A stretch of DNA of 27,782 nucleotides from a virus (lineage: Duplodnaviria > Caudoviricetes). The notes beneath the pieces were generated by a model that was not told where the DNA came from, ran no database searches, and saw nothing but the letters and a program-made list of their open reading frames with translations. This document shows, piece by piece, positions 1-27,782 of the stretch (the first letter of the stretch is position 1; every line of letters starts with the position of its first letter). Made by a program: the position numbers and the translations under genes. The DNA lies in IMG/VR virus record IMGVR_UViG_3300032239_001297, positions 1 through 27,782 of that record. One strand, written 5' to 3'.

Positions 1-471
1 ATTAGAGAACGCAATTGATCCTTTGTTCAGAGCACGACAACCGGGCTGCAGAAAGAATGGTAGATTTTCCAGAGCCAATGTGATGCGTGCTAGCATCTCA
101 CGGGCCGTCATGCCTTTATTGGCCAGAATGGCTATAGTCTTGTCGGCGTGAAAGAGCGCATACCACAGAAGGTATATCGACACGGACACGGACTTACCTG
201 ACTGTCGACACGCCAGAACGATGTTAAACTGATTTTCCTGAAACTGCTTGAACATCTTCTCCTGATAAGGATAAAGATTGAATGGAACTAGTCCTCTGTC
301 CAGATTGATGACTTTGCAATAGGTCCGAGCAAAGTATGCCGGATCTTTCATGCACTTCTTGTATTCCTCAATCTCTTTGGCCGTGAAGTTCTGCTGAACA
401 CCATCTCGCTTGATGTTCTGATTGCCCAGATAGGACAGGCCGATCTTGGATTTGTCAATCTTACGTTGCAT
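1..471 (-). CDS. gp17: Terminase large subunit, N-terminal ATPase part (runs off the window edge)
   Basis: Not in the ORF track. Manual translation from ATG at 471 gives MQRKIDKSKIGLSYLGNQNIKR...YKKCMKDPAYFARTYCKV...LVPFNLYPYQ (Q motif)...IVLACRQSGKS (Walker A)...IAILANKGMTAREML. It overlaps the end of gp16 by 11 nt. Confidence 0.97.
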   Translation of the reverse strand, partial: MQRKIDKSKIGLSYLGNQNIKRDGVQQNFTAKEIEEYKKCMKDPAYFARTYCKVINLDRGLVPFNLYPYQEKMFKQFQENQFNIVLACRQSGKSVSVSIYLLWYALFHADKTIAILANKGMTAREMLARITLALENLPFFLQPGCRALNKGSIAFSN

Positions 472-940
472 CGATGATGGTGGTGTTAGATCCGGCCTGA
501 TTAGCTAGCTTTTGCTGCAGATCCGTCGTGGTGCCTACAAAGACCGCCACGTTAGTCTGATTGGGAGCCTTGCCCTCCTCTTCATCCTCCGAAGCCTTTT
601 TGCCTATGATCAGATCTTTGCGTTTCTTCTGCAGATCCATTAGTTTGTCCGTCATGTCCGACGTTGTCTGCAAAAGACCAGCCAGAACTTCAAAGGCTCG
701 AGGATGTTCGGCCTCATCGGCCACCGTGATCAATCGTTCCAGAGAAGTTTCGGCCTTGTCGATCAGATTCTTCAGCTTCGTACGAGAATACTTATAGTCG
801 TCTTCCGCATCCGAAATGAGCTCATCTTTTTCTGGTGCAGGCGTGAGCTTGGCTGGCGGAGGCGGAGAAGGAGGAATGACGGCCGGAAGATTCTCCTTCA
901 AAGCCGCAATCATTCTATCCTGTTTGTTGTCCTTGCTCAT
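461..940 (-). CDS. gp16: Terminase small subunit
   Basis: Motifs EDDYKYSR...EHPRAFEVLAGL and NVAVFVGTTTDLQ are typical of T4-like gp16. It lies directly upstream of gp17. Confidence 0.93.
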   Translation of the reverse strand: MSKDNKQDRMIAALKENLPAVIPPSPPPPAKLTPAPEKDELISDAEDDYKYSRTKLKNLIDKAETSLERLITVADEAEHPRAFEVLAGLLQTTSDMTDKLMDLQKKRKDLIIGKKASEDEEEGKAPNQTNVAVFVGTTTDLQQKLANQAGSNTTIIDAT

Positions 941-968
941 GATATAAAGACATTGCCAATCCTATTTC

Positions 969-1550
969 TTAAGGATTAGTCACTTTCATTAAAACACCAT
1001 TGGTGAAATAAAGAGTGTTGGTGCGAGAGTTGTTAAATGTAAACTGCAAATTTGTAGTTGTGCCACCAACAATATTAGTGGCTTGTAAACTTGTCACACT
1101 TGAACCATTTCCTACAAAACGTGTGGTTGTAAAGACGCCGTTAGTGGTAAGTGTCGCCGCGTCACCTCCGTGTCCATCACCAAAGCCAATACCTGTTGTA
1201 GAACTAAATGAAATATAATGATTTACATTTACATCGTCTAGATTCCATATATCACTGCTAGGCCCATAGTTCGTAAACTGCAAAGTGGCACCGGCTCCAA
1301 CAATGGTAAGTTCTCCGGCAAAGGTAGGATTGGTCAATACGCCAGAAACACTGGCTAATAGCGCATTTGATGTTGCACTAATCTGATTTGTGACAACATT
1401 AAAATTTGTATTGATCTTCTGAAAGGCCGTGCGAAGTGGATCACCAGTCTTATCGTTCGGCGTGGTGCCAACGTTGATGGATGAAATTTGCGCTGTGGCA
1501 AAAATGCAACTTAAAAGCAGTGTCAAGAAACCGGACGTGATTTTTTTCAT
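969..1550 (-). CDS. Signal-peptide-bearing short fibre-like protein with T4 gp9/gp10-type N-terminal motif
   Basis: MKKITSGFLTLLLSCIFATA|Q is followed by INVGTTPNDKTGDPLRTAFQKINTNF and later the fibre-shaft motif FVGNGSSVT. The start is at 1550 or 1556; the late box at 1560-1567 favours 1550. Confidence 0.75.
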   Translation of the reverse strand: MKKITSGFLTLLLSCIFATAQISSINVGTTPNDKTGDPLRTAFQKINTNFNVVTNQISATSNALLASVSGVLTNPTFAGELTIVGAGATLQFTNYGPSSDIWNLDDVNVNHYISFSSTTGIGFGDGHGGDAATLTTNGVFTTTRFVGNGSSVTSLQATNIVGGTTTNLQFTFNNSRTNTLYFTNGVLMKVTNP

Positions 1551-1559
1551 ATTCATGGT

Positions 1560-1567
1560 TATTTATA
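1560..1567 (-). promoter_or_regulatory. T4-type late promoter TATAAATA
   Basis: Perfect consensus (tatttata on +). It overlaps the gp15 stop codon and lies directly upstream of the inserted gene. Confidence 0.8.
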
Positions 1568-2420
1568 CTGTGTCTGTGGAAATTGCCGTATTGTCGGCCG
1601 TTATGACATTCGAATCGGCCTTACGATTAGGCTGAACGGGAAACTCGAAGCCTGCATCGAAGCCGAATGTATCTATGGTTGTCAAGGTGGTATAGTTGGC
1701 CTGAGTGTCCTGAGGTGATCCTGGCTGTATGTGCACGTATTCTCCTGTGCGATTGGATGTGTCCATCGATGGATGCAGGCCGACTTCGACAAAGCGAATC
1801 ATTCCCTGAGTTGAAGCAGGTCCAGTGAAACGAATACGAATTACAAAGTCCAGTGTGTAAATGATTGCGCGACGATTCTGAAAGGCTCCATCATAGTCAT
1901 CCGTTATTGTCACGGAATTCAATGTGATGGGCATGTCGGTGATCTTTCCCGGAGCCTCCATGTCCTGAACACGAACCGTATATTCGGGCTGAAACTCCGG
2001 AAGAACCTGTTCGAGGACCTGCAGCACGTCGTCCTGATTACGACCATAGATGTTTAGCTGCATGCCCAACAGATATGGAACTGCTTGCCATCTGGAGGAA
2101 TAGTTCTTTTCGTCGCCCGTCTTGGGAGTCAATGTGCGATTCAGGCGATTAAGCTTGATCTCCGGATCATATTGAATTGAAGTGATCTCAAAGGACAAAC
2201 GCGGCAGCTTGATGGCCACCTTATCAGTCGTCAGATCAGGCTGCTGAGTGATTCGATCCAGAAACTTTTGCCGTGGACCATATGCAATTGGCACGCGCTC
2301 AACATTTGAGATGGTGCCATCCTCGGCCACACGACCTACGGTGATGTTGTTGAACAGATTGCCAAAGATCGCCACGGTCTTCTTGATGATCTGACTATAA
2401 TGATAGGTCTGTGTGAGCAT
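1563..2420 (-). CDS. gp15: Tail terminator / tail sheath stabilizer
   Basis: YHYSQIIKKTVAIFGNLFNNI, VPIAYGPRQKF, LPRLSFEITSIQYD and QVLEQVLPEFQP; gp13-14-15 synteny. Confidence 0.95.
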   Translation of the reverse strand: MLTQTYHYSQIIKKTVAIFGNLFNNITVGRVAEDGTISNVERVPIAYGPRQKFLDRITQQPDLTTDKVAIKLPRLSFEITSIQYDPEIKLNRLNRTLTPKTGDEKNYSSRWQAVPYLLGMQLNIYGRNQDDVLQVLEQVLPEFQPEYTVRVQDMEAPGKITDMPITLNSVTITDDYDGAFQNRRAIIYTLDFVIRIRFTGPASTQGMIRFVEVGLHPSMDTSNRTGEYVHIQPGSPQDTQANYTTLTTIDTFGFDAGFEFPVQPNRKADSNVITADNTAISTDTV

Positions 2421-2431
2421 GATATGATCCT

Positions 2432-3361
2432 TTAATTGTCGTTGGGCTCACCAAACGGATTCACGGTGGTAAAATCAATGATAGCATTTGCGCGAGTCTC
2501 TAAGGCGTTATTCTGAATCGAAATGTTTCCGTCGTTCAAAGCCTCGTCACCATCCGTCAGATTGACCACGTGCGTGATCGAAGCGATGGCGCCTGTCTTG
2601 CTTCCAGTGATGACAACCGATGAAGCCAATGGATGAATGGCACCATCCGTAAAGCGCAGAGCCGAAAGTGTGATCGTCAGTGCGGATGTTGATGAATCCA
2701 GCACCATATTGGTGATCTTGGCCGTGCCTGAGGCGCCTGATGGCCAAGCCAAAGTGACTGGCTCACCCAGATCAAACTTATGAGAGGCTGCACCATATGA
2801 CACAATCGTACGATATGAGGAGTCCAAAGACTTCTGAATCTGCAAAGCATCTACTTGTGGAATTCCCGTATTAAAGTCTTCGCCACGATATTCGAACAAC
2901 TCGAGTGTCATCTTATAGACAGGCAAATTATTGAGCTGATGAAAGGGAGTTTCGAGCTCGACGAATTTAATCTCAAACAGGCCTTTGATGCCAGGAATGT
3001 AAATCAGATCGCCTTCCGAAGGCCGCAGATTATTGTAGCCCTTCTTCCATTTGCCTACAGTCAATTCCCAGGTTCGCCGAGCCACCGCAACCTTGAGTTG
3101 ATTTCGAATCTCAAGGCCAAACTTGGACATCAGAACACCGTCGCCCTCGTAGCCATCAACGGATTCAATATAGATTTCAATGTCGATTGCCGTATTGAAC
3201 TGGCTTTCGGTGTCTTCATTCAGAATCTTATCCTGAGAGACAATTGTGCGAGGAATATAGAACGTGTCAAAGCCGTAGACTTTGATAGACTCTATGATCA
3301 GATCTTCATAGAGTTCCTTCTCGGACTTTACGTTTTGGCCAAAGTAGACAGATCGTCCCAT
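2432..3361 (-). CDS. gp14: Neck protein (head closure)
   Basis: LIIESIKVYG..FYIPR, GYEGDGVLMSKFGLEI, RPSEGDLIY and C-terminal DFTTVNPFG. It carries an extra internal domain. Confidence 0.95.
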   Translation of the reverse strand: MGRSVYFGQNVKSEKELYEDLIIESIKVYGFDTFYIPRTIVSQDKILNEDTESQFNTAIDIEIYIESVDGYEGDGVLMSKFGLEIRNQLKVAVARRTWELTVGKWKKGYNNLRPSEGDLIYIPGIKGLFEIKFVELETPFHQLNNLPVYKMTLELFEYRGEDFNTGIPQVDALQIQKSLDSSYRTIVSYGAASHKFDLGEPVTLAWPSGASGTAKITNMVLDSSTSALTITLSALRFTDGAIHPLASSVVITGSKTGAIASITHVVNLTDGDEALNDGNISIQNNALETRANAIIDFTTVNPFGEPNDN

Positions 3362-3367
3362 AATTCA

Positions 3368-3375
3368 TATTTAGC
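3368..3375 (-). promoter_or_regulatory. Late promoter variant GCTAAATA
   Basis: TAAATA core overlapping the gp13 stop, 6 nt before the gp14 ATG. Confidence 0.45.
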
Positions 3376-4120
3376 CGACGTAAAAATCACATGGGAATTC
3401 CCACACCGCGCGAATTTCGGTTTCGAGTTCCTTGATCTCTTCCTTGGCCTGTCCCATCATTTCCGTGCCGTCGATGGTGACACCACCCGGAAGTTGCATG
3501 CCCTTGAACTTGGATAGATTCTGCGCCCATTGCTTTTTGATCAGCGCGGTGGCATAGCGCTTCAGATACTGATCATTATAGATCTTCACGTAATCATCCG
3601 GATTCAAAGCCTGATAACTTTCAACGATCACGTAAGATCCAACCGGAATGCGAGAGGGCCAATCGGTCTCAATGTAGAGCCGACCTTGCTGACGCGAGAA
3701 AATGATGCCTTGATCCATGCCATTCAAAGTCATGTCAATCAAGGACATGTATTGGCGCGTCATTTCGTAGTTGATCAGATTTCCAGGACGACGTAGATCG
3801 TAGAGATCATTCAGATGGAGCTGATAGTCAACCGAGAAGATACCTTGAGTCGAATTGGCCATGCCTACCGGCAGGACGCGTAGAACATAGATCAGCTGTT
3901 CGGGCAGTGGAATGTAGCGATTGTCAAAGTCAGTCTGCGTGACCTGATACTTGTAGAAATTGCGCACCACACCATCCGAATGAAAATTCTGATAGTATTG
4001 AATGGCCTCATCGATGCGATCATTGACCTGATCTTCGTCGACATTGATTTCAATGACCGGAGAACCAAGCTGCCGTAGACAGTAATCGATCAAATTTTGC
4101 CGTGTTGCTGGATTGGCCAT
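3371..4120 (-). CDS. gp13: Neck protein (head-tail adaptor)
   Basis: RQNLIDYCLRQLGSPVIEINVDEDQV and YATALIKKQWAQNLSKFKGMQLPGGVTIDG are classic gp13 motifs. Confidence 0.97.
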   Translation of the reverse strand: MANPATRQNLIDYCLRQLGSPVIEINVDEDQVNDRIDEAIQYYQNFHSDGVVRNFYKYQVTQTDFDNRYIPLPEQLIYVLRVLPVGMANSTQGIFSVDYQLHLNDLYDLRRPGNLINYEMTRQYMSLIDMTLNGMDQGIIFSRQQGRLYIETDWPSRIPVGSYVIVESYQALNPDDYVKIYNDQYLKRYATALIKKQWAQNLSKFKGMQLPGGVTIDGTEMMGQAKEEIKELETEIRAVWEFPCDFYVG

Positions 4121-4126
4121 GATTTC

Positions 4127-4134
4127 TATTTATA
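4127..4134 (-). promoter_or_regulatory. T4-type late promoter TATAAATA
   Basis: Perfect consensus 6 nt upstream of the gp13 ATG. Confidence 0.85.
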
Positions 4135-4621
4135 TGTCTTTGGACTCTTTGAATGTTGGAATCATGAGCGGAGAGATTCGCAGATCTCGTGGAGAGGCAT
4201 AGTCCTGATAAGCCAGACGTGTCAGTGGCTGTTTCTTTTTATCCACACAAAGGCGTAGGCCTCGCAATACCCACATCGAGCAGAAGCAGCGATTGCCACG
4301 AATGGGCGGCCAGTTGAGAGCATATCGAAACAGATCGCGAATTGAATACGACGGTGGTTTGGCCAACTGCTCTTCAAACCAAGCCTCGAGCTTTTTAGAT
4401 TCCGCGGTGGTCAGGCCCTCAAGCTCATAGATCTCAGCATGCTTCTGTTCGCCAGGTTTCCAAACACGTTCGCGAACATTGGGATAAAAGTTCTCAATGA
4501 TTCGGCCATTCTCACGAATGAATGCGGCATGTGTGCCAGTGCCATGTGTAAGAAAGCGAATGGCCTTGCCCATGATGTCATGATCATTGATCCAGATTGC
4601 AATTCTGACTTTGTGTTTCAT
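4130..4621 (-). CDS. Permuted papain-like (NlpC/P60, YiiX/YaeF-like) amidase
   Basis: His precedes Cys: IRFLTHGTGTHAAF...YSIRDLF...RCFCSMWV...SPRDL. The start is placed at 4621 because the upstream ATG at 4648 lies inside a terminator hairpin. Confidence 0.7.
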   Translation of the reverse strand: MKHKVRIAIWINDHDIMGKAIRFLTHGTGTHAAFIRENGRIIENFYPNVRERVWKPGEQKHAEIYELEGLTTAESKKLEAWFEEQLAKPPSYSIRDLFRYALNWPPIRGNRCFCSMWVLRGLRLCVDKKKQPLTRLAYQDYASPRDLRISPLMIPTFKESKDI

Positions 4622-4626
4622 GAGAG

Positions 4627-4634
4627 TATTTATC
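4627..4634 (-). promoter_or_regulatory. Late promoter variant GATAAATA
   Basis: 7/8 match, directly after the terminator U-run and 5 nt before ATG 4621. Confidence 0.6.
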
Positions 4635-4666
4635 AAAAGGGCCTCCACTCTTTCGAATGGAGGCCC
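4635..4666 (-). terminator. Rho-independent terminator
   Basis: The minus strand reads GGGCCTCCA-TTC-GAAA-GAG-TGGAGGCCC-TTTT. This is a 9-bp perfect stem extendable to 12 bp, with a GNRA loop and a short U tract, and it closes the accessory cassette. Confidence 0.8.
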
Positions 4667-4691
4667 GAGAGTCGATCGATTGCAAGTCTAT

Positions 4692-4886
4692 TTAAGCTTG
4701 CAGCGGATTGAAGTCAATTTCACCAACGCCTTCTTGAAAGGTCAGAGTAGGCTCATATTCCTTTCCATCAACGGTTGTCCAGATTTCCGGAGAAACGTTC
4801 TGTCCCACTTCGGCGTTTGTGCGCTTGGTGTATTTGCGATCATCCACAAACACCGACTGCCCGATTAAGAAGTCTGTTGATTTCAT
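4692..4886 (-). CDS. Small hypothetical protein (64 aa)
   Basis: The ORF MKSTDFLIGQSV... fills the gap between the barrel gene (5 nt spacing) and the terminator. Confidence 0.6.
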   Translation of the reverse strand: MKSTDFLIGQSVFVDDRKYTKRTNAEVGQNVSPEIWTTVDGKEYEPTLTFQEGVGEIDFNPLQA

Positions 4887-4891
4887 GTGTC

Positions 4892-5473
4892 TTAGAAGCC
4901 CTTGGACCAACCGGCAAAGATATGATATCGTTTGCCAGAATATTCGCCAGCGTTATTCCATTGACCCCAACATGCGCCAAGATTGAACTTGCCGCCCGAT
5001 AGATGGCCAATCTGAACGTAGGCACCAATGTCTTCAATCGTTGAGCAATTGCCACCTGCACCACTCAGAGGGGTGCCCAGACCGGCCAATGCGAACGGAG
5101 TGACAACAACATTGGTCACGAAGTCAGGCAACGCCGGAATGTAATGCTTGGCCTTTTCACCCGCATTGATCGGAAGCTTCAATGTAGCATTTCCAGATAC
5201 AAGTGAGAATTGACCAAGCCAATCGATGCCCAGGCCAGCGCCCAGATAATCATTCACGTTGTAGATGGCCAATACACCGCCACCAATTTTGGTTTTCAAA
5301 TTGGGAGCATAGGTCGCATATGGCTCAAAAGCGTAATTGGTAGCCGAGAGAAGGCCAGATGATTTGACCGCCGAAACGACGGTGTTGACGGGTTTAGCGT
5401 CCTGCGCAAACGAAGCCGTGATCAGGCCTAGTGTGGCGAACGCGATTATGAGATACTGTTTTAACTGTTTCAT
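4892..5473 (-). CDS. Predicted outer-membrane beta-barrel protein (about 8 strands) with signal peptide
   Basis: An AAGGAAAAAC RBS precedes MKQLKQYLIIAFATLGLITASFA|Q. There are eight amphipathic Gly/aromatic strand-like segments, and the C-terminus YHIFAGWSKGF resembles a BAM beta-signal. Confidence 0.7.
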   Translation of the reverse strand: MKQLKQYLIIAFATLGLITASFAQDAKPVNTVVSAVKSSGLLSATNYAFEPYATYAPNLKTKIGGGVLAIYNVNDYLGAGLGIDWLGQFSLVSGNATLKLPINAGEKAKHYIPALPDFVTNVVVTPFALAGLGTPLSGAGGNCSTIEDIGAYVQIGHLSGGKFNLGACWGQWNNAGEYSGKRYHIFAGWSKGF

Positions 5474-5512
5474 GTTTTTCCTTTTTGTTCTATGGTTATC
5501 GACCGACATTAT

Positions 5513-5520
5513 TATCTATA
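5513..5520 (-). promoter_or_regulatory. Late promoter variant TATAGATA
   Basis: 7/8 match in the intergenic space upstream of the barrel gene. Confidence 0.45.
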
Positions 5521-5527
5521 TGGCTCA

Positions 5528-5668
5528 CTACTTAGAGCCACTAAGACTTCCAAAAATCATTAACCTAAAGGCATGTATGGTTTCAAAGGCTCCCAGATCG
5601 ATAGCCGTGCTCTGTGGAATCATTACACTAATTGCATCCTGATTGTTGATATCGCGAACGCCTTTCAT
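5528..5668 (-). CDS. Possible 46-aa ORF (MKGVRDINNQDAISV...GSLSGSK)
   Basis: Fills an otherwise empty gap in the operon direction; no recognisable motif. Confidence 0.3.
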   Translation of the reverse strand: MKGVRDINNQDAISVMIPQSTAIDLGAFETIHAFRLMIFGSLSGSK

Positions 5669-5684
5669 GCCTCCCATGACATCA

Positions 5685-5975
5685 TCATTTGGTTTGGATG
5701 ACGATAACGGATTCGCCGGAATTGGTGTTCCAGATGACTTGCGTGGAGGTGATATTTGTGAGCGCGGGCGGGTTGGTTATTCCCGCTGCTGCCGTCACAC
5801 CGGTCAGGTCGTTGGTGTTGATGCTGTAAATCATCGTGCCGTCCGGAAGCTGTGCGACAGGGCAGCAATCATTACCCACTGGTAGTGCATTGGTGGTAGT
5901 GTAGGTCACATCGGCTTTCAGGGCGTGGATGAGTAGAGCCACAAGAATGGCGAGGATGGCGATATATGTTTTCAT
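5685..5975 (-). CDS. Small secreted Thr/Asn-rich protein
   Basis: MKTYIAILAILVALLIHALKA|D signal peptide; starts 2 nt after the LamG gene stop. Confidence 0.7.
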   Translation of the reverse strand: MKTYIAILAILVALLIHALKADVTYTTTNALPVGNDCCPVAQLPDGTMIYSINTNDLTGVTAAAGITNPPALTNITSTQVIWNTNSGESVIVIQTK

Positions 5976-5977
5976 AG

Positions 5978-6802
5978 TTATGGAATTTTCCCAGCAGGCC
6001 CAAGGTTGTAAATGGCGTTAATTTCGTTTGAGGAAAGAGCGCGATTGTAGATTGCAAGGTCATCAATCAGACCATCCGGCGGTATTTTGTAGGCGGTCGG
6101 CACATAGTTACCTATGATGATGCCGTGCGTAGCAGAACCATCCTGAATTAGATTAGTATTATGGTTCATATAACCGTCCTGCACACCATCAAGATAAATT
6201 TTGGTTCGCTGTGTTGTGAGGTTTTGGTCGTAAGTGAACGCGACATGATGCCACACATTCGTTGTGACAGCCGTGTTAGCTCGCTGATTTAGAGCAGTCG
6301 CCGTTTGCCAACCAGAAGCATTTTGCAGATTGACGGAGAGTTTGTTATTTCCCTCACCATCGCCAAATGTCCAATCAATGGACGAGGCTGCATTAACACC
6401 GCGAGCAGCCACTACCCAACCTGACTGACTTTTACCCGCAAGCGTATAAGAACGAAGAAAAATCCACGCTTCAACCGTCATATTTGAGGAAGGCGCAGGA
6501 CAGTTGGATGCACTACCAGTGGCATTTGTGAAGTTAATTGAACTCGCAGCGTTTGTGAAGTTTAGTGCCGTGCCAACACGCCCCGCCCCGTAAGCAATCG
6601 TTCCTGTTGAAGTATTAGCGTTAGTGGCTGAGAGCCAAGAAATGTCGCTGACGATATTTGACTCACCGCGCACCCAAAGCACACACCCGCTCGGCAAGGT
6701 TCGAGACACCACGCGGTTGAACGCGGGGTCATTGAGCGTAAATGCCTGCGCCAACAGAAGCATTGGCAACAAGACAATTAAGATAGTTGGTAAGAATCTC
6801 AT
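5978..6802 (-). CDS. Secreted LamG / concanavalin A-like lectin domain protein
   Basis: The true start at 6802 forms an ATGA overlap with the upstream stop: MRFLPTILIVLLPMLLLA|Q. LamG motifs are MTVEAWI, NVWHHVAFTYD, KIYLDG and GLIDDLAIYNRALSSNEINAIY. Confidence 0.9.
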   Translation of the reverse strand: MRFLPTILIVLLPMLLLAQAFTLNDPAFNRVVSRTLPSGCVLWVRGESNIVSDISWLSATNANTSTGTIAYGAGRVGTALNFTNAASSINFTNATGSASNCPAPSSNMTVEAWIFLRSYTLAGKSQSGWVVAARGVNAASSIDWTFGDGEGNNKLSVNLQNASGWQTATALNQRANTAVTTNVWHHVAFTYDQNLTTQRTKIYLDGVQDGYMNHNTNLIQDGSATHGIIIGNYVPTAYKIPPDGLIDDLAIYNRALSSNEINAIYNLGPAGKIP

Positions 6803-9800
6803 TGCTGAACCACCGTCGAAAAGTTTGTGATGTTGTTCCCACCAAGGAATGAGAATATACCCACCTTTGCCGCAGGAATCGCTAACGAGTTGGTCGTGGA
6901 CGCGCCAATCGCTCGACAAGGCGCGGACACATAATTCGTGATAGGTGTGGATGCAGAGTTTGATAATACCAATGTTGTCCACCGCATTTCGCCAGAAACC
7001 AATCCACTCACATTGGTAATGGACACGTTGGTCGAGGTCACAAAAAGCTGATAAGAGTTGTTCAAGCTAATAGCATTACTGCCGCCCACCCACACCACTG
7101 TTCCGCTGGTGATATTGGTTGATGGAACGGACGCGGGAATGTCATTCGTTCGCATCAGTCGGTTTGTGGTGTTCACCCCATAGTTGCGGTTGACCACATT
7201 GACATTCGTCCCATCCGTCCAGAGGGCCGATGCGCCATCAACCGCAACGATGGGCGCGACATTGTTGCTGCGGATTTCATGCGCCAGCGCGAAGAAGTTG
7301 AAATTTGAATCCACTCCCGATGGAACACCCGCCGCGTGGCTCACATAGTTGCCCGAGTTGTAATTCCAAAACTCCATCAGGTTCGTGGCGGGCGCGGTGT
7401 AGCCTTGAACGATGAGCGCGGTGACATTGTTGGATTGCTGCGCAACCTGAACGCCGTGAAGACGATTGAACAAAATCTGTGGGGAGTAGGTGTCCACGCC
7501 GATATTGTTGGCAAAGGTCAGCGTGTTCGCATCAACGCCCTGTGCCGACTCCAATGTAATCGCGGTTGTCTTTGTGTTAGCTTTGTTACGCCAAACCACC
7601 ATCCCGCCAGACACATTGAGCATACCATCTGTGCTGTTGTTTGTTTTGAGGTTGATGTCGCCATAGACATTCATCGTGACACGGGGGTTGCCGGTTAATT
7701 CAGGGTCAAAAGTCATTTGCAAACCGCCCGCTTGATAGTCCTTATTGTAGAACTGGAGGGCGTCCAAATCGAAATTAGCGTTCGCGTTGAAGTTTGAATA
7801 AATAGAACTTGGAATCTGGTTGGTGCTACGAGAGAAATTTATTCCGAAGGGGCGGAAGTTATAGTTTGAATACGGCGTGGTGTAGCTCATATACCACTCC
7901 GACTGAATGTAGTTGGCATAGTTCGCCCAGTTATCCTCATAACTTAATCCAAACGCGGGCTGATTGGTGTTAATCTGTGCTCCAGACCCGCTGAGGTTGT
8001 AGCCAATAGTCGTTTGATGGTCGGGGTGCGGGTCGCTAGTCACACTGTTTTGCGCGTTGCTGAATTGCAGGATAGAGAACGATTCGCGCATAGTGCCTTG
8101 CCCGTTCGCGCCCGCCGAGTAGATGAGTGAATTGCTGCCACCTGACGGGCTTACTGTCAGATTGGTAAAGATGGGGTAGTAGCCGCCACCCACCAATGTT
8201 GTCGCCGTTGAAGCATTGCCTGTGGTCGAGTTTGTAAGCGTGCCACTCACATAAGCCGCATTCACATTGGTAAGCGGACCACCATCAAGCGAATACTTGC
8301 GGCTGCCGCCGGACTCGGTCAAGAACCCCGCGCTGCCGCTGTTCGTGGCGATGATGCCATTGACCAGATACGTCCCGTTGCTGACGATTGCGGTCGGCGC
8401 GATGTTGGTCGCCAAACTGCCGTCTCTAGCGGTGCTTCCTGTCAGGGCTACGCTCACGCCACCGTCGGCGCGTATCACGGCAATTTCGTGGTCGAAGGCG
8501 CGGGTGAAATTGTTCGTCGGTGTGCCGACCACCACCGAGTTGTCTAATGTTATGACGATGTTCGTCCTTGCGGATGCGTTGATGTTTCCGAATCCCGTGT
8601 TGACTGTGAGCGACACATTGGTCGCACCGTAGAAGTTCCCGCCAGCAACCGAGCCGGAATCGGCGAAAACATGAGCGTTCGTAGATTCAGAGAAAAGCCC
8701 GCCGCTGTGCGCTCCGTCGTCGCTGCCAGCGGAGCATTGCTTCGCGTTAGAGAACTGCCCACCGCTGAATGAGCCGTTGTCGCTGCTGACATAGCTGTTC
8801 TTCGTGCTGTAAAGATTTCCGCCGCTGTGCGAGCCGCTCGCGCTGTATATGTAGCTGTTGGTGGCAGCTGGAAGATATCCGCCGCTGTGCGAGCCGCTCG
8901 AGCTTTGGATGTAGCTGTTGATGGCGGACGATAGATTCCCGCCGCTGAATGAACCAGCGACGCTAGAGACAAAGCTGTTGGATGACGCCGCGAAGCTCCC
9001 GCCGCTGAATGAGCCGTAGCCAGCGACGTAACCATTACCCGCCTCAGCCTCTTCCGCAGCAAATACTGCCGCTCGCCAATTCCCGACTCCTGTTCCAGTG
9101 AAGATGCCTCCGCCTTCGGTGTAGCTGTTGGTCAAGCCGTCGCTGTTGCCTGATAAATACCCTGCCGTCAATGTGCCAGTCAAAGTTGCGTTGCCGTTCG
9201 TGCCATCAAGATTCACTGTGGTCGTGCCGTTGTTCACAAATCTCAAGCTCTCTGGCAAAAGAGTGGCGGTGTAATACCCACTACCGCCGCCAGTCTCGCC
9301 GTCGAACAACCGGATGCGACCTTGACTGTTGAGATTATCGGCGATGCTGTAGGCTGCGTAGCCACCACCGCTGTAACTACGCCAATCCGTGCGCGTGCCG
9401 TAAAAGCCTGCCGTGCCGGTAAAGCTGTTGTTGTTCGTCTGCACCGCTTCCTGAGCCTGCGCGCGCGTCAAACCTGCTGCAGCGATGGCGGCGGTAAGGG
9501 CGGAGTTCGTGGCGAGTAGTCGGGCTGACACTCCATTACTCACCACCGTGTCGGCTGCAATGTAAGCCGTCTGGACAAGTCCTGTTTGCACTTGGTCATA
9601 GGAATAAGCGGCGGCGACCGCCCCATTGCTGATAGCCGTGCCTTGCGCCGTAGTCACAAAAGCCGTCGCGTTGCTCGCCGAGATATTGCCGAACGCCCCG
9701 TAAGGCGAGTTGGTCGCGAGCGTGGCGGTGGATGCATTGCCCGATGTGCTATTAGTCAGCGTGCCTTGAACTGGACCAGTATGAAGGCCAGAGGTATTAT

Positions 9801-11922
9801 TGGTTAATGTGCCTTGAACTGGACCCGTATGAAGGCCAGAAGTGTTATTGGTTAACGTTCCTACGATATTAGTGGCCGTGACATTTGTTAGAGCTGTGCC
9901 ATCGCCAGTAAAGACACCAGAAAAATTGCCAGCATAATTAGCCGATACTACAAGCGGTGTCGTAAAGCTCAGAGCGCTCGGATAGTTTGTTCCACCTGCA
10001 ATTACGAGAGTTGGCGTTCCATAGATCGTCAACGCATCGCATTTCAATCGACGTATCAGATAAAATCCTGTGGTATTCGTGGCCAAATACAGCTGAGCTG
10101 GCTGAGTCCAGCTATAGAGATTGGTCGTTGAGTTATTGTTCAAAACTGCCGGAGATGCCGTAGCCAATTGAATTAGATTGGTCAAATCGTACGAAGCATA
10201 GACTTCTGGATGAATCTGTATTGCTGCTGAGTTCTGTCCTTGATTTCCAGAAAAGTTTAGATACAAACCATTGACAAAAGGACCACTGACTGAAAGATAT
10301 CGATTCGTCGTGATAAGTGTATCGAAATACTGATTCACATTAGTTGAGACAAAAGTAAAAGTCTTACTATAATTCGTTGGTATTGAGACAGAAAAAACAT
10401 ATGACGTCGTTGAACCTCCGGCTCCAGAATAGTTAGTAATGGCTGAAGTATTCGTTGGTTGTAAAGTGGTGTAAAGAAATACGCCATTGTTCAAAATACT
10501 ATTGACATATGCGGATGTCACAAGTTCATTAGCTCCCGGATTCAGCTGAGTGCCGGAGACATCGTAAACGTGATTAGATATAAAAATACTGGCTCCGGAA
10601 CTGACCGTAACCGTATTCGTGAATAGCACGGTTCCATTGAATGTGGTCGAGTTGGTGACCGTCAGACTGTTTAATGTTGGAGAACTATAGTTGGTCAGAA
10701 TGTTACCACCTGCAGCCGCATTGGTCGCTGTAGTAGAAGTCGTAGCCGTAGTTGCATTGCCGGTGATTGAATTTGTCAGTGTGCCACTGACAAAACTAGA
10801 TAGTGTAGCCGTGGTTGCATTACCCGTAGTCGAATTGGTTAATGTGCCTTGAACTGGACCAGTATGAAGACCAGAAGTGTTATTAGTCAGCGTACCAGTC
10901 ACGCCTACTGCATTACTCGATGCGGCCAATGGAGTGTAAGGAAGCTGTGAATAGGCAATTGAACCACCATTGGTTGCGGGCGAAAAGCCTAATGTTGGTT
11001 GCTTACCGGCCAGATCTGAAACCAATCCTGTCACTTGAGATTCTGGAATTGCTGCGCCATTAGTTGCTGGAACGAATCCATATCGAGCCGCCGGAATTGT
11101 TCCGCTAATCAGATTTGTTGCAATGAGATTTGTCAATGCCGAGCCATCTAGTGAATACTTCCGCCTGCCACCGGTCTCAGTTAAAAACCCAGCGCTGCCA
11201 GAGTTCGTGGCAATGACGCCGTTGACCAGATATGTCCCATTACTGATGATTGCGCTCGCCGGGATGTTGGTTATTCCGCTACCGTCGCCGTTAAAATAAC
11301 TATCCAATGCGGTGATTTTTCCATTTGAAACCTCAATCTTCCCATCAGTCGCACTGTTGAAAATAGTGAACGCACCATTGGTAAAAGTTAAAGTTCCATC
11401 TACCAAAGTAATAGTGCTGCCGTTCACGGCCAGATTGCTAGATAGAGAAAGCGATTGAGTGAATACGTTTGCGTTAGTCCGCACCGCGTCTATTGCATCC
11501 GCGCGGGTAAAACTACTTGAGCCTGCCGATACCGTAAAAGTCTTGGTCATTCCACTAACAGAAGGTATTACTGTGGCATTTGATCCGGCAACAACGTTGT
11601 AATTCGTGATTGCACTGCTTATCTGAGTGTTAACGTAATTTGTTGTCGCCGCACCTACTGCATTAGCATAATTAGTGGTATTCTGTCCGATTTGATTGGC
11701 ATAGTTAGTTGCCGCGGCACCGGTCGAGGTCGCACTTACCGTGATATTTGAAGTCACTTCGGCGGTAGAGTAAACACTCAAACCACTGCGGGCGGTGGCA
11801 GGATTGGTCGTGGTCGTCCAAGAATTGGCAACCACGGGATTTGTTCCATATGATTGGCCAATTGACGTAAAGCACGTCAGAATGCAAAATATCAATGCCA
11901 ATAGCGTATAGATCTTTCTCAT
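6799..11922 (-). CDS. Large Thr/Asn/Gly/Ser-rich fibre/adhesin-like protein with signal peptide (1707 aa)
   Basis: N-terminus MRKIYTLLALIFCILTCFTSIG|Q. Recurring fibre-shaft motifs include FNGDGSGITN, FTGDGTALTN, TGNATTAT, and IPESQVTGLVSDLAGKQPTL. It has internal repeats and sits in the T4 gp9-wac slot. Confidence 0.85.
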   Translation of the reverse strand: MRKIYTLLALIFCILTCFTSIGQSYGTNPVVANSWTTTTNPATARSGLSVYSTAEVTSNITVSATSTGAAATNYANQIGQNTTNYANAVGAATTNYVNTQISSAITNYNVVAGSNATVIPSVSGMTKTFTVSAGSSSFTRADAIDAVRTNANVFTQSLSLSSNLAVNGSTITLVDGTLTFTNGAFTIFNSATDGKIEVSNGKITALDSYFNGDGSGITNIPASAIISNGTYLVNGVIATNSGSAGFLTETGGRRKYSLDGSALTNLIATNLISGTIPAARYGFVPATNGAAIPESQVTGLVSDLAGKQPTLGFSPATNGGSIAYSQLPYTPLAASSNAVGVTGTLTNNTSGLHTGPVQGTLTNSTTGNATTATLSSFVSGTLTNSITGNATTATTSTTATNAAAGGNILTNYSSPTLNSLTVTNSTTFNGTVLFTNTVTVSSGASIFISNHVYDVSGTQLNPGANELVTSAYVNSILNNGVFLYTTLQPTNTSAITNYSGAGGSTTSYVFSVSIPTNYSKTFTFVSTNVNQYFDTLITTNRYLSVSGPFVNGLYLNFSGNQGQNSAAIQIHPEVYASYDLTNLIQLATASPAVLNNNSTTNLYSWTQPAQLYLATNTTGFYLIRRLKCDALTIYGTPTLVIAGGTNYPSALSFTTPLVVSANYAGNFSGVFTGDGTALTNVTATNIVGTLTNNTSGLHTGPVQGTLTNNTSGLHTGPVQGTLTNSTSGNASTATLATNSPYGAFGNISASNATAFVTTAQGTAISNGAVAAAYSYDQVQTGLVQTAYIAADTVVSNGVSARLLATNSALTAAIAAAGLTRAQAQEAVQTNNNSFTGTAGFYGTRTDWRSYSGGGYAAYSIADNLNSQGRIRLFDGETGGGSGYYTATLLPESLRFVNNGTTTVNLDGTNGNATLTGTLTAGYLSGNSDGLTNSYTEGGGIFTGTGVGNWRAAVFAAEEAEAGNGYVAGYGSFSGGSFAASSNSFVSSVAGSFSGGNLSSAINSYIQSSSGSHSGGYLPAATNSYIYSASGSHSGGNLYSTKNSYVSSDNGSFSGGQFSNAKQCSAGSDDGAHSGGLFSESTNAHVFADSGSVAGGNFYGATNVSLTVNTGFGNINASARTNIVITLDNSVVVGTPTNNFTRAFDHEIAVIRADGGVSVALTGSTARDGSLATNIAPTAIVSNGTYLVNGIIATNSGSAGFLTESGGSRKYSLDGGPLTNVNAAYVSGTLTNSTTGNASTATTLVGGGYYPIFTNLTVSPSGGSNSLIYSAGANGQGTMRESFSILQFSNAQNSVTSDPHPDHQTTIGYNLSGSGAQINTNQPAFGLSYEDNWANYANYIQSEWYMSYTTPYSNYNFRPFGINFSRSTNQIPSSIYSNFNANANFDLDALQFYNKDYQAGGLQMTFDPELTGNPRVTMNVYGDINLKTNNSTDGMLNVSGGMVVWRNKANTKTTAITLESAQGVDANTLTFANNIGVDTYSPQILFNRLHGVQVAQQSNNVTALIVQGYTAPATNLMEFWNYNSGNYVSHAAGVPSGVDSNFNFFALAHEIRSNNVAPIVAVDGASALWTDGTNVNVVNRNYGVNTTNRLMRTNDIPASVPSTNITSGTVVWVGGSNAISLNNSYQLFVTSTNVSITNVSGLVSGEMRWTTLVLSNSASTPITNYVSAPCRAIGASTTNSLAIPAAKVGIFSFLGGNNITNFSTVVQQ
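8282..8409 (-). repeat. Diverged intragenic duplication, copy 2 (TNIAPTAIVSNGTYLVNGIIATNSGSAGFLTESGGSRKYSLDG)
   Basis: Matches 11144-11271 at an in-frame offset of 2862 nt; the differences are mostly synonymous. Confidence 0.9.
8596..9015 (-). repeat. Seven coding 60-bp tandem repeats (20 aa, GS[F/H]SGGx[F/L]xxxxNSY[V/I]xxxx)
   Basis: The gccgctg(tgc/aat)gagccg-like core recurs at 8641, 8701, 8761, 8821, 8881, 8941 and 9001. Confidence 0.9.
9761..9861 (-). repeat. Tandem 48-bp repeat x2 (GTLTNNTSGLHTGPVQ)
   Basis: gtgccttgaactggacc(a/c)gtatgaag occurs at 9761 and 9809, with a third copy at 10844. Confidence 0.9.
10836..10895 (-). repeat. Third copy of the 48-bp GTLTNNTSGLHTGPVQ repeat
   Basis: Near-identical to 9801-9860; offsets of 1035 and 1083 nt are both in frame. 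Confidence 0.9.
11144..11271 (-). repeat. Diverged intragenic duplication, copy 1 (TNIPASAIISNGTYLVNGVIATNSGSAGFLTETGGRRKYSLDG)
   Basis: Homologous to 8282-8409. Confidence 0.9.
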
Positions 11923-11929
11923 GATAACT

Positions 11930-11937
11930 TATTTATG
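11930..11937 (-). promoter_or_regulatory. Late promoter variant CATAAATA
   Basis: 7/8 match, 7 nt upstream of the 1707-aa gene ATG; opens the accessory cassette. Confidence 0.7.
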
Positions 11938-11945
11938 GTGCCGAA

Positions 11946-12449
11946 TTAAAGCTGCACGAACGGTTGCCATCCAGTAGCAGCAATTCCAGTCATCTTGAAG
12001 TAGAGTGTGCCACTAGTGGTATCAACATAGGAGTAACCTGGAGAAGCCATGACTATTCCTTCCGGAGAACCAGATCCAGAAAGGCGATATGGCAGAGGAG
12101 TTGGAGGAATGATCGTTGTTGATGTGGCTGCCGGAGTAAATTCAATCTGTCCTTCACGCAATCGTGTTACTCCGCCGGTGTTGTCATACATTTCAATGTC
12201 GTAGACATATCGACCGGCTATGGCGTTACGAGTCACGGCCGCATCCAGAAAGAGTGAAATGACTCCTTTGGTGGCATCTACCACGCGAATGACAAAATCC
12301 GTACCATTCACGGAAGCATAGCTTTTACGAAACTGACCACGAAAAAGCTTTCCGGTCACATTCAAAGGCATGCCATTATCGTCGAGCAAATTCAATGTGT
12401 AATTGAATGTGCTACCCTGATCGGCAATTAGATTGAGAACAAGAGCCAT
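11946..12449 (-). CDS. Virion structural beta-sandwich adaptor protein with a tailspike-type C-terminal motif
   Basis: The N-domain NLIADQGSTF...GRYVYDIEM...RLREGQIEFTP is common in T4-like fibre regions. A Pro/Thr linker leads to the C-terminal GSGSPEGIVMASPGYSYVDTTSGTLYFKMTG...TGW. Confidence 0.75.
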   Translation of the reverse strand: MALVLNLIADQGSTFNYTLNLLDDNGMPLNVTGKLFRGQFRKSYASVNGTDFVIRVVDATKGVISLFLDAAVTRNAIAGRYVYDIEMYDNTGGVTRLREGQIEFTPAATSTTIIPPTPLPYRLSGSGSPEGIVMASPGYSYVDTTSGTLYFKMTGIAATGWQPFVQL

Positions 12450-12454
12450 ATGAG

Positions 12455-13057
12455 TTATGCGTAATATCCAGTCACGGCTATGACAGAGCCATACAAATCA
12501 GCATCGCCATAACGATAGATTCGAATCGTACCATCCGGAGTCGAAAGATTGGCATTTCTGGCTATGATGCCACCTGCATTTTCTAACGACATTTTGATGA
12601 TCGTTGAACTTGAATTTTGCACATAGGTGGCCTGACCATTCCAATTATCCGTGTCATCCCGGCCCAAATAGTAGAGTTCAACCGCCGCCGGTGTCACACC
12701 TTGTAGTGTCGTGGTCAGATTGAGAAAGCCAGAATCGATTGGAGCAAAGTAGCCAGCCGTCCAATTGTATACGTTTGACGCCAAAATGAAATTTCCCAGG
12801 CCTGTTTGTCCGCTAAAGCCAGTGGCCGCAGCATTTAAGGCTCCGCGTAGAACGCCAAATGTGGTCGAAGCGTCGTAACCCGCAGCGTTGCCGATCCAGA
12901 TGATCTTTGGTTGAGCGAGCCATGTCCACTGTTTGATGCCACCGCCATTACCGCCATTAGCGATTGCATTATACAGATTGTTGATCTTCTGACGTTGAAT
13001 TTCAAACGTATCAGATTGTAAGACTGGAGGAGCCGGAGATGCAATTGTGAATGCCAT
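12455..13057 (-). CDS. Short baseplate-associated fibre/structural protein
   Basis: The N-terminal SDTFEIQRQKINNL motif is typical of T4-like fibre attachment helices. A Gly linker precedes the C-terminal domain, and the gene follows gp8. Confidence 0.65.
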   Translation of the reverse strand: MAFTIASPAPPVLQSDTFEIQRQKINNLYNAIANGGNGGGIKQWTWLAQPKIIWIGNAAGYDASTTFGVLRGALNAAATGFSGQTGLGNFILASNVYNWTAGYFAPIDSGFLNLTTTLQGVTPAAVELYYLGRDDTDNWNGQATYVQNSSSTIIKMSLENAGGIIARNANLSTPDGTIRIYRYGDADLYGSVIAVTGYYA

Positions 13058-13061
13058 AAAA

Positions 13062-14861
13062 TTAGAATTGTGTTATGATCGTGATAGCTTCGGATTGTCC
13101 TGGTGCCTGAATAATCGGTATGCGATTCTGAACGAACAGAACTTCACCGGTGCCAGTCTGATATTCATCGGACCCATAAGCACCTGTTGGTGTGATCGAT
13201 ACTGAACTGATTGTATAGGTCGACTGAGTCGTCAAAGTTGAATAATTACTCTTGCTTCGATAGCCATATGTTGCTCCAATCGAGGCAGTTGTAATCGGAA
13301 TTGGCGCCAATGGCACGTAGCTTCCAACAGTATTGCCAACCGTGCCAGAGCTCTGATGATAATAGATCGCCGTGGTCGACGTGGTGGCTTGCACAAAATT
13401 GACATATCCAGATGCACTCGATTCGGCTCCAGACGTAATCTGAATCACATCACCGGCCACAATGCCAGTTGAAGAGGTATTGACGATCAGATATTTTAGG
13501 CACCGCGTCGTGATGCTCGATCCAGTAGAAGCCGAAGTAAAGACCACCGGATTTCGAATCAATGAGATCTGACGAATCTGATCTGTGGAAGGCACATCAG
13601 CTGTTCCAGGATAGATCGTGTCATATGAGAAATTTGCATAGTAGCCAGCATACCACGCCGGCAGATCCGTGACAACGTCGTATCCGAATCCGCGAAGTGG
13701 TGCAATACGAGGATAGATCAAAGCTCCGACGCCTGTGCCACTTGTGAAGCGAACAGTTCCGGTGGTATATCCAGTGCCCGATGCGGTGATCGCCACGGTT
13801 AAAATTCCACCTGCCTGATTGACCGATGTAACACGTCCGGCGGCCACCACCGAACCATCTCCGTCAATAGTGAAGGTCGAGGCGGTCGTATAACCTATGC
13901 CGCCGTAGACCAGACGGCACGAATAAATTGAACCAGCCGAGGCGGTCGGCGATGTGATCAGCGTCGAAGATCCAGTAGTAGTTCCACGACGATAGACTTT
14001 GAAGAAGCGATTCGAATCCAGAGTTGACGAGGTGTTTACCGAGCTGATTAAGCCTAATGTGGTCAAAGTCGATGGAGTGTCTAGGCCCAGATCCGAAACA
14101 TAGACCCAACGATAGCCATCCGATGAGGCCGTACCGACCGTGCCCATGATTGAGGTATTCGTGCTAGGCGGTGTCGATGAGGTCGTCGGAGCAATGGAAT
14201 CGATTCCCGAGACCGCACAGACGTAGAGACGCGTCGTTGATCCGGATGTGCAGGTCACAAAGCACGGATAGGCGGTCTGACCATTGGCCATTGTCGTCGG
14301 CTGAAAACAGCTAGAATCCGATGAGTCCCAGGCCTTATAGTAATTTGACTGAGTCCAATTGTAACGAGGAAGAACAAATCCAGCGTTACCATAGATGGTC
14401 GATGAACCAGTAGATGTGGCCGCCGATACTTTCTGCAGAGCAATCAGATTGTTGCGAACTTCAGTCTCAGTTCGACGAGTGGGCGTTGGAGATCCAGGTG
14501 CTCCATCGGTGCCATCAATAGGACCATTATAGGCATCAGCCTTTCCAATGCCCACGTAATACTGCGAGAAAAATGATAGCAATGAGCCGCTTAAGCTTAC
14601 GATTGGCTGAGGATATACCGTAAAGCTGTTAGTTGAAACCGTAACGACTATGGCTGAGGTGCTCAAAGCACCAGTTCCAATTCCAGATGCCGTCGAAACC
14701 AACATTCCGGCCTGTAGATTTGAAGGAAGAACACCAGATGTTGGAGTCACGGTGGCTCCAGACGAAGAACATCCGGCAATCATCACCTTGGGCAAGATGA
14801 TCTCGTCCAAAGAGTTTATGACGTTATTCTTTCGAAAGCGATGTGTAATGATGGCTGACAT
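13062..14861 (-). CDS. gp8: Baseplate wedge subunit
   Basis: MSAIITHRFR, YYVGIGK, LPRYNW, DGYRWVY, RQISLIRNP and GEVLFVQNRIPI...ITIITQF. Confidence 0.88.
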   Translation of the reverse strand: MSAIITHRFRKNNVINSLDEIILPKVMIAGCSSSGATVTPTSGVLPSNLQAGMLVSTASGIGTGALSTSAIVVTVSTNSFTVYPQPIVSLSGSLLSFFSQYYVGIGKADAYNGPIDGTDGAPGSPTPTRRTETEVRNNLIALQKVSAATSTGSSTIYGNAGFVLPRYNWTQSNYYKAWDSSDSSCFQPTTMANGQTAYPCFVTCTSGSTTRLYVCAVSGIDSIAPTTSSTPPSTNTSIMGTVGTASSDGYRWVYVSDLGLDTPSTLTTLGLISSVNTSSTLDSNRFFKVYRRGTTTGSSTLITSPTASAGSIYSCRLVYGGIGYTTASTFTIDGDGSVVAAGRVTSVNQAGGILTVAITASGTGYTTGTVRFTSGTGVGALIYPRIAPLRGFGYDVVTDLPAWYAGYYANFSYDTIYPGTADVPSTDQIRQISLIRNPVVFTSASTGSSITTRCLKYLIVNTSSTGIVAGDVIQITSGAESSASGYVNFVQATTSTTAIYYHQSSGTVGNTVGSYVPLAPIPITTASIGATYGYRSKSNYSTLTTQSTYTISSVSITPTGAYGSDEYQTGTGEVLFVQNRIPIIQAPGQSEAITIITQF

Positions 14862-14873
14862 TATGATCGAGAG

Positions 14874-14881
14874 TATTTATA
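14874..14881 (-). promoter_or_regulatory. T4-type late promoter TATAAATA
   Basis: Perfect consensus between gp7 and gp8. Confidence 0.85.
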
Positions 14882-14887
14882 CGGCTT

Positions 14888-16906
14888 TTAGGAACTAAAT
14901 GACACTGTATCGGTAAGCGCCACCGCACCATTTAGATTTTTGTTCAAAGTGATCACGGTTCCAGAGAATGTTGCCGTGCCGACAGTTCCGGTTGGAGCCG
15001 CGGAAAGTGTGGCGGTTCCATTGATGAAACTGACCGATGACGTGATCATGCTGGCCGATGCGGTCGACATCGTGATCGTCGGAGCAGGAATTATGGTATA
15101 GGTTATTGAGCCGCTATTGTCGTCATATTTATTATCATAAAAATAGAAGGACATCGTGCCACCCGTATGATAGACATCACGATTAGGAGGATTCACTTGA
15201 GCCGCAGCAATCGCCGCGGCCGATGTGGTGTAACCGGAAACAGCCAGATTTGAATTTGTCAGAGCTATCCATCCGGTAGGTCCGGATGTCGAATTGTAAG
15301 AGACATTGACATATGTCGGGAGATAGGTATCCGGACCAGGCGCACTGACCCGCCAATTGTCTCCGCCGCCGACAACACAAACTGCTCCGGTAGAATATGC
15401 CAGACGATAGAAGCCGGCCGGAAGATTTGCCGAATAGACCGTCGTTCCAATTCCCGGAACTGTTACAGTCGAGACCGTGCTTCCCAGAGGAGTGTTGGCC
15501 ACGACAGTCACACCATTCGGAATTGCAGATCCAGTAATTCCAACTCCGGCTATTACGGATGAGCTATAAGTGGCATATGAAAACGTATTGAATCCGGCAA
15601 TTGAGACTACCGGAGTGGTCGTATACACGCTCGAGGTGCCCGTACTCGTCACGTAAACATTGCTTGGAAATGTGATGCCCGATCCGGTTCCGGTTATAAA
15701 TAGGCCGGGAACAATGCTTGAATCTGGTGCCAAATATTTGATGACGCTTCCAGAAGCCGTGATGATCGACTTACTGATCGAGACATAGCTTGAAGCAATG
15801 ATGTTCGAATCCGTCGCAATGCTAGAAAGGGCAGTCTCATCAAAGGCATACATTCCAACCGTGATATTCGACGTCATGTCGGCCGGAGAGGTGATATAGG
15901 CATAGCTCGATCCCAGACCAAGGAAATTGAGCATGCGATACTTGATGATCGATCCAATGTTCGACCAATCTGCATAGGTGTAGTTAGTCGTATTCTGATA
16001 GCCCTCATTGTAGTTACCGGCCGCATCAGCAATGGTATACGACAGAAACTCCTTCAGAGGCGATGAATCCAAGCACCAAAGTGAGATCTGATAGTCCTCT
16101 CGCGCATCCGTCATGCGACTTTCCGAGACATCCAAAATTCCATTGGTCGATAGTGACGGTTGAACCACATACTTGAATCCAACTGGATGCACTAGTGCGC
16201 GAAACGCCTGATCAAAAGCGGCCTGATCGATCGAGGTCTGAATTACATAGGTGAATGGCAACCAAGCCTGAATCGACGTCTGCGTATAGGACACTCCGGA
16301 AAGTGATACATGAATTGGCGCGGTGGTGCTGGCCAATGTGACACCTGAGGTTGTCAACCAAGTGCTGATGTAGCTCGTCATCAGATCGACCGAAGTGTCA
16401 GATGCATCAAACACTCCGGCCGTATCATTATAGAATATCTGAAAGAAACTGGCCACAGAGTTACGTGAGCCGCGAGTATTGTAGAAATACTTAACGATCT
16501 TCTGATAGAGCTGCGCGCGGAGTCCGGCGATCTCTTCGGCAATAAGTCCTTTGTAGAAGCCATTTGGCGTCGGCGCCATATACGTCGGATTGGGCACGTA
16601 AGGTGCCACGGCCGACTGAATATGAGTCAGATAGTCCAGATCAACCTGATCAATGTCAAGTTCCGACAGAATCGAGTAGATGACATTTGATGGTCCAGAT
16701 CCTTTCTTTCCGATCAGAAGTGAAGACGTCGCCTGAGTCGTCGGAGCCGTTGAGATCTCCGCGGCATTCATGAACTTATAGTATTCCTCGAGCATCATCA
16801 GAAAGTTATTCGCCGTAATGCGAATCGATTCTGGAATGAGCTCTAATGAACGCGGCGCCTCTAAGTTGCGAGGCTGCACGTCGTTGATGCCTAGATTAGA
16901 CGTCAT
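14888..16906 (-). CDS. gp7: Baseplate wedge initiator-like protein with Ser/Thr-rich C-terminal extension
   Basis: FLMMLEEYYKFM, KYFYNTRGSRNSVASFFQIFY and FTYVIQT...LVHPVGFK motifs; lies between gp6 and gp8. Confidence 0.75.
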   Translation of the reverse strand: MTSNLGINDVQPRNLEAPRSLELIPESIRITANNFLMMLEEYYKFMNAAEISTAPTTQATSSLLIGKKGSGPSNVIYSILSELDIDQVDLDYLTHIQSAVAPYVPNPTYMAPTPNGFYKGLIAEEIAGLRAQLYQKIVKYFYNTRGSRNSVASFFQIFYNDTAGVFDASDTSVDLMTSYISTWLTTSGVTLASTTAPIHVSLSGVSYTQTSIQAWLPFTYVIQTSIDQAAFDQAFRALVHPVGFKYVVQPSLSTNGILDVSESRMTDAREDYQISLWCLDSSPLKEFLSYTIADAAGNYNEGYQNTTNYTYADWSNIGSIIKYRMLNFLGLGSSYAYITSPADMTSNITVGMYAFDETALSSIATDSNIIASSYVSISKSIITASGSVIKYLAPDSSIVPGLFITGTGSGITFPSNVYVTSTGTSSVYTTTPVVSIAGFNTFSYATYSSSVIAGVGITGSAIPNGVTVVANTPLGSTVSTVTVPGIGTTVYSANLPAGFYRLAYSTGAVCVVGGGDNWRVSAPGPDTYLPTYVNVSYNSTSGPTGWIALTNSNLAVSGYTTSAAAIAAAQVNPPNRDVYHTGGTMSFYFYDNKYDDNSGSITYTIIPAPTITMSTASASMITSSVSFINGTATLSAAPTGTVGTATFSGTVITLNKNLNGAVALTDTVSFSS

Positions 16907-16908
16907 GA

Positions 16909-19431
16909 TTATGGATCGCGAGGGAACGTGGTATAGTTGTTGGCTCCCAGAACACCGGATTGAGCAAAGGTGTCGGCCGTAGCGGTCACGTTTGAGTTAG
17001 CTATAGTTAGGAGCTGATGACGACTTGGTGCCACATCGTTCGAGGCCGGTCTAGAATAGATGCCGATCGAACTTGCACTAGTCAGATCCAACACCGAACG
17101 AATGACCAAAAATTGTGTTGATGCATCTGGAGCAATAATAAGAGAGCTAGCTGAGAAATACAGCGTGTTCGAACTATTCGAAGTGATAGCCGCCTGTTGT
17201 TGATAACCAGCACCAGCCGTGATATACACCACACAGCCGATCAGTTGATTGGTCAGAAAGTTGATCGACGTGGTATAAGCTCCATCGTAGGTTGACATTG
17301 AGCCAACAGTCAGAGAAGTGACCGTTGAAGCCGCCGTGGCATTGCCAGTGAAGTAGCGATAGAGCTCGAGCTTTCCGGTTGCCGGATAGACCGTTCCAAT
17401 ATGAATGTCCGTGCCGCTCGGCGTGTATTTGGGATCCGAGGCCATCGATGATGAATTCGGAGACATGAACAGTCGACGACTTGTAGTTGAAAGCGGATCA
17501 TCGCCATCTTTGAGATAGTATGTTCCGGCCGGTGGAGTCACATAGATTGTGGCGTTCGAGGCACTTGAAGTGGTCAGAGCCGGAGAAATCGTAATGGTCG
17601 AATACGATCCAGTGTTATTGATCGATGTGATAGTTGCCGTAGTGACCGCATAACCAGAAGCTGTCACGCCGGCTCCAACCACCAAGTAGGGATTCGTCAG
17701 CGTGTTCTGCGTGGAAGCAACACCCGGACTGGTCTGAACCGTGATGATAGATGGAGAGGCTGATGTCCACGTGGAAGACGATAGCACGACCGAGCGTTGA
17801 GCTGGCATGATATTCTGCATTGTCGACAGAGCAATGTTAAAGCCCGATGATGTGATCATTGAAGCTGTCTGATCAAGTGCACCATATAGCTTATTGCCAA
17901 AGGTGGTGACCAATCCATTCGGAATCGAAGTGACACCTTTAGTGACCGCATCCGTGGAAACACTTAGCGGACTGGCCAGATAGGTCTTGTAAAAAAGCAC
18001 CTGAATGTCCGAGTTGATGATCGATGGATCGGAGGTATCGATCTGACGAAGCAGATTTGAGTGACGGAATACTCCGGTAAAGCTCTGCAGTGATGAGCTA
18101 TTGTAAGATGGAATGACATTGTCATTGACATTGCTCACCAACTGACTGGACGTCTTGCTGGTCAGATTGGGATTATACTTGAAATTGACATTCAGATTCA
18201 AGTAAACGTAGTCAGGCGAGATGATGATCGGAGTTATGGACATCACCTTATAGTTCTTCAAGTAGGCCAGAACATCCGAATTATTGATAGTCGAACTGTC
18301 GGCAAACGAGATGAATACCTTTCCGGCATATTGCGCCGCATTGAGTGGATCAAAGACTACTTCATCTTCTCCGCCCCATACATTGATTGCGCCGGTCTTG
18401 ATGTCATATTTGTCCTTCAGAAGCGTGATGTAGTCATTGGCCGTAACTGCCCGCTTTTGTGTGACCAATGAGGCCGGAGCATTCAGACGAATCGATTCAG
18501 TGGACTCTTCATCAAAGCCACCAGTTGAAGGAGCCAAAGCCGTCACAGTGGCCGACGCGATTGGATTGCCATTTCCATCAATCAGTGTGTCGGCAAACTG
18601 AAACTGCGTTATGCTATTGCCCAACGGTCCTTGTGTTGAGTAATATGAAAGCTTGACCACGTTCAAACTGTTTAGAGCCTGACCTAGAATGCCATCGCCG
18701 AACGTTACTTCATACTTGCCTTGACTATTCAACGAGAGATAGTAGATCTTCGAAGATGGAGTGACATTGGCCAAGTCCTGCGAATTGTTTCCAATGTAGC
18801 TTGAAATCGCCGTAAAGGTGGTGAAGGTCGTTGAGTTCTCGTTGGCATAGATCATGACCGACAGTGTTGACATATCGGCTGAAGGATCATCGATGATGAA
18901 CTTCTGACCGGCAAATGAGTTGTCGACCTGATATGTCTGTGAACGAATCACGCCTTGAATCAAAGGAAATGAGGAGATCGTGTAGCCACTGGTCGTCGAC
19001 GTGGCCACGGCCACCGCATCACCTCGAGTGACAAAGGTAAAGGATCCATTCGGAGAAGTTCCCGTAAACTTAGTGCCGGCCGGAATGGTCATTGTGGCAC
19101 CCGTTATTACGGCACCCGAAGACTGAAAAGCGCCTGACAATGAGACCGTGGCAGCAGTAATTGACTTGGGAATGTAACCTAGCAGCTTGGCCTGTGAGAT
19201 CACGGATGAACGAAGCTGTGCGGTGTCAATGAAGCTTTCGTTCAAATTAAGATGGGCCAGAATCGCGTTGTAATGCGTATTGTAGGCCAGAACATCTAGC
19301 AACATGTTAAGGCCCGAGCCGTCAAAGTTCCAGTCCTTGATCGGAGAATCTTGGCGCATGAAGTAGGCCTTCAGATTCGCCTTGATCTGATCCGCATCGA
19401 GCTCCGTGACATTCAAAAGTGGTTGTGCCAT
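16909..19431 (-). CDS. gp6: Baseplate wedge subunit
   Basis: ELDADQIKANLKAY, DWNFDGSGLNMLLDVLAYNTHYNA, ESFIDTAQLRSSV, YEVTFGDGILG and QKRAVTANDY. Confidence 0.96.
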   Translation of the reverse strand: MAQPLLNVTELDADQIKANLKAYFMRQDSPIKDWNFDGSGLNMLLDVLAYNTHYNAILAHLNLNESFIDTAQLRSSVISQAKLLGYIPKSITAATVSLSGAFQSSGAVITGATMTIPAGTKFTGTSPNGSFTFVTRGDAVAVATSTTSGYTISSFPLIQGVIRSQTYQVDNSFAGQKFIIDDPSADMSTLSVMIYANENSTTFTTFTAISSYIGNNSQDLANVTPSSKIYYLSLNSQGKYEVTFGDGILGQALNSLNVVKLSYYSTQGPLGNSITQFQFADTLIDGNGNPIASATVTALAPSTGGFDEESTESIRLNAPASLVTQKRAVTANDYITLLKDKYDIKTGAINVWGGEDEVVFDPLNAAQYAGKVFISFADSSTINNSDVLAYLKNYKVMSITPIIISPDYVYLNLNVNFKYNPNLTSKTSSQLVSNVNDNVIPSYNSSSLQSFTGVFRHSNLLRQIDTSDPSIINSDIQVLFYKTYLASPLSVSTDAVTKGVTSIPNGLVTTFGNKLYGALDQTASMITSSGFNIALSTMQNIMPAQRSVVLSSSTWTSASPSIITVQTSPGVASTQNTLTNPYLVVGAGVTASGYAVTTATITSINNTGSYSTITISPALTTSSASNATIYVTPPAGTYYLKDGDDPLSTTSRRLFMSPNSSSMASDPKYTPSGTDIHIGTVYPATGKLELYRYFTGNATAASTVTSLTVGSMSTYDGAYTTSINFLTNQLIGCVVYITAGAGYQQQAAITSNSSNTLYFSASSLIIAPDASTQFLVIRSVLDLTSASSIGIYSRPASNDVAPSRHQLLTIANSNVTATADTFAQSGVLGANNYTTFPRDP

Positions 19432-19443
19432 ATCGTCGTCTTA

Positions 19444-19451
19444 TATTTACC
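19444..19451 (-). promoter_or_regulatory. Late promoter variant GGTAAATA
   Basis: TAAATA core in the gp25-gp6 intergenic gap. Confidence 0.45.
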
Positions 19452-19453
19452 GA

Positions 19454-19888
19454 TTATCTTAATCTTTCCAAATAGAAATTGAGTTCCGCGGCCGTATTCA
19501 ACGCAATGATGTTAAAGTTGATCGTGATGGCATATGAATTGATGTCGGACTGATCGATCACATTGACGGCCGTCACATTGACTCGAGGCTCATGCTGAAT
19601 AAGCACTCGCTTGATTTCTTTATTTATGGCCATTGCGGTATATGTGTCCGCATTTTCAAAGAGTAGAGCTCGCAGATTCGATCCTTTGAATGGATCAAAT
19701 GGCACTTCATAAAAATTGGTCAGCACCAGATTTCGCACGGAGTTTTTGACCGCATCAATGTCGAGCGCTGGCACGACGTCCTTATTGTAGGGAGAGACAA
19801 AGGGATCACGCAAGTCTAGATCCGAATACGATTGCTCGGCCGCCACGGTGCGTGGACGAAGCGGATTGAAGTCGGAAGAATTGCTCAT
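19454..19888 (-). CDS. gp25: Baseplate wedge subunit / sheath initiator
   Basis: YSDLDL, DAVKNSVRNLVLTNFYEVPF, HEPRV and C-terminal LERLR. Confidence 0.95.
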   Translation of the reverse strand: MSNSSDFNPLRPRTVAAEQSYSDLDLRDPFVSPYNKDVVPALDIDAVKNSVRNLVLTNFYEVPFDPFKGSNLRALLFENADTYTAMAINKEIKRVLIQHEPRVNVTAVNVIDQSDINSYAITINFNIIALNTAAELNFYLERLR

Positions 19889-19901
19889 TGCTATTGAATT
19901 C

Positions 19902-19909
19902 TATTTATG
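19902..19909 (-). promoter_or_regulatory. Late promoter variant CATAAATA
   Basis: Overlaps the gp5 stop, upstream of gp25. Confidence 0.6.
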
Positions 19910-20603
19910 GCGTTTTGATATCATTGATATTGACACGAACACCCATGAGATTGATGAAATTGCCACAGATGTTGATGTCACCGGCATTTGTGATCTCAAA
20001 AAATGCTCCGGTCTTATGCATCAATGAGAGGCGTTCTTTTCCAGGAGTATCATCATATTCAATGACATGCCCAGAACGCGTCTTCATGACTTGATTGTTC
20101 GGATATGTTGGAGCGATGTAATTCAGACTCAGAGTCTGCTTAAAAGGCGCCTTGGCCGCAGCAGTTCCGGCGGTCACTTCGGCCGGAATCTCGGATCCAG
20201 CTTTTCCCGGATAAGTTCCACTTGGATCCGAGAAGCCCTTGGTCTTGTCAGGCAGATCCACTACCTTTGAAGCCACCGTGCCAATAATGATCGGATCCTG
20301 AGCCGAAGGTCCATCGCGAAAGAATCCAATGACCCAGGTTCCGGCAACCATACCGGTAGCAGACTGACCTATGCCGCCCAGTGTTGCATCGATCGTTGAG
20401 GGAGAGGTGACTGGCAGCATGCATAGCGCCCACGGCAGCCCGGACGTAGGTAGGAGCCCTCGATCGTGCGTATGATAGCCTACACAACGAACACGAACAC
20501 GACCGAGCCGCAGAGGATCCTGTGTGTCTTCAATCACTCCGTGAAACCAGTAGAACCCTCCACCGTAGTCTGCAAAGTCGTCTTTGTGATGTGTGGCTAA
20601 CAT
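19905..20603 (-). CDS. gp5: Baseplate central spike, short, without lysozyme domain
   Basis: OB-fold FYWFHGVIEDTQDPLRLGRVRVRCVGYH...GTWVIGFFRDG..AQDPIIIG, then YPNNQVMKTRSGHVIEYDDTPGKERL. The start at 20603 is 1 nt after the upstream stop. Confidence 0.93.
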   Translation of the reverse strand: MLATHHKDDFADYGGGFYWFHGVIEDTQDPLRLGRVRVRCVGYHTHDRGLLPTSGLPWALCMLPVTSPSTIDATLGGIGQSATGMVAGTWVIGFFRDGPSAQDPIIIGTVASKVVDLPDKTKGFSDPSGTYPGKAGSEIPAEVTAGTAAAKAPFKQTLSLNYIAPTYPNNQVMKTRSGHVIEYDDTPGKERLSLMHKTGAFFEITNAGDINICGNFINLMGVRVNINDIKTP

Positions 20604-20604
20604 A

Positions 20605-21987
20605 TTATGATTTATTGACGTCAAAGGTAAAGGAATCTCGCTTCACACGCATGCGACAATGATATTCCTCATCAAACTGATGAATGACCGCCGTGACCAA
20701 GTATTTACCCGAAACCGTGCGATCAAAGAGATCATCAGAATTTCCCTTCAATGTTCGTGGATCAAAGGCTTTTAGATCGATGGCCTTGGGAATCTCCAGA
20801 GCGATCTTTCGACCCGGACGCATGTTAAAGTCACCGGCCACTAGCACCTCGTGAGTGATCGTATCCAGTGTCTCGATGATCGAATTGTATGTGCCCAGAC
20901 GATTCACCATCATATCATGATAGCTCTGTGCGGATCCATCCGTCGAATAGGCTAGCGAATTCACGGGCAGATATTCCGTGAAAGCGTCATAGGTTTGACT
21001 TAGATCCTTAATGTCCGCATCAGAACTGTAGGGTACGCCAAAGGTATTCGACAGAACCTTGTGTGTGTTCAATGTTGACTTGGGATCAATTGATCCATAG
21101 CTAAAAGTCTGATTTCGAAGTGTCTTGGTCGATAGATCCAGAAAGGTGGATCTGGATGCATATGCACCATTGCTTATCGTGGGAAGGACTTTGGACAGTT
21201 TGAAGTCCGACGCCACGTCCAGCACACGTTCAAGTTGCTCGATAAAATATGCGGCGGTTCCTGGAGTCTCGGCAAAAAGCTTGGCATCGCGATAGGTTCG
21301 ATACACTGGATTCTTCTTCTCATCGATCAACGTGGTCAATGATTCCAGACGAATGCCATCGCGCATTGATTCGGAAAGAAAGAATGGTCTGGATGACTCA
21401 TCATAGGCTCGACGCAGAAGCCAATAGCACGAATCCATTGGATGCATTAGTGGAAGAACTCCGTTGAATCGGCCAATCGTTGTCTCAATATTGGCAATTC
21501 GAGTCGAATCAACAAGCAGATCTTGTTCCAGTGTTCGACGTATTTCCGAAGATATCGTATCCTTCACGGCACGGGAAATGCGTTTGAATGCCGAGATATA
21601 TGCTTGTTTGGAGACCGCCACGATGCCATAAGCCTGAGTATTCTGCTGATCGCCGCGACCAAAGATTGGATATTCGGTCACATAAAATGTCAGATCGACG
21701 TCGGTCCAGTCTGGCGATGTGAAGTCATGACGTCCCATCTTCACGCGAATTGTTTCTTGTCCAATCAACTGATACTCTTCAATGAAATTGGCCGTGTCTT
21801 TGATGTTCAGACGCAAGATCATCGAGGCCGTATAGAGGCTCTCGGTGATAGAAAAGTCCGTGACGATATTCTGTATGTCGGCCGTCTGACCTTTGTGATT
21901 GGTCAGAATAATGCCATCCAGAGCATAGGCTAACGGTGTTAGCGCTTTGTCCGTATTCGGCTTGATGTTGCCACGAATATTAGGCAT
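20605..21987 (-). CDS. Baseplate hub protein (gp27/gpD-like)
   Basis: 460 aa between gp53 and gp5, with N-terminal FSITESLY and C-terminal VAGDFNMRPG...SGKYLVTAVIHQF typical of the gp27/gpD fold. Confidence 0.75.
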   Translation of the reverse strand: MPNIRGNIKPNTDKALTPLAYALDGIILTNHKGQTADIQNIVTDFSITESLYTASMILRLNIKDTANFIEEYQLIGQETIRVKMGRHDFTSPDWTDVDLTFYVTEYPIFGRGDQQNTQAYGIVAVSKQAYISAFKRISRAVKDTISSEIRRTLEQDLLVDSTRIANIETTIGRFNGVLPLMHPMDSCYWLLRRAYDESSRPFFLSESMRDGIRLESLTTLIDEKKNPVYRTYRDAKLFAETPGTAAYFIEQLERVLDVASDFKLSKVLPTISNGAYASRSTFLDLSTKTLRNQTFSYGSIDPKSTLNTHKVLSNTFGVPYSSDADIKDLSQTYDAFTEYLPVNSLAYSTDGSAQSYHDMMVNRLGTYNSIIETLDTITHEVLVAGDFNMRPGRKIALEIPKAIDLKAFDPRTLKGNSDDLFDRTVSGKYLVTAVIHQFDEEYHCRMRVKRDSFTFDVNKS

Positions 21988-23128
21988 TGATCAGATCTCG
22001 ATATTGTTTCACAAAGGCGCGAATGTACGTTGGATTCACCACTCGAATTGACGACCTTTGTTCATTTAGCTGCTCTTCGTAATCCGCATATGTTATCGGA
22101 TAGATGCGATCGGCGCGGCTAATAGCATCTGGAGAATTCGAATTGTTGATCGTGTTGATTGCATCTCGAGCCGTGATCAAGAATCCTTGAGGATCTGTAA
22201 AGTAGAAAGGTTGTCCATTGTCAACAACCACGCCTCCATATGAATTCGCATAGGCTGGAATCAGGCTCGTGACCGCGCCCTTCATTCCTTGAAATTTGAC
22301 CACATCACCAAGTTGAGGAGTATAGACGTAGTGATGAATAGCATTTCTTCCTAGAGGTATGTAGGGAAGAATTCCCGGTGCCGCAATGCTTTGACCGGCC
22401 GTGCTTGACATGGGAGAAAAGGCCGAGTAGACCGCACCATTGATTGTGATGGTTGCCAATGCGGAAGATGGATCGGTCGCCGAAGCCGTCAAACGAAAAA
22501 TGCCATTGTTCTGAAGACCGGTCAGAAATGTATCGGACGAGCCAGAATTGACAATCCAAAGCTGCTGCATGTATGGATCATACTTCATCACGGATCGAAT
22601 CTGACTATTCCACATGTCATAGACATAATATGGAGTCTTGAAGAAGTCAATTGAGCGTGTGTTGTCAACAAAGGTGGTTGCCACTGGCAGCGATTCAAAT
22701 GCCAGATCCGCATTCAAATCGATCTGATCAGCCGTGATGTTATTCAGATCGGTCGAAATGACTTCATTGAAACCATTTGGCAGACAGTGAGTATTGGTAT
22801 CGCCCATCTGAACGACCGAGTACGTGTCGTATTCACGCGTCAGATATTTGTCCAGCTGCACGTGCGACATGGGCCAAGTTGAATGTCCGGACTTAAGCTT
22901 ATCATTGATGATAAAGAAAGTCCAGTAGTAATCCGGATCTCCATAGAGCTTCTGAGATACGACATCCGGACGATCTCCGTTCTGAATGCGATAGTTTGTA
23001 TAAGCTATGGTCGGATCAAGCTTGATCTGTGGCGACGTGACATTGCGAAACAAATCGACAATGCGATTCAGCGCGCCGGTCTTTTGCAAATCGTATGCAG
23101 TTAATGGAAATTGTCGAAAGAATGACAT
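21980..23128 (-). CDS. gp53: Baseplate wedge subunit (LysM-like) with insertion
   Basis: MSFFRQFP, YRIQNGDRPDVVSQKLYGDPDYYWTF..N and C-terminal YEEQLNEQRSSIRVVNP. Confidence 0.92.
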   Translation of the reverse strand: MSFFRQFPLTAYDLQKTGALNRIVDLFRNVTSPQIKLDPTIAYTNYRIQNGDRPDVVSQKLYGDPDYYWTFFIINDKLKSGHSTWPMSHVQLDKYLTREYDTYSVVQMGDTNTHCLPNGFNEVISTDLNNITADQIDLNADLAFESLPVATTFVDNTRSIDFFKTPYYVYDMWNSQIRSVMKYDPYMQQLWIVNSGSSDTFLTGLQNNGIFRLTASATDPSSALATITINGAVYSAFSPMSSTAGQSIAAPGILPYIPLGRNAIHHYVYTPQLGDVVKFQGMKGAVTSLIPAYANSYGGVVVDNGQPFYFTDPQGFLITARDAINTINNSNSPDAISRADRIYPITYADYEEQLNEQRSSIRVVNPTYIRAFVKQYRDLINA

Positions 23129-23135
23129 ATGTTAA

Positions 23136-24065
23136 TTAGCCAGCAAATGGACCAGATGAACCAGATGGCTTGTTTGGATTCGTGGACTGAGTTGGCGTCT
23201 CTAGTGACGATGGACTTGGAATTGGAATGTCAATTCCGGCCGGAGCCTTTGAAGTGGCCAGACCAGTTAGAGGATCGATGCCACGATCAGATTTGCCGGC
23301 CGAAAGCAGATCGATATCATTTCGCGTGAGCACTCGAGTTTCTTGAAATGTCAATTGAAATGATGCATCAAAGGGTGAACCATCATTTCGAAATATGTTC
23401 TGATCCTGATTGAATGAGCAGCCAAACGTTTCCAGATAGCAGGCAAAGATCTTGGGCAAATATGGATTCTCCGCATCGCCTAGCAAGAACTTTATCTGCC
23501 AGAGAGGCGGATAGTCCAGCACCACATTAGGAGCATCTGCCGACGATCCGGCATAAGCGTACCGTCGAAACATCTGCTGAATTGCCGCAATGGCATTAGT
23601 GTCGGCCTGCGATCGGGCGATGAGCTTAAATGAGAATGAGAATGATCTGAGCTTATTCCCCTGAAAAGTTGTATTTTGATTTGGCGATTTGACCTTCTTC
23701 TGAGCAAACATGGCCGTCTCTTTATCCACACCCGGAAGCTTTGAGGCCAATGTTGCCTTGATTCGTGTGGCCAGAGAATGAAACTGCTGTGTGGCTGTAT
23801 TCATCAGATTCGAACCGTCGTCGGAGTAACCGCCCATCAGATCACTCAGCGCATCTAGTCCGCCACCGGCCGCAATAGAGCCCAGATCAATGGTGCCATA
23901 GGTTCCACCATCCGAGAATTGAACCGAACCAGGCATGGGCAGATAGATGGAAGTGAATGTATTTCCACCACGATCATCCTCGTGGACCGTGAACTCGATC
24001 TGTGGATATGACTGATTTCCACTCAGTGATCTGAGATCGGATGGAAAGACAATGGGTGTCGACAT
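23136..24065 (-). CDS. gp48: Baseplate tail tube cap
   Basis: IYLPMP, PNQNTTFQGNKLRSFSFSFKLIARS, LDYPPLW and LTFQETRVLTR. Confidence 0.88.
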   Translation of the reverse strand: MSTPIVFPSDLRSLSGNQSYPQIEFTVHEDDRGGNTFTSIYLPMPGSVQFSDGGTYGTIDLGSIAAGGGLDALSDLMGGYSDDGSNLMNTATQQFHSLATRIKATLASKLPGVDKETAMFAQKKVKSPNQNTTFQGNKLRSFSFSFKLIARSQADTNAIAAIQQMFRRYAYAGSSADAPNVVLDYPPLWQIKFLLGDAENPYLPKIFACYLETFGCSFNQDQNIFRNDGSPFDASFQLTFQETRVLTRNDIDLLSAGKSDRGIDPLTGLATSKAPAGIDIPIPSPSSLETPTQSTNPNKPSGSSGPFAG

Positions 24066-24070
24066 AAATA
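24063..24070 (+). promoter_or_regulatory. Late promoter CATAAATA for the rightward (gp4) operon
   Basis: One arm of an inverted repeat with 24081-24088. Confidence 0.7.
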
Positions 24071-24080
24071 TGTTCGAAAC

Positions 24081-24088
24081 TATTTATA
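24081..24088 (-). promoter_or_regulatory. Late promoter TATAAATA for the leftward (gp48) operon
   Basis: Perfect consensus at the divergence point. Confidence 0.85.
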
Positions 24089-24534
24089 TGACTTACTCGG
24101 GCCGATACTCTATTCAGAATAATTCCAAGTATGAAGGAGATCCCACACGCGTCTTCTTTCGCTCTCTTTGGGAACGACAGGTTTTTCGATGGGCCGATTC
24201 GAATTCAGATGTTGTCAAATGGAGTTCCGAAGAGATTGCGATACCGTATCGATGCAAAACCGACGGTCGAATGCATCGCTACTTTGTCGATATGAAGCTT
24301 ACAATGGCCAATGGACAAACCTATTTGATCGAGATCAAGCCCAAATGTCAGACCATTGCACCAATTCAACCTAAGCGAAAGACACAGAAATACATCACGG
24401 AAGTCATGACCTATGTTAAGAATACTTCCAAATGGGAAGCCGCCGACGCCTATGCTCAAAGCAAAGGATGGACCTTTCAGATCTGGACCGAAGAAACACT
24501 GAAAGGCCTGGGAATTCGTCTGTTGACGGCCTAA
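24088..24534 (+). CDS. gp4: Head completion nuclease
   Basis: YSGRY...KYEGDP..FRSLWE...WSSEEI.IPY...HRYFVD...LIEIKP...KWEAA (PD-(D/E)xK fold). The start is placed at 24088 (MTYSGRY). Confidence 0.95.
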   Translation: MTYSGRYSIQNNSKYEGDPTRVFFRSLWERQVFRWADSNSDVVKWSSEEIAIPYRCKTDGRMHRYFVDMKLTMANGQTYLIEIKPKCQTIAPIQPKRKTQKYITEVMTYVKNTSKWEAADAYAQSKGWTFQIWTEETLKGLGIRLLTA

Positions 24535-24537
24535 ATA
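24530..24537 (+). promoter_or_regulatory. Late promoter variant CCTAAATA
   Basis: TAAATA core overlapping the gp4 stop, 6 nt before the gp54 ATG. Confidence 0.5.
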
Positions 24538-24543
24538 AGATTT

Positions 24544-25158
24544 ATGCCACTCAAAGGTTCAATCGAAGAGCTCAAGTCAATTATCGTCAAAAGAAATGGA
24601 CTGGCCAAGCCAACGCGGTTTGTGCTCGAAATTAGTCTGCCCGGAGCAATTGGATCTTCAATAGACATGTCGGATCTTTCGATCATGTGTCAGTCGGCTT
24701 CACTACCCACACGGCAGATCTCGACCGTGGACTATACCTCATTTCGTCAATCCTTCAAGATTCCGGCCGGATATACCACACAGGACGTGATATGCACATT
24801 TTTGTTAAGCGCGGACTTCTTTCCCAAGAATGTCTTTGATAAGTGGCTCGAACTGATCGTAGATCCGGTAACTTATCGTGTAAATTATGTGGCGGACTAT
24901 TCGGCTAACATCAATATCTATCAGCTTGATGACTATCTGAATAAGATCTACGGTGTTCAATTAAGACAAGCCTTTCCTACGACGGTCTCTCCAATCGACG
25001 TCAGTGCGGATTCGACCGATTCAATTCAGAAGCTATCCGTAACATTTAGCTATTATGATGTCCTGTATCTCACCGGTGCCGGTGAACCAAAAGTCGGACC
25101 CGATGATGGTAAAGACTCCGAGGACAATCAAATTCCTGAGCCAAGCATTGAGTCCTAA
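24544..25158 (+). CDS. gp54: Baseplate tail tube initiator (gp19-fold)
   Basis: GLAKPTRF, CQSASLP, FDKWLELI, YQLD, AFPTTVSPI and LSVTFSY; lies between gp4 and gp26. Confidence 0.8.
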   Translation: MPLKGSIEELKSIIVKRNGLAKPTRFVLEISLPGAIGSSIDMSDLSIMCQSASLPTRQISTVDYTSFRQSFKIPAGYTTQDVICTFLLSADFFPKNVFDKWLELIVDPVTYRVNYVADYSANINIYQLDDYLNKIYGVQLRQAFPTTVSPIDVSADSTDSIQKLSVTFSYYDVLYLTGAGEPKVGPDDGKDSEDNQIPEPSIES

Positions 25159-25207
25159 GCCTTCTCTTTGATTTGTTGAATATATAATAACAGAACTGAA
25201 AATCACT

Positions 25208-25927
25208 ATGCTACCTACAATTGAAACACCCAAGTATACGGTAATCATTCCGTCCACCAAAAAGTCCATTGAGTTTCGCCCATACCGCGTGAAAGAGGAG
25301 AAGATCCTCATGATTGCAATGGAATCCAACGACGAGAAGCAGGTCATGACCGCGGTCAAAGACATCGTTCGTGCCTGCACCTTTGACAAGTTGAATCCAG
25401 ATGATCTGACCACGATCGATCTGGAATACGTCTTTCTGAAGCTTCGCGCCAAATCCGTTGGCGAGAATGCAATCGTTCAGCTCAAATGTCAGACCAAGGA
25501 TTGCCCAGGTCAAGTCGAGGTTGAGATCAATTTGGATAGCATCGAACCCATCTCTTCGAAATCTGGAATCAGCAATCGGATCTCGTTGACCGACAAAGTA
25601 GGAATGACCTTGCGGCCAATCACGGTCCGCTCGCTCTCGCGGCTTAATGTTGGCACCGATGATAAGAACAAAGGTGAACGTGTGACGGATGTCATCATCG
25701 CCTCGATTGAGTCCATCTATGACGACAAGGGAATCTATCGCGCGGAAGATCATTCACTTGAAGAGTTGACCAAGTTCGTGGATTCACTTTCGACCGCACA
25801 TCTGAAGCAGATTCAGACCTACATCGAATCTCTTCCTCGTCTGTCCAAAGACGTAGATTACTTCTGTCCCAAATGCAAGAAGAAGCATAAGCTAACATTG
25901 ACGGGGCTACAAAGTTTTTTCGCCTAG
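25208..25927 (+). CDS. gp26: Baseplate hub assembly protein / probable tail assembly chaperone
   Basis: MLPTIETPKY...FRPYRVKEEKILMIA...DLEYVFLKLRAKSVGE, Zn-type CQTKDC and CPKC, and C-terminal GLQSFFA. Confidence 0.9.
   Translation: MLPTIETPKYTVIIPSTKKSIEFRPYRVKEEKILMIAMESNDEKQVMTAVKDIVRACTFDKLNPDDLTTIDLEYVFLKLRAKSVGENAIVQLKCQTKDCPGQVEVEINLDSIEPISSKSGISNRISLTDKVGMTLRPITVRSLSRLNVGTDDKNKGERVTDVIIASIESIYDDKGIYRAEDHSLEELTKFVDSLSTAHLKQIQTYIESLPRLSKDVDYFCPKCKKKHKLTLTGLQSFFA
25915..25921 (+). promoter_or_regulatory. Candidate -1 ribosomal frameshift slippery heptamer T TTT TTC
   Basis: X XXY YYZ is correctly phased in the gp26 frame, just ahead of the last sense codon and the stop. The -1 frame is open into the gp51-like ORF. 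Confidence 0.7.
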
Positions 25928-26121
25928 GCCTCTCACACGACTCGCTGGCCAATCACTTTACGATCAACTTTGAGATGGCACAGCGGCACGGTTATAGCTT
26001 GACCGAACTAAATGAAATGCTGCCGTGGGAGAGGGAGATCTACATATCTCTGCTAATCGATCACGTGAAGAAAGAAAATGAAAGGCACAAGCGAGAGGTT
26101 GATGCTATAAATAGAAAATAG
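25915..26121 (+). CDS. gp51: gp51-like baseplate hub assembly ORF, probably expressed as a frameshift extension of gp26
   Basis: Not in the ORF track. It reads FFRLGLSHDSLANHFTINFEMAQRHGYSLTELNEMLPWEREIYISLLIDHVKKENERHKREVDAINRK*, and its first ATG is only at 25975. Confidence 0.85.
   Translation, partial: FFRLGLSHDSLANHFTINFEMAQRHGYSLTELNEMLPWEREIYISLLIDHVKKENERHKREVDAINRK
26106..26113 (+). promoter_or_regulatory. T4-type late promoter TATAAATA
   Basis: Perfect consensus 9 nt before the tape measure ATG. Confidence 0.8.
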
Positions 26122-26122
26122 C

Positions 26123-27782
26123 ATGGACATCAATATTCAAGATCTCGTCAAGCAGATAACTGAGGCATGCAAGGACACGCGTGGTGCCGAAGATATCAGC
26201 AATCTCCTGCAGTCCATTGCTGACTTTGCAACGATTGACTGGAAGGACTTTGGCAAAGGTGCGGAAGAAGGTCTCAAAAGCTTGCAGAGTCTGGCTGGCA
26301 CCAAAGACTCTCCGGGCGTCTTGCAGAATATGGCACATGCCATATCAGGCTTAGGCGACAATGCTCGCGAGAACGGAATGGCTTTTGCCGAGATCTCGAA
26401 AGGTCTTTACAGCTTTGGCAACATTTCTTGGATTGATGTCAAGAATGGTGTCACGGCTTTAAGTGGCATGGCCGATGCCTTTAAAGACATTCATGATCCA
26501 CTGAATGCCTTTGCGGCTTCGATTGCCGGACTGGCCAATGAACCGCTTAGAGCCTTCAACAGTCTGATTGAAGCATTTCAGGCCATGGGTGAAATTTCTT
26601 GGAATGACGTCAAGGCCGGATTCTCTCATCTGTCAGAGTTTGACGAGATCACGAAAGGTCTCAAAAAGGGCATTGGATCGTTCACTGGAGCAATCAAAGA
26701 CTTGGCGAAATCTCAGGGAGATTTCAAAGCCTTTAGCCTTTTTGCTGACGCGCTTAAGTCCTTTGGAGAAATACCTTGGGCCAAGGTCACTAGTGGATTG
26801 ATCATGATGTCAATTCTTCCGGCTCTTCTGCGCCGCGCGGCGAACGGATTCAAAGCCGCCGGTGAATCGCTGTCCGGTCTGGCCGCATATCAAAGCGCCT
26901 TTAAGGCACTCGATACATTATCAGAGGCTCTAACCAATTTTGCCAAGATCAAGTGGAGCGGAGTCATATTGGGGCTGATCGCTCTGAAAATGACATCATC
27001 TTCATTTTCGATCTTCGAAAAGGCCGTTGAGAAGTTAGGTCAGGCCATTGGTTCACATGAGGCCAAATCTACTATTAAAGGCTTTCATAAATTCGTTTCG
27101 GCGCTCTCGGAGTTTGGAAACATAAAGTGGGGATCCATCATTTTGGGTGTGGGCATGATGAAGATTTTGCGTGGAGCATTCAAGACCTTTGCTGAGCTTG
27201 CTGAACCTCTAGACAAAGCTGTTTCGGTTCTAAAGAAGGCCGCGCGCGGTGGCGGTGAAGCCATTGGAGAATTTGTCACGGTTATCGGTGAACTGGCCGC
27301 CGATCCATTCTTCTGGATCGGCGTGGCAGCCTTAGCCGCTCTGGGCCTGACACTAATGACCTTTGGCAAAGCCGCCGAATGGGCCGGCAAAGGTGTAATG
27401 TATTTGGCCGAAGGCTTTGCAATGATGGTCAAATCGGCCATCGAAGGCGTTGCGCAGCTGATCAAACTGGCCGAATCAGGTCCTGGGCTCTTTAAGGCCG
27501 CGGCCGGAATCACGGCTGTTTCACTTGCACTGATGACTTTCGCGGCCGCATCAACCGCATCGGGAATCATGGGAGCGATTGGTGGTCTGATCGGACAAGT
27601 TACTGGTTCAAGTCCGATCGATCAGATCCTGAAGCTAGCCGATGCAGGTGATAAGCTTCAAGAGACGGCCGACGCACTGGAGCGAATCAATGCGGCAATG
27701 GCTGGCATGCCCTCAACTGCCGGGTTCGATCTGGCCAAAGCCGGAGATGAAGGATCCGATCTATCCTCACAACGCAATGTGG
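26123..27782 (+). CDS. Tape measure protein (gp29-like), 5' part, runs off the window
   Basis: Not in the ORF track (no stop in the window). MDINIQDLVKQITEAC... is Ala/Gly/Leu/Lys-rich and helical, with periodic FxxIxW motifs and hydrophobic segments; it follows gp26/gp51. Confidence 0.85.
   Translation, partial: MDINIQDLVKQITEACKDTRGAEDISNLLQSIADFATIDWKDFGKGAEEGLKSLQSLAGTKDSPGVLQNMAHAISGLGDNARENGMAFAEISKGLYSFGNISWIDVKNGVTALSGMADAFKDIHDPLNAFAASIAGLANEPLRAFNSLIEAFQAMGEISWNDVKAGFSHLSEFDEITKGLKKGIGSFTGAIKDLAKSQGDFKAFSLFADALKSFGEIPWAKVTSGLIMMSILPALLRRAANGFKAAGESLSGLAAYQSAFKALDTLSEALTNFAKIKWSGVILGLIALKMTSSSFSIFEKAVEKLGQAIGSHEAKSTIKGFHKFVSALSEFGNIKWGSIILGVGMMKILRGAFKTFAELAEPLDKAVSVLKKAARGGGEAIGEFVTVIGELAADPFFWIGVAALAALGLTLMTFGKAAEWAGKGVMYLAEGFAMMVKSAIEGVAQLIKLAESGPGLFKAAAGITAVSLALMTFAAASTASGIMGAIGGLIGQVTGSSPIDQILKLADAGDKLQETADALERINAAMAGMPSTAGFDLAKAGDEGSDLSSQRNV

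What the first reader, a model, noticed from the sequence alone, without database searches (positions are those of the whole stretch)
4635..11937. Cassette of Sec-exported fibre, lectin and outer-membrane proteins in the gp9-gp12/wac slot of a T4-like phage
Seen: between gp8 (plus two adaptors) and gp13 is a unit opened by a late box (11930-11937) and closed by a terminator (4635-4666). Four of its genes begin with type I signal peptides: the 1707-aa fibre-like protein, the translationally coupled LamG protein, a 96-aa protein and a beta-barrel. No recognisable gp9-gp12 or fibritin gene is present here. Established: tailed-phage virions assemble in the cytoplasm and their fibres normally lack signal peptides. 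Inference: this may be an undescribed envelope-targeted late module. One option is that receptor-binding fibres are exported, matured in the periplasm and attached to virions at lysis. Another is that the infected cell displays phage-encoded adhesins or decoys.
Basis: partly seen in the sequence, partly recalled or inferred. Interest (0 to 1): 0.88.

Follow-up and report, generated by a model that had tools for sequence, protein, structure and literature searches.

The report
T4-like phage fibres with export signals
An uncultured T4-like phage and its close relatives put predicted secretion signals, and a Thr-Asn tag shared with the exported proteins of the likely host group (Verrucomicrobiota), on their fibre-like proteins, so these parts are likely finished outside the cytoplasm and would join the virus particle only when the cell bursts.

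Summary
The late box, the terminator and four signal-like leaders are present (hydropathy rule; no SignalP), and the leaders are kept in orthologues.

The block is two modules: an exported fibre set (fibre, LamG, 96-aa) and a likely lysis module (8-stranded barrel, permuted papain-like enzyme). In a circular 118-kb relative, every long fibre-like protein has a leader; in 154 other T4-like loci none does.

New here: Thr-Asn is enriched 2.5-fold in the leader-bearing proteins, halved in cytoplasmic ones, and is the top dipeptide in sampled Verrucomicrobiota secreted proteins. This points to an unknown envelope modification tag, perhaps glycosylation.

Best reading (0.55): fibres are exported, matured in the periplasm and attached at lysis. 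Main rival: exported decoys. Nothing here shows virion incorporation. The scan found signal-peptide fibres before on other DNA (138 notes); my searches found no paper describing them.

The parts
11930..11937 (-). T4-type late promoter box (CATAAATA), 8 nt before the fibre ATG
6799..11922 (-). 1707-aa mosaic fibre-like protein: predicted 22-aa type I leader (11857-11922; Gln at +1), conserved ~30-aa N-terminal motif, internal repeats, 63 TN (25 expected)
5978..6802 (-). 274-aa LamG/ConA lectin with predicted leader, coupled to the fibre by ATGA; likely tip adhesin
5685..5975 (-). 96-aa protein with predicted leader; small companion of the fibre/LamG unit, role unknown (helper or cap inferred)
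5513..5520 (-). near-consensus late box (TATAGATA) ahead of the barrel gene
4892..5473 (-). 193-aa 8-stranded OmpA/Lom-type outer-membrane barrel with predicted leader; likely lysis-module member
4692..4886 (-).
   Evidence: no relative among session loci
4635..4666 (-). intrinsic terminator (12-bp stem, GAAA loop, T run)
4627..4634 (-). late box (GATAAATA) opening the papain-like gene
4130..4621 (-). 163-aa leaderless permuted papain-like (YaeF/YiiX-type) enzyme; likely lysis-module member
   Evidence: PHROG 1128; homologous to L089 protein with PF05708 and to L091 protein
11946..12449 (-). leaderless LtfC/p132-like fibre-anchoring adaptor with a ~55-aa C-terminal extension; candidate cytoplasmic docking stub
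   Evidence: PHROG 1084, 3304; PF23926 in relative
12455..13057 (-). leaderless 200-aa baseplate-side protein with a conserved short N-terminal motif
   Evidence: PHROG 6005
969..1556 (-).
1560..1567 (-). late box (TATAAATA), 4 nt before the 195-aa gene

Best explanation
The phage's fibre, lectin and anchor-motif proteins carry predicted Sec signals and a Thr-Asn tag, so they are likely exported, cleaved and modified in the host periplasm, and would be attached to the cytoplasm-built particle at lysis through leaderless adaptors. SHOWN: late boxes; leader-like N-termini on five late genes and on their orthologues; leaderless adaptors beside them; the TN bias shared with secreted proteins of the likely host group; mosaic exchange of the fibre body and tip block. 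INFERRED: (1) late translation into Sec and cleavage by signal peptidase I, mostly exposing Gln (pyroglutamate likely); (2) trimer folding in the periplasm, with LamG capping the fibre tip; (3) modification at T-N-x-(V/L/F/I) by a host membrane glycosyltransferase; (4) docking, once the inner membrane fails, of the freed N-terminal anchors on the adaptor and on the neck or baseplate; (5) the barrel and the papain-like enzyme act as a separate lysis module, probably on the outer membrane.
For: Leaders are conserved while bodies diverge: the three fibre relatives found (this phage's own fragment aside, two distinct) keep leader plus anchor-like motif. The gp9/10 motif follows a leader in 5 of 45 viral proteins and sits at residues 11-19 without a leader in 40 of 45, and in cultured Rhizobium, Agrobacterium and Bradyrhizobium phages. 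In T4 the gp9 N-terminal domain binds gp7 (PMC3004832, passages). In G001 (118 kb, direct terminal repeats) 5 of 138 ORFs are leader-flagged, all in these two slots; the only leaderless long S/T/N/G-rich proteins are gp6, gp7 and gp8. Controls: 3 of 1324 ORFs flagged in 154 other T4-like loci, 0 of 82 full-length fibre-like ORFs; in 22 of 22 control loci with the adaptor, no neighbour is flagged. Leader plus motif occurs in 1 of 151 host-group genomes, in a prophage fibre position. TN: 85 against 33.5 expected in the five leader proteins, 16 against 31 in 18 cytoplasmic ones; G001 94/29 against 85/112; host-group secreted 413/202, the top dipeptide, with the same +3 hydrophobic preference. TN is not enriched in leaderless fibres (660/653) or in leader-bearing fibres of two other phages (22/20). 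An independent variant has 12 of 12 listed fibre-tip changes at third codon positions. T4 fibres attach to fiberless particles as a late step (PMC3004832, passages).
Against: No virion proteomics, isolate or expression data. Leaders were called by my own rule, not SignalP. The short leaderless proteins (167-200 aa; a 196-aa stub in L004) could be the real receptor binders, and gp7 has a long variable C-terminus. CheckV rates G001 65% complete despite its terminal repeats. L005 lacks the 195-aa gene, and a 121-aa short form exists, so it is dispensable or variable. The TN bias could be inherited from captured host modules or reflect a fold; the host 'cytoplasmic' set is also mildly enriched (151/117, partly four misfiled secreted proteins). 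STT3 was not found in 5 host-group genomes and NxS/T is not enriched, so no modifying enzyme is identified. The E. coli control is small (11 proteins). The host is inferred, and the record used is titled Bifidobacteriaceae.
Confidence: 0.55

Rival explanations
1. The proteins are exported but never join the virion. They mask receptors or coat the infected cell or its debris (decoy, superinfection block, or protection of progeny from binding lysed-cell remains), and the short leaderless proteins do the adsorbing.
For: All export evidence fits equally well. Bacteria export fibre-like trimers with signal peptides (Bdellovibrio MAT, PMC10769870 passages). Porphyromonas prophages carry Q-rule exported proteins read as envelope modifiers (PMC10367356 passages). 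An outer-membrane barrel is encoded next door.
Against: A decoy has no use for the particle-anchor motif kept directly behind the cut site. The genes fill the slot that holds leaderless fibres in sister lineages. The circular relative has no other long fibre. No membrane anchor is evident in the mature proteins, and leader plus motif was found in only 1 of 151 host-group genomes, in a prophage.
Confidence: 0.25
2. The hydrophobic N-termini are not cleaved. They tether fibres to the inner membrane as assembly or release anchors, and the fibres are picked up there by the particle.
For: Cleavage was not tested with a trained predictor; the LamG cut site has two possible positions.
Against: Small residues at -1 and Gln at +1 in 4 of 5 window proteins. 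Gln is kept in at least 90% of 111 barrel sequences. [AGS]Q occurs in 30 of 77 host-group secreted proteins against 9 of 77 in a shifted control. A basic n-region implies the body faces the periplasm (established positive-inside rule, recalled).
Confidence: 0.08
3. The block is a recent capture of host adhesin genes whose leaders are relics, or the true starts lie downstream of the hydrophobic stretch.
For: TN bias and leader style match host secreted proteins. One database record of this fibre starts downstream (P0234).
Against: Late boxes lie 4-8 nt before the leader ATGs. Leaders persist across a clade with 78-86% gp13 identity. The fibre has no BLAST match to the sampled host proteins, and its C-terminal part resembles only viral clusters (a lead). 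A variant keeps the LamG leader despite changes in it.
Confidence: 0.05

Closest known systems
T4 gp9/gp10 and long tail fibres (PMC3004832, passages read)
   Same: N-terminal gp9/10 motif (PF07880, sub-threshold), T4 late boxes, gp8-gp13 slot, fibres added late to finished particles
   Different: T4 parts are cytoplasmic and leaderless. Here no full gp9-gp12, Wac or gp34-37 match was found, and the motif follows a leader.
Leaderless motif proteins of Rhizobium phage P10VF (P10VF_056) and Agrobacterium phage Atu_ph04 (Pootjesviridae)
   Same: Motif up to 87% identical over 24 residues; short gene in the neck cluster
   Different: No leader and no TN bias; the gene lies between gp14 and gp15 rather than after gp15.
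T5 p132/LtfC collar with pb1 fibre (PMC10038345, passages read)
   Same: Ig-like adaptor directly upstream of the fibre gene (PHROG 3304, PF23926)
   Different: pb1 is described with its N-terminus intertwined in the collar; here the fibre behind the adaptor has a leader, and the adaptor has an extra C-terminal domain or a separate leaderless stub.
Bdellovibrio MAT fibres (PMC10769870, passages read)
   Same: Mosaic phage-like fibres with signal peptides, showing that such proteins can be exported
   Different: Cellular adhesins with their own ~130-aa N-terminal domain; not phage late genes, and no S74 domain was found here.
Q-rule exported proteins of Porphyromonas gingivalis prophages (PMC10367356, passages and two supplement rows; PMC5837995, passages)
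   Same: Phage genes with host-style Sec/SPI leaders exposing Gln
   Different: Five genes of unknown function (the one row seen is 144 aa); not described as fibres. The Q-rule paper does not mention Verrucomicrobia.
Lambda Lom / OmpA-OmpX-Ail 8-stranded barrels (Lom recalled)
   Same: Phage-encoded small outer-membrane barrel; fold matched to OmpA, NspA and Ail
   Different: 12-17% identity; an N-terminal helix precedes the barrel; it sits beside holin-like and papain-like or lipase genes, not in a moron position.

Membership tests
Sec/SPase I substrate | Basic n-region, hydrophobic h-region, small residue at -1 | tested here: met
   Own rule; 5 of 25 window ORFs, next best hydropathy 1.98; conserved in orthologues
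Sec/SPase I substrate | SignalP score; actual export and cleavage | not testable with these tools
   No SignalP, no proteomics
T4 gp9/gp10 family (195-aa protein) | PF07880 N-terminal motif | tested here: inconclusive
   E 0.0018, 18.8 bits against cut-off 25; PHROG 677 E 4.7e-5
T4 gp9/gp10 family (195-aa protein) | Leaderless; full-length gp9/gp10 body | tested here: not met
   Leader present; no PDB sequence match at E 10
Phage tail fibre / receptor-binding protein (1707-aa protein) | Position behind a fibre adaptor; conserved N-terminus, mosaic body | tested here: met
Phage tail fibre / receptor-binding protein (1707-aa protein) | Profile or fold match to a known fibre | tested here: inconclusive
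   No Pfam, PHROG or credible PDB hit; feature look-alikes are viral clusters, PF26209 on 41% of one cluster; tip model pLDDT 30
Phage tail fibre / receptor-binding protein (1707-aa protein) | Present in the virion and binds the host | not testable with these tools
   No isolate
LamG/ConA lectin | PF13385 above cut-off | tested here: met
   69 bits against 27.6
OmpA/OmpX/Lom 8-stranded barrel | Eight strands, leader, terminal aromatic residue | tested here: met
Spanin / classical lysis cassette | Lipoprotein plus inner-membrane spanin, and a peptidoglycan hydrolase | tested here: not met
   The barrel has no lipobox by my rule; no Pfam peptidoglycan hydrolase among 137 of 138 G001 ORFs; lipoproteins fill the slot in L002/L137/L256 instead
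PglB/STT3 N-glycosylation | N-x-S/T enrichment and an STT3 enzyme | tested here: not met
   55 against 45 in the fibre, 356/348 in host secreted proteins; STT3 in 0 of 5 genomes
Envelope glycosylation at T-N-x-hydrophobic (new, proposed) | Motif confined to exported proteins of host and phage | tested here: met
Envelope glycosylation at T-N-x-hydrophobic (new, proposed) | Glycan on the motif; enzyme identified | not testable with these tools
   Only candidates: 5-24 PF13231 matches per genome in 5 of 5 genomes, a family also found in 9 of 14 controls
Bdellovibrio MAT | Cellular gene; S74 or the MAT N-terminal domain | tested here: not met
   No S74 hit; phage late context

The most novel reading that the evidence does not exclude
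A T4-like myovirus splits morphogenesis across the inner membrane: heads, tails and adaptor stubs are built in the cytoplasm, while all host-recognition fibres are exported, glycosylated at an undescribed Verrucomicrobiota T-N-x-hydrophobic sequon, and snapped on during a lysis step run by an outer-membrane barrel and a lipid-active enzyme in place of spanins and a classical endolysin.
Probability: 0.3. Interest if true: 0.93.

Novelty: categorically new. Interest (0 to 1): 0.8.

Why it matters
Tailed phages are taken to build every virion part in the cytoplasm (established knowledge). A periplasmic branch would change how host-range proteins fold, get modified and attach. It would also mean that leader-bearing phage genes, usually filed as morons, can be virion parts. 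The T4-like case is useful because its assembly pathway is well mapped and the leaderless counterparts exist in cultured phages. The TN tag gives a sequence-level handle on a probable protein-modification system of an abundant, poorly cultured soil and freshwater bacterial group, and it can be tested on a cultured strain without the phage.

Tried and rejected
Complex prediction of adaptor (3 copies) with fibre residues 24-105 (3 copies): no answer, score 0.00 against a mark of 0.32.

AF2 of the fibre tip from a 2-row alignment: pLDDT 30, not used. PDB sequence searches for the fibre, the 195-aa protein and the adaptor gave nothing credible.

The wide profile search of leader plus motif never ran because the machine was busy, so the family's breadth rests. 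The VIA fold search also did not run.

Classical N-x-S/T glycosylation was rejected. L025, a leaderless motif protein with TN 14/6, was checked; the excess comes from a repeated unit.

Sequencing runs: no RNA holder listed. X1 may be the source sample and is not counted as support.

No homologue of the relatives' 84-aa membrane protein was found in the window. 'One envelope cassette' was rejected.

Literature: searches (fibre/signal peptide/periplasm terms; Pedosphaera/Limisphaera phages; glycosylation) gave listings with nothing on exported tailed-phage fibres or a TN motif. Only listings were seen for these, and subscription journals are mostly not covered.
Full report
1. WHAT IS THERE. The 27.8-kb record is the tail and neck region of a T4-like phage: gp26, gp54, gp4, gp48, gp53, gp27-like, gp5, gp25, gp6, gp7, gp8, gp13, gp14, gp15 and terminase, by PHROG and Pfam (gp7 by position and a weak PF23786 hit). 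Between gp8 and gp13 lie two leaderless genes (200 and 167 aa), then 1707, 274, 96, 193, 64 and 163 aa. ATAAATA occurs 14 times against 2.7 expected, and boxes sit 4-16 nt before seven late ATGs, 8 nt before the fibre's. The terminator is real (z -6.3). Four of the five have Gln just after the predicted cut. SignalP was not available.

2. THE LEADERS ARE A CLADE TRAIT. The closest gp13 relatives (78-86% identity) form one branch with the window (8 rows, 100/100, among the 45 best-scoring gp13 sequences I gave the tree). L002/L137, L004/G001, L083 and L256 carry leader-bearing genes in the same slots; L001 and L005 hold only lipoprotein-like or membrane genes in the part covered, and L005 lacks the post-gp15 gene. 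The fibre relatives (L083/P0235, P0236) keep the leader and a ~30-residue motif behind it, while the bodies differ; L083's holds an SGNH-like stretch (my reading). In G001 (117,947 bp, direct terminal repeats; CheckV 65%), 5 of 138 ORFs are leader-flagged, all in these two slots; one further 224-aa ORF is a frameshifted fibre piece, left out of the counts. The only long leaderless S/T/N/G-rich proteins are gp6, gp7 and gp8. In 154 other T4-like loci, 3 of 1324 ORFs are flagged (two lipoproteins and one 130-aa protein), and none of 82 full-length fibre-like ORFs. In 22 of 22 control loci with the 167-aa adaptor's orthologue, no neighbouring gene is flagged, and many neighbours are long fibre-like proteins. 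This slot is therefore the usual fibre slot, filled here with leader-bearing versions.

3. A PARTICLE ANCHOR BEHIND A LEADER. The 195-aa protein has the gp9/gp10-type motif right after the cut site (PHROG 677 E 4.7e-5; PF07880 below cut-off). Among the 45 distinct motif proteins in loci L226-L301 (from the 80 loci kept of 135 hits), 40 are leaderless with the motif at residues 11-19 and 5 have a leader. Three of the five are T4-like relatives; two (L226, L229) belong to other phages, perhaps of Bacteroidota (my guess). Cultured phages have the leaderless form. In T4 the gp9 N-terminal domain binds gp7, and fibres attach late to fiberless particles (PMC3004832, passages). Leader plus motif was found in 1 of 151 host-group genomes, in a prophage, on a 594-aa gene behind the tape-measure and tip genes (labels are my reading). 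The 167-aa protein is LtfC/p132-like; in T5, p132 anchors the fibre (PMC10038345, passages). Its C-terminal extension is shared with L083, which has the same fibre N-terminus, while L004 has a short adaptor plus a 196-aa leaderless stub. This suggests split fibres with a cytoplasmic stub and an exported arm; the wording 'split fibre' comes from note e1-6078195.

4. TWO MODULES. In an independent run (X2), the fibre tip, LamG and 96-aa genes are about 96% identical and the contig diverges at 5684, the end of the 96-aa gene. Joints inside the fibre fall at its repeats, and 12 of 12 listed tip changes are third-position (40 of 69 differences were shown). The barrel (209 relatives; AF2 pLDDT 87.5, eight strands, OmpA/NspA-like) has a different company. 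It sits next to small holin-like genes and a permuted papain-like enzyme (window, L004, L089, L091) or a class-3 lipase (L090, E 3e-32), in T4-like, podovirus-like and Mu-like phages (types and holin labels are my reading). In 301 host-group genomes it occurs in 3, at 4 loci, all in Mu-like prophage stretches. L002/L137 and L256 have lipoproteins in its place. No Pfam peptidoglycan hydrolase was found in 137 of 138 G001 ORFs (thresholds 1e-3 and 1e-5). A lysis role is an inference from gene context.

5. HOST AND THE TN TAG. One barrel relative is named Limisphaerales. Genome G005, which carries a barrel prophage, is titled Bifidobacteriaceae, but 2 of 10 of its proteins share 90% clusters with Verrucomicrobiota entries and 1 with an Acidoferrum label. 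I take the host as Verrucomicrobiota by inference. Thr-Asn occurs 85 times against 33.5 expected in the five leader proteins (51 against 20 in the fibre without repeat copies) and 16 against 31 in 18 cytoplasmic proteins; the reverse pair NT is not enriched. G001 gives 94/29 against 85/112. In about 0.6 Mb sampled from G005 and five relatives, 77 predicted secreted proteins give 413/202, and 164 predicted cytoplasmic ones 151/117 (four of them look secreted); 11 E. coli secreted proteins give 9/17. TN is the top dipeptide in both host and phage sets, and both prefer V/L/F and avoid K/R/E two places after the Asn. Leaderless fibres (660/653; 99/120) and the leader proteins of L226/L229 (22/20) lack it. 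So the tag follows host group plus export, not fibre fold. N-x-S/T is flat and STT3 was not found in 5 genomes; PMT_2-type membrane glycosyltransferases are many but not specific. Glycosylation is my best guess, not a result. G001's own glycosyltransferase cluster is another candidate source.

6. MECHANISM AND ODDS. Export and cleavage: about 0.9. Virion attachment given export: about 0.6, giving 0.55. Decoy or display: 0.25. Uncleaved tether: 0.08. Relic: 0.05. The strongest argument for the virion is the anchor motif kept behind the cut together with the lack of another long fibre in a circular genome. The strongest gap is that nothing here shows incorporation.

7. NOVELTY. Searches (listings only) showed no description of exported tailed-phage fibres or of a TN motif. 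Nearest in print are the Bdellovibrio MAT fibres (passages) and the Q-rule genes of P. gingivalis prophages (passages and two supplement rows; one file was cut when stored and the other Q-rule rows were not read, so a fibre among them is not excluded). This scan has noted signal-peptide fibres before on other DNA (138 notes; probable Verrucomicrobiota cases); these are unchecked AI notes and not support. It had no note on the TN motif or on the barrel module.

Noticed in passing
G005, G006, G016, G020, G032, G033 (L101-L111, L113-L132): Predicted secreted proteins of this Verrucomicrobiota-like group show a strong T-N-x-(V/L/F) bias and frequent Gln after the predicted cut (30 of 77 against 9 of 77 in a shifted control): a possible unknown modification sequon and a Q-rule outside Bacteroidota.
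   Followed up: partly
window 4130-5473; L089:5578-7641; L090:9866-11699; L091:4346-6062; L223:8313-9860: Recurrent module of 8-stranded barrel, holin-like genes and an interchangeable permuted papain-like enzyme or class-3 lipase at the lysis position of unrelated phage types; no classical endolysin found in G001.
   Followed up: partly
G001 57405-62965 (L095:405-5965): Cluster of UDP-galactopyranose mutase, methyltransferase, GT2, GT10, GT11 and GT2 in the complete relative; target unknown.
   Followed up: no
L089:211-957; L218:16141-16554; L090:19972-20444: Leader-bearing TN-rich genes directly after or near the capsid genes (head-decoration position) in podovirus-like and Mu-like phages of the same host group.
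   Followed up: no
window 8698-9015: Five to six 60-nt repeats (20-aa units, probable beta-solenoid) in a GC-richer (about 57%) insert of the fibre.
   Followed up: partly
window 969-27570, cytoplasmic structural genes: TN is depleted (16 against 31; 1 of 300 shuffles as low; G001 85/112), as if particle proteins avoid the tag.
   Followed up: partly
L004:7380-8154 (also L086, L087): The 992-aa fibre and the following 224-aa ORF match one continuous 1230-aa protein (P0236); a frameshift or split is shared by three contigs.
   Followed up: partly
L165:252-644: A marine T4-like fragment outside the clade has a leader-bearing 130-aa protein just before gp13.
   Followed up: no
L226:5986-12162; L229:6004-6790: Other phages put leaders on the same anchor motif and on three following genes, without the TN bias.
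   Followed up: partly
L091 / G005: The record title says Bifidobacteriaceae, but the 6.8-Mb genome looks Verrucomicrobiota.
   Followed up: partly
window 19905-20624: gp5 is only 239 aa, with an OB domain and no lysozyme domain detected.
   Followed up: no
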